In this document: piece after piece, positions 1 to 59,193 of the stretch
Layout of the letters: every line of letters starts with the position of its first letter
How positions within the stretch are numbered: the first letter of the stretch is position 1
Assembly: GCA_012523075.1 (NCBI GenBank)
Contig: JAAYJF010000061.1
Span: forward strand, 1-59,193
Length of the DNA: 59,193 nt
Direction of reading: 5' to 3'
Source: Clostridiales bacterium
Lineage (GTDB): Bacteria > Bacillota > Clostridia > Ch29
Notes under the pieces: model-generated
Database searches by the model: none
What the model was told of the DNA's origin: nothing
The model's input: only the letters and a program-made list of their open reading frames with translations
Made by a program: the position numbers and the translations under genes

Positions 1-204
1 CTTTGGGCAGGAAAACATATCCGTTGCCACCTCGTTGCCAGACAGGCTCCTAAGAGTAAGGGGCGTTATAAACTCCTCCGCCCGCTTAGTCATCACAACC
101 TTTACCTGGGCACCCTTTTTCCTCAGCCGGCTTACCAGGTCGGCACTTTTATAGGCGGCAATACCGCCGCTTATACCCACCACTATTCTTGTGCCATTAA
201 GCAA
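1..204 (-). CDS. coaBC: Bifunctional phosphopantothenoylcysteine decarboxylase/ligase CoaBC, 5' part (runs off the window)
   Basis: Manual translation from TTG at 204: [39 protein letters not shown]...FITPLTL (HFCD flavoprotein motif). Follows rpoZ as usual. Confidence 0.95.
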
Positions 205-218
205 ATCCTTACCCCCCG

Positions 219-425
219 TTACTTTATGCCGTCCTTAGTGTGCACGTATCCGATCTTTCCTTCCTCTATTTCCTTGATGGCCGCAGATACGCTCTTTGTA
301 GCGTCATGCTCATCGCTGCTTAGCTTCTGCTGGTTAAGCTGCCTGGCCCTTTTGGCCGCCAGCGCAACCAGAGTGTACCTGCTGTCGACTTTTTCTAACA
401 GTTTATTTATTGCTGGATACAGCAT
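219..425 (-). CDS. rpoZ: RNA polymerase omega subunit
   Basis: [30 protein letters not shown]. Start moved to ATG 425 (GGAGG RBS). Confidence 0.95.
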
Positions 426-438
426 TTCCCTTACCTCC

Positions 439-1044
439 TTACTGACCAATGAGTTTCATTTTGAACCTGTCCACCCTGCATTTTTCGGCGGTAATTATTG
501 AACGCAGCTTCTCAACGGCCGTATCAACCCGGTCGTTTATTATGAAATAATTATATCTTGATACGTAGTTGATCTCTTTGTAAGCTGATTCAAACCGGCG
601 GAGTATTTCTTTTTCGTCCTCGGTACCCCGCTTGGTTATCCTTGCCTTTAGCTCCTCCATGGAGGGGGGCAGTATAAACACGAAAACCCCCTCTTTATAC
701 TTTTCCTTGACCTGAAGGGCACCCTGTATGTCTATCTCCAGCAGCACGTCCCTGCCCTGATGCAAGTTCTCCTCCACATACCTTCTCGGAGTACCGTAGT
801 AATTGCCGTAGACTTCCGCGTATTCAATAAACCCGTCCTTGCTTATCATATCCAGGAATTCTTCCCGGGATATAAAAAAATAATTCTTACCGTGAACTTC
901 TCCGTCCCTAGGCAGTCGTGTTGTGTTGGATATTGATACAACTATATCTTTCTTTGTTTCCAGCAGCCCTTTGCAAATGGTTCCTTTGCCCGCCCCGGAG
1001 GGGCCGGATACTACTACAAGCAGGCCTCTTCCTTCCATACTCAT
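439..1044 (-). CDS. gmk: Guanylate kinase
   Basis: P-loop [18 protein letters not shown] and YYGTP motifs. Confidence 0.97.
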
Positions 1045-1313
1045 TCACTGCCCACCGTACTGTCCGAGGTATCCTTTGTGGACAGCCTGTGTGCAACGGT
1101 CTCCGGCTGAACTGCCGAAAGAATAATATGATCGCTGTCGGTAATTATTACGGCCCTGGTCCGCCTGCCATAGGTAGCGTCAATCAGCATGCCACGCTCC
1201 CTCGCGTCCTGGATTATTCTCTTTATTGGCGCCGATTCCGGGCTTACTATTGCTATAAGCCTGTTTGCCGAAACCATATTCCCAAACCCTATATTTATAA
1301 GCTTCATGTCCAC
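1041..1313 (-). CDS. remA: Extracellular matrix regulator RemA (DUF370)
   Basis: [10 protein letters not shown]...[18 protein letters not shown]; sits between yloC and gmk. GTG 1313 lies 7 nt after GGAGG. Confidence 0.93.
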
Positions 1314-1325
1314 TGCCAAACCTCC

Positions 1326-2219
1326 CTATTCAATATTTTGGATTTGCTCCCTAACCTTTTCAAGCTGGGACTTTATCTCGATGACCGCCTTGGAAATATG
1401 TAAATCATTAGCCTTGGAACCTATCGTGTTTACCTCCCGGTGCATCTCCTGCACCAGAAAATCAAGCTTCCTTCCTATAGTACCTCCACCGTCTAGTATA
1501 TCATGCATCTGTGAAGCGTGACTCCTTAACCGGACCAGTTCTTCATCGATATTGCTCCTGTCCGCGAATATCAATACCTCCTGGTAAACCCTATCACTGT
1601 CAAGGTCTATCCCGTCGGCAAGGACTTCCAGTCTCTTCTCCAGCCTGTCCCGGTATTCCTCTACTATAAATGCTGCCCTTTTTTCTATTTCCGATACTTC
1701 TTTGTCTATGGTTTCCAGCTTTTTTAGTATGTCCTGCTTTAGGTTTTGGCCCTCCTGCCTGCGCATGTCTACAAGTATATCCACAGCCTGCTCCAGGGCG
1801 CAAGAAAACTTCTGCCACAGCTTTTCTTCGTCTGATTCCTCCTGTTTTGCCATTACAACATCCGGAAAGGTAGCAATTAGCGAAAAGGGTATGTCACCCT
1901 TATGGCCCAGGTCTTCCTTCAGTTCCTTCAAGGCATTGTAATAGGTCCGCGCCAGCTGGCTGTTCACCTTGACATCCTGCTCCTTTAGCTCCCAGCTGTC
2001 GTAGGAGACATACACGTCCACCCTGCCCCTGGATACCCGAGACTGCACATATCGCCTTATCCTGTCCTCCAAAAAGGATAGGTTTTTGGGCATTCTTATT
2101 GAAAAATCGCTATACCTATGGTTTACCGAACGGACTTCCACCGATATGGACGTGTTCCCTGTGCTAAACTCTCCTCTGCCAAATCCGGTCATACTGTTTA
2201 CCATTTTTGTTTTGTCCAT
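1326..2219 (-). CDS. yloC: YicC/YloC family endoribonuclease
   Basis: SMTGFGR, RSVNHRY, GRKLDFLVQEMHREVNTIGSK and the EQIQNIE terminus. Confidence 0.96.
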   Translation of the reverse strand: MDKTKMVNSMTGFGRGEFSTGNTSISVEVRSVNHRYSDFSIRMPKNLSFLEDRIRRYVQSRVSRGRVDVYVSYDSWELKEQDVKVNSQLARTYYNALKELKEDLGHKGDIPFSLIATFPDVVMAKQEESDEEKLWQKFSCALEQAVDILVDMRRQEGQNLKQDILKKLETIDKEVSEIEKRAAFIVEEYRDRLEKRLEVLADGIDLDSDRVYQEVLIFADRSNIDEELVRLRSHASQMHDILDGGGTIGRKLDFLVQEMHREVNTIGSKANDLHISKAVIEIKSQLEKVREQIQNIE

Positions 2220-2275
2220 CCTTCCCCTGTTCCTGCATTGCTTACACCCTTACCCCCTTAATTTAACACATTTTT

Positions 2276-2479
2276 CTAACTTTGCAAAGGATAAATTTCC
2301 CCTGAAAGCCTTCCGGGCAAGACGTCCGGAGCGGGACCCTACATAAGCACCCCACCGCCTGGCCCCCAGCTTATAAAAAGCTCCCCAAGTTGCAGCTTAG
2401 CCCTTACCCTTTACCATGTTTTTTCAAAGGTTGATAACACAGCTGCGGCGGCGCAGCAGCCGGTACCGCGGTCAAGGGC
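2276..2479 (-). pseudogene. dapF: Decayed 3' remnant of diaminopimelate epimerase
   Basis: Manual one-frame translation ALDRGTGCCAAAAVLSTFEKTW*RVRAKLQLGELFISWGPGGGVLM*GPAPDVLPGRLSGEIY resembles the DapF C-terminus (TLACGTGACA...LPGGxLxIxW...VxMTGPA...FxGEI). Two in-frame stops, no 5' part. Confidence 0.75.
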
Positions 2480-2608
2480 GCTACCCTATTATACACTATA
2501 ATATTATACTGCAAAACTGTCGCTGAAAACAGGGATAGCAAAGGGCTACGGTTTTATTTTGCTCCGTCAAATGCTATACTAGATTTAAAAACAACTGCAG
2601 GTGATAAA

Positions 2609-4363
2609 ATGGCTTTAGACGGATACACCATGAGATGCCTTGCCATAGAACTTAGAAAGAGCCTGATAAACGGGCGTATAGAGAAGATATACCAGCCCCG
2701 GAGGGACACCCTTTTGTTCCACCTACGCACCGGCAATGGCCGTGAAAGGCTGCTTATATCGGCCAGCCCTTCAAACCCCAGAATACACCTCACCGGTGAG
2801 GGCGCTGCCGGACAGCAGCACCCCCCGATGTTCTGTATGCTTTTGAGAAAGGTCCTGCAGGGGGGCACAATAGTCTCGATAGAACAGCACGGGATGGACC
2901 GGGTGCTGGAGTTTACCATAAGGGCTACCGACCAGCTGGGTGAGCGGGGGCTAAAGAGACTTGTATGCGAGATAATGGGCCGGCACAGCAATATCATTCT
3001 GCTGGAGCAAGGCGGTAACATAATTGATTCAGTAAAAAGGGTCACCGACCAGATGAGTTCCTACAGGCACATTTTCCCCGGCATGGAATACAAGCCCCCG
3101 CCGTCCCAGGCAAAGCTGGATATTTCGGGCGCAGACATCGGTGCCCTGGAACGCACCCTTTCATTGCATTTAGGAACCTTGGCCCATAAGGCGGTATCCG
3201 GTGCCCTGGAAGGGATGGGTAAAATAATGGCCCGGGAATTATGCATAAGGGCCGGCACAGACCCGGATAGGCTACTGGAGGAATCTTCAGTACTGTCCCT
3301 TGTTAATGCTGCCCTCGGCCTTTCGAGCATCCTTGAAAAGGGAGACTTTTATCCCGTTATATATTACAAGGATAGGGAGGCTTTTGAATTTTCCCCGATA
3401 CTGCTTACCCATCTAAGCCTTCCCTACAGAAAGCAGCCCAGTATAAACACCATGCTGGATAGCTTTTTCCGTGAAAGGACCGAAACTGAGACCGTTAACC
3501 ATCAGAAAGACAACCTCCTGAGGGTGGTAAACGACCTCACCGAAAAAAACCGGAAAAAACTTGGTAACCGGCTACAGGAGGAAAGGGCCGCTAGCGACAA
3601 ACACCACTACAGGCTCTACGGCGAACTTATTACCGCAAACCTGTACCGCCTGAAGGAGAAAACCGGCCTTGCGGTGTTGGAGGACTATACCAAGCCGTGT
3701 TCACCTGTTGTTAAGATAGAACTGGACCCGGACCTCACCCCGCTACAAAACGCCAATAGGTTTTTTGAAGAGTACAGCCACGCAAAAAGGACGCTGGCCA
3801 ATTTGAAGAAACTAATCCGCCAGGCCAAGGAGGAAATTGACTACCTGGAGGGCCTTTCATACAGCATAGAAAGCTGTACAAGTATTGATGAACTGCAGGA
3901 AATAAGGCTTGAATTGGAACGGGGTGGATATGTAAAGCCCGCAAAGGCCGTCACCAAACAAGGCAGACAAAAAGAGGCACCCACTTCAAGGCCCCTGGCC
4001 TTTAGGTCCCAGGACGGCTTTGCCATATACGTGGGACGCAACAACCGGCAGAACGATTACCTGGTCCAAAGGTATGCCAGGAAGGACGACCTGTGGCTGC
4101 ACACAAAGGACATACCCGGCTCCCATGTGCTAATTAGGAGCGAGGGCAAGGAAATCCCCGGCACAACGCTGTACCAGGCGGCGCTGCTGGCCGCATACAA
4201 CAGCAAAGCCCGCCAGTCGGGCAGTGTGCCCGTTGACTATACTCTGGTAAAATACGTATCCAAGCCCACCGGGGCAAAGCCAGGTTTTGTGATATACAAA
4301 AGCCAGAAAACGGTGTTTGTGACTCCGGACAAGGATGAAATAGACCGGATAGAAATGCTCTAG
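2609..4363 (+). CDS. rqcH: Ribosome quality control protein RqcH (Rqc2/FbpA, NFACT family)
   Basis: MALDG...GRIEKIYQP, EIMGRHSNIIL, VGRNNRQND, WLHTKDIPGSHV, KPTGAKPGFVIY. Extended -10 TGcTATACT at 2572-2580. Confidence 0.95.
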   Translation: MALDGYTMRCLAIELRKSLINGRIEKIYQPRRDTLLFHLRTGNGRERLLISASPSNPRIHLTGEGAAGQQHPPMFCMLLRKVLQGGTIVSIEQHGMDRVLEFTIRATDQLGERGLKRLVCEIMGRHSNIILLEQGGNIIDSVKRVTDQMSSYRHIFPGMEYKPPPSQAKLDISGADIGALERTLSLHLGTLAHKAVSGALEGMGKIMARELCIRAGTDPDRLLEESSVLSLVNAALGLSSILEKGDFYPVIYYKDREAFEFSPILLTHLSLPYRKQPSINTMLDSFFRERTETETVNHQKDNLLRVVNDLTEKNRKKLGNRLQEERAASDKHHYRLYGELITANLYRLKEKTGLAVLEDYTKPCSPVVKIELDPDLTPLQNANRFFEEYSHAKRTLANLKKLIRQAKEEIDYLEGLSYSIESCTSIDELQEIRLELERGGYVKPAKAVTKQGRQKEAPTSRPLAFRSQDGFAIYVGRNNRQNDYLVQRYARKDDLWLHTKDIPGSHVLIRSEGKEIPGTTLYQAALLAAYNSKARQSGSVPVDYTLVKYVSKPTGAKPGFVIYKSQKTVFVTPDKDEIDRIEML

Positions 4364-4381
4364 AGCTAGCCTTTGTCCGGT

Positions 4382-5281
4382 CTACAGACTGTCAATTACC
4401 CTTTGGAAATGCCCGGGCAGCGGTGCCCGGAACTCGACATATTCGCCCTTTTCCGGGTGAATAAAGCCCAGCACCGCGGCGTGCAGCATAAGGCTTTCCA
4501 CTTCCAGGTCCCCCGGCCTGCCGTATTTGGGGTCCCCCACAACGGGACGGCCTATATAGTGCATGTGCACCCTTATCTGGTGGGTCCTGCCTGTCTCCAG
4601 CCTTGCCTCGACAAGGGTATATCCCCGGAACCTATTTATCACCTTGAAATGGGTTACGGCGGATCGAGAATTCCTAGCCACCACCGCCATCCTTTTCCGG
4701 TCTACGGGATGCCGGCCTATGGGAGCTTCTATGGTACCCCCGTCCTCCTCAATCTCTCCCTTAACAAGGGCTATATACTTTCTGGTAATACTGTGGTCCT
4801 TAAGCTGCCGTGCAAGGTGCCGGTGGACCCTTTCGTTCTTTGCCACCACCAAAAGCCCGGTGGTATCCTTGTCTATCCTATGCACTATCCCCGGCCGCAG
4901 TTTATCGTTAAACTGTGATAGGCTGTCACAGTGGTGAAGTAGCGCGTTTACCAGCGTACCGGTCCTGTGGCCGGGGGCTGGATGCACCACCATACCGGCG
5001 GGTTTGTTTATTACAATAAGAGAATGGTCTTCATATACAACGTCCAGCGGAATAGCGGCGGCTTCCACCGTAGGCCTTTGGAGCCTAGGGATTACAGCCT
5101 TTATTCTGTCACCCTTTTTTACCCTGTAGTTGCTTTTTGCCGGCCTGTCGTTGACGTTTACAAGGTCCCTCTCTATTAGCTTTTGAACGGAGGAACGGGA
5201 ATGGCCGGGCATATTATCCGCAAGAAAGCTGTCCAGCCTGCCGCCGTCCTCCCTTTGAACCACCATTTCAAATTTTTCCAT
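4382..5281 (-). CDS. rluD: RluA/RluD family pseudouridine synthase with S4 domain
   Basis: RLDSFLA S4 domain, NKPAGMVVHP, catalytic HRIDKDTTG, TGRTHQIRVH; coupled to lspA. Confidence 0.93.
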   Translation of the reverse strand: MEKFEMVVQREDGGRLDSFLADNMPGHSRSSVQKLIERDLVNVNDRPAKSNYRVKKGDRIKAVIPRLQRPTVEAAAIPLDVVYEDHSLIVINKPAGMVVHPAPGHRTGTLVNALLHHCDSLSQFNDKLRPGIVHRIDKDTTGLLVVAKNERVHRHLARQLKDHSITRKYIALVKGEIEEDGGTIEAPIGRHPVDRKRMAVVARNSRSAVTHFKVINRFRGYTLVEARLETGRTHQIRVHMHYIGRPVVGDPKYGRPGDLEVESLMLHAAVLGFIHPEKGEYVEFRAPLPGHFQRVIDSL

Positions 5282-5721
5282 TATTTTATTCCCTCACCCT
5301 TTACAACCACCAAATATCCAAGCAACACAGCTCCTACCACCACACAACTGTCCGCCACATTGAACACTGGCCATACCCTGAAGTCCAGAAAGTCCACCAC
5401 GTAGCCCAGCCATAACCTGTCTATCAGATTGCCTATGGCACCGCCCAGTATAAGTGCCAGAGAAATCCGCATATATCGGCTTGCGTCTTTCATGCTCCAG
5501 ATAAGGTAGACCAGTACAATAGATACCAGTATAACGGCGGGTATAAAAAACCAATTTTTGCCCTGGAGCATCCCGAAGGCCGCTCCGGTGTTTTCCACGT
5601 AGGTAAGATGGAATACCCCATTAATCACCGGTACCGTTCCAAGCGGCACCAGGTACTGCAGGCATAAAAACTTGGTAACCCTGTCCGCAACTAGAACCGC
5701 AATAACAACAATCCACGTCAT
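5281..5721 (-). CDS. lspA: Signal peptidase II
   Basis: NTGAAFG, GAIGNLIDR, VVDFL, WPVFNVAD motifs. Confidence 0.96.
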   Translation of the reverse strand: MTWIVVIAVLVADRVTKFLCLQYLVPLGTVPVINGVFHLTYVENTGAAFGMLQGKNWFFIPAVILVSIVLVYLIWSMKDASRYMRISLALILGGAIGNLIDRLWLGYVVDFLDFRVWPVFNVADSCVVVGAVLLGYLVVVKGEGIK

Positions 5722-5793
5722 AAAATACCCCCTGAAGGTTTACTCGGTAATACTAAGATTTTATCACAAACCCAGGCGGCTTAAAATAGATTA

Positions 5794-6441
5794 TTATTCT
5801 TCTTCATAGTCATCCGGAAGCTGTTTTTTATAGTAGCGGTTGCTCAGCGCATCAATATCCTCCACCAGCCCTGCTGGTATTTCATCCCAAAGGCCCCCAT
5901 CGTCCCCGGTCTGGTCGCTGGGGTCGTCCTCCCTTCGGTTGTACCGCGCCACCGCCTGCCAGCTGTCCTCTCCGTCGAATATTACCCGCTGGTCCCTGGC
6001 GCTTCTTTCCCTGTTGTAGGGATAGTTCAGCGTCTCTTCCTCCACCGGCCTTCCCTCCATAACCCTTTCCCTGGAAAGCCTTGTGTCGTGGGAGCAGTTT
6101 AGGCACAGGTCAGCCTCCGGCTGCGTCTCCAACCGGCCGAGGGCAATCTCGCTGTCGCAAAGCCTGCACCTGCCGTACTCTCCCCTCTCAATGCGTTCCA
6201 GTGCCTGTTCTATCTGGTTAATCCTATGCAGTTCCTGTTTTCTTAGCGCCATGTTTTTCTCCATTTCATAGGTCTCACTGCCTATGTCCGCGGGGTGGTT
6301 ATCGTAAACCGATAGTTCGCTCAAATATTCCGGTTGTGCATCGGGAAAATTGTTGTTTTCAATCTTGTCCAAGGTCCTTTGCGCCTCTTCCCTCTTTTGT
6401 ACAAGCCTTTGCTTCAAGTTTTCAAGTGTCGCCGAATTCAT
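5794..6441 (-). CDS. yteA: YteA-like TraR/DksA C4 zinc-finger sporulation regulator
   Basis: ELSVYDNHPAD, CRLC...CLNC, RPVEEE and FDGEDSWQAVARY. Confidence 0.88.
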   Translation of the reverse strand: MNSATLENLKQRLVQKREEAQRTLDKIENNNFPDAQPEYLSELSVYDNHPADIGSETYEMEKNMALRKQELHRINQIEQALERIERGEYGRCRLCDSEIALGRLETQPEADLCLNCSHDTRLSRERVMEGRPVEEETLNYPYNRERSARDQRVIFDGEDSWQAVARYNRREDDPSDQTGDDGGLWDEIPAGLVEDIDALSNRYYKKQLPDDYEEE

Positions 6442-6458
6442 GGCTAGCCTCCTTTGAT

Positions 6459-6749
6459 TTACATGCTTCGATTAACAAGCTTTATAAGCTCCGCGATAAA
6501 ATCTCCGATAAGGGGCAGGTTTAATACCACAAGCCTTCTTAAAACCAGTATGACCAAGGCCCCAAGAATCGAAAAACCAACGGCCAGGCCAAGACCCCTG
6601 GCAAGCCCCGCGGCAAAGTTCAATGCCAGCAGTCTCCTGGGATCCTCCATCAGATTTACGTATTCCATTATTTTCGACTTTTCAAGGCTTATAGACAGCT
6701 GTTGTATTTTATTGCCAAGCTTTTTTATTTCTTTGCTTTGGTTCTCCAT
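6459..6749 (-). CDS. DUF5665 family small membrane protein
   Basis: NFAAGLARGLGLAVGFSILG...LPLIGDFIA. Confidence 0.85.
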   Translation of the reverse strand: MENQSKEIKKLGNKIQQLSISLEKSKIMEYVNLMEDPRRLLALNFAAGLARGLGLAVGFSILGALVILVLRRLVVLNLPLIGDFIAELIKLVNRSM

Positions 6750-6768
6750 ACCCCATCCCCCTGTGAAT

Positions 6769-6798
6769 TAATTTTCCCATACCCGTCCAAACTGATAC
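6769..6798 (-). promoter_or_regulatory. Putative forespore (sigmaF/sigmaG-type) promoter for DUF5665-yteA
   Basis: Minus strand GTATC-15 nt-GGGAAAATTA, close to the GYATA-N15-GGnnAnAHTR consensus. Confidence 0.55.
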
Positions 6799-6845
6799 GC
6801 AAACAAAAAAAAGAAAGCGCTATGCGACGCCTTATCAATATGCAC

Positions 6846-6890
6846 AAACCAGGGGGACTGTCCCCCTGGTTTGCCCCTGGTTTACTGGTT
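6846..6890. repeat. Perfect palindrome AAACCAGGGGGAC-T-GTCCCCCTGGTTT plus partial direct copies (REP-like or terminator)
   Basis: 13-bp arms at 6846-6872, then GCCCCTGGTTT and ACTGGTT, directly after the ileS stop. Confidence 0.6.
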
Positions 6891-9681
6891 ACTCAATATT
6901 CTCTGCACATCTTTCACAAATGCCGGGATGGTCGTCAACACTTCCAACGGTGGTGCTGTAGTTCCAGCACCTCTCGCATTTGTGCCCCTCTGCCTGAGAA
7001 ACCGCAACGCTTAAGTTCTTAAGGTCCTCTCCTTCAACGGCGCTTGGTCCCGCTTTACTTCCCGGCGGGTTAACCCTCACCTGGGAAACTATGAACAGGA
7101 AGGGAAGTTCCTCTTCAAGGGGTTTCAGGAAGTCGTACAGATCGCTGTCTACGTACAACTCAACCCTTGCATCCAGCGAATGGCCAATAACCTTTTCCGC
7201 CCTGGCCTTTTCAAGGGCCCTTCCCACCTCGTACCTTACGTCCAGTATCCTCTGGTACTTGGCCTCCAGCTCATCGCTTATAAGCTCCGGGGCTGCCTGC
7301 GGGAAGTCCATCAGCTGGACGCTTACTTCCCTTAAGGAGGGGTCTCCGGGCATATACTGCCATATCTCCTCCGCCGTGAAGGACAGAACTGGCGCGATGA
7401 GCAGTTCAAGGTTTGACAGCAGCCGGTACATAACCGTCTGGGCAGCCCTTCTTTCCACCGAATCCGCCCTGTAGGTATACAGCCTATCCTTTATAACGTC
7501 AAGGTAGAAGTTGCTCATATCCACCACGCAGAAGTGATGTATCGCGTAAAACAATATATGCAGCTCATAGTCCCTGTAGGCCTTTACTACCTTCTCAAGC
7601 AACCTTTCTCCCTTGTGCAGCGCCCATTTGTCCAAGTCAAGGAGTTGGTCGTATCCCACAACGTCCTTTTGAGGGTCAAAGTCGTACAGGTTGCCCAGCA
7701 TAAACCGGGCGGTATTCCTTATCTTCCTGTATATCTCGGACAACTGTTTTAGTATCTGGGGCGATATCCTGACATCGGTCTTGTAGTCGGCTGAAGCAAC
7801 CCAAAGTCTCAATATATCCGCCCCGTATTCTTCTATTACCTCCTGGGGATCAATGCCGTTACCAAGGGACTTAGACATTTTGCGGCCCTCTCCGTCCACC
7901 ACAAAGCCGTGGGTGAGCACTTCCTCGTAGGGAGCCCTGCCCCTGGTAGCAACTGCGGTAAGCAATGAGGATTGGAACCATCCTCTATGCTGGTCGCTGC
8001 CCTCCAGGTACATTGTTGACGGCCACTCATGCTCTGGCCAGGTATTCAATACCGCGGCGTGACTGGAACCGGAATCAAACCACACGTCCATTATATCCGT
8101 TTCTTTTCTGAAGCTGTCCCCGCCGCAGCCTTCGCATTTAACGCCCTCGGGCAGTATCTCCTCGGCGGTCTTAGAAAACCACGCGTCGGACCCTTCCTTT
8201 GCAAACAGCTCCTTCACCGCGTTTATCGTATCATCATTTATAATGTGGCGGCCGCACTTATTGCAGTAGAATATTGGAATGGGTACTCCCCAAACCCTCT
8301 GCCTGGATATGCACCAATCCGCCCTGTCCCTTACCATATTTTTTATGCGCTCCTCGCCCCAGGAGGGAATCCATTTTACGTCTTCTATGGCTTCTATCGA
8401 CTCTTCCCTGAAGCCTTCCACCGAGGCAAACCACTGCTCCGTTGCCCTAAAAATTACCGGCCCCTTGCAGCGCCAGCAGTGGGGATAGGAGTGCGTCATG
8501 GTTGAGTTGGCGTACATATCTCCCGATTCAATCAAATCGTTTACTATTACATCGTTTGCTTTCTTATAATACATTCCCTCGTACTTGCCTGCCTCTTTGG
8601 TAAAATGCCCTTTGTCGTCCACCGGATTTAGCACAGGCAGATTGTACTGCATCCCGATCACAAAGTCTTCCTCACCGTGGCCCGGTGCGGTATGGACGCA
8701 ACCGGTACCCTGTTCCAGCGTTACATGGTCGCCCAGTATTATAACCGAATCCCTGTCCACAAAGGGGTGTTTGCATTTTACGCCTTCAAGCTGCAGACCC
8801 GTAAATTCTGCAAGTACCTTGTATCCGTCATAACCGCCCAGTTCCATTACTTCGTCGGCCTTATCCTTTGCCACCACATAGTAGGAGGACCCCATCTCAA
8901 TAAGGACGTATTTCAACTCCGCGTTTAGCGCGATGGCAAGGTTTGCGGGCAGCGTCCAGGGGGTTGTGGTCCATATCATCACATACACCCTGTCAAGGCT
9001 ACCGGTGTAATCGGTAAACAGTCCCTTGTCGTCTCTCACCGGAAAGTTTACGTAAATGGAATGAGTCTTGTGGTCGCTGTATTCAATCTCCGCCTCCGCC
9101 AGGGCCGTCTCACAATCGGGGCACCAGTAAACCGGTTTTAGTCCCTTGTATATATAGCCTTTTTTGGCCATCTCTCCGAAGACTTCTATCTGTTTTGCTT
9201 CGAACTGCGGATTTAACGTAAGATAGGGATTTTCCCAGTCGCCTCTCACGCCCAGCCTTTTGAACTGTTCTCTCTGCTTATCAATATATTTAAGCGCGAA
9301 CTCCTTACACAGCTGTCTAAATTCCACGATGGATTTTTCGTGCCTGTTTATCCCCATAACCTTTATGGCCTGGGTCTCTATGGGCAGTCCGTGGGTGTCC
9401 CAGCCGGGAACATAGAGGCTTAGATAACCGTCCATGGATTTGCTTTTTACAATAATATCCTTCAGTATCTTGTTGAGGGTATGCCCCAGATGTATATCTC
9501 CGTTGGCATAGGGCGGTCCGTCGTGCAGTATGAACTTTTTGTTGCCCATGTGCTTTTCAAGGTTCTTTCTGTATAAGTCTTCTTTTTCCCAAAATTCGCA
9601 AATCTCCGGCTCCTTGGCGGGGAGATTTGCCCTCATGGGAAATTTCGTTTTTGGCAGGTTCAATGTTTTACCATAATCCAT
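6889..9681 (-). CDS. ileS: Isoleucine--tRNA ligase (type 1)
   Basis: DGPPYANG..HLGH, WTTTPWT, DWCISRQR, KMSKS and a C-terminal CERC...CERC zinc finger. Confidence 0.98.
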   Translation of the reverse strand: MDYGKTLNLPKTKFPMRANLPAKEPEICEFWEKEDLYRKNLEKHMGNKKFILHDGPPYANGDIHLGHTLNKILKDIIVKSKSMDGYLSLYVPGWDTHGLPIETQAIKVMGINRHEKSIVEFRQLCKEFALKYIDKQREQFKRLGVRGDWENPYLTLNPQFEAKQIEVFGEMAKKGYIYKGLKPVYWCPDCETALAEAEIEYSDHKTHSIYVNFPVRDDKGLFTDYTGSLDRVYVMIWTTTPWTLPANLAIALNAELKYVLIEMGSSYYVVAKDKADEVMELGGYDGYKVLAEFTGLQLEGVKCKHPFVDRDSVIILGDHVTLEQGTGCVHTAPGHGEEDFVIGMQYNLPVLNPVDDKGHFTKEAGKYEGMYYKKANDVIVNDLIESGDMYANSTMTHSYPHCWRCKGPVIFRATEQWFASVEGFREESIEAIEDVKWIPSWGEERIKNMVRDRADWCISRQRVWGVPIPIFYCNKCGRHIINDDTINAVKELFAKEGSDAWFSKTAEEILPEGVKCEGCGGDSFRKETDIMDVWFDSGSSHAAVLNTWPEHEWPSTMYLEGSDQHRGWFQSSLLTAVATRGRAPYEEVLTHGFVVDGEGRKMSKSLGNGIDPQEVIEEYGADILRLWVASADYKTDVRISPQILKQLSEIYRKIRNTARFMLGNLYDFDPQKDVVGYDQLLDLDKWALHKGERLLEKVVKAYRDYELHILFYAIHHFCVVDMSNFYLDVIKDRLYTYRADSVERRAAQTVMYRLLSNLELLIAPVLSFTAEEIWQYMPGDPSLREVSVQLMDFPQAAPELISDELEAKYQRILDVRYEVGRALEKARAEKVIGHSLDARVELYVDSDLYDFLKPLEEELPFLFIVSQVRVNPPGSKAGPSAVEGEDLKNLSVAVSQAEGHKCERCWNYSTTVGSVDDHPGICERCAENIE

Positions 9682-9729
9682 TTGTTACCACTCCAGTCGT
9701 TTTTTATAATAAGCGCTCCTTTGATGTAT

Positions 9730-9955
9730 AAAAAAAGTCCCTTCGCTTGGAAAGGGACGAGGACTACCCGCGGTACCACCCTGATTGGCTGCAATACCCA
9801 CTTAAAATGTACTGTAACGGGTAACCCCGGCTCGGCTTACTTTATTTTTTCAGCCTGCTGCTCCTGAGGGATTTTCACCGCCACACGCTACCGCATCGCA
9901 CCGTACCTGCAGCTCTCTGTTAACAGTTAACGGCTACTCTTCTCAATCATCGCAC
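9730..9955 (-). ncRNA. T-box riboswitch (Ile specifier AUC) with terminator
   Basis: Minus strand: GCGATGATTGAGAAGAGTAG, AGAGAG, GGTGCGA, GAAA-ATC specifier (9870-9872), T-box AATCAGGGTGGTACCGCG (about 9769-9786), terminator GTCCCTTC...GAAGGGAC-T run. Confidence 0.93.
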
Positions 9956-9979
9956 TAAAACTTGCAATTGTTTTATAGA

Positions 9980-10008
9980 ATTATAATATAAACCGAAGTA
10001 TTAGTCAA
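9980..10008 (-). promoter_or_regulatory. sigmaA promoter of the ileS T-box leader
   Basis: TTGACT-17 nt-TATAAT. Confidence 0.8.
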
Positions 10009-10013
10009 CAAAA

Positions 10014-10469
10014 CTATTCCTCTATCTGGTCGCAAATAGTTACAACCGTTTCCAGCTGGGCCTCCAGCAGGGTTTTAAACCTGGTCCGGAATATGTACAT
10101 CTGCCTTTTGGCTTCCTGGTACTGCTGCTCTATATCAGTAATCTTCTCATTAGCCCTCTCTATTATTCTACGCGCTTCCTCCTCAGCCTTCTTAATAATA
10201 ATTTCACTTTTTTGATGGGCGTTCCTGGTAGCCTCCTCCGCAGTGGTCTGAGCAAGCACCAGGGCATTCTGGAGGGAAGTTTCCATCTCAGTAAAGTGTT
10301 TCAGCTTGTCCTCCAGTATCTGTATCCTGTCCTTAAGGTTTGCGTTTTCCCTGTAAAGGGCCTCATAGTCCTCGGTAAGCCTGTCCAGAAACTCATCAAC
10401 TTCGTTTTCATCGAACCCTCTTATCTTTTTACTAAATTGCTTATTCTGAATCTCAAGGGGAGTAATCAT
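10014..10469 (-). CDS. divIVA: Cell division protein DivIVA
   Basis: MITPLEIQNKQF..RGFDENEVDEFLD followed by coiled coil. Confidence 0.95.
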   Translation of the reverse strand: MITPLEIQNKQFSKKIRGFDENEVDEFLDRLTEDYEALYRENANLKDRIQILEDKLKHFTEMETSLQNALVLAQTTAEEATRNAHQKSEIIIKKAEEEARRIIERANEKITDIEQQYQEAKRQMYIFRTRFKTLLEAQLETVVTICDQIEE

Positions 10470-10473
10470 GTTT

Positions 10474-10776
10474 TCACCTCCAGGGATTTGTAAGCAGATT
10501 AACTAAATAGTAAGCCATCGGCTGCGCCAGAAACCTAATAAAAAGTAGTGCCAATACCGGCGAAAAGTCTATCATGCCTCCCCCGAAGGCACTCCTTTCC
10601 ATAAGCCTTCTAAAGGGCGACAGTATAGGCTCGGTAATACCGTATATTGCCCTGGTTATTGGGCTTCCAACCCCCGGGCTAATCCAAGAGAGTATTATCC
10701 TTATAATTATCAACAGTTCGACTACGTTGAAGAAGTATCCCAGGGATACTCTCAGTACCCAGTTCAACTGACCCAT
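10474..10776 (-). CDS. yggT: YggT/YlmG family membrane protein
   Basis: IILSWI...ITEPILSPFR...IDFSPVLA. Confidence 0.92.
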   Translation of the reverse strand: MGQLNWVLRVSLGYFFNVVELLIIIRIILSWISPGVGSPITRAIYGITEPILSPFRRLMERSAFGGGMIDFSPVLALLFIRFLAQPMAYYLVNLLTNPWR

Positions 10777-10818
10777 TATTGACCTCCTTTTGTACTGCCA
10801 AGCGGCACCTCATCATGC

Positions 10819-11241
10819 CTATTTTTGCCACTTGAAAATCATTTTGTCCTTAAGCTCATCCTTTAAGTGCTCCGATATTTCCACATTGCTGGGGGCTGCT
10901 ATAAATATACCCCCAGATACTTTGTGCAGATTGCCGTCCAGACCATACACCGCACCGCTTAAAAAATCGAGAATACGCTGTGCCACCTCGTTTTCCAGTT
11001 TTTCAAGATTTACTATAACTGGCTTCCTGTTTTTTAAATTATCGCATATTTCCTCCGTCTGGTCAAAGGTAACCGGCTGATAAATCACCATTTTCACCTG
11101 GGATGCGGTACGTATGTCCAGAACCTTTCCTTTTTTCCTGGGAACTGGGTATGTATCCTCAATCTCCGGAGTGCTTTCCTCCGGTTCCGGGTCGACCAGC
11201 CCCAAAAAGCGCAGTATCTTATTCCACAAGCCGTTTTCCAT
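10819..11241 (-). CDS. sepF: Cell division protein SepF
   Basis: PVIVNLE...QRILDFLSGAVYGLDG...IFIAAPSNV. Confidence 0.95.
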   Translation of the reverse strand: MENGLWNKILRFLGLVDPEPEESTPEIEDTYPVPRKKGKVLDIRTASQVKMVIYQPVTFDQTEEICDNLKNRKPVIVNLEKLENEVAQRILDFLSGAVYGLDGNLHKVSGGIFIAAPSNVEISEHLKDELKDKMIFKWQK

Positions 11242-11259
11242 TTTAATCCCTCCCTGCTA

Positions 11260-11949
11260 CTACCCTCTTGCGCCAAATATTCCCGTTCCAACCCTAACAA
11301 TATTCGCACCTTCCTCGATGGCAACCTCATAATCCCCCGTCATTCCCATAGACAGGTAGTCCATATCCACTCCCTCGGATTTACCGGCTTTGATGGCCTC
11401 AAAAAGTTCCTTGAGCCTGGCAAAAACCGGCCTTACCTCTTCGGGGTTATTGGTAAAGGGCGCTATCGTCATAAGGCCCCTTATATGAATGTTTTTCAAG
11501 CCCTCCGCCTGCTGCAGAAAATCGCGGACCGTGACCGGTTCCATACCGAATTTGCTTTCCTCCCCCGAAACGTTTATCTGAAGCAGAACGTTCGCCCTCT
11601 TTCTTATTTTCTCGGCTCTTTTGTTTATCTCCCGTGCCAGGGCTATGGTATCCACCGAGTGTATCAAAGAAACCTTGTCAATTATGTATTTCACTTTATT
11701 CCTCTGAAGGTGCCCTATCATATGCCATTCCAGAGTGCAGTCCTTAAGGTCCTCGTACTTGCTTATTATTTCCTGTACCCTATTCTCCCCGATGGAAGTT
11801 ACCCCCAGGTCTGCGGCTTCCCTAATATTTTCAGAGCCCACCGTCTTGGTAACCGCCACCAGCTTTATATCCTCCCTTTTCCTGCCGGAGGCAGCGGCGG
11901 CCTCCCCTATTCGTTTGTTAACCAGTTCCAGGTTATCTCTTATGCCCAT
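11260..11949 (-). CDS. yggS: PLP homeostasis protein YggS/YlmE
   Basis: VAVTK, GENRVQE, WHMIGHLQRNK, LSMGMTGD, VRVGTGIFG. Confidence 0.96.
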   Translation of the reverse strand: MGIRDNLELVNKRIGEAAAASGRKREDIKLVAVTKTVGSENIREAADLGVTSIGENRVQEIISKYEDLKDCTLEWHMIGHLQRNKVKYIIDKVSLIHSVDTIALAREINKRAEKIRKRANVLLQINVSGEESKFGMEPVTVRDFLQQAEGLKNIHIRGLMTIAPFTNNPEEVRPVFARLKELFEAIKAGKSEGVDMDYLSMGMTGDYEVAIEEGANIVRVGTGIFGARG

Positions 11950-11952
11950 TTT

Positions 11953-13149
11953 CTAATCCTCCCGGTCCTTGTTTAATACTACCTTGTCGTACATCTTCAG
12001 CTCAGGTCCGGTATCCGCCCTTTCCACCACGGCGTTGGTACCGTCATGTCCCTTTACTATTACTTTCTTTTCTATGGTTTTATCGGCGTCCAGCACTTCC
12101 ACAACATGCTCGCCTTGCTTTTCGTAAACGGCGGAGAGGGGGACCACAAGCCCGCTGTATTTTCCCTTAATCACCGTCAGTTCCATGTGCCTTTTTTCGT
12201 ACAATCCGTGGAAGAAATCCTTAGCTTCAAACGCCGCTGTAAGCTCTCCTTCCAGCCTGTATATATCATTTACCCTAGCCCTTATACTATTCATTTCCTC
12301 GCCCGGAATGTCCAGCGTAACCACAGACCCCTGCTTCAGGTCACCAGCGAAGTCTTCGCTCAAATTACAGACAAAGTACCATGCATGGTTGTCTACAATC
12401 TTCAATGTCGGAACGCCCGCCTCAAGTTCCTTTGTAAAATCTACTCTTTCCACCTTTTGGGGAACCACACTAGAAGGTATTATCTCTTTTAGATTTTTTG
12501 GACTCAGCGCTTCCTCATAACCGTCCAAGGAATAAACCGGCACCCCGGAAAAGGGTGCGAATTCGGCCTTTATGCCTCCCTCTATCATTCCGTCCAGTTC
12601 CTCCTTCTGCCTTATTAGCTCCTCCCTCTCGGACTGGGTGGCATTTGCCGCAAGGCTGTAGTTCATTTCCCTGGCCAGCCTCTCCTTCTCGTAATAGACC
12701 ATAGCAAGGTTTCCCTCATCTATCAAATAGGCGATATTGGACAGGCCCTCACTGACAACCTTATCCGGCACAGCCGGCAGTGCAGAATTATCCTCCAGCG
12801 ACTGTAGCACCTGCAGCTTGTCATTTATTTCTTTATATTTATCGGTTAAGTCTGTATCTATATTATCCCTTTTTATCTCCAGCAGCTTTGAGTTGATAGG
12901 AACGCGTACGTTTTCCCTGGCGGCATAGGTAACCCTTCCTGAAATTGGTGCCTTAACCACCATTTCGTGCCTTACAATAACTCCGGCGACTTTTTGAGCA
13001 ATCATAACATCACCATGCCCAACCAGGGCCGTATCCGGCGCCCTATCGCCCAACCCTATCGCAGCCCTTACCAGCACAATAGTAAAAACCGCAAGCATTG
13101 CAAACCTTATGTATCCTTTCCTTTTTTTGGGTCTGGTCGCGTTTATCAT
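11953..13149 (-). CDS. HlyD/membrane-fusion-like periplasmic adaptor protein of unknown function
   Basis: One N-terminal TM segment; two lipoyl half-motifs (VKAPISGRV, FAPFSGVP) flank a coiled coil; C-terminal VPLSAV. Confidence 0.7.
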   Translation of the reverse strand: MINATRPKKRKGYIRFAMLAVFTIVLVRAAIGLGDRAPDTALVGHGDVMIAQKVAGVIVRHEMVVKAPISGRVTYAARENVRVPINSKLLEIKRDNIDTDLTDKYKEINDKLQVLQSLEDNSALPAVPDKVVSEGLSNIAYLIDEGNLAMVYYEKERLAREMNYSLAANATQSEREELIRQKEELDGMIEGGIKAEFAPFSGVPVYSLDGYEEALSPKNLKEIIPSSVVPQKVERVDFTKELEAGVPTLKIVDNHAWYFVCNLSEDFAGDLKQGSVVTLDIPGEEMNSIRARVNDIYRLEGELTAAFEAKDFFHGLYEKRHMELTVIKGKYSGLVVPLSAVYEKQGEHVVEVLDADKTIEKKVIVKGHDGTNAVVERADTGPELKMYDKVVLNKDRED

Positions 13150-13180
13150 GATGGCACCTTCCGTTACAATATCATTATAT

Positions 13181-13208
13181 AATTCTTCATCCTTCGCTAT
13201 TCTCCTTC
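13181..13208 (-). promoter_or_regulatory. Putative sigmaH promoter for the HlyD-like-yggS-sepF-yggT-divIVA unit
   Basis: Minus strand AAGGAGA-atagcgaaggatgaa-GAATT. Confidence 0.5.
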
Positions 13209-13261
13209 CGTCAAATCCCTTTTATAATACTTCCCTGCCCGTATTACTTAGAATATACCAA

Positions 13262-13292
13262 TAAAAAAGGTACGCCCGAAGGTGTACCCTTT
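13262..13292 (-). terminator. Rho-independent terminator
   Basis: Minus strand GGTACACC-TTCG-GGCGTACC followed by a T run. Confidence 0.75.
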
Positions 13293-13326
13293 CTTCAACC
13301 ATAAATCTATTATTCGTAGCAATAAT

Positions 13327-13560
13327 TCAGTCCCTGCAGTTTTTTTCCATTTCCAGCAACAGTTTATAACTTTCCACAAGCTGTACAGCCATCATGACCT
13401 TCTCTCCGCTAAATTTTTCTATAAGGTCATTGAAATCCTCGCTCTCCCTGTAATATACCTCCCGGAGCAGAGGATTTTTCTCAATTTTGTCTTCGATTCC
13501 GCTTAATACTTCCTTGACCTTCATTGCGGGTAGTTTCTCTTGTTTTGTATTTTCTACCAA
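13327..13560 (-). CDS. Small hypothetical protein (77 aa, helical, charged)
   Basis: GAGGGGG RBS before TTG and a downstream terminator; no recognisable motif. Confidence 0.6.
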   Translation of the reverse strand: MVENTKQEKLPAMKVKEVLSGIEDKIEKNPLLREVYYRESEDFNDLIEKFSGEKVMMAVQLVESYKLLLEMEKNCRD

Positions 13561-13709
13561 GTTGAATACCCCCTCGCAATTTTTAGTAGTCTCTTTTAAT
13601 TATATATTATTTGTACGAATCCTTCTATATTTTTCCACAAAATTAATACAATTTACGATATAAAAAGACGCCTGTTGACGGTATTCAACGTATACAGTGC
13701 CATAATTTA

Positions 13710-13744
13710 AAAAACCGCCCAATCCCGAAGGATAAGCGGTTTTT
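13710..13744. terminator. Terminator downstream of tRNA-Pro
   Basis: AAAAACCGC...ATCC-CGAA-GGAT...GCGGTTTTT hairpin. Confidence 0.7.
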
Positions 13745-13746
13745 GC

Positions 13747-13823
<77 letters not shown>

Positions 13824-13936
13824 TTGTTTTACGACGTATACTAATATAACATATTTAACTGTCCAATTCAACTGGTTTTTTGTGTTTTCGCCGGATAAAC
13901 GGCGGTATAAATATTTTAAAGAATATAGGAGTAAGA

Positions 13937-14047
13937 AAGGAATACATAAATGACGTCAAAACCGGCAGGTTCCCCACCGCCGACCACGTGTATCACATCA
14001 AGGACAGCATAGAAGACTTCGAGAAGCTCTTTGCAGAATTTGAATAA
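13937..14047 (+). pseudogene. panB: Probable 3' remnant of ketopantoate hydroxymethyltransferase
   Basis: KEYINDVKTGRFPTADHVYHIKDSIEDFEKLFAEFE* resembles the PanB C-terminal YxxDVKxGxFPxxxHxY motif. No start or upstream body; an intact terminator follows. Confidence 0.6.
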
Positions 14048-14052
14048 TAAGT

Positions 14053-14082
14053 AAGGGGTTCTCCTGTAAGAGAGCCCCTTTT
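14053..14082 (+). terminator. Terminator behind the panB-like remnant
   Basis: AAGGGGTTCTC-CTGTAA-GAGAGCCCCTT-TT. Confidence 0.7.
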
Positions 14083-14134
14083 AAATACATGCACCGCATA
14101 TTAATGCTAAATACAAAACGACACAGCAAGGCAC

Positions 14135-14255
14135 CCGATACTCGACCTACCCATAGTTCCCGGATCCAAAGCAATACCCTGATGCCTACCAACCACCAAC
14201 TATGACCCAAAAGCCTTACTCTAACTCTAGTACCTAGCGTCTGTAATCTGTCATC
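14135..14255. repeat. Degenerate heptamer tandem array, copy A
   Basis: aataccc tgatgcc taccaac caccaac tatgacc (14173-14207) shares units with the arrays at 16193 and 29050. Edges are approximate. Confidence 0.55.
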
Positions 14256-14550
14256 TGTCGCTTAAAAGGGCAAAGCCCTAAGAATCTGCCTCTGTCAATC
14301 TAAACGTAGTGAAGAATCCGGCTTTGCCGTTCTGAACGTAGTGAAGAATCTTTTGCAATCAGACACAAGATCCTTCGTTTCACTCAGGATGACAGGCGTT
14401 ATGCAAGGTCCTTCGTTTCACTCAGGATGACAGGCGTTATGCAAGGTCCTTCGCTGCGCTCAGGATGACACGGCTATCGCTTAGTGTGACAACCACTTCG
14501 CTAGGGATAACACACCGGAAGATATAAAAAGTTTTGAATGCGCTATATAT
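14256..14550 (+). repeat. Composite REP-like element, copy 1
   Basis: Three forward units (TGYC...GAAGAATC type) face three or more reverse units (TCCTTCG..C.CTCAGGATGACA), including a perfect 38-bp tandem (14371-14446), then the tail CACCGGAAGATATAAA. Confidence 0.85.
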
Positions 14551-14552
14551 GG

Positions 14553-16031
14553 TTACAGAATAATACAGATCAGCCCTCCGCTTCCTTCGTTGACTATCCT
14601 TTGCAGCGTAAGCTGCAGCTTTCCCTGGGCATCCTCCGGCATCTTGAGAAGTTTGTTCTGCAGTTGCTCCCGCACCAGGTCGTACAGGGATTTACCGAAT
14701 ATATTAGATTCCCAGAGCTTAGACGGGTTGTTTTCAAACTCCGATATCAGGTAGTTAAGTAACTCCTCGCTCTGTTTCTCGGTGCCCACCAGCGGAGACA
14801 CTTCGGTCTGAATATCCGCCCTTATCATGTGAATGGAAGGAGCACTTGCCTTCAGTTTGACCCCGAACCGGCTGCCCTGTTTGAATATCTCCGGCTCCTC
14901 CAATATCAGTTCGTCCAGTTTCGGGGATACGAGCCCATAGCCTGTTTCCCATACATCCGTCAGGGCAGAGGCTACCCTGTCATACTGCTTCTTGGCCCCT
15001 GACAGCTCCTCCACCAGCCCCAGAAGCTGGTGCTCGCCCTCCAGTGAATACCCAGTAATCTCTCCTATCACCCTGTAGAACAGCCCTGCCTCCGTTTTTA
15101 TGCTTATGCGGGCGATACCTTCGCCTAAGTTTATACTGTCAAGTACCGCCGTTTCGACGAACTGGTACGCACTGAAGGATGCCGGAATATCCTCGGTGTC
15201 TTTAAGCTTTTTCACCCCATCGGTGCTTTCCCTGACCGCCTTTATTATATCCTGCCTCAGCCAGTGCTCAAGGTCTAAGCCGTCCACCCAGCGGGGCAGG
15301 TCTATATGTATTTCGGTGACCGGGAATTCAAACAGTATTCTTTCCAGTATATAATGGACATCGTCCATGGACATGTTCATGCAGTCCACTACGCATACCG
15401 GCACTTCGTATTTAGCTTCCAATGCTTCCGCCATGTTTCTGGTCTCCTCAGCCCTGGGCCGGGTACTGTTAAGAATCATCACAAAGGGCTTGTCGAGGCT
15501 TTTAAGCTCTCTTACAACCCTTTCTTCCGCCTGTATATAGTTATGCCTGGGTATGTCGGTTATAGACCCGTCGGTGGTAACAAGAAGGCCTATGGTTGAA
15601 TGGTCATTTATTACCTTCCGTGTGCCCAGTTCCGCCGCTTCCTCAAAGGGTATCTTATTCTCAAACCACGGTGTGGATACCATCCTGGGCATTTCATCCT
15701 CCAGATGCCCCATAGCCCCCTTGACCATATACCCAACGCAATCCACCAGCCTCACCCGGAACTTGGCATTATCCTTCAACACTATCTCAACAGCTTCATT
15801 GGGCACGAACTTGGGCTCGGTGGTTGAAATGGTACGCCCCGCGCCGCTCTGCGGCAGTTCATCCTTAGCTCTTTCCCTTATGTAGGGATTGTCTATATTA
15901 GGCAACACCAGTAAATCCATAAATCTTTTGATGAAGGTAGACTTTCCCGTTCGCACAGGACCTACTATTCCAATATAAATATCTCCCTGGGTGCGCTCGG
16001 CTATGTCCTTATATATATTGAATTCTCCCAT
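14553..16031 (-). CDS. spoIVA: Stage IV sporulation protein A
   Basis: IYKDIAERTQGDIYIGIVGPVRTGKSTFIKRF...GGLICIIL. ATG 16031 gives 492 aa; the ORF-track start is too far upstream. Confidence 0.98.
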   Translation of the reverse strand: MGEFNIYKDIAERTQGDIYIGIVGPVRTGKSTFIKRFMDLLVLPNIDNPYIRERAKDELPQSGAGRTISTTEPKFVPNEAVEIVLKDNAKFRVRLVDCVGYMVKGAMGHLEDEMPRMVSTPWFENKIPFEEAAELGTRKVINDHSTIGLLVTTDGSITDIPRHNYIQAEERVVRELKSLDKPFVMILNSTRPRAEETRNMAEALEAKYEVPVCVVDCMNMSMDDVHYILERILFEFPVTEIHIDLPRWVDGLDLEHWLRQDIIKAVRESTDGVKKLKDTEDIPASFSAYQFVETAVLDSINLGEGIARISIKTEAGLFYRVIGEITGYSLEGEHQLLGLVEELSGAKKQYDRVASALTDVWETGYGLVSPKLDELILEEPEIFKQGSRFGVKLKASAPSIHMIRADIQTEVSPLVGTEKQSEELLNYLISEFENNPSKLWESNIFGKSLYDLVREQLQNKLLKMPEDAQGKLQLTLQRIVNEGSGGLICIIL

Positions 16032-16076
16032 CCTCTTATCCCCCCTTTTACTAAATTGAACATGCTTTAACATTAT

Positions 16077-16106
16077 ATATATATGAGGGGAAAACCGTAT
16101 TATTAC
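16077..16106 (-). promoter_or_regulatory. Putative sigmaE promoter of spoIVA
   Basis: Minus strand TAATAAT-13 nt-CATATATAT; spoIVA is sigmaE-dependent in B. subtilis and clostridia. Confidence 0.6.
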
Positions 16107-16160
16107 TAAAAAATCGGCCCTGCCCCTCCTGTAAAAGGAATTGGGACACACTGCATCAAG

Positions 16161-16187
16161 AAAGCCCCGGGACTTCTCCCGGGACTT
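16161..16187 (-). terminator. Hairpin/terminator after gpsA
   Basis: AAGCCCCGGGA-CTTC-TCCCGGGACTT. Confidence 0.6.
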
Positions 16188-16192
16188 CACCC

Positions 16193-16283
16193 CAACGCCT
16201 ACAAGCTGTGATCTGTGACCTATCACCCGCAGACACTACCCTAACGCCTACCAACTACGAACTGGCACCTGTGACCGGTGATC
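16193..16283. repeat. Degenerate heptamer tandem array, copy B (13 units)
   Basis: caacgcc tacaagc tgtgatc tgtgacc tatcacc cgcagac actaccc taacgcc taccaac tacgaac tggcacc tgtgacc ggtgatc; every unit ends in C. Confidence 0.75.
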
Positions 16284-16290
16284 TGTTTTT

Positions 16291-17307
16291 CTACCATCCT
16301 TCCACTATCTCTTCTGTTTCGTGCGTTCTGGTCCTTAGCATAAGATTTTCCACCGACTTTTTAACATCGGCCCCTTCGAACAAAACCCTGTAAATCTCCC
16401 TTGTTATGGGCATATCTATACCGTGCAGCACTGAAAGCTCGTAGGCCGCCTGGGTGGCCTTAACACCCTCCACCACCATCCGGGTACCCCCCAGCACTTC
16501 ATCCAGGGGCTTACCCTGGCCTATCTGTATTCCCGCCCTTCTGTTCCTGCTGTGCATGCTGGTGCAGGTGACAATCAAATCCCCTATGCCGGAAAGCCCT
16601 GCAAAGGTGGAGGCCTTTGCCCCCATCTTTACCCCGAGCCTTGCTATCTCCACTATACCCCTCGTCATAAGGGCAGCCTTTGTGTTGTCCCCGTATCCCA
16701 AGCCGTCCGATATACCGGCCCCTAAGGCAATAACGTTCTTTAGGGCACCGCCCATTTCCACCCCTATTATATCGGGGTTTGTGTAAACCCTAAAAGCCGG
16801 GGCCATAAACAGGTCCTGAACGTACTCTGCCATTTCCCGATCCGGACAGGCCGCAGCCACCGTCGTCGGCATACCCCTGCCCACCTCTTCCGCATGGCTG
16901 GGTCCGGACACTGCCGCTACCCTGTTATTGGGCAACCGTTCCTTTATTACCTCTGACAGGCGCTTAAGGGTACCTGGGTCCAACCCCTTGGCAACGTTTA
17001 CCAGCCTCTGGTCCGGCCTTATGGAAGGTGCCAAAGACTTTATAACACTACTCAAAACATGGGAGGGCACTGCGAAAATAATTGTATCGCAGCCATGAAT
17101 GCTTTCCTCCATGTCCCCCACTGGATTTATGTTTTCACCAAGTTTAACCCCAGGCAGATACATTACATTTTCCCGGGTCTCCTTTACAGTTTCAAGCAAG
17201 TCCTCCTCCCGAATCCATAGATTTAATCCTATTCCTTTGCCATCCAGTACCGTAGCAAGGGCGGTGCCCCAGCTTCCGGCTCCCACCACAGCAATTTTTG
17301 CACTCAT
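16291..17307 (-). CDS. gpsA: NAD(P)H-dependent glycerol-3-phosphate dehydrogenase
   Basis: GAGSWGTALA, SGPSHAEEV, GGALKNVIA, GDLIVTCTSMHSRN. Confidence 0.97.
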   Translation of the reverse strand: MSAKIAVVGAGSWGTALATVLDGKGIGLNLWIREEDLLETVKETRENVMYLPGVKLGENINPVGDMEESIHGCDTIIFAVPSHVLSSVIKSLAPSIRPDQRLVNVAKGLDPGTLKRLSEVIKERLPNNRVAAVSGPSHAEEVGRGMPTTVAAACPDREMAEYVQDLFMAPAFRVYTNPDIIGVEMGGALKNVIALGAGISDGLGYGDNTKAALMTRGIVEIARLGVKMGAKASTFAGLSGIGDLIVTCTSMHSRNRRAGIQIGQGKPLDEVLGGTRMVVEGVKATQAAYELSVLHGIDMPITREIYRVLFEGADVKKSVENLMLRTRTHETEEIVEGW

Positions 17308-17311
17308 ATCT

Positions 17312-17920
17312 TTAGTCCCCCTTTTTTGGTGTTAGTTTTATGCTAACCTTTGATTCCTGTCCGCCAAGCAGCCTTTTTATGTTATCCTTGTGCCTTACAA
17401 GGGCAAAGGCGCTTATCACAACCGAAAATACTATCATCTCCTGTGACAGCCCAAAAGCAATCACCAATACCGGGTAGCACAGCGCGCACACCACCGAAGC
17501 CAGCGATACGTACCTGGTGGTCAGTATTATAATTATGCCGGCGATAAGGAGTATCATCGCCACCCGTATATCAAGGCTTAAAAGAACGCCCAGCGAAGTC
17601 GCTATTCCTTTGCCGCCTTTAAAATTCAGTACAAAGGGCCAGTTGTGGCCGCACACCACCACAATACCGGCAATAATAGCGCCGACATCTCCGCCTCCCA
17701 GATGTCTTCCAACTACTACCGCGACTACTCCCTTTAATAGGTCAATTGCAAGGGCAAGAACGGCGGGTTTGCTGCCTAATACCCTGTTAACATTAGTTGC
17801 ACCGGCGTTTCTGCTGCCGTGTTCCCTTATGTCAATACCCCCAACCACCTTACCTATTATGTACGCTCCGTTTATGTTGCCAAGCAGGTATCCCGCAAGG
17901 GACGAGATTACTAAACCCAT
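17312..17920 (-). CDS. plsY: Glycerol-3-phosphate acyltransferase PlsY
   Basis: GYLLG, DIREHGSRNAGATN, FKGGKGIAT, RHKDNIKRL. Confidence 0.96.
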   Translation of the reverse strand: MGLVISSLAGYLLGNINGAYIIGKVVGGIDIREHGSRNAGATNVNRVLGSKPAVLALAIDLLKGVVAVVVGRHLGGGDVGAIIAGIVVVCGHNWPFVLNFKGGKGIATSLGVLLSLDIRVAMILLIAGIIIILTTRYVSLASVVCALCYPVLVIAFGLSQEMIVFSVVISAFALVRHKDNIKRLLGGQESKVSIKLTPKKGD

Positions 17921-17923
17921 TGG

Positions 17924-19252
17924 CTATACTCCTCCTTTATTCTCCCTTTCCCTTACCACAATCCTAACAGGCGTCCCTTCAAAGCCGAAGGCTTCCCTGA
18001 GCTGGTTTTCTATATAACGGAGATAGGAAAAATGCATAAGCTCTCTGTTGTTAACAAACAGCGCAAAGGAGGGAGGCTTTACCCCGAACTGGGTACCATA
18101 GAAAATCTTAAGCCTCTTACCCTTGTCGGAGGGGGGCTGGTTTATAAGCGTGGCTTCGCCTATTACGTCGTTCAGCACCCCGGTGGTAACTCTCAACGCA
18201 GCATTTGCGGCTACCTTGTCCACAAGATCTAGTATCCGGCCCACCCTCTGTCCGGTCTTTGCCGACACAAAAACTATTGGTGCATAATCTATAAAGGCAA
18301 GCTTTGTCCTAATGCTTCGCTTATATTCTTCGGTTGTCCCGGTCTGTTTCTCATAAAGGTCCCACTTGTTTACCACCACTATACAGGCCTTGCCCTCCTT
18401 ATGAATATGGCCGGCAATTTTGGTGTCCTGATCGGTAGGCCCCTGGCAGGCGTCTATTACAAGTATGCTCACATCGCTCCTTGTTACCGCAGTCAGCGCT
18501 CTTATTACGCTGTACTTTTCTATCGCATCTTCTATACGGCTCTTTCTTCTTATGCCGGCGGTGTCTATAAATATGTACTCCCTGCCTTCAGCCGTCAAGG
18601 GGGTGTCTATTGCGTCCCTCGTGGTTCCGGGCACGTCGCTTACTATAACCCTGTCTTCCCCCAAGATTCTGTTAAGCAGTGACGATTTGCCCACATTGGG
18701 TTTACCCAGTATCGCAACCCTGGTGATGTCAGCATCCTCCTCCTCGCCCCTTCGCGCGGGAAACCTTGCCACCACCTCGTCCAGCAAATCGCCAAGCCCC
18801 AGCTGCTGTCCTGCGGATATGGGTATGGGGCTTCCCAGGCCCAGGTTGTAGAACTCGTAAATATCCTTTTCTCTTTTTTCCGAATCCACCTTGTTGCATA
18901 CAAGCAACACCGGTTTATTGGTTTTCCTCAGCATGTCCGCCACCTCATGGTCGGTGGAGGTCATTCCCTCCCTTGCATCCACCATAAACAGTATAACATC
19001 CGCCGTATCAATGGCTATCGCAGACTGCTCCCTCATTTGTTCAAGGATTGGGTCCTTTGTTGAAAACTCTATGCCCCCGGTATCTATCAGCGTGAATTTA
19101 TGGTCCAACCATTCCACGTCGGCATATATCCTGTCCCTTGTTACACCGGGAGTATCCTCGACGATGGATATTCTTTTTCCAGCTATTTTATTGAAGAAGG
19201 TTGACTTTCCAACGTTGGGCCTTCCTACAATCGCTACTATAGGTTTGGTCAT
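17924..19252 (-). CDS. der: Ribosome biogenesis GTPase Der (EngA)
   Basis: Two G domains (GRPNVGKS, GKPNVGKS) and a KH-like tail FGFEGTP. Confidence 0.98.
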   Translation of the reverse strand: MTKPIVAIVGRPNVGKSTFFNKIAGKRISIVEDTPGVTRDRIYADVEWLDHKFTLIDTGGIEFSTKDPILEQMREQSAIAIDTADVILFMVDAREGMTSTDHEVADMLRKTNKPVLLVCNKVDSEKREKDIYEFYNLGLGSPIPISAGQQLGLGDLLDEVVARFPARRGEEEDADITRVAILGKPNVGKSSLLNRILGEDRVIVSDVPGTTRDAIDTPLTAEGREYIFIDTAGIRRKSRIEDAIEKYSVIRALTAVTRSDVSILVIDACQGPTDQDTKIAGHIHKEGKACIVVVNKWDLYEKQTGTTEEYKRSIRTKLAFIDYAPIVFVSAKTGQRVGRILDLVDKVAANAALRVTTGVLNDVIGEATLINQPPSDKGKRLKIFYGTQFGVKPPSFALFVNNRELMHFSYLRYIENQLREAFGFEGTPVRIVVRERENKGGV

Positions 19253-20571
19253 TTCAAATCCTCCCGGATTATTTTTTGCAAAAAATCCCCGCCGTCCACC
19301 GGGCAGACTTCCACCTCTACGCCGAGACTCTCCCGGACCGTCGTTACCGTTACATCATCAAGGAAAACCTCTTCTCCGGATTTCAGCATGTTTTCGGGTA
19401 CTAGCAGCCTGTCGCCCAGTTCCTTTCCCCTAAGCTGCCTTATCAGGTCGCCGCCGGTAACAAGTCCCGACACATCGATGGTGTCCCCAAAGAATTCGTT
19501 TACTACCGGATGTACATGCACCTTTATGTCACGCGCAGCCTCCTTGATTCTCCTTACCAGTACTCTTACAAAGTTCCCTGCCGCCACACCGGTTGCCATA
19601 GAAACGCTGCCGGGCCTTTGCCTTTCCCAGGCCGTCTTTTCAAATTGGCGGTCAAACTGTTGCTGGAACAGGGCCATCATACCTATTCCGTTTTCCAGCT
19701 GCGGAAAGTCCTGGTAGGCTTCCGCCTCCGGTACCGGCAGCCCTGCCTTAAGGTATAATTCGTCGGCCGCGTACACAACCCTGCTTTCATACTCCTTTTG
19801 AAATGTTTTTTGCCATTTCTCTACAGTACCCACCACCCGGACGGCATCCTCGCCGCCAAAGGGCCTTATAGGGTAAAGCCCTTTCCTGTGTTTGGTAATG
19901 CCCACCGGCACCACTCCTATACTCCTTATACCCTGTCCCATATTATATAAATCCTTTAGCGTCCTTTCGAGGTTTTCCCCATCATTTATCCCGGGGCAAA
20001 GCACTATCTGGCAGTTAATCACCAGTCCCTTCTCAAGAAAGGTACGCATTGCCCCAAGAGCCTCGCCGGCCTTCGGGTTACCGAGCATGCTGGCCCTTAG
20101 CCCCGGGTGGGTGGTGTGTACCGATACATTGAGCGGGCTTATCCTATATTTTATTATCCTTTCAATATCCGCTTTCTCAAGGTTTGTAAGGGATATGTAG
20201 TTGCCCTGCAAAAAAGAGAGCCTGGAATCGTCGTCCTTGAAGTATAGGCTTTTTCTCATCCCCTTTGGCAGCTGGTCAATAAAGCAGAAAATACACTTGT
20301 TTGTGCAGCTTTTGCCCCGGTCCATAAGCCCCGTTTCAAACTCCAGCCCCAGGTCCTCATGGGGTTCCTTTTGTATCTCCAGCAGCCACTCCTCGCCGGA
20401 GGCCTTTCGTATCAACACCTCTATGTAGTCATCGTTTATTAAAAATCTGTATTCCAAAACGTCCTCCACCGGACTGCCGTTTATCTTAAGCAGCACATCC
20501 CCGGGTTGGACGTCCAGCTCCTCCGCAATGCTTCCTTTTTCAACCACCTTAATAGGGTGAACCCTAGGCAT
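19249..20571 (-). CDS. DUF512 radical-SAM Fe-S protein with N-terminal PDZ domain
   Basis: CTNKCIFC (CX3CX2C), LYFKDDDSRLSFLQGNY, PGINDG. Start ATG 20571 after GGAGG. Confidence 0.9.
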   Translation of the reverse strand: MPRVHPIKVVEKGSIAEELDVQPGDVLLKINGSPVEDVLEYRFLINDDYIEVLIRKASGEEWLLEIQKEPHEDLGLEFETGLMDRGKSCTNKCIFCFIDQLPKGMRKSLYFKDDDSRLSFLQGNYISLTNLEKADIERIIKYRISPLNVSVHTTHPGLRASMLGNPKAGEALGAMRTFLEKGLVINCQIVLCPGINDGENLERTLKDLYNMGQGIRSIGVVPVGITKHRKGLYPIRPFGGEDAVRVVGTVEKWQKTFQKEYESRVVYAADELYLKAGLPVPEAEAYQDFPQLENGIGMMALFQQQFDRQFEKTAWERQRPGSVSMATGVAAGNFVRVLVRRIKEAARDIKVHVHPVVNEFFGDTIDVSGLVTGGDLIRQLRGKELGDRLLVPENMLKSGEEVFLDDVTVTTVRESLGVEVEVCPVDGGDFLQKIIREDLK

Positions 20572-20716
20572 AATTATTACCTCCATCTAGTACCAGCTAC
20601 TAATATTATATCATAATATACTTGGGGGATATATACAACTATTATCCCATCTTTTCGCAATAAAGCAAAGGGATTCCGCATTCTTTCAGAAACACGAAAT
20701 CCCCTGGCCGTTAGTG

Positions 20717-20911
20717 TTAATGTTTCACAATTATCAGGCAGCCGTTCTCCAGGTCATGCACCATTCCCGAGGTAACCTTTGAGAGCAAAAGCGCCACCCG
20801 TTCCCTTTGCTCCTCGTCCTCGGCGTAGAACACTGGTGCGGAGGAGTGAATAACCCTTTCCCTGTCGGTTGTTACTATGGCAAGGATTGCTTCCCTAATA
20901 GCAGTATCCAT
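20717..20911 (-). CDS. Small YIEGIA-associated capping-subunit-like protein
   Basis: ILAIVTT...APVFYA...VHDLENG..IIVKH, directly after the YIEGIA gene. Confidence 0.75.
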   Translation of the reverse strand: MDTAIREAILAIVTTDRERVIHSSAPVFYAEDEEQRERVALLLSKVTSGMVHDLENGCLIIVKH

Positions 20912-20920
20912 AGGTCACCT

Positions 20921-21814
20921 CTAATCCGCCGCTTTCCTGCCGGCAGGAGAATCCAGCGGTTTTCTTTTGGAGCTCTCCAACACTGGAGTCCTTTTTACCG
21001 CTTCAATAAGGCATTCTATATCTGGCTCCATAGAAAAAATCGCCATAACTATATCTCCGCTCTCGGTATTCCTTCCGGAACTGGGCATAAACTCCGGCTC
21101 GTCTACATCCTTTCTTACGCCCAGCTGTGTCGCTGCGTTGTGGACTAGCGCCTGTCTTTGTCCAACGTTACCCAGTGTAACTCGGGCATTATCATCCCGT
21201 GGAATTATTTTGACCGCTATAGCCCGGGTGAGGTACATTTCCCTTGCCTTTGCAAGGCCCACGTTCATAAGCTCCACCCCGTCCACCATAAGAAGAGGCC
21301 CTTCAAATTCAATCTTCGCCGCAACAACCTCCGCCATGTCCCCTATCTTCTCACCCTTTAAGGAATAAACAACGCCTAAAAAAACGGCTACCCCCGCAAG
21401 AACCCCTGCAGCAATGCTGTCAGACAAATAGACAACAAGGCTCGTCGACAGGGCGGTAACCATCGCAATATAGTTTCTTGCTTCAAAGGTCTTGGCAATA
21501 TCCTCAATATAGTCAGAACCACGCGGTACAAGCTCTGTTTTATCAACGCTTTCCAGGCTGTCCCGCTCCATACCCCTAATCTCCCTAAACTGCTGGGCCG
21601 CCAGGGCAAGGAAGGTGACTGCCGTATATTCCTTTTCCGCCAGGGCAGGCACTGCGATTGCCCCAAGAGCAGCGGCAATAATCCCCAGCACCAGGTGTGT
21701 TACATAGCCCCTTGGGAAGCTGGGATACTGCCTGTAGTCGGCTCTAAGAAGCAAAAGCCTGCCTGCGCTTCCTATAACCAATCCGGATACCAGCACCCGG
21801 CCGTAATCCGCCAT
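20921..21814 (-). CDS. YIEGIA family membrane protein
   Basis: DYRQYPSFP, AAQQFREIR, VPRGSDYIEDIAKTFEARNY. Confidence 0.88.
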   Translation of the reverse strand: MADYGRVLVSGLVIGSAGRLLLLRADYRQYPSFPRGYVTHLVLGIIAAALGAIAVPALAEKEYTAVTFLALAAQQFREIRGMERDSLESVDKTELVPRGSDYIEDIAKTFEARNYIAMVTALSTSLVVYLSDSIAAGVLAGVAVFLGVVYSLKGEKIGDMAEVVAAKIEFEGPLLMVDGVELMNVGLAKAREMYLTRAIAVKIIPRDDNARVTLGNVGQRQALVHNAATQLGVRKDVDEPEFMPSSGRNTESGDIVMAIFSMEPDIECLIEAVKRTPVLESSKRKPLDSPAGRKAAD

Positions 21815-21817
21815 GGT

Positions 21818-22933
21818 TTACTTGTCGCCGTCCCTTTTATTTCTCCGCGCCAGGAAGCTGCCAAACTCCTTCCTTGCAAAGCCCTTTGCCTTGGAGAAAA
21901 ACTCCCTGCCCCCGGTGCTGAGGAACAGAAAGGCCAGTCCTCCTAAACCGGCGATTGCCACAAGCCAGGCTATCCCTGAGCCGGAACCTTCGCTGCTCTC
22001 CTGGGCTCCTTGAACCCCTCCGCCCTTTTCGGTAGCACCGCCGTACAGAGCCTTTGTTACTATTTCAGCAAAAATCCCGGCACTGTTCTCCGCCCTTTCC
22101 CTGGTGTGCTCATGGGTCCCGAATTCGAACAGCAGGGCCCGCGGAGCAAGGTCCTGGTTATAGTTACCCCTAGCGTAGAAAAAATCCTTTATAAAGCCGG
22201 GATGGGTATCATCGGCAATCGCTTTAATCTTACGGGCCAGTTCCTCGTTTGCCTTAAGGTTTTGGTTCCTCCTACCCAGAACAATCCTTATTTTTGCCAC
22301 GGGAGTCTCGTTTATTGTGTCAATATAGTGCTCCTTGGGTATGGCATCCCTGTGAATATCAAATATTGCATCCGGCCCTTCCTGCAAAAGCTTCATGGCC
22401 GTCCTCCTGGAGCGGACGTAGGAATTTGCATCGTGGGGCTCGTGGGAGGTAGTATTTACTGTGGTCTTCACCCCATATTTCTCAAAGCCCTTCTTGAAGG
22501 CCTCTCCAACTTCTACTATACCGCCGCGACCCGGTTTGCTATGGGTGCCGTCGGTAGGTACATAGGATTCCGCGTTGTGGCTGAAATACAGGGCTATCCG
22601 TTTTTCCTTTTCAGCTACCTGCATGGTCTCGGTTACAAATATCTCGTCTATCTCGGGCATTTTCACGTCTTCCACAAAGCGAGCAAAGGCCTTTTTATTG
22701 TCCCGGTCCACCTCCACAACCTCATACAACTTGTCATCAGTGCTGTGGTATTTGTCTCCCACATCCACCTCCCACGAAGTGGCAAAAACCTCGTCCTCGG
22801 TATCCTCCTCGTACACGACGTAATATCCCCTGCTGCTGTGCTCAAACCCACCGGTATCGGCATAGGCAACCACTCCGGCCAGCAGCGACACCGCTATGAG
22901 AATGAAAATAGAGATTGTCATTTTATTCTTCAT
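21818..22933 (-). CDS. spoIIP: Stage II sporulation protein P-family amidase with an extra C-terminal TM segment
   Basis: YFSHNAESY, SYVRSRRT, FDIHRDA, NYNQDL, LFEFG. Start moved to ATG 22933 (MKNKMTISI). Confidence 0.85.
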   Translation of the reverse strand: MKNKMTISIFILIAVSLLAGVVAYADTGGFEHSSRGYYVVYEEDTEDEVFATSWEVDVGDKYHSTDDKLYEVVEVDRDNKKAFARFVEDVKMPEIDEIFVTETMQVAEKEKRIALYFSHNAESYVPTDGTHSKPGRGGIVEVGEAFKKGFEKYGVKTTVNTTSHEPHDANSYVRSRRTAMKLLQEGPDAIFDIHRDAIPKEHYIDTINETPVAKIRIVLGRRNQNLKANEELARKIKAIADDTHPGFIKDFFYARGNYNQDLAPRALLFEFGTHEHTRERAENSAGIFAEIVTKALYGGATEKGGGVQGAQESSEGSGSGIAWLVAIAGLGGLAFLFLSTGGREFFSKAKGFARKEFGSFLARRNKRDGDK

Positions 22934-23618
22934 CCGTATCCCCGCCGTTCCTTTGCATATTGTCTTTGCTTTCCACAAATTCGCCTTTGTCAAAGGCCAT
23001 ATCCTTTTTCTCGGTGCCCCCCTGTATCTTTTCCCTTGTCTCTCCCACAATCTCTGCCAGCACCACCGCGAACACGCCGGCAATTACGGTGGCATCAAAG
23101 GCACCTGCGCCGCCAAAAACAGTTCTTCCAGGGCTTCCGGTATAACCGTTCACCACCGCTTGCACCAGGTCACTTAATACTATAGCCATAATGCCTGCAA
23201 TAAAGGCCGCCCTTCTTGACCTGCCCAACAGATAAGCAATGCCTCCCCCAATAATTGCGTACAGGTAATAGTAGTTCATAAACTGGTTCTCCTCCGGCCC
23301 TGCGGGCAGAAACTTGCTCAGGCCGTAAACAGCCGCCCCTGCCGCAATGGAAGCAACAACAGCCCGGGTTCTTTCCTTGGTAGTACCGGCCTTAATGAAA
23401 AGGTACACAGCCAGGGCCACCGGGATAATAGCTCCCCCTACGTTAATTGCGACATTCCTTGTTATGCCTATATCGGGTATAAATGTGCCCACCAGCATTG
23501 CTGCAATAACCGCAAGGGCACCTCCGTCAGTAAGTCTTAACCTATCCAGCACCCTGTGGGCAACTCCTAAAAGTACGAGCACCGACACAAGCACAAGTAT
23601 CACTAATCCAACCGGCAT
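22923..23618 (-). CDS. DUF1614 family membrane protein
   Basis: HRVLDRLRL, INVGGAIIP, GRSRRAAF, FGGAGAFD. Confidence 0.85.
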   Translation of the reverse strand: MPVGLVILVLVSVLVLLGVAHRVLDRLRLTDGGALAVIAAMLVGTFIPDIGITRNVAINVGGAIIPVALAVYLFIKAGTTKERTRAVVASIAAGAAVYGLSKFLPAGPEENQFMNYYYLYAIIGGGIAYLLGRSRRAAFIAGIMAIVLSDLVQAVVNGYTGSPGRTVFGGAGAFDATVIAGVFAVVLAEIVGETREKIQGGTEKKDMAFDKGEFVESKDNMQRNGGDTDEE

Positions 23619-23649
23619 TTCCTCACCCCATTCTTTAGTATTTCAGTAC

Positions 23650-23679
23650 TAGATTTCCCTCCGTCGAAAAAATCTATTC
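23650..23679 (-). promoter_or_regulatory. Putative sigmaF-type promoter for the DUF1614-spoIIP-YIEGIA operon
   Basis: Minus strand GAATA-15 nt-GGGAAATCTA. Confidence 0.6.
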
Positions 23680-23724
23680 ATTTAGCAGCGTATTGGGCTT
23701 TGCTCAGGCCTTGCATTTTGACAT

Positions 23725-23747
23725 AAAAAAAAGGAGACTTAGTCTCC
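23725..23747 (-). terminator. Terminator after pgeF
   Basis: Minus strand GGAGACTAAGTCTCC hairpin followed by T8. Confidence 0.75.
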
Positions 23748-23794
23748 GTTCAAACCTAACAAAAGTCCTATTAATCAATATGATAGCATGATAG

Positions 23795-23814
23795 GGCTTC
23801 ATGAAACGCTGGCG
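23795..23814 (+). repeat. Isolated end of the 47281 hairpin element
   Basis: GGCTTCATGAAACGCT is identical to 47282-47297, followed by (G/A)GCG. Confidence 0.55.
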
Positions 23815-23840
23815 CAGGCTAATCGGGAACATACCGCATT

Positions 23841-24665
23841 TTATATCTCACTTCCTATTAACTGCATCAAGGCAGCGAGACTGCCGGCATCCTTTCCTTC
23901 CCGTCTGTACGAATAAAACAGCTCCGAGTTGCATCGGGTACACAGCCTGCTATCGGTGATGTTTTGCTCCTTCACACCGGCCTTTCGCAGCAGCGCTTTG
24001 TTTGTGCTTTGCAAGTCGAGAAGGTATTTGTCCTTCCCAAGGGATACCGTAACGTCCCTCCAGTCCCCCAGGTTCTCCTGCAGCCTTGATATAACCGGCC
24101 CGTCCACCTCATAGCAGTCCCTGCAAATGGATGGTCCAATCCCCACCAGAATATCCTCTGGTTTAGAGGCGAAGGCATCCTTCATTCCCACCACCGTTTC
24201 CCTGGCAATACCGGCAACGGTACCCTTCCACCCGGCATGGGACAAACCGATGGCCTGCCTTTGCGGGTCTAAAAAGAAAAGAGGTACGCAGTCAGCGTAA
24301 AAGGTGATAAGGGTGAGCCCCCTTTTATTGGTTATTAGTCCGTCGGTGTTTTTGATATCGGAGTCCCGCCATATACCTTTGCCTGCATCCCCTGCAGTAA
24401 CCTGTCTTATACTCGTGCCATGCACCTGATGGGACAGAACCAGGCTTTTCCTGTCCAGGCCCAACACGCTGCACAGCTTTTCAAAATTGGCCACTACGCT
24501 CTCCCTTGTATCCGGCCTTGAAAAGCCTAGGTTCAACCCCTTTACCCGTCCGCTGCTCATTCCCCCGACCTTTGTGGTGAAACAATGCTTTACAAGCCCT
24601 GTTTGGTCAAAGGAGGGTACAGTAAAATAAATAAGGCCGTCCCGATCATGTCTTTTAAAGGTCAT
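23841..24665 (-). CDS. pgeF: Peptidoglycan editing factor PgeF (YfiH/YlmD, laccase-like nucleoside enzyme)
   Basis: HQVHG, DGLIT, YADCVP, HAGWKGT, IGPSIC, FYSYRR. Confidence 0.94.
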
Positions 24666-25143
24666 TTGTCTCCTCCGCAGATGCCTGACTTTCCTTGTCC
24701 AGCAGTTTACTGAGCTCCTCCATAAAGGTGTTTATATCCTTGAACTGGCGGTACACCGAAGCGAACCTTACGTAGGCCACCTCGTCCAACGCTTTAAGCT
24801 TTTCCATTATTATTTCGCCTATTGTTTTGCTGGTTATTTCCTTATCTGTCATATTATATAGATCTTTTTCAACTTCGTCCGCCAAATCATTTATTCTGTT
24901 CACCGATATGGGCCTTTTTTCAGTGGCCTTTATTATCCCATTCAGTACCTTTTCCCTGTTAAAGCTTTCCCTCCTGCCGTCCTTTTTAACCACCATAAGG
25001 GGAAGACGGTCAAGTTTCTCGTAGGTGGTAAATCGCCGGCAGCACTGGCTGCATTCCCTTCTGCGTCGGATGGTAAACCCCTCGTCGGCGGGCCTGGAAT
25101 CAACCACTTTTGATTCCAGGTTGCCGCAAAATGGACATTTCAT
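24655..25143 (-). CDS. nrdR: Transcriptional repressor NrdR
   Basis: MKCPFC...RRRREC..C..RFTTYE, ATP cone, [10 protein letters not shown]. Confidence 0.97.
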
Positions 25144-25220
25144 ACTCTCAATCCCCCTGACATGCTTGGCTTAACCTATGTATGAATTATATTATATTAG
25201 CTCAATATTTTCCAGGGGGG

Positions 25221-25478
25221 TTACTCTCTTTCCATCTCTATGGTCTCTTTAAACTCAACCAGTATCACATCTATACCGATATTCATAATATCCTTCCAGG
25301 GTATCGCCAGGTCGTTTTCCCTATTAAAAAAGCCAAAAAATTTACCCGGCCCCGGGATAATGATTGCCTCCACCTTTCCTTCCTCAAGATTTACCTCTAT
25401 ATCCGAGATAGGCCCCAGATTCCTTCCCTCTTTAAACGTAATAACTTCCTTTTCTGCCAGGTCGGATGTTCTTATCAT
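25221..25478 (-). CDS. ylmC: YlmC/YmxH family PRC-barrel sporulation protein
   Basis: MIRTSDLAEKEVI...G.NLG.ISDIE...IPWKDI..IGIDVILV; ATG 25478 after AGGTGG. Confidence 0.9.
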   Translation of the reverse strand: MIRTSDLAEKEVITFKEGRNLGPISDIEVNLEEGKVEAIIIPGPGKFFGFFNRENDLAIPWKDIMNIGIDVILVEFKETIEMERE

Positions 25479-25532
25479 AAAGCGCACCACCTTATTATAT
25501 ATAACGTGATAATAATATTACATTACTTCACT

Positions 25533-25780
25533 TGTCATTCTGAAGGCGAAGCCTGAAGAATCCGGTTTTGCCGCTTAAGAACGCAGTGAAGAATCCAACG
25601 TCGTCGTTCTGAGGGCGAAGCCCGAAGAATCCGGCTTTGCGTTCTGAACGTAGTGAAGAATCTTCTAGGAGACAGACATAAGGTCCTTCGCTGCGCAAGG
25701 TCCTTCGCTACGCTCAGGATGACAAAGAGTTCGCTCAGGATGACACGCCAGAAGATGTAAAGCTTTAACACTTTATATAT
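25533..25780 (+). repeat. Composite REP-like element, copy 2
   Basis: Four forward units (e.g. TGTCATTCTGAAGGCGAAGCCTGAAGAATCC) face reverse units (GGTCCTTCGCTACGCTCAGGATGACA), then the tail CGCCAGAAGATGTAAAG. Confidence 0.88.
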
Positions 25781-25804
25781 ATGTTGGACAAGGGGTGTTT
25801 ATGC
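25775..25804 (-). promoter_or_regulatory. Putative sigmaE promoter of ylmC
   Basis: Minus strand GCATAAA-14 nt-CATATATA, near-consensus sigmaE. Confidence 0.65.
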
Positions 25805-25810
25805 AAATAA

Positions 25811-25842
25811 AAAAATCCGTGATACTTAAATCACAGATTTTT
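25811..25842. terminator. Terminator after sigG
   Basis: AAAAATCCGTGAT-ACTTAA-ATCACAGATTTTT. Confidence 0.7.
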
Positions 25843-26615
25843 CACATATGCTTTTTCATATGGTTTAGGGCCGATTTCTCCAACCGTGACACCTGGGCCT
25901 GGGAAATTCCAATCTCCTCTGCCACCTCCATCTGGGTTCTACCTTCAAAAAACCGCAGGTTTAGTATCAGTTTCTCCCTGTCGTTCAGCTTTCTCATTGC
26001 CTCCCTTAAGGCTATCCCCTCCAGCCACACCTCATCGGAGTTCTTTTCATCCTTCACCTGGTCCATTACAAATATTGCGTCCCCGCTGTCGTGATATATC
26101 GGTTCAAACAGAGAAACCGGGTCCTGTATCGCATCCAGTGCGAACACCACCTCTTCCCTGGGCATATCCAGCTCCTTGGATATCTCGGATATGGTGGGCT
26201 CCTTTGAATGCTTGTTTATAAGCTGGTCCCGTACCTGAAGCGCTCTGTAGGCGATATCCCGCAGTGACCTGCTCACCCTTATGGAATTGTTGTCCCTTAA
26301 ATATCTTCTGATTTCACCTATTATCATTGGAACTGCGTAGGTCGAAAACTTAACGTTCTGGCTTAGGTCAAAGTTGTCTATTGCTTTAATTAGGCCGACG
26401 CACCCTACTTGAAAAAGGTCATCAAGGTACTCCCCCCTGTTGTTGAATCTCTGTATAACGCTTAATACCAGCCGGAGGTTGCCCCTTATGAACTTCTCCC
26501 GGGCGCTCTTGTCGCCGTTGTGCATTTTTGCAAAAAGCGCCCTCATCTCTTCGTTGGTAAGCACAGGAAGCTTGGACGTATTTACGCCGCATATTTCTAC
26601 TTTGTTTATGTGCAT
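25842..26615 (-). CDS. sigG: Sporulation sigma factor SigG
   Basis: NKVEICGVNTSKLPVL, DDLFQVGCVGL, STYAVPMIIGEIRRYLRDN. Start ATG 26615 (257 aa). Confidence 0.97.
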   Translation of the reverse strand: MHINKVEICGVNTSKLPVLTNEEMRALFAKMHNGDKSAREKFIRGNLRLVLSVIQRFNNRGEYLDDLFQVGCVGLIKAIDNFDLSQNVKFSTYAVPMIIGEIRRYLRDNNSIRVSRSLRDIAYRALQVRDQLINKHSKEPTISEISKELDMPREEVVFALDAIQDPVSLFEPIYHDSGDAIFVMDQVKDEKNSDEVWLEGIALREAMRKLNDREKLILNLRFFEGRTQMEVAEEIGISQAQVSRLEKSALNHMKKHM

Positions 26616-26676
26616 TGCATCAACCTTCTTTCGCTCATCAACTGACATCTCTGATTATTCCACCCACCGGATTCTT

Positions 26677-26724
26677 TTATACATGAAAAAACCGCCACGT
26701 AGCTGGCAGTTTTTTCATGTATAA
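26677..26724. terminator. Long hairpin between sigE and sigG, overlapping the putative sigG -35 (GTATA)
   Basis: TTATACATGAAAAAACCGCCA-CGTAGC-TGGCAGTTTTTTCATGTATAA; minus strand GTATA...GGAATAAT promoter-like sequence adjoins it. Confidence 0.65.
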
Positions 26725-26743
26725 ACGGCTTTTAAAGGTCATG

Positions 26744-27478
26744 TCATACCATTCTGCTAATTTCCTTTTTTAGCCTTTTTATTATCCTTTTTTCTAGCCT
26801 TGATATATAGGACTGGGATATGCCCAAAAGGTCGGCCACCTCTTTCTGGGTCCTCTCCTCCCCCCCGTCCAGACCGAACCGAAGCCTCATTATCCTTTTC
26901 TCCCGTTCGCTCAGTTTTCCCATTGCAAGCCCTAACAGTTCCCTGTCCACTTCCCTCTCCAGGCATTTAAAAATAATATCATTTTCGGTTCCCAGTATAT
27001 CCGAGAGCAGCAGTTCATTGCCGTCCCAGTCTATGTTAAGCGGTTCATCGAAGGATATCTCCGCTTTCAGTTTGCTGTTTCTTCTAATATACATAAGTAT
27101 CTCATTCTCTATGCACCTTGACGCATAGGTAGCCAGTTTTATCTGTTTATCCGGGTCAAAGGTGTTGACAGCTTTTATGAGCCCGATGGTCCCTATTGAA
27201 ATCAGGTCCTCAACGCATATGCCGGTATTCTCGAACTTTCTGGCTATGTATACAACCAGTCGGAGGTTGCGTTCTATTAGTACAGTCTGTACAGATTTTT
27301 CGCCTTCCTTAAGCCTTGCAACGAGGTAATTCTCCTCATCGGCGCTCAGCGGAGGCGGCAGCGCTTCACTGCCCCCAATGTAGAATATCCGCGCCGGATG
27401 GAAAATCCGCATATAATACAAGAGCTTCATCAGGTAAATTTGTACAATCAATCTGCATCGGCGCAGCATTACACCCAC
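26744..27478 (-). CDS. sigE: Pro-sigmaE sporulation sigma factor
   Basis: N-terminal pro-sequence, then [48 protein letters not shown]. Confidence 0.97.
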
Positions 27479-27489
27479 ATTCTTCCCCC

Positions 27490-28371
27490 CTACTTTATCA
27501 ACTCCGGATTAAGCAAAGCTGCATATTCTCCGTTTTCCGACAAAGGCTTTGAATAGATTGCTATTATCACTTTGTCCAGACACCGGCTTCCAATGATTAC
27601 CCCGTCCGCCTTAAAGCCCAGCAGCATCCCCTTTTCTTTACCAAGGGAGCTAAAGGGGATAAGCCGGAGCCTGGATACCCAGTTCGCTTGCTTGAAACCT
27701 TCGTATATATTTTCCAGGTCGTCCTCAAGGTTCTGTTCAAATATTTCCCTTATGCCCTCATGAAGCAGTTCCTTAACCGCCGAGTACTGTACCACAATTA
27801 CTGGATAATTGGTGATGGGGTCAAAAAGCTCATTCCCGGTATCCAAAAGTCCTACTGCCTCCACCCATTTGTCCCCGACGTTTATCGCAAAACTGCGGTA
27901 GAGGGACCTCTTCTCCAGGTAACCGTAAAGCGGTACCAAACACAGCCTTATAATAATTATGGTGACCAGTCCTGCCCCCGCCAGTACCGACAGCGGTATA
28001 CCCTTAATCAGGAAAACACCGCCTTCGGTAACGGTGCCGGTATTGGTGAAATAAAAAAGCCCGAAAACTGCTCCGCCGAGGATAAAGGAAATCAGATAGA
28101 ACACCGACAGCTGCTTTAAAAACTCCCGGAACCGGATGGGGGTAAAAGCAATTACTATAATGAGCAGCGATAAAAGCACCTTCATTACGGTAGTGTAAAG
28201 GAAATTATATCCGGGGAAAAAAATCAGCAGCGCATACAATGCACCTACAACCGAAGCTGCAAGCATTTTGATTCTGCCGGCATGCACCTTAAGGGTTATT
28301 GATGTCAGCCAAAGGATAAGATAGTTCATAACTATGTTTTCCAGAAGTAGTATGTCTGCATAAATATCCAT
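27490..28371 (-). CDS. spoIIGA: Pro-sigmaE processing aspartic protease
   Basis: Multiple TM segments, catalytic [15 protein letters not shown]; directly upstream of sigE. Confidence 0.95.
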
Positions 28372-28460
28372 ATGGACCCCCGGCCAACCTTTATTCCGGT
28401 CAGGCTAATCTCATATTACAATTATTATTCACCTGCCTTAATCGGTATGATTATTATAAC

Positions 28461-28931
28461 TCATGCCGGTTTAAAATTTTGTCGTTTGCTGAGCAGCTCT
28501 CTTCGATAACATTCTCTTAAACCTTCCATAATTCCCTGGATTATATATCCTTTTTTATTCTCATCGGTAAGAATGGACCTGTCTGCAGCATTGGTCCTAT
28601 AGCCGCAGACAACAAGTATATCCCAGGCCGTGTCCTCTGCCCTAATGCCTCTGTTCATAAAGTGGGTGCTTTCGCAAATGCCGTCGATAATGTGTTTGGC
28701 CAGCCTTTCATTTGCGAAACTTTTTGTGTTGTAGAGCGCCTCCACTCCCCGGGTGTTTAGGTTATCGCTTACCCCCTCCTCCAGCATAATACGTATTTCG
28801 GCTCCCCCTTTGCCTTCCGAAAATTCACATTCCATCCCCATTGGGTTTAAGTGCAGCCATGCCAGATATCGGGCAAACCCTTCCAAATTCCCTATCCAGA
28901 ACCCCGGACGAGCCTCTATCCGTACCCTCAC
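28461..28931 (-). CDS. Degenerate N-acetylmuramoyl-L-alanine amidase (Amidase_3)-like protein
   Basis: RGVEALY...ERLAKHI..GI......NRGIR...ILVVCGYRTN..D follows the Amidase_3 C-terminal pattern, but Zn ligands are not evident. GTG start chosen from the GGGTGGTG RBS. Confidence 0.6.
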   Translation of the reverse strand: MRVRIEARPGFWIGNLEGFARYLAWLHLNPMGMECEFSEGKGGAEIRIMLEEGVSDNLNTRGVEALYNTKSFANERLAKHIIDGICESTHFMNRGIRAEDTAWDILVVCGYRTNAADRSILTDENKKGYIIQGIMEGLRECYRRELLSKRQNFKPA

Positions 28932-29003
28932 AATAACACCACCCGAAAGAATTTTTTTTAGGCCCCTGTTTAAAGGCCATATTATCATTCTATTCGGTAA
29001 AAT

Positions 29004-29044
29004 AAAAAAAGGAACTGAAATCCAAGCAAGAACTTCAGTCCCTT
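29004..29044 (-). terminator. Terminator of ftsAZ
   Basis: Minus strand AAGGGACTGAA...TTCAGTTCCTT followed by a T run. Confidence 0.7.
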
Positions 29045-29049
29045 AAAAT

Positions 29050-29119
29050 CACCAACTGTTACCCGCAAATCCTACCCTGACGCCTACCAACTACCAGCTA
29101 CCAACTACGAACTGGCATC
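29050..29119. repeat. Degenerate heptamer tandem array, copy C (10 units)
   Basis: caccaac tgttacc cgcaaat cctaccc tgacgcc taccaac taccagc taccaac tacgaac tggcatc; colinear with 16221-16269. Confidence 0.75.
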
Positions 29120-29124
29120 TGCTT

Positions 29125-30204
29125 CTACTTCACACTCTTATTCTTCCGCAAAAAGGTAGGTATATCCAGGTCTATTCCTTCATAGTCGCCGAAAAGACTG
29201 TCCTTATCCTTCTTTTTGTCATCCCTTTCCCTTAACGGCTTTTGGGGCTTGTCACCGCTAAAGCCGGTAGCTATTACGGTTATCCGTATCTCATCCTTAA
29301 GGTTTTCGTCTATTACTGCTCCGAATATGATGTTTGCCTCGGGGTCCGCAGACTGCGACACAAGCTCGGCTGCTTCGTTCACTTCAAACAGGCCAAGGTT
29401 GGGCCCACCGGTGATATTCAGCAATACCCCCTTGGCTCCCTCAATAGAGGTCTCCAACAGCGGGCTATGAATCGCTAGCTTTGCGGCTTCGGTGGCTCTG
29501 TTTTCGCCGTTGGAGTAGCCAATTCCCATATGAGCCATTCCGGTGTTAAGCATAATTGTCTTAACATCTGCAAAGTCCAGGTTAACAAGACCCGGCACCG
29601 CGATAAGGTCTGAAATGCCCTGCACCCCCTGCCTCAGTACATCGTCGGCGGTGGCAAAGGCTTCTATTATTGAGGTCTTTTTCTCGGATATCTGCAGCAA
29701 CCTGTCGTTGGGTATAATGACCAGGGTATCCACTTTGTCCTTAAGCTCTTTGGTACCCTCCTCCGCATGCAACGCTCTCTTCCGGCCCTCAAAGGTAAAA
29801 GGTTTGGTCACAACTCCAACCGTCAGTATTCCAAGCTGTTTGGCGATATCCGCTATCACCGGAGCGGCTCCCGTTCCCGTACCGCCTCCCATACCGGCCG
29901 TTATGAATACCATGTCAGAACCCTGTATTACATTATGGATGATTTCTCTGCTTTCTTCGGCAGCCTTCAACCCGATTTCGGGATTTGCCCCTGCACCCAG
30001 GCCCTTGGTGAGCTTTTCACCAATCTGAATCTTCTGGGAGGCATTCGACAATAAGAGGGCCTGCCTGTCGGTGTTAATTGCTACAAACTCTACTCCTTTC
30101 AGCCCTGCTTCGATCATTCTGTTAACAGCGTTACTGCCCCCGCCGCCAACACCAATTACTTTGATTACCGCAAACTGATTGCTTTCCATATCAAATTCCA
30201 GCAT
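29125..30204 (-). CDS. ftsZ: Cell division protein FtsZ
   Basis: GGGTGTG tubulin signature, NLDFADV, C-terminal DIPTFLRK. Confidence 0.99.
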
Positions 30205-30269
30205 AGCTGTTACCCCCTTTTTTACTCGGTACCCCTTACAGTCCCTTCATCCGGCGAGATACTCCGTGT

Positions 30270-31520
30270 TTAGAAGTATTCGTCCAGGAAGTCCTTTATC
30301 CTGTTTAGTGTACCGCCCTTTTGTAGTTGTCTGTTCTTGGGTTTGCCAAACAATGCAGCCTTTTTTGATACTCCCTTCAATTCGCCGGGGTAATAGTGCT
30401 TTCTTCCTGCCAGGTATTTCACTATACCAACCCCCGACGAGTATACCGGAGAACTTACTCCTATGTATTCAGGGATACCTATCCTGACAGGTAGCCCCGT
30501 TACTTCCTGTGCCACCTCTTTGCACCCTTTGAGAAAACTCACCCCGCCGCCGGTTATCACCACGCCGGAGGACAGTGCATTCTTTATTCCGCTTTTAACA
30601 AGCTCCCGGTTCACCAGGAAGAATATCTCATAAACCCTTGCCTCAATTATTTCGCAGAATTCCTCAACGCTCACTTCACGCTGGTCGCCGTCGGCGATCC
30701 CCTTGACAGGTACAGTTTCCTGCTGCGCATACCCCGGTTTGACAATCCCGTACTGTTTTTTTAAGTTCTCTGCCTCGCCGTAACTGATGCGGAGGCCCAC
30801 CGCCAGGTCGTTTGTAATGCTGTCGCCACCAACGGGAATAAAGCCGGAGCTTTTCAGCATGCCGTTCTCAAAGACCGAATATTCTGTCTTCCCCGCCCCC
30901 ACATCAATAATCAGCACTCCAAGTTCCTTTTCATCCTTTGTAAGCAGCACCTCTCCAAGGGCAAGGGGTTCTGCCACCACCCCTTCTATGTTAAGACCGG
31001 CCCGTTGCACACTCCTTATAAGATTCTGGAGTGTAGTACTGCTACAAGTCACTATACCGGCATCCATCTCCAGCCTGGTTCCGAACATGCCTACCGGGTC
31101 CCGAATCTCGTCATAACCGTCAACAATAAACTGCAATGGTATAACGTCCACTATCTCCTTCTCCGGGGGCAGAGCAAATATCCTTGCTGCCTGCATAACC
31201 CTCCGCACGTCCTCACCGGTTATTTCCCGGTCCTCCCTGGTTACCGCTATCACACCCCTGTTCTCGTACAGATTCACGTGGCCGCCGGATATGTTTATGA
31301 ATACCGAATCCACTTCCATATTGGTCATATTACAAAGCTGTTCCACCGCCTGTTCGACGGCCATGGTAGTACTCTCTATATCAACCACAACACCCTTTTT
31401 GACTCCGTTGTTGGGGCTAATTCCAACACCCAGTATCTGAATACCGCTGGAACCTAACTTTGCTAAGACTGCGCTTACCTTAGACGTTCCGATATCCAAG
31501 CCGGCAATAATATTATCCAT
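30270..31520 (-). CDS. ftsA: Cell division protein FtsA
   Basis: GLDIGTSKV, IDVGAGKT, VITGG and an amphipathic C-terminal helix. Confidence 0.97.
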   Translation of the reverse strand: MDNIIAGLDIGTSKVSAVLAKLGSSGIQILGVGISPNNGVKKGVVVDIESTTMAVEQAVEQLCNMTNMEVDSVFINISGGHVNLYENRGVIAVTREDREITGEDVRRVMQAARIFALPPEKEIVDVIPLQFIVDGYDEIRDPVGMFGTRLEMDAGIVTCSSTTLQNLIRSVQRAGLNIEGVVAEPLALGEVLLTKDEKELGVLIIDVGAGKTEYSVFENGMLKSSGFIPVGGDSITNDLAVGLRISYGEAENLKKQYGIVKPGYAQQETVPVKGIADGDQREVSVEEFCEIIEARVYEIFFLVNRELVKSGIKNALSSGVVITGGGVSFLKGCKEVAQEVTGLPVRIGIPEYIGVSSPVYSSGVGIVKYLAGRKHYYPGELKGVSKKAALFGKPKNRQLQKGGTLNRIKDFLDEYF

Positions 31521-31578
31521 ACATCTTCTGCCCCCTTTAGGCCCATCCGCTTGTCAAATAGCACAGTTCAATAATAAA

Positions 31579-31606
31579 TTTCAACGCGGCTGTACCTTTT
31601 CCTTTA
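31579..31606 (-). promoter_or_regulatory. Putative sigmaH promoter of ftsAZ
   Basis: Minus strand AAAGGAAAA...GTTGAAAT; ftsAZ has a sigmaH promoter in B. subtilis. Confidence 0.5.
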
Positions 31607-31617
31607 TTTTTATCAAA

Positions 31618-31974
31618 TTATTTTGTTGATTCCCTGCGTATGTTGAACAGGTGACGCCTTATAACCGCAAAGTTCTGGAATAGTCTTGTGCCGAACACAA
31701 CAACCGCAGCAAGGTATATGGGCACACCCAGCCTGTCTCCCATATAAGCAAGCGAAGCCGCCAGTATTGCGTTGCCGAAGAAACCGGTTATAAATATGTC
31801 GCTTTCAAAACTGTTTTCCAAGGATGCCCTTATGCCCCCGAACACCGAGTCCAAGGCCGCCAGTATTGCTACCGAAAGATATGCGGAATATACCACCGGT
31901 ACGTTAAACGGAAAAAATAAACCCAAAAGTATTCCTAAAGCAAGCCCTATAAGTGGTAGTATCAATTCATTCAC
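31618..31974 (-). CDS. sbp: Small basic protein Sbp (DUF1290)
   Basis: YLSVAILAALDSVFGGIRA...FGTRLFQNFAVIRR. Confidence 0.92.
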   Translation of the reverse strand: MNELILPLIGLALGILLGLFFPFNVPVVYSAYLSVAILAALDSVFGGIRASLENSFESDIFITGFFGNAILAASLAYMGDRLGVPIYLAAVVVFGTRLFQNFAVIRRHLFNIRRESTK

Positions 31975-32692
31975 CCTCTTTTTGTGTTTTCACGTATTTA
32001 AAACTGGTTCTGCCGGTATATGCTGGAACAACCAGCTCCTCCTTTTGTTCCACGCTTACCTGAAGCCCGTAATATTCCAGCAGGTCAAGATATCCGCTCT
32101 CGCGGCCGCTCATATACCCGTAAAGGGTATTGGGCTCCCCAATGGCCGTTATTGTATAGGGGGGTGCATATCTCACCGAATTGATGTTTATTGTAGGTCC
32201 CCCGCATCGTATCTCTGTATTGAACATTATCCTCTGGCCGTTTATTGCTATCGCCTCGGCCCCGGCGGCCTTCAGCTCGGAAACAACCGTTAGAATGTCC
32301 TCGTCATGGACCAGTAATAGATTTGGGTCGTTGTTCGATGTCATCTCCCAGCTACTATCGTCAAGTACGATTTCTATACCCGGCCCGGTAACCGCCGTCA
32401 GCCCAGCCAGCATCTTTACTTGCTCAAGCTGCTGCTGTAGTATCTCATTCAAGTCCCCCTGCTGGTTCACTGCCTTTTCGTATTCCCGCAGCCTGCTCCT
32501 TAAATCGCCGTATTGATGCTGCAGGCCTTCTATTTCGGCCCTGGTATTGTGCAGTTCGTTTTCGAGTTGCGGTACCGTCTCTGGTGTAACTATCCCTACC
32601 CCTTCCCGGGATGCGGTAAACTGAACGGTAAATGTCAGCCCCAATAACAGTGCTCCCAAAAACATTACACCACTTTTGTACAGCCTATCCAT
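31967..32692 (-). CDS. DUF881 family protein (YlxW/YlxX-like)
   Basis: AGLTAVTGPGI, VHDEDI, AGAEAIAINGQRI, PPYTITAIG. Confidence 0.92.
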   Translation of the reverse strand: MDRLYKSGVMFLGALLLGLTFTVQFTASREGVGIVTPETVPQLENELHNTRAEIEGLQHQYGDLRSRLREYEKAVNQQGDLNEILQQQLEQVKMLAGLTAVTGPGIEIVLDDSSWEMTSNNDPNLLLVHDEDILTVVSELKAAGAEAIAINGQRIMFNTEIRCGGPTININSVRYAPPYTITAIGEPNTLYGYMSGRESGYLDLLEYYGLQVSVEQKEELVVPAYTGRTSFKYVKTQKEGE

Positions 32693-32703
32693 CCGCCTTC
32701 CCC

Positions 32704-33408
32704 CTACTTGTTTACCGGTTCCGCATACTTAAACTCAAGCACTTTACTGTATCTGGGTACAAATACGTCCTGTTCCTTCTTTATGCTTACCGCAATACCG
32801 TAGTACTCAAGCTCCTCAATGATACCACCCTTTAGCTTTAAAGCAGCCTCAAGAGTCTGGGGATCGCCAATGGCCTTGAATACAAAGGGAGGGGCAAACC
32901 TCTGATAGTTAATGTTTATATGGGAACCCGCAAGCCTTATCTCGGTTGTGGCTATAACCCTTTGCTCGTTTATCGATACCGCCTCCGCCCCGGCAGCGTT
33001 CAGCTCGTTAAGCACCTTCAGCAGCTTGTCATAGTGTATATAGAACACATTAAAATCCTGTTCGGGCTGGGCCTCGACCAGCGTAACCACCACCCCCGGA
33101 CCCCCGACATCGGTAAGGCCAGCCAGAAGACGTGCCCTTTCCAGGTCCTGCCTCATGCCTTCTGCTATCACACTCACCTCGGCGGCGGATTCCTCGTACT
33201 GCAGTATCCTGCTTTCGTATTCCTTAACCCTCTGCTGCAGCGAATCCCTTTGTTCCTTTGCATCCTTTAATTCGCTCGCTAGTTCCTGGGCTCTTTGTAC
33301 AGACAGTATACCTCCGTAGTATTGCACGTTTCGAAACTGCAGCGTCAGCATAAGACCCAACACCAGACACACAAGACCTATTGAAAGCTGTGCCTTAATT
33401 GTTTTCAC
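32704..33408 (-). CDS. DUF881 family protein (YlxW/YlxX-like)
   Basis: AGLTDVGGPGV, NELNAAGAEAVSINEQRV, PPFVFKAIGD. GTG 33408 after GGAGG. Confidence 0.92.
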   Translation of the reverse strand: MKTIKAQLSIGLVCLVLGLMLTLQFRNVQYYGGILSVQRAQELASELKDAKEQRDSLQQRVKEYESRILQYEESAAEVSVIAEGMRQDLERARLLAGLTDVGGPGVVVTLVEAQPEQDFNVFYIHYDKLLKVLNELNAAGAEAVSINEQRVIATTEIRLAGSHININYQRFAPPFVFKAIGDPQTLEAALKLKGGIIEELEYYGIAVSIKKEQDVFVPRYSKVLEFKYAEPVNK

Positions 33409-33425
33409 ATTCCTTCCTCCCAATC

Positions 33426-34163
33426 CTACCAAGGCCTGAAAAAGGCCCTTTCCCCGCAGGTGACGTCTATTTCCCCGCCCACCTCCTGGGAGTAAAGCTT
33501 CTCCAGTATGGTATTGCTGTAACTTAGCTTATAGTCTAATTCCTCAATATCCCCTATCCTTATTATAAACCTATCAGCCAAAGCTATAACAATATCTTCC
33601 GGGTCCTCTACGTCAACCTTTATAGGAGCGTATTGAAGAATATTTTTGCCGATACATTTCGAAATATATATAATTTTATCAAATATTTGGTTATTATCAA
33701 TATTAAGTATTTCCTTTGCCTGAAAATTCTCTACCTTTATACCGCTAAATACCGGCAATCCCTCAATGGGGACCTCGGCGGTCGCACTTATAACCCTTCT
33801 CTCGTTGTCCACCAGGAGGAAACTCCCCATATAGGGTATGTATCCTATAAGGTCCCTTTCCTTCACGGTGATTTTTATGCCATTTGGCAACTGTCTTTCC
33901 ACATCGGCCCTAAGTATATAGGGATGGCCTTCAAGCCACTTAACCGTGTTTTTTAAGTCTATCCTGAATATATTCATTCCAGGGTTGATGCCGGCGTACT
34001 CAACAATTTCCTTTTCGTCCACAAAGCTGTTCCCCTGTACAGTGATATCGGATATGCAAAAAAAGCTTGTCCGTACAAAGGCCAGCAGTCCGACTGTGAC
34101 AGCCAAAATGAGAAGCAGCAAAACCGGGCCTAACCTATATCTATTCTCTTTACCCCTTCCCAT
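33426..34163 (-). CDS. ftsQ: Cell division protein FtsQ/DivIB
   Basis: One TM segment, then a POTRA domain (ITVQGN...NIF...HPYI.RADVERQLPN.IKITVKER). Start is approximate. Confidence 0.88.
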   Translation of the reverse strand: MGRGKENRYRLGPVLLLLILAVTVGLLAFVRTSFFCISDITVQGNSFVDEKEIVEYAGINPGMNIFRIDLKNTVKWLEGHPYILRADVERQLPNGIKITVKERDLIGYIPYMGSFLLVDNERRVISATAEVPIEGLPVFSGIKVENFQAKEILNIDNNQIFDKIIYISKCIGKNILQYAPIKVDVEDPEDIVIALADRFIIRIGDIEELDYKLSYSNTILEKLYSQEVGGEIDVTCGERAFFRPW

Positions 34164-34176
34164 TTTACCCATCTCC

Positions 34177-35424
34177 CTATACCATGGTAATTTCTGCACC
34201 CAGGCTTTTCAGTTTCTCTCCCAGGTTCTCATAACCCCTGTCAATATGTTCTATGCCTTCCACTTCGGTGACCCCTTCCGCTGCCAGGCCTGCCAACACC
34301 AGTGCCGCTCCTCCCCTTAAATCCTTTGCCGTAACCAGTGCACCGCTTAGCCTGGGAACGCCTCTTACTACGGCTATCCTCCCGTCAACCTTGATATCCG
34401 CCCCAAGCTTTATCAGCTCGTCTATATGCCTGTACCTGTTCTCAAATATGGTCTCAACAAATATACTGGTACCTGCGGCAAAGCACATGGCTGCCATCAT
34501 CTGCGGCTGTGCATCGGTAGGAAAACCGGGGTAAGGCAGCGTTCTTATAAGGTCTATAGCCTTAAGCCTCTTCGGAGCGATAACCCTCATTTCGCTGCAG
34601 TTGGTCTTTATTATGCAGCCGCTTTCCTTGAGTTTGTCTGTTATCGGGTGCAGGTGCTCCACTATGGCATTCTCCAACGTAATATCTCCACCCGTTACGG
34701 CGGCAGCAGCCATATAGGTCCCGGCCGCTATACGGTCTGTCATAACTGTGTACCTGCAATCGTGAAGCTTTCTCACGCCCTCTATCCTTATCATATGGTT
34801 ACCGGCGCCGAAAACCTTGGCTCCCATTGCATTGAGGAACCCCTGCAAATCCACTATCTCCGGTTCCTTGGCGGCGTTTCTTATCACTGTTTCACCCTTT
34901 GCAAGAACGGCGGCCAGCATAATGTTTTCGGTAGCCCCGACGCTGGGATAATCAAGTTGTATCTCGGTCCCTTTTAAGTCTTCTCCTTCGCATATTATCT
35001 GCCCGTGCATTTCCACGCTGGCGCCCAACTGGCGTAGCCCCTTCAGGTGCAAATCAATGGGCCGGACCCCTATTGCGCAGCCTCCCGGGTAGCTGGTTAT
35101 AACCTTTCCGGTCCTGCCCAGCAAAGACCCCAGCAAAACTATTGAAGACCTCATTCTTTTTACCAGTACCGTGGGTATTCTGTTTGAAGTAATATTCGAG
35201 GAATCTACCACAACGGTTTTATCCCGGTATTGCACACGGCACCCCAGATTCTTTAGTATTTCCAGCATTGTAACCACATCGTTTAGCGCAGGTACGTCTT
35301 CTATGACGCTGACGCCTTTATTGAGTATGGTAGCTGCCAGTATAGGGAGTACCGCATTCTTTGCGCCTTCCACCTTAATATTGCCGGTAAGGCGATTTCC
35401 CCCTGTTATCCTGTATAACGACAT
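34177..35424 (-). CDS. murA: UDP-N-acetylglucosamine 1-carboxyvinyltransferase
   Basis: GAKNAVLPI, PGGCAIGVRPIDLH (Cys retained), YPGFPTD, DLRGGAAL. ATG 35424 after GGAGGTG. Confidence 0.96.
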   Translation of the reverse strand: MSLYRITGGNRLTGNIKVEGAKNAVLPILAATILNKGVSVIEDVPALNDVVTMLEILKNLGCRVQYRDKTVVVDSSNITSNRIPTVLVKRMRSSIVLLGSLLGRTGKVITSYPGGCAIGVRPIDLHLKGLRQLGASVEMHGQIICEGEDLKGTEIQLDYPSVGATENIMLAAVLAKGETVIRNAAKEPEIVDLQGFLNAMGAKVFGAGNHMIRIEGVRKLHDCRYTVMTDRIAAGTYMAAAAVTGGDITLENAIVEHLHPITDKLKESGCIIKTNCSEMRVIAPKRLKAIDLIRTLPYPGFPTDAQPQMMAAMCFAAGTSIFVETIFENRYRHIDELIKLGADIKVDGRIAVVRGVPRLSGALVTAKDLRGGAALVLAGLAAEGVTEVEGIEHIDRGYENLGEKLKSLGAEITMV

Positions 35425-35488
35425 TCGTTGTTCCACCTCCGGGATTTCTGCCTCAAAACCATCGGAAAAAAGCAGTATTATATAATCC

Positions 35489-35516
35489 ATACTATGCGAA
35501 ATCCCGAAGAGTGTTA
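35489..35516 (-). promoter_or_regulatory. Putative mother-cell (sigmaK/sigmaE-type) internal promoter before murA
   Basis: Minus strand AACA-15 nt-CATAGTAT in the murG-murA gap. Confidence 0.4.
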
Positions 35517-36626
35517 CCTGTTAACCATCTTTACTATAATATCACATATTCTTTCAGCTGCGTCGGTTTTTCCCATTTCCTTGCCAGCCCTTCTCATAAC
35601 CAAAAGTCCTTCTTTGTCCCTTATAAGGCCGGAAACTTTTTCATATAATACATCCCCATCCAAACGGTTTTCCGGCAGCACCACCGCAGCACCTCTTTTT
35701 TCCAGCGCCCGGGCGTTGTATTCCTGATGGTTTCCCGCCACGTATGACTTGGGTACCAGTACCGCCGGAAGCCCTATCGCCGTTATTTCGGCTATGGTTA
35801 TCGCCCCGGCGCTTGTTATCACCAGGTCCGCCGCCGAAAGGGCTTGGGGCATACGATGTATATATGGTACAATCTTTATATTCTTTTTGCCTTCCGTACT
35901 TATTCCCTTTTCCCGAAGGCCCTCCATGAAGGCCCTGTAGTGGTATTCGCCGGTGGCGTGCAACAACTGGAAACCATCCCCACCGCTCATGCGGCCAATA
36001 AAACCTGTCATAGCCCGATTAAGGCTGGCCGAGCCCTTGCTGCCTCCAAAACATAGTACCATGGGCAGCTCGGGCGAAAACCCAAACTCCTTTACCGCCG
36101 CCACTCTGCTACCCCCCATTATCTCCTGCCTTATGGGGTTACCGGTGACAAAAACCCGGTCCTTTTTTCTGAAATACTGCACCGCCTCTTCAAAGCTAAC
36201 CGCTATGGCACCGGCAAAACGCCCCAGTATCCTGTTGGTTGCACCGGGCAAAACATTCTGCTCGTGTATAAGGATGGGTATACCTTTAAGGTGAGCGGCC
36301 ATAAGCACCGGTCCCGCCACATAACCGCCGGTGCCCACCACAATATCCGGCCGGTACCGTCGGACAAGCCTTTCGGCATCATAAAGCCCTTTAAAAAGCT
36401 CTACGGCGGACCTTAGGGTATCAATGGAGAGCCTACGCTGAAATCCCTTCACCCTTATGGCCTCAAACCGGTATCCGTGCTTTGGAACCAGGCTGCTTTC
36501 CAGCCCGTTGTTGGTGCCTATGTACAAAATCTGTGTCCCCTTATATTTCCTTTTCAACGCATCGGCGATGGACAGCGCCGGGTATATGTGCCCACCGGTC
36601 CCGCCCCCGCTTATTATCACCTTCAT
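35514..36626 (-). CDS. murG: Lipid II GlcNAc transferase MurG
   Basis: GGGTGGHIYP, GTGGYV, HEQN, FGGSKG, HQEYNA. Confidence 0.97.
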   Translation of the reverse strand: MKVIISGGGTGGHIYPALSIADALKRKYKGTQILYIGTNNGLESSLVPKHGYRFEAIRVKGFQRRLSIDTLRSAVELFKGLYDAERLVRRYRPDIVVGTGGYVAGPVLMAAHLKGIPILIHEQNVLPGATNRILGRFAGAIAVSFEEAVQYFRKKDRVFVTGNPIRQEIMGGSRVAAVKEFGFSPELPMVLCFGGSKGSASLNRAMTGFIGRMSGGDGFQLLHATGEYHYRAFMEGLREKGISTEGKKNIKIVPYIHRMPQALSAADLVITSAGAITIAEITAIGLPAVLVPKSYVAGNHQEYNARALEKRGAAVVLPENRLDGDVLYEKVSGLIRDKEGLLVMRRAGKEMGKTDAAERICDIIVKMVNR

Positions 36627-36630
36627 CCAA

Positions 36631-37737
36631 TCAGCTCCAGTTTAAGCTTGTTTTCCTTGATATATTCAGCAGTATACCCACCGCTGAGAGGGTAAAAAAC
36701 AGGGACGACCCGCCGGCACTTATAAACGGGAGCGGTATACCTGTAACCGGCATTGAAGATGTAACCACCGCTATGTTCATTATTACCTGAATGGCTATCA
36801 TGGCTACTACCCCTGCCGCCAGTATGCTGCTGAAGAAATCCGGAGCGTGGATGGCAATCCTTATGCCCCTCCAAATTAGAAGCATAAATAGGAATACTAC
36901 TGTAGCCGCACCGATAAAACCCAGTTCTTCGCCAATTATGGAGAATATAAAATCGTTCTGCGGTAGCGGTATGTAGAAAAATTTCTGTCTGCTCCGTCCT
37001 AAGCCCAGCCCGAACAATCCTCCGGAGCCCAGGGCATACAATGACTGGATTGCCTGGTATCCGCTATCCCTTGGGTCCTGGAAGGGGTCAAGGAATGAAG
37101 TCCACCTATCCATCCGATAGGGTTCGGATATTATCATTATTACAAGGGCTACAAATGCCGGAAGGGCAAGCCCCACCAAATGCCCGATATTCGCGCCCGC
37201 AAGAAATATCATAACTATAACTATCGCCGCTATGCTTACTCCGGTGCTGAAATCAGGCTGGAGCATAATAAGGCCGAATACCACCCCTGCCACCAGCAAG
37301 AAGGGAACCACTCCCTTTATAAAGCTCCTTACATCGTCCTTCTTCCTGTTAAGGGCACTGGCGGTGTATACAATTACGGCCAGCTTTGCAAACTCGGAGG
37401 GCTGTATCGTAATCCCTCCAATGGCTATCCAACGGGTTGCCCCGTTTAGAGTAATACCAAGCCCTGGTATGAATACCAGAAGCAGTGACAATAATCCCGC
37501 TATCAGTATATATTTCGACAGTCTGTCGTAGTTTTCATAGTTAAATTTTGACAGTACAAACATAGCTGTAAATCCCAATATGGCCCACATCATCTGTTTC
37601 TTGAGATAATAATAGCTGTCCCCGTGGGCATAATAGGCACTGGCGGAACTGGAACTAAAGACCATGATAATACCTATTATAACCAGAAGTATTGTTACAA
37701 ACAGTAGCGTAAAATCCACGGCATTATCCTTCTCCAT
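36631..37737 (-). CDS. spoVE: SEDS family protein SpoVE/FtsW
   Basis: GATRWI, QPSEFAKL, QPDF, GYQAIQS, DFIFSIIGEELG, LPFISAGGSS. Confidence 0.93.
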   Translation of the reverse strand: MEKDNAVDFTLLFVTILLVIIGIIMVFSSSSASAYYAHGDSYYYLKKQMMWAILGFTAMFVLSKFNYENYDRLSKYILIAGLLSLLLVFIPGLGITLNGATRWIAIGGITIQPSEFAKLAVIVYTASALNRKKDDVRSFIKGVVPFLLVAGVVFGLIMLQPDFSTGVSIAAIVIVMIFLAGANIGHLVGLALPAFVALVIMIISEPYRMDRWTSFLDPFQDPRDSGYQAIQSLYALGSGGLFGLGLGRSRQKFFYIPLPQNDFIFSIIGEELGFIGAATVVFLFMLLIWRGIRIAIHAPDFFSSILAAGVVAMIAIQVIMNIAVVTSSMPVTGIPLPFISAGGSSLFFTLSAVGILLNISRKTSLNWS

Positions 37738-39101
37738 CAAACAAACCTCCTCAACAAACCCACTGCCTTTTTAAACTCGTCTCCCCGCTCTTCGAAATTT
37801 TTATACATATCCCAACTTGCGCAGGCCGGGGATAGTAGAACCGTGTCCCCTTCCTCCGCCATAAGTGCCGCCTTTTCTACCGCCTCCTGCATATTTTCCG
37901 CTTTATATATATTATTCAGGTTTATCCTCTGGCATGAGCATTTGAGCTTCTCGGCCGTTGCCCCCAAAAGTACCACGCCCTTCACCTTGCCCTCAAAGCC
38001 CTTAACAAACCCGTCCAAATCACCGCCCTTGTCATATCCGCCCGCTATTAGCACCACTGGCCTATCCACCGCCTTTAATGCCTTGGAGGACGCATCGGGG
38101 TTTGTGCCCTTCGAATCGTTAATAAATTTTACCCCTTTTACAGTGTCCACGTATTCCAAGCGGTGCTCCACGCCCTGGAAGCTTTTAAGGGCTTTCCCTA
38201 TTATATGTATCGGCACATCCATACACCACGCCAAAGCTGCGGCAGCAAGGGCGTTCTCTAGGTTATGGTCCCCCGGTATCCTCAATTCCTCTGCACGGCA
38301 TACCCGCTCAAGGGTCTTGCCTTTCTTAAGCGCCAGGTACCCGTCCTCCACAAAGGCTCCTTCATCCATTATTCTATGCCGACTGAAGTATAAAACCTTT
38401 GCCCTACACTTTTTTGCTAGGGAAGCGGTGACCTGCTCATCGGCGTTTAACACCGCAAAGTCCTCCGGTCCCTGATTCTTAAGTATTCTCGCCTTTATAT
38501 CCGAATAGTTGTCAAAGGTTCCGTGCCTGTCAAGGTGGTCTGGAGTAATGTTTAGTACCGCAGCTGCCGCAGGCCTGAAGTCCCTTGTACCCTCCAGCTG
38601 GAAACTGCTTATTTCCGCCACCAACACATCCCCGGGATGTGAATTAACCGCCGCAGGTATTACAGGCGTACCTATATTGCCCACCACAAAGGCGTCTCTG
38701 CCGGATAGGTGAAATATCGCCCCCGCCAGGGCGGTGGTGGTAGTCTTACCGTTGGTGCCGGTTATCGCCACAATGGGTGTGCTTGTAAGCCGGTAGGCCA
38801 GCTCCACTTCGCTTATTACCTCCCTGCCGCTTTCTAGTATCCTTTGCACCATTGGTATATCCATTGGAATGCCGGGGCTTATTACCGCAAGGTCGGGCCA
38901 GCAAGCAAGCTCCACCGGATGGCCGCCTAGTATGTACTTAATATTCATACCCTCAAGTACTGCAATGGCCTCCTTGAGGTCCTTTACGCCTTTCCGGTCG
39001 TTTGCAATTATCTGCGCTCCAAGGCCGTGCAGCGTCTTTGCCGTTTCCAGGCCGCTTACCGCCAGCCCGATGACCAAAACCTTCTTACCCCTTACTTCCA
39101 C
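37737..39101 (-). CDS. murD: UDP-MurNAc-L-Ala--D-Glu ligase
   Basis: SPGIP, ITGTNGKTTTT, EISSFQL, NDSKGTN, LSPACASWDMY. Confidence 0.97.
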   Translation of the reverse strand: MEVRGKKVLVIGLAVSGLETAKTLHGLGAQIIANDRKGVKDLKEAIAVLEGMNIKYILGGHPVELACWPDLAVISPGIPMDIPMVQRILESGREVISEVELAYRLTSTPIVAITGTNGKTTTTALAGAIFHLSGRDAFVVGNIGTPVIPAAVNSHPGDVLVAEISSFQLEGTRDFRPAAAAVLNITPDHLDRHGTFDNYSDIKARILKNQGPEDFAVLNADEQVTASLAKKCRAKVLYFSRHRIMDEGAFVEDGYLALKKGKTLERVCRAEELRIPGDHNLENALAAAALAWCMDVPIHIIGKALKSFQGVEHRLEYVDTVKGVKFINDSKGTNPDASSKALKAVDRPVVLIAGGYDKGGDLDGFVKGFEGKVKGVVLLGATAEKLKCSCQRINLNNIYKAENMQEAVEKAALMAEEGDTVLLSPACASWDMYKNFEERGDEFKKAVGLLRRFV

Positions 39102-39116
39102 AGCACCATCCCTCTC

Positions 39117-40082
39117 CTATCTGATAGCCAGTGCACCCACCAATACAAGGACTATGGTGATTATCCAGAACACCACAACAACCTTGGTCTCCTCCCAGCC
39201 CTTAACCTCGTAATGGTGATGCAACGGGGCCATTAAAAAAACCCTTCTCCCGGTAAGCCTGTAGCTTACAACCTGTATTATTATTGAAAGGGTCTCCAGA
39301 ACGTATATGCCGCCTATAATAGGAAGAATCAACGGCAGTTTTAGAAGCACAACAACCGCGGCAACCGCCCCGCCCAGGGCCATGGACCCGGTATCACCCA
39401 TAAAAATCTGGGCCGGGTGCGAGTTGTACCTTAAAAAACCCAGCGTGGAACCGGTAACGGCGGCGGATATTATCGCGATTTCCTTCTGCCCCGCCGTCAT
39501 GGCCACAAGGCTTAGGAAAGCCATCACAATCATTGTGACACCGGCGGCCAGGCCGTCCAAACCGTCGGTAAAATTTACACTGTTTACCGTGCCCACAAAT
39601 ATAATTATTGCAGTAAAGGGTATATACCATATACCCATATCCCAAAACTTTGAGGTAAAGGGTACCAAAACGGCGGACCCTACATTGGGTGACCTGTATG
39701 CGTAAAAAGCAAGAATAACTCCCAAAAGTATCTGGGCAATAATCTTATGGGTTGCCCTAAGGCCGAGGGAGCGCCTCATTACCACCTTAATAAAGTCGTC
39801 AACAAGGCCAACAAACCCAAAGCCCAGGATACTTGCCAGTATAAAAAGCATTTCCTTTTCCCACTGTGCGGTTATAAGTACTGAGAAAAAAACAGCTATA
39901 ACTATAATAATACCACCCATGGTTGGAGTGCCGGATTTCTTGAAATGGGTTTTGGGACCGTCGCCCCGTATGCTCTGGCCCATTTTAAGTTTTTCCAGGA
40001 TGGGGATTACTATAGGCCCTATAATTATTACTATCAGAAATGCTATTATTATCGGGAAAATTATCTGCTGATGCTCCTGCAT
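39117..40082 (-). CDS. mraY: Phospho-MurNAc-pentapeptide transferase
   Basis: KSGTPTMGG, NFTDGLDGL, FMGDTGS, MAPLHHH. Start ATG 40082. Confidence 0.97.
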   Translation of the reverse strand: MQEHQQIIFPIIIAFLIVIIIGPIVIPILEKLKMGQSIRGDGPKTHFKKSGTPTMGGIIIVIAVFFSVLITAQWEKEMLFILASILGFGFVGLVDDFIKVVMRRSLGLRATHKIIAQILLGVILAFYAYRSPNVGSAVLVPFTSKFWDMGIWYIPFTAIIIFVGTVNSVNFTDGLDGLAAGVTMIVMAFLSLVAMTAGQKEIAIISAAVTGSTLGFLRYNSHPAQIFMGDTGSMALGGAVAAVVVLLKLPLILPIIGGIYVLETLSIIIQVVSYRLTGRRVFLMAPLHHHYEVKGWEETKVVVVFWIITIVLVLVGALAIR

Positions 40083-40086
40083 CCGT

Positions 40087-41466
40087 TTAGCTCCTCTCAA
40101 GTATTCTGTCGGCCAACTCCTCCATCCGCATTCCCCGCGAACCCTTGACCAGTATCACGTCACCTTTTTGTATCAAACCATCCAGCAATTTTGCCGCCTG
40201 CCCTTTGTCATCAAAATAATAAACCGACCGGGGGTCCATTCCCCTTTCTTTTGCTTCCATTGCAATAAAGCGGCTTTCATTTCCCACCGCTACCAATATA
40301 TCCAGCCCGGTGCCGGCGGCAAGCTCCCCCACCATACGGTGACCTTCTTCAGAAAAGGCCCCCATCTCTAGCATATCCGACAGCACGGCTATCTTTCTTT
40401 TCCCCGGCATATCGCTTAATACCTCCAGCGCGGATTTCATAGAATCGGGGCTGGCATTATAGGCATCATTTACTACGCTGACACCTCCGGTGGTACTGTG
40501 TATTGTAAGGCGCATCTTTTCCCCTTCAAGGTTCCCCAGCGCCCCTATTATTTCCTCAAACCCCATGCCCAAAAGCCTTGCCACGGCGACAGCAGCCAGG
40601 GAATTATACACGTTGTGCCTTCCCGGCAGCGGCAGTTTTACGTCAAAGCGGCCTCCCTCCGCCACCAGCGTATAGGTCATTCCCTCTTCGCCCTTTGACA
40701 GCACGTTTTCTGCCTTATAATCCCCTTCCTTAATACCAAAGCACACCACCGGCATATCCAGACCCCTGACCTCCGACCTAAGAAACAGTGCGTCGGCGTT
40801 TATTACTGCCGCAGGGTCCCTGTCCATTTCCTGGAATACCTCCATCTTTGCCTTAAGGATCCCCTCTTGGCTGCCCAACCTTTCTATGTGAGACATTCCG
40901 ATGTTGGTTATCACGGATACCTTGGGTCTTACTATCCTCACCAGGTTTTCAATCTCGCCGTATCCGCTCATTCCCATTTCGATAACACCAAACCGGTGGC
41001 TGTCGTTAAGTTCCATTATGGTGGCGGGAAGACCAATCTGATTGTTGTAGTTTCCGGGGGTCTTCAGTACATTGTATTTAGTTTCAAGAATAGTGGCTAT
41101 CATGTTTTTTGTGGTGGTTTTACCGGTGCTACCTGTAACCGCCACAAAAACCGCTTCAAACCTGCCCCTGTACCATCGGGCAAGAGAATGAAGGGCCTCC
41201 AGCGTATCCCTAACCCTAATAACCGAAACGTCACTGTAGTCGTAGTACTCTTCATTGTCAACCAGCATTACCCTTGCGCCCTTCTCCGCCGCCTGCTCCA
41301 AAAAGTCATGCCCGTCAAACCGTTCCCCCCTAAGGGGTATAAAAAGGCTCCCCTTCTCCAGGGTTCTGGTATCCAGGGATATTTTACAGACCTCGCCATC
41401 TTCCGGTCCGCATACTATTCTACCCTTCACTGCTGCGGTAATATCCGAAATCTTTAGCTTAATCAT
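40087..41466 (-). CDS. murF: UDP-MurNAc-tripeptide--D-Ala-D-Ala ligase
   Basis: TGSTGKTTTK, NNQIGLP, NDAYNASPDSM, VKGSRG. Confidence 0.97.
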   Translation of the reverse strand: MIKLKISDITAAVKGRIVCGPEDGEVCKISLDTRTLEKGSLFIPLRGERFDGHDFLEQAAEKGARVMLVDNEEYYDYSDVSVIRVRDTLEALHSLARWYRGRFEAVFVAVTGSTGKTTTKNMIATILETKYNVLKTPGNYNNQIGLPATIMELNDSHRFGVIEMGMSGYGEIENLVRIVRPKVSVITNIGMSHIERLGSQEGILKAKMEVFQEMDRDPAAVINADALFLRSEVRGLDMPVVCFGIKEGDYKAENVLSKGEEGMTYTLVAEGGRFDVKLPLPGRHNVYNSLAAVAVARLLGMGFEEIIGALGNLEGEKMRLTIHSTTGGVSVVNDAYNASPDSMKSALEVLSDMPGKRKIAVLSDMLEMGAFSEEGHRMVGELAAGTGLDILVAVGNESRFIAMEAKERGMDPRSVYYFDDKGQAAKLLDGLIQKGDVILVKGSRGMRMEELADRILERS

Positions 41467-42934
41467 TATCCATCCTCTCCAGAATACCGGCTACTATTTT
41501 CCTTTCGTCAAATTCTATCCTATGGTCCGCGAACTCTTGGTATATCTCATGTCCCTTGCCGGCCAGAACCACAATATCGTCCTCTTCTGCCATCCTTAAG
41601 GCGTATTCGATGGCATCCCGCCTGTCTACAATGCATATGTAGCTGCACCCTGTCTTCTCCACCCCGGGCAGTATCTCGTCTATTATCTGGTGGGGTTCTT
41701 CCTTTCTGGGATTATCCGACGTGACTATTACAAAATCGGATAACCTTCCCGCTATTTCGCCCATCATAGGCCGTTTTTCCCTGTCCCGGTTCCCGCCGCA
41801 CCCGAATGTTGTTATCACCCGGCCCCTGGCGTAGCCCCTTATTGTAGAAAGTATGTTCTCCAGGCCGTCGGGGGTGTGCGCATAATCAATTATTACGCTA
41901 AAACCCCTGCCTGTGTCTATGGCCTCCGACCTGCCCGGTACGCCCTCCACTTTTTTCAACCCTTCTTGTACATGCTTTGGGTCTATGCCATCGGAGAGCA
42001 GCGTGGCGGCAGCAGCAAGGCTGTTGTATACACTTATCATTCCAGGTATCCTGACCTCAATGGGTATACTGTTTTCCTTCCACACCAGATTGTACCTCAC
42101 TCCTGCAGAATCTACATGTATATCGCGGGCACAAAAATCTGCGCTATTTTTCACGCCATAGGTGAGGGTCCCGGTGGGAAGGTTCTTAACCCTTTCCACT
42201 ATTATACCCCCTGAAGGGTCGTCGGCGTTTATTATATTAAACCGGTCGGTGGATTTGAAAAGCTTTAACTTGGCCTCCAGGTAGTTTTTCATATTACCGT
42301 GGAAGTCCAGATGGTCCCTGGTCAGGTTTGTAAATATCCCATAATCAAAGTCCACGTAACCCACCCTGTCCAAATCCAAGGAATGGGATGATACCTCCAT
42401 CACCGCGTACTGGGTCCCGCCCTCCACCATCTCGGCGAATAGCCGGTGAAGGTCCAGGGATTCCGGTGTGGTCCTTAGAGCGGGAATTTCCCTGTCCCCA
42501 ATCCTTATGGCGATGGTGCCCATAAGCCCCACGCTGTGACCTGCGTTTTCCAGTATGGATTTGATCAGATAGGTGGTGGTGGTTTTGCCGTTGGTTCCGG
42601 TTACACCAATAATCCTGAGCTTCTCAGAAGGAAAACCGTAAAATACATGTCCCACCGCAGCCATTGCTTTGCGGGAATCCTTTACCCTAATCACCGTAAC
42701 CTTTTTGCTGTCAACCGGGACCTCTCTCTGAACGATAAGCACCCTGGCTCCGTTTTCCACCGCCTGCTTAGCAAAGTCGTGCCCATCCCAGTTAAAACCT
42801 TCAACACAGACAAACAGATGGCCCGGCTCCACTTTCCGGGAATCGTAGCTCACTCCGGTAACCGTTACCTCCGGGTCCCCCTCTATATCAAGTATTTCAA
42901 TGAAATTCCATAAATCCGAGATATGCATAGCCAT
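41459..42934 (-). CDS. murE: UDP-MurNAc-dipeptide--meso-diaminopimelate ligase
   Basis: GTNGKTTT, MEVSSH, DYAHTPD and the DAP-specificity motif DNPR. Confidence 0.97.
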   Translation of the reverse strand: MAMHISDLWNFIEILDIEGDPEVTVTGVSYDSRKVEPGHLFVCVEGFNWDGHDFAKQAVENGARVLIVQREVPVDSKKVTVIRVKDSRKAMAAVGHVFYGFPSEKLRIIGVTGTNGKTTTTYLIKSILENAGHSVGLMGTIAIRIGDREIPALRTTPESLDLHRLFAEMVEGGTQYAVMEVSSHSLDLDRVGYVDFDYGIFTNLTRDHLDFHGNMKNYLEAKLKLFKSTDRFNIINADDPSGGIIVERVKNLPTGTLTYGVKNSADFCARDIHVDSAGVRYNLVWKENSIPIEVRIPGMISVYNSLAAAATLLSDGIDPKHVQEGLKKVEGVPGRSEAIDTGRGFSVIIDYAHTPDGLENILSTIRGYARGRVITTFGCGGNRDREKRPMMGEIAGRLSDFVIVTSDNPRKEEPHQIIDEILPGVEKTGCSYICIVDRRDAIEYALRMAEEDDIVVLAGKGHEIYQEFADHRIEFDERKIVAGILERMDND

Positions 42935-42975
42935 TACCTCTATTCTTCTGTTTAATTATAACCCGGTAAAGGGAT

Positions 42976-45150
42976 TTACTGCGAACCTTCCGGTTCCTCG
43001 AAAACTACCCTGACTACCGTATCAAAGTCCACCACTTCCCCGGGAAGGGGGTCCTGACTCACAGCTATCCCGGTACCGGTTATCTGCACCTTAAGGCCTT
43101 CAGCCCTTAGCAGGCCGGTGGCACCGTTAACCGTTTTGCCTATTACGTTGGGCACTATGGCCTCCCGGTGCTGACGGCTGTAGGACTCAAGATACAGCAG
43201 TACTATGGATTTCTCCGTCACCATTATATCAGGTTTGGGAGTCTGGTCAACTATACGGTTGGCATCCCCCTCTATCACGCTACCCACCACCTGATACTGG
43301 AGATTGCTGCTGCTAAGAGCCTTTATTGCCTCCTGTAGCGGTATGCCTTCAACGTCCGGCACCGTCACCTTTTCCTGTATCAGCCTTTCCGCTTCCTCCT
43401 CGGTGTATCTTGGCTGTACCTTCAAGTATCTTAACGTGTCGCTTAGGATATTACCCACTACCGGTGCTGCTATCTGGCCTCCGTAGTAATTTGCCGGGTC
43501 CGGCTCGTCTATGACCACCAACACCACCACCCTTGGGTCGTCAGCGGGGGCAATCCCCAAAAAAGATGCAACGTACTTGCCCTGGACGTACCTGCCGTCA
43601 ACCACCTTCTGGGCGGTTCCGGTTTTGCCCGCCACCCTGAAACCGGGGATGTAGGCATTGGAGCCGGTACCCTCCGATACCACCGTCTCCAGTATCTGCA
43701 TGGTGGTCCTTGCGGTCTGGGGTGAAATAACCTGTCTCCTCAGCTTGGACCCAAATTCATGTATCGTATTGCCCTCCTGGTCCTTAAGGGCAAGGGCGAT
43801 TCTGGGTTCCATAAGCATTCCCTCGTTAGCTATTGCCGAGGCTGCGGTTATAAGCTGGATTGGGGTAACAGCCACCCCCTGCCCGAAGCCCATATTAGCC
43901 AGCTCCACCGGCCCCGCTATAGAAGGATTCATTACAAGGCCGTAGGCCTCTCCGGGAAGGTCCACACCGGTAGGCTCCCCAAAACCGAAGGCCTCAATAT
44001 ATTCTAGGAATTTCTCTTTACCCAGCCGCCCAGCAATCTCAATGAAAACCGGGTTACAGGAATTCTGGACGGCTTCCACGAAGGTCTGATGCCCGTGGGG
44101 GTTATAGCTCCTCCAGCATTTTAAGGTTCTTCCTCCCACCGCAATGGAGCCCTTGCAATAAAAAGTGCTGTCCGGCCTGACCACCCCTTCCTCCAGCCCT
44201 GCGGCGGTAGTGATTACCTTGAAGGTGGACCCGGGCTCGTATATATCCGATACAGCATAATTCCTCCACATTTTGAGCCTTTCGTCCCTCAGTTCTTCCG
44301 CCGAAAGGCCCTCCCATAGTTCCCGCTCCTGCTCATTTACGGGATCAAAGGGCGTATTGGGATCGTAATCTGGTTTTACCGCTAGAGCAAGTATGTCCCC
44401 GGTCTTTGGATCCATCACAATGGCGGTACCCTTTTTGGCTTTGTTGTTTATAACAGCCTCCTCGATGGCCTTCTCCGCAAAGTGCTGAACAACCTCGTCT
44501 ATTGTCAGCACAAGGTGATACCCGTCCTGCGGCGAATACTGCGTACCGAAGCCGAAGGGTATACGGCGGCCTGCGGCATCTGTTTCAGCTATGTTCCTGC
44601 CGGGCAGACCATAAAGGTACCTGTCGAAAAGCGCTTCCACGCCGTCCAGGCCCTGGTTGTCGGTACCGGTAAAACCGAGGATATGGGAGGCAAAATTCCT
44701 GTTGGGATAATACCTTTTGCTGTCATCTACCGAATAAATGCCCTCAATATCCCTTATCCTGTCCACGTCCTCCTTTTCAACCTTCTTTTTTAGAAGTACC
44801 GTATCAACATTCCTTGTAAGTCTGTCCAGAACGTCCTCCCTGTCCATATCCAGAGCCTCGGCAATCCTGTAGGATACCTCTTTGGCATCCTTTATCTCAA
44901 TGGGCCTTGCGTACAACGTTTCTATGCTGGCGCTTATAGCTAGTTTTTTTCCATTTCTGTCGTATATTATACCCCTTTTGGAAGGAATAGGGATATCCCT
45001 CGTCCACTGGTCCACAGCCATATCCCTGTACACATCACCGCGTATTATCTGTATCCATACCAGCCTCAGTATTAACGCAAAAAACAGAAAAAAAACCGCA
45101 AAGAGGCAGAATATCAACCTTTTCTTTAGCCTTATACCCGGTGCCGTCAA
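42976..45150 (-). CDS. spoVD: Class B penicillin-binding protein SpoVD/FtsI with two PASTA domains
   Basis: STFK (SxxK), SCN (SxN), KTG motifs and two C-terminal PASTA repeats. Confidence 0.92.
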   Translation of the reverse strand: MTAPGIRLKKRLIFCLFAVFFLFFALILRLVWIQIIRGDVYRDMAVDQWTRDIPIPSKRGIIYDRNGKKLAISASIETLYARPIEIKDAKEVSYRIAEALDMDREDVLDRLTRNVDTVLLKKKVEKEDVDRIRDIEGIYSVDDSKRYYPNRNFASHILGFTGTDNQGLDGVEALFDRYLYGLPGRNIAETDAAGRRIPFGFGTQYSPQDGYHLVLTIDEVVQHFAEKAIEEAVINNKAKKGTAIVMDPKTGDILALAVKPDYDPNTPFDPVNEQERELWEGLSAEELRDERLKMWRNYAVSDIYEPGSTFKVITTAAGLEEGVVRPDSTFYCKGSIAVGGRTLKCWRSYNPHGHQTFVEAVQNSCNPVFIEIAGRLGKEKFLEYIEAFGFGEPTGVDLPGEAYGLVMNPSIAGPVELANMGFGQGVAVTPIQLITAASAIANEGMLMEPRIALALKDQEGNTIHEFGSKLRRQVISPQTARTTMQILETVVSEGTGSNAYIPGFRVAGKTGTAQKVVDGRYVQGKYVASFLGIAPADDPRVVVLVVIDEPDPANYYGGQIAAPVVGNILSDTLRYLKVQPRYTEEEAERLIQEKVTVPDVEGIPLQEAIKALSSSNLQYQVVGSVIEGDANRIVDQTPKPDIMVTEKSIVLLYLESYSRQHREAIVPNVIGKTVNGATGLLRAEGLKVQITGTGIAVSQDPLPGEVVDFDTVVRVVFEEPEGSQ

Positions 45151-45174
45151 TCTCCTTCCCCCTTAACACTCCAT

Positions 45175-45663
45175 TTATTTCATATCAAAAACCCTGCCCA
45201 CCATACCTGCAAGTAGCGCAAACCAACCATCCCCCGAAAGGCCGGACTTAATTTTAGTATCCTCCGTCTCTGCAAGCAAAGGGCCTTCACCGGTGCTCTC
45301 TACGGCAACGTATACAATATCCCTGCTCTCAGGATAAATCATCCCCAGTTGATGAAGGGCATGGTCCTCCAGCCAGTTTATATCCATCACCTCGGCATGC
45401 TGCAGCTGAAGCCTCTCGTTTACCTTGCGCAGTTCTCCCAGTTCCTTTTCCAGCATTCTAATGCTGTAGTTATACTCGGATATGACAACAAAACGTGAAA
45501 TGACAAGAATTCCAACGGCTAAAGCAACGCAAACCCTTGTCAGCGCTTTTCTTTTTATTACTTTAACATTTTTCCTTCGTATGGGCTTTTTAGGCCCGGT
45601 ATTCGGTTTTTGCTGTATTTCGGGTATCGTTTGGTAGTACTGCTGCTGCCTGGCTACTATCAT
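45175..45663 (-). CDS. ftsL: Cell division protein FtsL-like
   Basis: Basic N-terminus, one TM, coiled coil, LGM motif; lies between rsmH and the PBP gene. Confidence 0.8.
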   Translation of the reverse strand: MIVARQQQYYQTIPEIQQKPNTGPKKPIRRKNVKVIKRKALTRVCVALAVGILVISRFVVISEYNYSIRMLEKELGELRKVNERLQLQHAEVMDINWLEDHALHQLGMIYPESRDIVYVAVESTGEGPLLAETEDTKIKSGLSGDGWFALLAGMVGRVFDMK

Positions 45664-45694
45664 TTTTATTCACCCCTTGCTGCAATTAGAACTT

Positions 45695-46630
45695 TCACAG
45701 TTTCTCTGCAACCCTAAGCCCTGCACTCCGGGACCTCGGGTTTTGCACTATCTCCTTTTCTGTCGGAACAATAGGTTTACGGGTAATGGTCCTCACCATC
45801 GGCTCTTTACCACAGACACATACCGGTGCTCTCGGGGGGCATGTACACGGGTTCTCCAGCTGCCTGAATGTTTGCTTTACCTTTCTGTCCTCAAGGGAGT
45901 GGAAGGTTATAACGCAAATCCTTCCTCCCTCTTTAAGCAGCCCTATTCCGTCCCTTATCGCTCTTTCCAGGATGCCCAGCTCGTCGTTAACTTCTATTCT
46001 CAGCGCCTGGAAGGTCCTCTTTGCCGGGTGCGGCCCTTTTCTTCTTGCGCCGGCAGGTATGGCAGCCTTTATTACCTCCACCAGCTTACCGGTGGTTTCT
46101 ATAGGTGCTCTTTTTCTCTCCTGCACAATAAAAGTGGCTATCCTCTTTGCCCAGCGTTCTTCTCCGTAACCGGCGATTATCGAAGCCAGTCTTTCCTCAT
46201 CGTACCCATTCACCACTTCCAGGGCGTTTAATTCCTGTCCCCTATCCATCCTCATATCAAGGGGGGCGTCCTGCATATAGCTAAACCCCCTCTCCCCCTC
46301 ATCCAACTGATGGGAGGAAACCCCCAAATCCATAACTATCCCGTCCACCGCTTTTTCACCGCAGCTCCTTACCAGGGCGGCAATGTCCCTGAAGTTTCCA
46401 TGCATCAGAGCCGTCCTGTCCAAATAGGCCTCCAGCCTTTTCCCAGCCGCCCTAACGGCGTTTTGGTCCCTGTCAATCCCAATAAGTCTGCCTCCACTGC
46501 CCAGCCTCTTTACAATCTCCAGTGAATGCCCACCCCCTCCAAGGGTGGCGTCCACATAGATGCCATTAGGTCTTACCCTTAGGTATTCAACGGTCTCGTC
46601 CAGCAGTACCGTCCTATGTTCAAACCCCAT
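45695..46630 (-). CDS. rsmH: 16S rRNA m4C1402 methyltransferase
   Basis: [43 protein letters not shown]. Confidence 0.98.
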
Positions 46631-46672
46631 CCTACTTCATCTCCGGTCTGACTTGATTTTGCGGCTATATTA

Positions 46673-47104
46673 TCATATTCCAAGCTGTTCCATTCTTTCC
46701 GCAATCTTGTCGTGCTCCATTATTGTATCGCCATTGTATCTGTTCCATTCCTCCACGCTCCATATTTCAACCCTGGTGGACACACCGATAACAACCGCAT
46801 CCTTATCTATACCCGAATACTCCCTTAAGTTTACCGGAAGAAGTATTCGCCCCTGCTTGTCCAGTTCACATTCGGTGGCCCCGGAAAAGAAAAATCTTAC
46901 AAAGGCCCTAGCGTCCCGGGATGTGAGCGGTAGGGTTTTAAGCTTATCCTCAAAGTTGTGCCACTCCGAAAGGGGGTAAACAAAAAGACAGTTATCAAGG
47001 CCCTTGGTCAGTACAAACTTTTCACCAAGTCCCTCCCTGAATTTTGATGGTATTATAAGCCTGCCTTTGTTATCCAGCGAGTGTTGAAATTCGCCTATAA
47101 ACAC
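46673..47104 (-). CDS. mraZ: Transcriptional regulator MraZ
   Basis: [18 protein letters not shown]...LDKQGRI; GTG 47104 gives 143 aa. Confidence 0.97.
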
Positions 47105-47130
47105 AGCGCCACCCCATTTAGGGACCGTCT

Positions 47131-47155
47131 CCCACTTAGTCCCACATTTAACCAC
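47131..47155 (-). promoter_or_regulatory. MraZ operator: three GTGG(G/T) repeats at 10-bp period
   Basis: Minus strand GTGGTtaaat GTGGGactaa GTGGG just upstream of mraZ; a sigmaH-like GCAGGAATT...GAAG lies further upstream. Confidence 0.85.
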
Positions 47156-47280
47156 TTTTACACTACTTCTACTTATATTTTAAAATTCCTGCCTCTTCCA
47201 AAAATTTTTTCAAAAAATAAAAAAATGCCGGCCATTATACCGGTGCCAGACCGGAGATAAATCCGACAACTTGTAACATA

Positions 47281-47340
47281 AGGCTTCATGAAACGCTAGC
47301 GTATGCAGCATTTTCGCATAAGCGGGAATTCATGAAGCCT
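47281..47340. mobile_element. 60-bp hairpin element with 12-bp terminal inverted repeats (MITE-like)
   Basis: AGGCTTCATGAA...TTCATGAAGCCT with internal CGCT/AGCG and TATGC/GCATA pairing; one end recurs at 23795. Confidence 0.5.
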
Positions 47341-47372
47341 ATGAACATTTACCAACTATCAACAGGTCCTAA

Positions 47373-48119
47373 TTATTCCGAAGTAGTATTAATATCTTTC
47401 TTTTTGCTCCTAAAATACATGTAAGCCGTCCCAACCACCACCGCTGCTGCGCTCACAAGTTGGGCAGCCCTTATACTCCCCAGCATAAGGCTGTCGGTCC
47501 TTAGGCCCTCCACGAAAAACCTTCCAACCGAATAAAGTATTAAATAAAGTAGAAATACGTTGCCCTCGGTTTTCTTCCTCTTGCGGTACCACAAAAGCAC
47601 AGCAAACACCGAAAAATTCCAAAGGGACTCGTACAAAAAGGTTGGATGTACCTTGACGCCGTCCACCAGTATACCCCAGGGCAGGTCTGTGGGCGTACCG
47701 TGGGCCTCCTGATTAACGAAATTACCCCACCGGCCGATTGCCTGTCCCAGAATAAGCCCCGGCGAAGCAATATCCGCCAGCGACCAGAAGCTTATCTTTT
47801 TGACCCTTGTATATATAACACCCGTGATGACCGCGGCTATAAGGGTTCCGTGTATTGCCAGGCCCCCTCCCCTTATATTGAGTATCTGCAACGGGTCCTT
47901 CGAATAATAGTCCCAGTTGAAAATCACGTAATAGAGCCTTGCCCCGATAACCCCAGCGGGTATGGCGAATATCACCAAATCAAGTATTATGTTCTCGTCC
48001 ATCCCAACCCTTTTGGATTCCCTAAGGGCATATAGAAGGCCGCACATAATACCGGCGGCCAATATTATCCCATACCACCTCACAGAAATTCCAAAGACCT
48101 CAAAGGCTACAGGATTCAT
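47373..48119 (-). CDS. lgt: Prolipoprotein diacylglyceryl transferase
   Basis: VRWYG, GARLYYV, GGLAIHG, GRWGNFVNQEAHG, HPTFLYES. Confidence 0.97.
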   Translation of the reverse strand: MNPVAFEVFGISVRWYGIILAAGIMCGLLYALRESKRVGMDENIILDLVIFAIPAGVIGARLYYVIFNWDYYSKDPLQILNIRGGGLAIHGTLIAAVITGVIYTRVKKISFWSLADIASPGLILGQAIGRWGNFVNQEAHGTPTDLPWGILVDGVKVHPTFLYESLWNFSVFAVLLWYRKRKKTEGNVFLLYLILYSVGRFFVEGLRTDSLMLGSIRAAQLVSAAAVVVGTAYMYFRSKKKDINTTSE

Positions 48120-48135
48120 GCTACCCCTCTTTTCT

Positions 48136-49437
48136 CTATTGTGGTGACACTACCGACAGGGATGAAGCCCAGGGTTTTATATGTTCCTCAAATCTTCTCT
48201 TTACCGCTTCCAAATCAGTTTGTTCGAGGACCTCAATGAAATCCAGGAAGTTTGCACCCTTGAAATGATAGGCGATGAAATTAGCGGCTATGTATTCCAA
48301 CCTGTCAAAGTTCCTTAGGTACCTGCCCAGTAGTTTGTTCCTTGCCAGGCGGAAGTCCTCTTCCCGCAGGTCCTCTGTCTTCATTTCCGCCATGGCCTTC
48401 TCTATAATACTATACAGTTTGTCGGGGTCGGGGGATTCCCCTCCCAACATGGAATAACTATAGTCCACTTCGGCCACAAAGTCAAAACCAAAGCTGTCAT
48501 CAATAAGGCCTTCGCTGTACAGCCTCTGGTACAAAGCAGAACTCTTGCCAAACAGCATTTCCAGCAGGACCGACGTGACGGTATCTTTGCTCAGAAGTTC
48601 CTTACCGCCAAAGCCTACCTTGGAATCCTTTACCCCTATATTGAAAATGGGCTGGGATACAGCCAGTACCTGTTCTATTCTTTCCGCGTGTATTCCGTCC
48701 GGCTCCTTGGGATAGTACCTTTTTATGTCCTCCTCCCTCTCGCTTAAGTTTCCCTTAATATTATTCACAACCAACTCCAGAGTATCGTTTATATCAATGT
48801 TACCCACCACAAACAACACCATATTGTCCGGATGATAAAAGTTGCTGTAGCACTTATACAAAACTTCCTTGTCGATTCCGGATATGCTTTCCACAGTCCC
48901 CGCAATGTCCACCCTAACCGGGTGCCTGTGATACAGACCTTGTAGCATATTAAAAAAGCTTTTCCATTCGCCGTTGTCATCATACATCCTGATCTCCTGC
49001 GAAATAATACCCTTTTCCTTTTCTACGTTTTCATCTGTAAAATGAGGACTCTGGACAAAATCCAGCAGTACCTCCAGGCATTGGTAAAAGTTTGTGGTGG
49101 AGGAGAAAAGATAGGCGGTGCTTGTAAAATTGGTATAGGCATTGGCGGAGGCGCCCAACCGCGAAAACCGGTCGAACACGTTCCCCTCCTCCTCCTCGAA
49201 CAGCTTGTGTTCAAGGAAATGGGCCACCCCTGCGGGGACCTCGGTTATACCGTCCTCGCCTGGGACGGAAAACCTCATATCCACCGATCCAAAGTTTGTG
49301 GCGAATATGGCGTATTGTTTTGAATACTCCTTCTTGGGAAGTATGAAAACCTCAAGCCCGCTGTCCAGTTTCGAATAATACAGCTTCTCCCTAACCCTAT
49401 CCATATTAATTTCCTTAACGGGTGCCATCATCTGCAT
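48136..49437 (-). CDS. ymfH: M16 family peptidase YmfH (HXXEH present)
   Basis: PAGVAHFLEHKLFE, NAYTNF, EKEKGII.QEI.MY. Confidence 0.88.
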   Translation of the reverse strand: MQMMAPVKEINMDRVREKLYYSKLDSGLEVFILPKKEYSKQYAIFATNFGSVDMRFSVPGEDGITEVPAGVAHFLEHKLFEEEEGNVFDRFSRLGASANAYTNFTSTAYLFSSTTNFYQCLEVLLDFVQSPHFTDENVEKEKGIISQEIRMYDDNGEWKSFFNMLQGLYHRHPVRVDIAGTVESISGIDKEVLYKCYSNFYHPDNMVLFVVGNIDINDTLELVVNNIKGNLSEREEDIKRYYPKEPDGIHAERIEQVLAVSQPIFNIGVKDSKVGFGGKELLSKDTVTSVLLEMLFGKSSALYQRLYSEGLIDDSFGFDFVAEVDYSYSMLGGESPDPDKLYSIIEKAMAEMKTEDLREEDFRLARNKLLGRYLRNFDRLEYIAANFIAYHFKGANFLDFIEVLEQTDLEAVKRRFEEHIKPWASSLSVVSPQ

Positions 49438-50723
49438 TCCCCCTCTCCGTCTTTCCTGTTATCGGTCAGAAAATACGTAACAGCGTGCTCTATTCCGTCC
49501 GCTACCGCCGCCACGTCTTCCCTAGTTACATCGCTTATCCTTTCCACCAGCACCTTCGGGGTCATTGTATGGCCGGATACAATTCTGTTTATCAGGAAGT
49601 CGGCAGTGTGCAGCTGGCTGTCCTGCATCGAATAAATATCATTTATAAGGGCCTTTTTCGCCGCCGTGAGCTCGGTGTCGCTTATGCTGCCCTTTTTCAT
49701 CTGCCCTAGTTGCTCATTTATTATTCCCACCGCTTTTCGGTAGTTAGCTATCTCTATACCGGCCCCAATAACCATAAGCCCTTTAAACTTTTCAAGCCGG
49801 GCAAAGGAATAGTACGCAAGGCTGGCTTTTTCCCTGACGTTGTTGAACAGCTTTGAGTGGGCCCCTCCCCCCAGAATGCTTGTATAAACAAGCATGGGTG
49901 CATATTGCTCATGGGTATAACCCACACCGGTAGTAAAGCCCATTGTCAGTTTTCCCTGGTTGACATTCATACGCTCCACCACTTCCGTTGGAGCACTATG
50001 CTGCGACGAAGAAAGTGCCTGACCCGGATACTTTATCTCCCGTCTTTCAAAGGCTGGGGGGTTGTCCAGAAAGTCATTAATATCTGCAATATCCACATCC
50101 CCTACCACAAATATATCCATAGGAGCCTCGGCCAGAACAGTCCTGTAATATTCCGCCAATCCCTCGGGTGTTATGCCCTGCAGTTCTTCGCTGTCCCCGT
50201 ACCGGTATCTGCCAAAGGGTTGCCCCTTTGCCGTTTCCTCATAACACCGGTCTATGGAGTACTGTATCTTATCGTTAATTCTGGCGTTTATAAGTTTACC
50301 GAGGTTGTCCCTCTCCTGTACGAAGTATTCCCTGCGGAAACCTCCCTCTTCAATGAGAGGCCTTTCTACCAGCCCTGTCAGAAAACTCAGTATTTCGGAT
50401 ACAACACCTTCCCCCTTGATTGTATACTTGTCGCTTATTACGCTACTGCCAAGATATATAAGCTGCATATCCCCTTTTTTTAACACGTCCACGTTAAGAG
50501 AGGCCCCGTATCGCTGGCCTAAAAATTTTTCTATGGCTTTGGTATCCTTCAGGTCCTCATTCCCCCGCTTTAATATTTGAGGCAGCAGTGCGTTACCGGT
50601 GGTGTTTTCATCAAAAGACCTGTACATTACAAGGCTGGCCGAAACAGTCTTAAACTTCGGCTCCCTTATAAGGTATAAATTAATGCCATCTCCCAGCTTC
50701 TGCTGGTAGTATACCCCTTCCAT
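49428..50723 (-). CDS. ymfF: M16 family non-catalytic partner YmfF
   Basis: KFKT, YGA, QGKL.MG, GGGAHSKLFNNVREKASLAYY; no HXXEH. Confidence 0.88.
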   Translation of the reverse strand: MEGVYYQQKLGDGINLYLIREPKFKTVSASLVMYRSFDENTTGNALLPQILKRGNEDLKDTKAIEKFLGQRYGASLNVDVLKKGDMQLIYLGSSVISDKYTIKGEGVVSEILSFLTGLVERPLIEEGGFRREYFVQERDNLGKLINARINDKIQYSIDRCYEETAKGQPFGRYRYGDSEELQGITPEGLAEYYRTVLAEAPMDIFVVGDVDIADINDFLDNPPAFERREIKYPGQALSSSQHSAPTEVVERMNVNQGKLTMGFTTGVGYTHEQYAPMLVYTSILGGGAHSKLFNNVREKASLAYYSFARLEKFKGLMVIGAGIEIANYRKAVGIINEQLGQMKKGSISDTELTAAKKALINDIYSMQDSQLHTADFLINRIVSGHTMTPKVLVERISDVTREDVAAVADGIEHAVTYFLTDNRKDGEGECR

Positions 50724-50741
50724 CCATTGCCCTCCTTAGTC

Positions 50742-50853
50742 TGTGATGTGAGAGGTGTGAGGTGCGAAGCGGGTTTAAATGTTGCTCTTGAGTACTGTTT
50801 AAACTCCCACATCCCATTTCCCACATCCCACTTCCCACATCCCACTTCCCATA
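50742..50853. repeat. Hairpin with heptamer-repeat arms
   Basis: Left arm TGTGATG TGAGAGG TGTGAGG TGCGAAG CGGGTTTAAA; right arm TTTAAACTCC then CACATCC CATTTCC CACATCC CACTTCC CACATCC CACTTCC. Confidence 0.75.
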
Positions 50854-50956
50854 TTACTGTCCCCGATTGATTAAATCTCTGAGTTCTTATCTATAATATT
50901 ATTAAGAGATTACTTAATATTTATCCACGCAACTGGAAAATCCTCCTTAACTATAA

Positions 50957-50981
50957 ATAAAAGCGGGAAGATACCCGCTTT
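50957..50981 (-). terminator. Terminator of the chelatase-like gene
   Basis: AAAGCGGG-AAGATA-CCCGCTTT. Confidence 0.65.
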
Positions 50982-52185
50982 AAAGAACATCAACCGTATC
51001 CAGCCTCTCCATAAGCGCCTTTACAAGAAGGTCACTGTCCCCCCAGGGACCTATAATCACCGTATCTACATTCTCCGGAATATCTATTTTATCCAGAAGC
51101 CGGGGTAGAAGCCATTCGGTATCTAACCCTGGGTTCTCGAAGCCCGCCGCTACTATAACCAGTTTGCTTATTCCGGAATCCAGCAGATATTCCACCGCAT
51201 CTCCTATACCCGGCTGCCTATGCCTTAAGTAGGCAATCCTTATTTTTCTGCTCTCGTACCCATTCTTCATGATGCTTTCCTTTATTTTATCATAGAACAC
51301 CTGCTCACGGTTAACGGCCTGGGGATACTCATGCCGAACCCTTTTGCCGGTCCCCCTGGCCACCAGTACCACGCCCACCTGCTCCGGGCTTATCTCCTGG
51401 GTTTTTTCCAGAATGCCCTGCTCATAATAGGATACAAGCGCGTCATGATTCCATAGGGGAAAGGTAAAAAGTACCTCGGCGTCCATTCCACTGTTTTCTA
51501 TTACCTTGAGGATTTTTTTATCCACCACTTCCTTATAGGGTTGCTCCACCAGCAAGTTGTTTAAAACAACTATTTTGTTGTATCCGTCCTTTAAAATATC
51601 CTCCACCGTCGTTTCAATAAAGGGAGGCCCAAACAGGTTGGCACTGTACAGCCCGAAGTCTTCCCCAAGGGCCTCGCTCAGCTTGTTGTACAAATTCTCA
51701 CCGGTTCGTATGCATACGTTCCCGTCCATTCTTTTGATGTTCCTCTTCAATTGAAGAGCCTTAACCGGCATGTTCCACCACCTTACACCTCCAGCCCCGG
51801 CCTCTCTTTTTATATCCAGTCGGTACAAAGCGTTTTTGTAATGGTATTCGGTGATTTCCCCGGGGGAAAGGAGCAATATGGCCATTTCCTGTTTTCTGTC
51901 CGATGGGCTTATCTCCTCAATATCAATCCTGCCCGGGAAGGCGCTGACAAACACGCAGTAAAGAAGATACCCCAAAATCGCTGCCCCGGCGAAAATAAGC
52001 ACCACCCTCGTTTTTTTTCTGTGTTTTATAGTCAAAAGCACAAAAATAAAAAAGCATATACATAAAAGGGCAATTGTTATTATATGCCATATGCCGTGAA
52101 GCATCATAGCCGCTGCGACAATAATGCCGGTTAAGAATCCAATAAGTATCAGCGACAGGTATTCAAAACGCAACCAGATTTTCAC
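50980..52185 (-). CDS. Membrane-anchored class II chelatase-like (HemH/CbiX fold) protein
   Basis: Three N-terminal TM segments, then AILLLSPGE, PFIETTVEDILKDGYNKIVVL, GVVLVARG and IAYL...PGIGDAVEYL..SGISKLVIV (duplicated CbiX-like halves). Confidence 0.6.
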   Translation of the reverse strand: MKIWLRFEYLSLILIGFLTGIIVAAAMMLHGIWHIITIALLCICFFIFVLLTIKHRKKTRVVLIFAGAAILGYLLYCVFVSAFPGRIDIEEISPSDRKQEMAILLLSPGEITEYHYKNALYRLDIKREAGAGGVRWWNMPVKALQLKRNIKRMDGNVCIRTGENLYNKLSEALGEDFGLYSANLFGPPFIETTVEDILKDGYNKIVVLNNLLVEQPYKEVVDKKILKVIENSGMDAEVLFTFPLWNHDALVSYYEQGILEKTQEISPEQVGVVLVARGTGKRVRHEYPQAVNREQVFYDKIKESIMKNGYESRKIRIAYLRHRQPGIGDAVEYLLDSGISKLVIVAAGFENPGLDTEWLLPRLLDKIDIPENVDTVIIGPWGDSDLLVKALMERLDTVDVL

Positions 52186-52237
52186 AAAACTCCCTCCTTC
52201 CTACTAATCTTTATGCATGCGCGTCCCGATAAATAAC

Positions 52238-52271
52238 AAAAAAATAAAGGCCCAGGATAAACCCGGACCTT
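52238..52271 (-). terminator. Terminator of pduL
   Basis: Minus strand AAGGTCCGGG-TTTAT-CCTGGGCCTT followed by a T-rich tail. Confidence 0.7.
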
Positions 52272-52304
52272 AGAAATTATTATTTCTTTTATTTAGCGAA
52301 AAAA

Positions 52305-52883
52305 TTAGTCGGTAATCACTTCCACCATGGCCCCATTGCCAATACCAGCCGCATTCCCTTCCTCTATGTCTATGTGCATATCCAATGCAAAAGTGGGGGA
52401 CACCCTGATTAGTACATTTTCAAATACCAGACCCCTCATGCCTTCCACCCTAACCTTGACCCTCTGGAAGTCCTCAACACCAAAGGCCTTTGCATCATCA
52501 GGATGCATATGAATGTGTCTTGCCGCCACTATAACGCCGTATTCCAGGTCAACCTCCCCCTTTGGTCCGACAAGCTTAACGCCGGGAGTGCCTTCGATAT
52601 CTCCGGAATCCCTCACCGGAACCTTCAGTCCCAATTTATAGGCGTCCGACACCGATATTTCAATTTGTGTCTCCTTCCTTACGGGACCTAAAATCCTCAC
52701 ACCCTTAAGCGTTCCTTTTGGCCCAACTATGTCCACCTTTTCTTCACAAGCGTATTGCCCAGGCTGGGACAGGACCTTGAATTCGGTCAGTTCATGGCCA
52801 GCGCCAAAAAGCTTGTCAAGATGTTCCTGCGTTACGTGCAAATGCCTATTGGACAGTCCAACGGGTACTTTTTTGCCGCTCAT
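52305..52883 (-). CDS. pduL: Phosphate propanoyltransferase / PduL-type phosphotransacylase
   Basis: VPVGLSNRHLH, LSQPGQYA, VRILGP.R, ARHIHM, MHIDIEEGNA. Confidence 0.93.
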   Translation of the reverse strand: MSGKKVPVGLSNRHLHVTQEHLDKLFGAGHELTEFKVLSQPGQYACEEKVDIVGPKGTLKGVRILGPVRKETQIEISVSDAYKLGLKVPVRDSGDIEGTPGVKLVGPKGEVDLEYGVIVAARHIHMHPDDAKAFGVEDFQRVKVRVEGMRGLVFENVLIRVSPTFALDMHIDIEEGNAAGIGNGAMVEVITD

Positions 52884-53039
52884 GTAAACTCCTCCTTACT
52901 CCTTCGTTATTATTGGTTAACAATCCTTATAGCTGCGGATTGAACTATACACTTTATTTTACCAGATTGCCCGATGCATTGCCAACTACCTTGTCCCTAT
53001 ATATTTATTATCCACCTAAGCAAAGTAAATCCTGTATTT

Positions 53040-53068
53040 AAAAAACAGGGGCCAAAACGTCCCTGTTT
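53040..53068 (-). terminator. Terminator of the DUF1858-like gene
   Basis: Minus strand AAACAGGGAC-GTTTTG-GCCCCTGTTT followed by further Ts. Confidence 0.7.
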
Positions 53069-53258
53069 AAGAATACATCTTATTTAATTCTTCCACTATT
53101 ACATCGGCTTCTACGCCATAGGTTTGAGCTGCCCGCTCAATGCTCTTGTACAGAGCCCCGCCTCACCCAAAACATCGAATTCCGTACTTGTCAAATACTT
53201 CCTCGGCGTCGGGATGCTGTTTTAGTATATCCTTAATCTTGCTTTCTTTGCTATACAA
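53067..53258 (-). CDS. Probable selenoprotein: DUF1858-like redox domain with CxxU motif (63 aa)
   Basis: GGAGGTG RBS and TTG start; MYSKESKIKDILKQHPDAEEVFDKYGIRCFG-U-GGALYKSIERAAQTYGVEADVIVEELNKMYS*. The TGA at 53165-53163 aligns with the second Cys of the family CxGC; two hairpins follow it. Confidence 0.8.
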
Positions 53259-53341
53259 ATATAACACCTCCAGATAATCCTGCTCCTATTATTATACTAC
53301 GGATTATTCGCTATGGATATACTTACTGCCGTTTTTCGGTC

Positions 53342-53938
53342 CTAACGACAGTAAAAGTCGTGGTTACCTATGGTTGTCACATAGTTTAGTTCCTCCTTGA
53401 ACCATTTGGTCGCCCTGCTGCCGGCAAGGCTCTCATATATAAAGAATTGTGCATTACCAACAGTTTGTCCATTTTCGCCGATAGGTCTTACACCCTTAAG
53501 GGCTTCCCTGGCAGCCCTATATGACTGCTCTGAGGGTTCCTTACTATCCCATCCGCCATCGGTTATCGGCTGGAACTGACCTTTTTGGAATATTACCCCC
53601 TTTATGGTATTTGGGAATCTTTCGCTCATGGCCCTGTTTAATACAACAGCACCCACTGCTACCTTGCCATCATAGGGCTCATAACGGGCCTCGCATTCAA
53701 TTATTTTAGCCAGCAGATAGAGGTCCTCTGCATTTGTACCGATATTCCCCCTGCTTACCGTGGTTTTGGGGGCTGCTACGGCAGGCATCATTCGCTGTTC
53801 CTGCAAAAGGGCTACCGCCGGCGCATCCAGGTAGGCATCCTCTACCGTTTCAGTACACTCCTTACCCCCTGTGAACAGTATCGTAATATTAAGCAAAACC
53901 ACAGCCCATAATACTGTTCTTCGTATTTCTATCATCAC
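53342..53938 (-). CDS. Cell wall hydrolase (Hydrolase_2 / SleB-like lytic transglycosylase)
   Basis: Signal peptide, LLAKIIECEARYEPYDGKVAVGAVVLNR, FPNTIKGVIFQKGQF, IGNHDF. Confidence 0.9.
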   Translation of the reverse strand: MMIEIRRTVLWAVVLLNITILFTGGKECTETVEDAYLDAPAVALLQEQRMMPAVAAPKTTVSRGNIGTNAEDLYLLAKIIECEARYEPYDGKVAVGAVVLNRAMSERFPNTIKGVIFQKGQFQPITDGGWDSKEPSEQSYRAAREALKGVRPIGENGQTVGNAQFFIYESLAGSRATKWFKEELNYVTTIGNHDFYCR

Positions 53939-53981
53939 TTCTTCCCCCTAATACTGGTAGCTTTATCCAACACAAGTTAGA

Positions 53982-54010
53982 ACTATACCAGATTTTAGTA
54001 TTAATTGCAA
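53982..54010 (-). promoter_or_regulatory. Putative sigmaA promoter of the cell wall hydrolase
   Basis: TTGCAA-17 nt-TATAGT with an extended TG. Confidence 0.6.
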
Positions 54011-54052
54011 CCTCTTATCTTTATATCCACTTTTCATAAGAAATATAACCAT

Positions 54053-54084
54053 AAAAAAAGACCGCCCTGTCGCGGTCAAAAAAA
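54053..54084. terminator. Terminator downstream of PNP
   Basis: GACCGC-CCTGTC-GCGGTC flanked by A runs. Confidence 0.65.
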
Positions 54085-54124
54085 TGGGGAAATTCCGTAT
54101 TAGTTTTGATATTTTAGTTCCCCT

Positions 54125-54308
54125 AAATATCACACATTTAACACTTTACATCTCCTAGTATGTCATCCCCAGCAAAGCGAAGGATCTTCAGGTTGTTGAA
54201 ACATAAGATTCTTCACTGCGTTCTTAAGCGGCAAAGCCGGATCCTTCGGACTTCGTCCTCTTAAATGACAAAGTCAGCTCCTTTGGGCTTCGCTTCTTCG
54301 TAATGTCA
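54125..54308 (-). repeat. Composite REP-like element, copy 3 (inverted relative to copies 1 and 2)
   Basis: The reverse complement of 54206-54270 (TGTCATTTAAGAGGACGAAGTCCGAAGGATCCGGCTTTGCCGCTTAAGAACGCAGTGAAGAATCT) closely matches 25533-25596. The opposing unit is at 54161-54187, followed by the tail TACTAGGAGATGTAAAG. Confidence 0.85.
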
Positions 54309-54328
54309 GGTAAAGGAATGTGATACTA

Positions 54329-55141
54329 TTAATGCATTATATATAGTATCTCCTTTAGCAGCCTTATAAACTTCTCCTGTGCCTTTTTACCCACTTCCAG
54401 TACTTCCCGGTGGTTGGGCGCATGGTCCAGCACGCCAGCTGCCATGTTGGTTATGCAGGAGATGCCCAGCACCTTCATGCCACAGTGGACCGCAGTGATA
54501 ACCTCCGGCACCGTGGACATGCCCACCGCGTCTCCTCCTATGGTACCAAGCATCCTTATCTCTGCAGGGGTTTCGTAGCTGGGGCCGGTGACACCGCAAT
54601 AAACTCCCTGCCTTAATTCAATCTCTAGCTCTTTGGCACAGGCTACAGCAGTTTTTATCAAATCCCTGTCATAGGCATTTGTCATGCCGGGGAATCGCTC
54701 GCCCATCTCGTCCACGTTTGCTCCTATAAGCGGGTTATACCCCATAAGATTAATGTGGTCGGTTATTATCATCAGGTCACCGGGTTTAAAGCCCCTGTTT
54801 ATACCCCCGGCAGCGTTGGTGACAATCAACCGTTCCACTCCCAGTAGCCTCATAACCCGTACCGGGAATACCACCTGCTCCATTGGATAGCCTTCGTAAT
54901 AATGGAACCTCCCCTGCATTGCAATAACCCTCTGTCCCATCAGTTCCCCTGCCACCAGACGTCCTGCATGACCCTCCACCGTCGACATCGGGAACCCCGG
55001 GATTTCCGAATAATCAATCACCTTTTTGCCTTCTATGTACTCTGCCATCTGCCCCAGCCCCGAGCCCAATATCAAGCCAACGGCGGGCCGGGTATCAAGC
55101 CTTTCCTCTATGAACTCCGCTGCCTTCCTATATTTCTCCAT
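54329..55141 (-). CDS. punA: Purine-nucleoside phosphorylase (trimeric PunA/XapA type)
   Basis: LILGSGLG, STVEGHAG, QGRFHYYEG, TNAAGG, GPSYETPAE, VGMSTVPE. Start ATG 55141. Confidence 0.94.
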   Translation of the reverse strand: MEKYRKAAEFIEERLDTRPAVGLILGSGLGQMAEYIEGKKVIDYSEIPGFPMSTVEGHAGRLVAGELMGQRVIAMQGRFHYYEGYPMEQVVFPVRVMRLLGVERLIVTNAAGGINRGFKPGDLMIITDHINLMGYNPLIGANVDEMGERFPGMTNAYDRDLIKTAVACAKELEIELRQGVYCGVTGPSYETPAEIRMLGTIGGDAVGMSTVPEVITAVHCGMKVLGISCITNMAAGVLDHAPNHREVLEVGKKAQEKFIRLLKEILYIMH

Positions 55142-55193
55142 TCTATTCCGCCCCTCCCGATTGATATTCCACATTTAGTATACCATTATTGTG

Positions 55194-55225
55194 AAAAAAA
55201 AGAAAAACCTGCACTATTGTGCAGG
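55194..55225 (-). terminator. Terminator of the M23 peptidase gene
   Basis: CCTGCAC-AATA-GTGCAGG followed by T runs on the minus strand. Confidence 0.75.
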
Positions 55226-56353
55226 CTATATCCCAAGCCATGGCCTAGGGTTTACTACCTCTCCGTTTTTTCTTACTTCAAAGTGCAGGTGCGGCCCGGT
55301 GGATACGCCGGTACTTCCTGCCAGGGCTATGGTGGTCCCCGCGGTAACTACTGTCCCCACCTTCACATTCAGGCTGGAGTTATGTGCATAAAGGGTTGTT
55401 ATACCCCCACCGTGGTCTATTATTACCGTCTTCCCGTACCCTCCGTAGGTATTGGCATATATTACCTTGCCGGCACCGGCCGCTACTATCTTTTTACCCC
55501 AGGGAACCCTTATATCTATGCCGGCGTGGTATTTTCTTGTTTTATATATGGGGTGCACGCGCCATCCATAGTCCGAAGTAATATAGTTATATCCGGGTGC
55601 AGGCCATACAAATTTCCCGCCTATAAACTCTCCTTTTTGAGCCAGGCTTAGAATGGTCTGCGTAATCTGCTTAGAGGTCCTCTCCAGTTCCGCCAGCATC
55701 TTATCCAGTTCCTTCTCCTCGTTTCTGACTTTGGCAAGAGCGTTATTCCTGCTGGCGGTGACGGTCTTTATCTCGTCTCTCTTATTACGAAGGTCGTTTC
55801 GCAGCGACAGCATCCTTACTTCCTTTTCCTTAACCTCGTCTTCCTTTGCCTGTACCAAATCCCGGTATTCCTTCAGTTCTTCAAGTATTGAAATATCATA
55901 GGCTGCCACCTTGCGCACCAGATAAAAACGCGAAACGAAATCCGAGAAGTTCTCTGCATTTAGCAGCACTTCCAGGTAGCCATAGCCGCTGTTTTTGTAC
56001 ATAGCCCTAAGCCGTTGTTTATATAGGTCGTCCCTCTTTTCCAGCTCCTTCTGGGCCTCTTCCAGCTCTTTGGTAACCCTTTCCAGTTCTTTTCTGGTAG
56101 CTTCAATGTCCCTTTCCACCTGGCCCAGCTGGTTTTCCGCCTCATTTAACTGGTTGTTGAGCCGTTCCAGTTCTTTTATAAGGTTATTTTTCTGCTGCTG
56201 GACTTCCTTAAGCTGGCTTTCTCTTCTCTGCTGTTCCTGTTGAACCTGCTCGAGTTTTTTTTGTTCCTCGGCAAGGTTTGCATAAGCCGCGGTGCTATGT
56301 AACAAAACTATGGATACTGCGATTATTAGAGACATTAACCTGGATTTCCTCAC
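55226..56353 (-). CDS. Coiled-coil M23 peptidase (EnvC/CwlO-like murein hydrolase)
   Basis: Signal peptide, long coiled coil, HAGID, YAH, STGPHLHFEV (Zn ligands intact). Confidence 0.92.
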   Translation of the reverse strand: MRKSRLMSLIIAVSIVLLHSTAAYANLAEEQKKLEQVQQEQQRRESQLKEVQQQKNNLIKELERLNNQLNEAENQLGQVERDIEATRKELERVTKELEEAQKELEKRDDLYKQRLRAMYKNSGYGYLEVLLNAENFSDFVSRFYLVRKVAAYDISILEELKEYRDLVQAKEDEVKEKEVRMLSLRNDLRNKRDEIKTVTASRNNALAKVRNEEKELDKMLAELERTSKQITQTILSLAQKGEFIGGKFVWPAPGYNYITSDYGWRVHPIYKTRKYHAGIDIRVPWGKKIVAAGAGKVIYANTYGGYGKTVIIDHGGGITTLYAHNSSLNVKVGTVVTAGTTIALAGSTGVSTGPHLHFEVRKNGEVVNPRPWLGI

Positions 56354-56470
56354 GCCAAGCCCCCCTGATAACACTATTCTGTGTCTATTTTATAACAAAA
56401 GGGGCTGTTTTGTCATACAATTTGTTGAAAATTTAATATAATTGTAATATTTCGTTATTTTTACATGCAA

Positions 56471-56899
56471 TTATATATCCCACAGCGCAAGCCCAGTGGT
56501 CTTATCGAATTCCCTTTCCAAGTTCTCCCCCTCAAGTTCCTCTATAATGAATTCCGCAGCAAATACAATGGTCCCCTCCATAAGGTGGCCCCCAAAGCTC
56601 TGGCCCTTTTCATCACTCAGCGTTATATGGGCGTGGATAAAGGGTTGTCCGTCCTTCAACGAAACGTTTCCTACAAGGCTTAACACCTCCATAGGTTTTT
56701 CGAATACAAAGTTTTCATACTTTTGGGCCTCGCAGTCATAGAAACCTGCCACCGCCCTCTGTACCGCACCAATCATCTGCAACCTGCCTAGTTTTATCCC
56801 CTTTTCTTTAACAAAGTCAGTCAGGGAATTAAGCAGGTCAGACCCGTGGGGAATCCTGCCCACAAATGTCCTTTTTCGAGTGTACTCCTTTGCTGCCAT
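56471..56899 (-). CDS. PPC domain (DUF296) protein
   Basis: EVLSLVGNVS..DG.PFIHAHITL......FGGHL. Confidence 0.9.
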   Translation of the reverse strand: MAAKEYTRKRTFVGRIPHGSDLLNSLTDFVKEKGIKLGRLQMIGAVQRAVAGFYDCEAQKYENFVFEKPMEVLSLVGNVSLKDGQPFIHAHITLSDEKGQSFGGHLMEGTIVFAAEFIIEELEGENLEREFDKTTGLALWDI

Positions 56900-57585
56900 T
56901 ACGATTCCTCCTTTTTGGTTTTTTGTCTGTACTCCTCCATTATTCTAACACCGCTGCTGGTGCCTATCCGTCTTGCCCCCGCCTTTACCATTTCCAAAAG
57001 GGTTTCAAGGTCCCTTATTCCTCCCGAGGCCTTGACACCAACACCGGGACCCACAGTATCCCTAAGCAGCCTTACATCATCGGTACTTGCTCCTGCACTG
57101 CCAAAGCCGGTGGAGGTCTTGACAAAGTCCGCGCCGCAGTCCCTTACTATTTTGCACAGCCTAACCTTCTCCTCATGGTCAAGAAAGCAGGTCTCTATTA
57201 TTGCCTTGACTATATTATCCCCCGCAACCTTCCTTATCTCCCTTATTTCCTGCTCCACTATCCTGTAATCTCCACCCTTTACCGCCCCAATGTTGACCAC
57301 CATATCCAGCTCCCCGGCTCCCAGCTTCAGGGCAGTGCTGGCCTGGTAAGCTTTGGTACCTGGGTTGTCCGCTCCCAGCGGGAAACCTATTACCGTGCAA
57401 ACCTTTACCTTTTCTCCCCTTAAGTAATCCGCCGCCGTTTTTACCCAAAAAGGGTTAACACAGACCGAATAAAAACCCTCCACCACGGCTTGATTGCACA
57501 GCCTTTCAATGCTCCTTCCATCTGCATCAGCCTTAAGCAGGGTATGGTCAATCAGCTTTGCAATGCTCTCCGGCTTTGTAATCAC
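56899..57585 (-). CDS. deoC: Deoxyribose-phosphate aldolase
   Basis: IDHTLLK, TVIGFPLG, ELDMV, FVKTSTGF, VKASGGIR, RIGTSS. Confidence 0.97.
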   Translation of the reverse strand: MITKPESIAKLIDHTLLKADADGRSIERLCNQAVVEGFYSVCVNPFWVKTAADYLRGEKVKVCTVIGFPLGADNPGTKAYQASTALKLGAGELDMVVNIGAVKGGDYRIVEQEIREIRKVAGDNIVKAIIETCFLDHEEKVRLCKIVRDCGADFVKTSTGFGSAGASTDDVRLLRDTVGPGVGVKASGGIRDLETLLEMVKAGARRIGTSSGVRIMEEYRQKTKKEES

Positions 57586-57657
57586 ATCGTCCTGTCTCCC
57601 TTCTCCCTTGGTTCTTTAAGTTAATTAAAACTATACTGTTAGCTAACGCTCTCCCCA

Positions 57658-59181
57658 TCACTTTTTTCTAAAATACCTGTTTATCATGTCCTGGGTAATA
57701 ATGCTTCCCGTCATGGGCGGAGAAGTGCCCTCCCTTTGGGAGCCTATAAGCTTTCCCTTAAGGTTTGCAACTTCCGAATCCAATCTGTCCAGCCTTTCTA
57801 TTATATCCTCCTCCATCCTCTGCCTTAGCGCGTTAAGGTCCACTTTTAGCCTTTCCAGTTGGTCCTTTCCTACGGCGCAGTAACCTTCCCCTTCGCCTTC
57901 CCGAAGGGGGCTGCCCTGCTTTTTATCGTCGTCGTAAGGGGGCCCATCCAGTACTTTTTCGGCCTGGGAATACCCATCGTTTTGATAGGCCATTGCGCCA
58001 TAGCCTGACTGGTCTGTCTCGTGGGCCTTTGTCATGGCTGCGTTGCCCCCGGTTCCTTCCTGACCGCCGCCAAAATATTTGTCCCTGTCCTCCACCGGGC
58101 TTTTTTCATAGTGCATTTCCCCGCTTGTTTCAAAAGACCCATTATCCTGGTGCGGGTCAGCATTTCTTTCCTCCGGCTCCCCCGGGGAAACCTCCGCCAT
58201 CCTTATTCTTTCAACCGACCTGTGGAGAAAGGGAATATGTATCTCCGGTGGTACAGTGGCTATTACCCTCTTTGCATCTATAAGCAGAGAGTGGGTGCTG
58301 GCAAAACCGTATACCTCCAGCTGTTTACCCTGGGCATGGTGATAATACTTAACCCTCCCCCAGCTACCCCCTCCGTCGTAGGAGGTCCTGTAGCCCAGGC
58401 TACCCCCTTCAGTCCATGCTATGTACAGCGTGTTCCTCCTATTAATAAGAACCGGGCCTTCATCCACGTGCCTACCTTCAATTATTTCCTGCGGGGATAC
58501 GTCAGCCTTATCCCTTGCCTTCCTGATGAAGTATACTCCGGCGCCGTTTCTAATCATTATGCTGCCTTCCCGACATTCCAAATATAGTGCGTTTTCCCAT
58601 GCACTGCTGTCCCTGGCTACAGACATCGTCCAATTAGCACCGTCAAAGTCCCACAACGAAAGGTTTTTACCCTCCACCGCAGCTATGCACAGCCTGTTGT
58701 CCCTGCCCATATCACAGTCATAGCATATTCTTCCTTCCTTACCGGGCACATCAAACACCCTATAGCCCCTCCACTCGCCGCCGGTCCACTGGTGGTGGAA
58801 AAGGGCACAGCCTCCCCCCTTCTCGGAATACACGTAGAAAAGGTGAAGCCCGACAGCATCCTTCATTACCTTCAGGCCGTATATGCTTATCGTTTTTCCG
58901 GCAAAGCTGTATAGGGTTTGTTTTGTCCAACCCCTTGAATCGTGGCAAATATAGACCACTCTCTGTCCTGCGGTTAACGCCACTATGTGGATGTTATCGC
59001 GCTCATCCACCATTATATCATATTCGGTGACGGTTTCATCGGTCAACGGTTGTCCTGGCGCAGATTCACCCCTGCCCCGCTTCACGACATAGCCCGTCTT
59101 GCCAGAGACCATAGGATAAAACAGCCACACATTTCTTTTACTGTCAATAACCAGCTTTTTTTCAAATGAAGTATCCTCCAT
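57658..59181 (-). CDS. Hypothetical protein (beta-rich N-terminal region, acidic low-complexity linker, C-terminal coiled coil)
   Basis: 507-aa ORF with GGGGTGG RBS; Trp-rich beta strands and an Asp-box-like SYDGGGSW. Confidence 0.8.
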   Translation of the reverse strand: MEDTSFEKKLVIDSKRNVWLFYPMVSGKTGYVVKRGRGESAPGQPLTDETVTEYDIMVDERDNIHIVALTAGQRVVYICHDSRGWTKQTLYSFAGKTISIYGLKVMKDAVGLHLFYVYSEKGGGCALFHHQWTGGEWRGYRVFDVPGKEGRICYDCDMGRDNRLCIAAVEGKNLSLWDFDGANWTMSVARDSSAWENALYLECREGSIMIRNGAGVYFIRKARDKADVSPQEIIEGRHVDEGPVLINRRNTLYIAWTEGGSLGYRTSYDGGGSWGRVKYYHHAQGKQLEVYGFASTHSLLIDAKRVIATVPPEIHIPFLHRSVERIRMAEVSPGEPEERNADPHQDNGSFETSGEMHYEKSPVEDRDKYFGGGQEGTGGNAAMTKAHETDQSGYGAMAYQNDGYSQAEKVLDGPPYDDDKKQGSPLREGEGEGYCAVGKDQLERLKVDLNALRQRMEEDIIERLDRLDSEVANLKGKLIGSQREGTSPPMTGSIITQDMINRYFRKK

Positions 59182-59193
59182 AATACCACCCCC

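Follow-up and report, generated by a model that had tools for sequence, protein, structure and literature searches.

A small DUF1858 gene with an in-frame UGA, probably a selenoprotein gene, in a Clostridiales bacterium

We analysed a 63-codon gene on the minus strand of a 59,193-nucleotide stretch of DNA from a Clostridiales bacterium (contig JAAYJF010000061.1 of assembly GCA_012523075.1), the whole of which is called the window here. In all likelihood this is a real, monocistronic selenoprotein gene that is decoded at its in-frame UGA by way of the second of two hairpins that follow the codon, and a small redox or electron relay is the most likely role of its product. The analysis demonstrated that the TGA is conserved, that it aligns with Cys codons in homologous genes, that the coding sequence after it is under purifying selection and carries a conserved hairpin specific to the Sec forms, that the protein shares the fold of its family, and that selA, selB and tRNA-Sec are present in the genome. 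The actual insertion of selenium, the redox chemistry and the redox partner are what we infer, and they are worded conditionally below.

The gene and its protein family

The features of the gene, in window positions, are these.

53067..53258, minus strand: predicted DUF1858/TIGR03980 selenoprotein coding sequence of 63 codons, with a TTG start at 53258-53256 and a TAA stop at 53069-53067, translated with TGA as U
53163..53165, minus strand: in-frame TGA, codon 32, predicted Sec32 of C29-x-x-U32; TGA in the same column in 24 of 24 orthologues (3 families), TGT or TGC in 100 of 100 Cys-form homologues
53172..53174, minus strand: Cys29 codon TGT, partner of Sec32; the C29 column is invariant in the family alignment
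53265..53271, minus strand: ribosome-binding site GGAGGTG, 6 nt 5' of the start codon, read in the sequence
53291..53296, minus strand: candidate -10 box TATAAT, read in the sequence
53142..53156, minus strand: first hairpin, GCUCU-GUACA-AGAGC, whose loop starts 11 nt after the UGA; lineage-specific
53124..53140, minus strand: second hairpin, the predicted SECIS, with a 6-bp stem UUGAGC/GCUCAA and the loop GGGCA at 53134-53130, which starts 28 nt after the UGA
53037..53068, minus strand: terminator-like stem-loop AAACAGGG...CCCUGUUU with a U-run after it, found by folding; it overlaps the stop codon

A preliminary description made from the sequence alone had proposed that the ORF track misses this gene, and a table-11 listing of open reading frames does give only a 34-aa stub at 53163..53267. 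The GGAGGTG ribosome-binding site, the TTG start, the lone TGA at codon 32 and the 31 further open codons that lead to the TAA were all found where that description had placed them. The TGA stands in the context GIRCFG-TGA-GGA, and residues 29-34 read C-F-G-U-G-G. GGAGGTG is also present in 11 of the 12 printed upstream regions of orthologues, the remaining one having GGGGGGTG, and all 12 orthologues examined begin at the corresponding position, with TTG, ATG or GTG as the start codon. The gene had also been credited with a terminator of its own. Folding places a stem-loop and a U-run 3' of the stop (-11.3 kcal/mol, z -2.2, with 8 of 200 shuffles equally good), though a simple promoter and terminator scan left both the promoter and the terminator of the small gene unflagged and no -35 hexamer passes in it. 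When a collection of 5.8 billion proteins was searched, the single match was a 36-aa fragment of 90% identity.

The proposal of a DUF1858-like CxxU redox selenoprotein is borne out at the level of the family, as both relevant models match the read-through protein across the TGA with scores over their curated cut-offs. It reaches 41.4 bits with PF08984 (DUF1858, Pfam; cut-off 32.2) and 57.7 bits with TIGR03980 (NCBIfam; cut-off 44.95), the latter match running from residue 3 to residue 59 over model positions 2-58 of 58 and so spanning the TGA. The Pfam model ScdA_N is passed as well, at 35.3 bits against a cut-off of 32.5. A sequence profile of the family matches the NMR structures 2K53 (E 6e-29) and 2K5E, as well as the N-terminal domain of ScdA (9R7J, E 2e-7). 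The AlphaFold model, made with a 22-row alignment, has a pLDDT of 91.1 and consists of four helices, with C29 and U32 in the loop between helix 2 and helix 3. Superposed on 2K53 it gives a TM score of 0.89 and an rmsd of 1.2 A, which makes it a four-helix DUF1858 fold. The paired redox residues expected of the family are there too, since C29 and position 32 are invariant alignment columns when U is read as C. Taken as sequence and predicted fold, these results support the assignment of the gene as a putative read-through CxxU member of DUF1858/TIGR03980. The further statement that the family carries CxGC at the motif site agrees with what we see, C-x-G-C being found in 96 of the 100 Cys forms.

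Looking at the known members of the family helps to place the gene. The Cys-form DUF1858/TIGR03980 proteins 2K53 (A3DK08, Clostridium thermocellum) and 2K5E have a like fold (TM 0.89 and 0.81), equal length and their two redox residues at the same columns as here. They differ in that the residue predicted to be Sec here is a second Cys, which is followed by P-S or M-A and not by G-G-A, and the Sec forms are further set apart by the SECIS hairpin within their coding sequence and by forming a separate clade. A homologous domain, ScdA_N, is also found in YtfE/ScdA (RIC; PDB 5FNY, 9R7J and 9J47), with a TM score of 0.71 to 5FNY. However, the di-iron hemerythrin-like domain of those proteins is absent here, and ScdA has a vicinal CC where this protein has CxxU. 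According to the available part of PMC12412097, the N-terminal domain of ScdA, which contains Cys30 and Cys31, is non-catalytic and boosts the activity of the di-iron domain.

An association with hybrid cluster protein is a feature of the name of the TIGR03980 model and is no requirement for membership of the domain family. Prismane-family genes occur on contigs C156, C25 and C123 of the home genome, and none of them lies beside the small gene. The Prismane-family match on C25 (hybrid cluster / CO dehydrogenase type; 237-1844, minus strand, 562.7 bits) has one TGA and one TAG inside it and may be a broken gene or another recoded gene. The home genome also holds a Cys-form paralogue of the small gene with the motif C-I-G-C, at C57:28162-28341 on the minus strand, between dnaB and an FAD-dependent HI0933-like oxidoreductase.

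Conservation of the UGA and the choice of hairpin

The preliminary description had suggested aligning the TGA with homologous genes, and it had pointed out that a TGA confined to one strain would speak against a selenoprotein, as would relaxed selection after the TGA, the mark of a simple nonsense pseudogene. Neither was found. A search of 61 related genomes returned 12 orthologues with exactly one TGA, and a wider draw of the class, in which 399 genomes were scored and 2 were not, brought the number of TGA orthologues to 24 from three families. These are spread over 10 of the 11 genomes of the home family f1 (including the home genome), 13 of the 15 of family f9, and one genome of family f58. 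The TGA is retained down to about 44% identity among the 24 genomes. All 24 Sec forms have the motif C-[FY]-G-U-G-G (F in 23 and Y in one), and all of them stay open for 30-32 codons past the TGA and finish at the same end point.

For comparison we used 100 Cys-form homologues, made up of 18 from relatives, 80 from named genomes (380 were confirmed there and 80 kept as a control set) and 2 paralogues. The codon aligned with the TGA is a Cys codon in every one of them, TGT in 51 and TGC in 49. An alignment of Sec with Cys at one codon is a classic pair. The search of named genomes gave only Cys forms because its pattern was built across the Cys codon, and with just 11 genomes in the order, a search at that level yielded no further members. 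A tree of residues 8-59 of the 24 Sec and 100 Cys forms places the Sec forms in one clade with a support of 1.0.

Selection after the TGA is purifying, with a median dN/dS of 0.10 (40 usable of 45 pairs). The median before the TGA is 0.064, from the 11 usable of 45 pairs, the others being saturated in dS. Between the home genome and its nearest relative, G001, the downstream half of the gene has 10 synonymous and 3 non-synonymous codon differences. Elsewhere in the home genome TGA is a normal stop, ending 180 of the 900 open frames of at least 300 codons.

The two perfect hairpins that had been described after the UGA were recovered at the same positions and distances, and both are part of the minimum free energy fold. 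Of the candidate SECIS that had been proposed from them, only the second hairpin stood up to comparison. Folded alone, it has an energy of -7.8 kcal/mol, which none of 200 shuffles equalled, and the first has -7.2 kcal/mol (2 of 200 equally good). Folding of the region after the UGA had been put forward as a check on the proposal, and its outcome is mixed, as each hairpin is unusual alone but the 71-nt region as a whole is not (z -0.86, 45 of 200 shuffles equally good). An Rfam scan of 52950-53350 gave no match at E<=10. The significance of the case for the SECIS and the TGA comes from the comparison with relatives and not from the signal in a single sequence.

The bacterial SECIS model of Zhang and Gladyshev, as set out in the available part of PMC13188914, has a loop of 3-9 nt with a G in its first two positions, an upper stem of 4-16 bp and a minimum free energy of at most -7.5 kcal/mol, and it places the loop 16-37 nt after the UGA. 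The second hairpin fits all of this with a loop of 5 nt that begins with GG, a stem of 6 bp, a distance of 28 nt and its -7.8 kcal/mol. It differs from that model in having no match to a curated Rfam family, and binding of SelB to it is a prediction here.

Across the 24 orthologues 91.7% of the cells of the second hairpin helix are paired, and RNAalifold recovers the stem. Two of its pairs vary in a compensatory way, the pair 36-50 being UA in 16 orthologues, AU in 6 and CG in one, and the pair 38-48 AU in 18, GC in 2 and GU in 2. The number of independent covariation events is small, since the 6 orthologues with AU are closely related and CG comes from a single genome. As the hairpin region also encodes a conserved E-[RQ]-A-A, the Cys forms were used as a control. 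Of the 24 Sec forms, 20 have every pair of the 5-bp core, three have four pairs and one has three. Only 1 of the 100 Cys forms has every pair, and 75 of them have two pairs or fewer. The second hairpin thus goes with the UGA rather than with the protein sequence.

It could be argued that the first hairpin (53156-53142) is the functional SECIS instead, either by itself or jointly with the second. This would be in keeping with the presence of both in the minimum free energy fold and with the conservation of the first hairpin in the home family, where 9 of the 10 sequences have it intact and the other, G006, keeps 3 of 5 pairs. However, its loop starts 11 nt after the UGA, nearer than the 16-37 nt that the published model allows. 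In the 24 orthologues just 61.7% of its helix cells pair, and every family f9 sequence has the hairpin broken although it keeps the UGA. Judged by this comparison the first hairpin is probably not a SelB-binding element, and we regard a role for it, alone or jointly with the second, as unlikely.

Selenocysteine machinery and rival explanations of the gene

The home genome consists of 185 contigs with a total of 2.03 Mb and an estimated completeness of 99.66%, and it has no contig shorter than 1512 bp. DNA of the window is found in many anaerobic-digester and bioreactor metagenomes, and we therefore take the genome to be a metagenome bin. The earlier suggestion that the organism uses selenium, and the accompanying proposal to look for selA, selB, selC and selD, were followed up in this genome with a result that is positive in all parts but one. 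It has selA (602.8 bits) with selB adjoining it (342.5 bits, or 365.4 with a neighbouring in-frame stretch), and a tRNA-Sec of 70.7 bits with the anticodon TCA. It also has grdA and fdhA, each with one in-frame TGA, as well as grdB. The exception is selD, which was not found in the 185-contig bin with the family model (the best match, at 94 bits, is an AIR-synthase-like protein), by tblastn with the selD of the same genus, or by synteny with the selD loci of six relatives and the two loci of G001. As selD is missing from this assembly, selenium use is for this organism something we infer rather than something shown.

Looking at where selD lies in the relatives gives an idea of what may have happened. 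In five of them (G002, G004, G005, G009 and G010) it has a comEA-like gene on one side and an alanine symporter on the other, and selA-selB follow shortly downstream. The corresponding region of the home genome (C97:3044-8569, outside the window) has the comEA-like gene, the symporter, selA and selB, and the selD slot between the first two is empty. The selD of the relatives is itself TGA-bearing and scores over the cut-off in 10 of the 21 genomes searched, including 9 of the 10 relatives of the same family. In G001 the slot is empty as well, and two TGA-bearing selD copies lie elsewhere, on contigs that carry the ~130-bp repeat of the lineage and otherwise have no counterpart in the home genome. 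Because the slot is empty in both genomes, and the G001 copies are on contigs with the genus's own repeat, the relocation of selD preceded the split of the two. Since the slot was emptied before that split and the selenoprotein genes show neither damage nor loss of constraint after it, it is highly probable that the missing selD was left unassembled or unbinned. More generally, the empty selD slot warns that whether a gene is called present or absent in a metagenome bin is not enough to decide on selenium use.

The interspersed repeat, of some 100-130 bp, occurs in the window at 54140-54340, 14270-14394 and 25532-25664, and blastn finds 97 hits to it on 56 of the 185 contigs of the home genome. 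Metagenome DNA contigs break at a copy of it in the window, and each of the two selD copies of G001 has one next to it. Much of the fragmentation of the assembly is probably due to this repeat.

The missing selD leads to the one alternative for the gene as a whole that has some weight, namely that an ancestral selenoprotein gene is now dead. With selD lost there would be no selenophosphate and no Sec-tRNA, and translation would stop at codon 32. The failure to find selD, and the emptiness of a slot that is filled in five relatives, are what one would expect in that case. However, the absence of a gene from a bin of 185 contigs without any contig below 1512 bp is weak evidence, and the equally empty slot of G001 goes together with two TGA-bearing copies elsewhere, beside the same repeat. 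The downstream half of the small gene has also remained constrained since the two genomes split, as the 10 synonymous against 3 non-synonymous codons indicate, and the genome has intact selA, selB and tRNA-Sec genes, with a single in-frame TGA retained in each of grdA and fdhA. We give a dead gene little probability, and the other two explanations have far less. UGA might be decoded outside the Sec system, either through recoding to Trp or Gly across the genome or through near-cognate read-through, and here too the unseen selD would fit. Against this, TGA ends a fifth part of the long open frames of the genome (the 180 of 900 above), the orthologues of G006 and G058 use TGA as their own stop, the codon aligns with Cys, and tRNA-Sec, selA and selB are present, which makes such decoding very improbable.

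A further alternative is that a Cys-type DUF1858 gene has become a pseudogene through a simple nonsense mutation, and the 34-aa stub of table 11 and the lone 36-aa fragment among 5.8 billion proteins are what such a pseudogene would leave. This is at odds with the presence of the TGA in 24 genomes from three families, at identities as low as about 44%, with the dN/dS of about 0.10 after it, with a Sec-specific hairpin showing compensatory changes, and with the conserved frame and stop position, and its probability is close to nil. With the TGA conserved, the sequence after it constrained, and TGA otherwise a normal stop, both a nonsense pseudogene and a change of the genetic code are for practical purposes excluded, and a selenoprotein gene in use is the reading with which we continue.

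Gene neighbourhood, proposed role and meaning

If the gene is expressed as we propose, the ribosome would start at the TTG at 53258 and, on reaching the UGA at codon 32, would meet the hairpin at 53140-53124, whose G-rich loop 28 nt downstream would recruit SelB with Sec-tRNA(Sec). Sec would be inserted and translation would continue to the TAA, giving a 63-residue protein with the four-helix DUF1858 fold. By analogy with CxxC and CxxU proteins, C29-F-G-U32 in the loop between helices 2 and 3 would most likely cycle between the selenol/thiol and the selenenylsulfide state, and a role as a small redox or electron relay would follow from this cycling.

The surroundings of the gene in the window give no redox hint, its neighbours being a SleB-like cell-wall hydrolase, PduL and a membrane-anchored ferrochelatase-like protein. 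The last of these (50980-52185, minus strand, downstream of pduL) is a protein of 401 aa with hydrophobic N-terminal segments and a weak ferrochelatase-family match (31.9 bits, cut-off 27). All 10 loci of the home family have the SleB-like hydrolase upstream and 7 of them have PduL downstream, PduL also being found there at 4 loci of f9 (genus g13), and this synteny is no functional lead. Metatranscriptome contigs from three runs over 52300-54300 cover pduL and leave the small gene without cover, which is uninformative either way. The RNA contigs over pduL (52305-52985) end at 52916-52926, just inside a predicted sigma-70-type promoter at 52985-52956, and this suggests that transcription of pduL is independent of the small gene. 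Farther off, the window has a T-box leader (129.1 bits) at 9750-9959 and a tRNA-Pro with the anticodon GGG at 13747-13823, both on the minus strand.

The loci of the other two families are more suggestive. At 8 of the 24 Sec loci, all in family f9 and from four genera, the Sec gene comes directly after a gene for a TrxR-like flavoprotein and before the SCIFF radical-SAM maturase.

f9 loci with TrxR-like and SCIFF neighbours: L150-L152, L155, L157, L159, L160, L163

The TrxR-like flavoprotein scores 197 and 182 bits with TIGR01292, which is under the equivalog cut-off, and keeps the redox motif CATC. At the one locus of the third family, f58 (L161), the Sec gene lies between Rex and a CoA-disulfide-reductase-like gene. 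A reductase neighbourhood is thus seen at 9 of the 24 Sec loci, in about two independent contexts, against none of the 100 Cys-form loci, and it is absent at the locus of the home genome. We also looked in the home genome for a counterpart of the TrxR-like neighbour and rejected what we found, as there is no close one and the best match is 31% identical and lies in the grd cluster.

From the neighbourhoods in these two other families, the partner of the protein may be a pyridine-nucleotide disulfide oxidoreductase. This could be taken further, to a view of the C-F-G-U-G-G clade as a selenium-based 'mini-thioredoxin', a small carrier that would be reduced by its own pyridine-nucleotide disulfide oxidoreductase. 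We put this forward tentatively, as an idea that the gene order hints at and to which we give a low probability, but if true it would be the first defined biochemical role for the DUF1858 domain.

That rare Sec-substituted members of DUF1858 are on record had been noted in the preliminary description, and this is correct. In the available parts of PMC9312934 and PMC13188914, both of which are catalogues of prokaryotic selenoproteins, a DUF1858 (PF08984) CxxU selenoprotein is listed with WP_012065717.1 as its representative. It shares with our gene the Pfam domain, the type of CxxU motif and the form of a small stand-alone protein, and it may belong to the C-F-G-U-G-G clade. The main text of the primary papers cited by both reviews (PMC2398784 and PMC5029168) does not contain the term 'DUF1858', and the supplements may hold the original description. 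A full-text search for 'DUF1858' returned no title or abstract opening on the function of the domain, and 'TIGR03980' was returned only under an unrelated title. As the DUF1858 CxxU protein is already in two reviews, the finding at the level of the family is known and the gene is an unannotated member of it. What is new here, the delimiting of the C-F-G-U-G-G clade and of its SECIS, is a modest addition.

For the biology of this anaerobic-digester bacterium the finding means at least one selenoprotein more than the annotation gives. For the family, the Sec clade of DUF1858, well delimited and with a clean SECIS, is a handle on the function of the domain, because Sec marks the catalytic residue.
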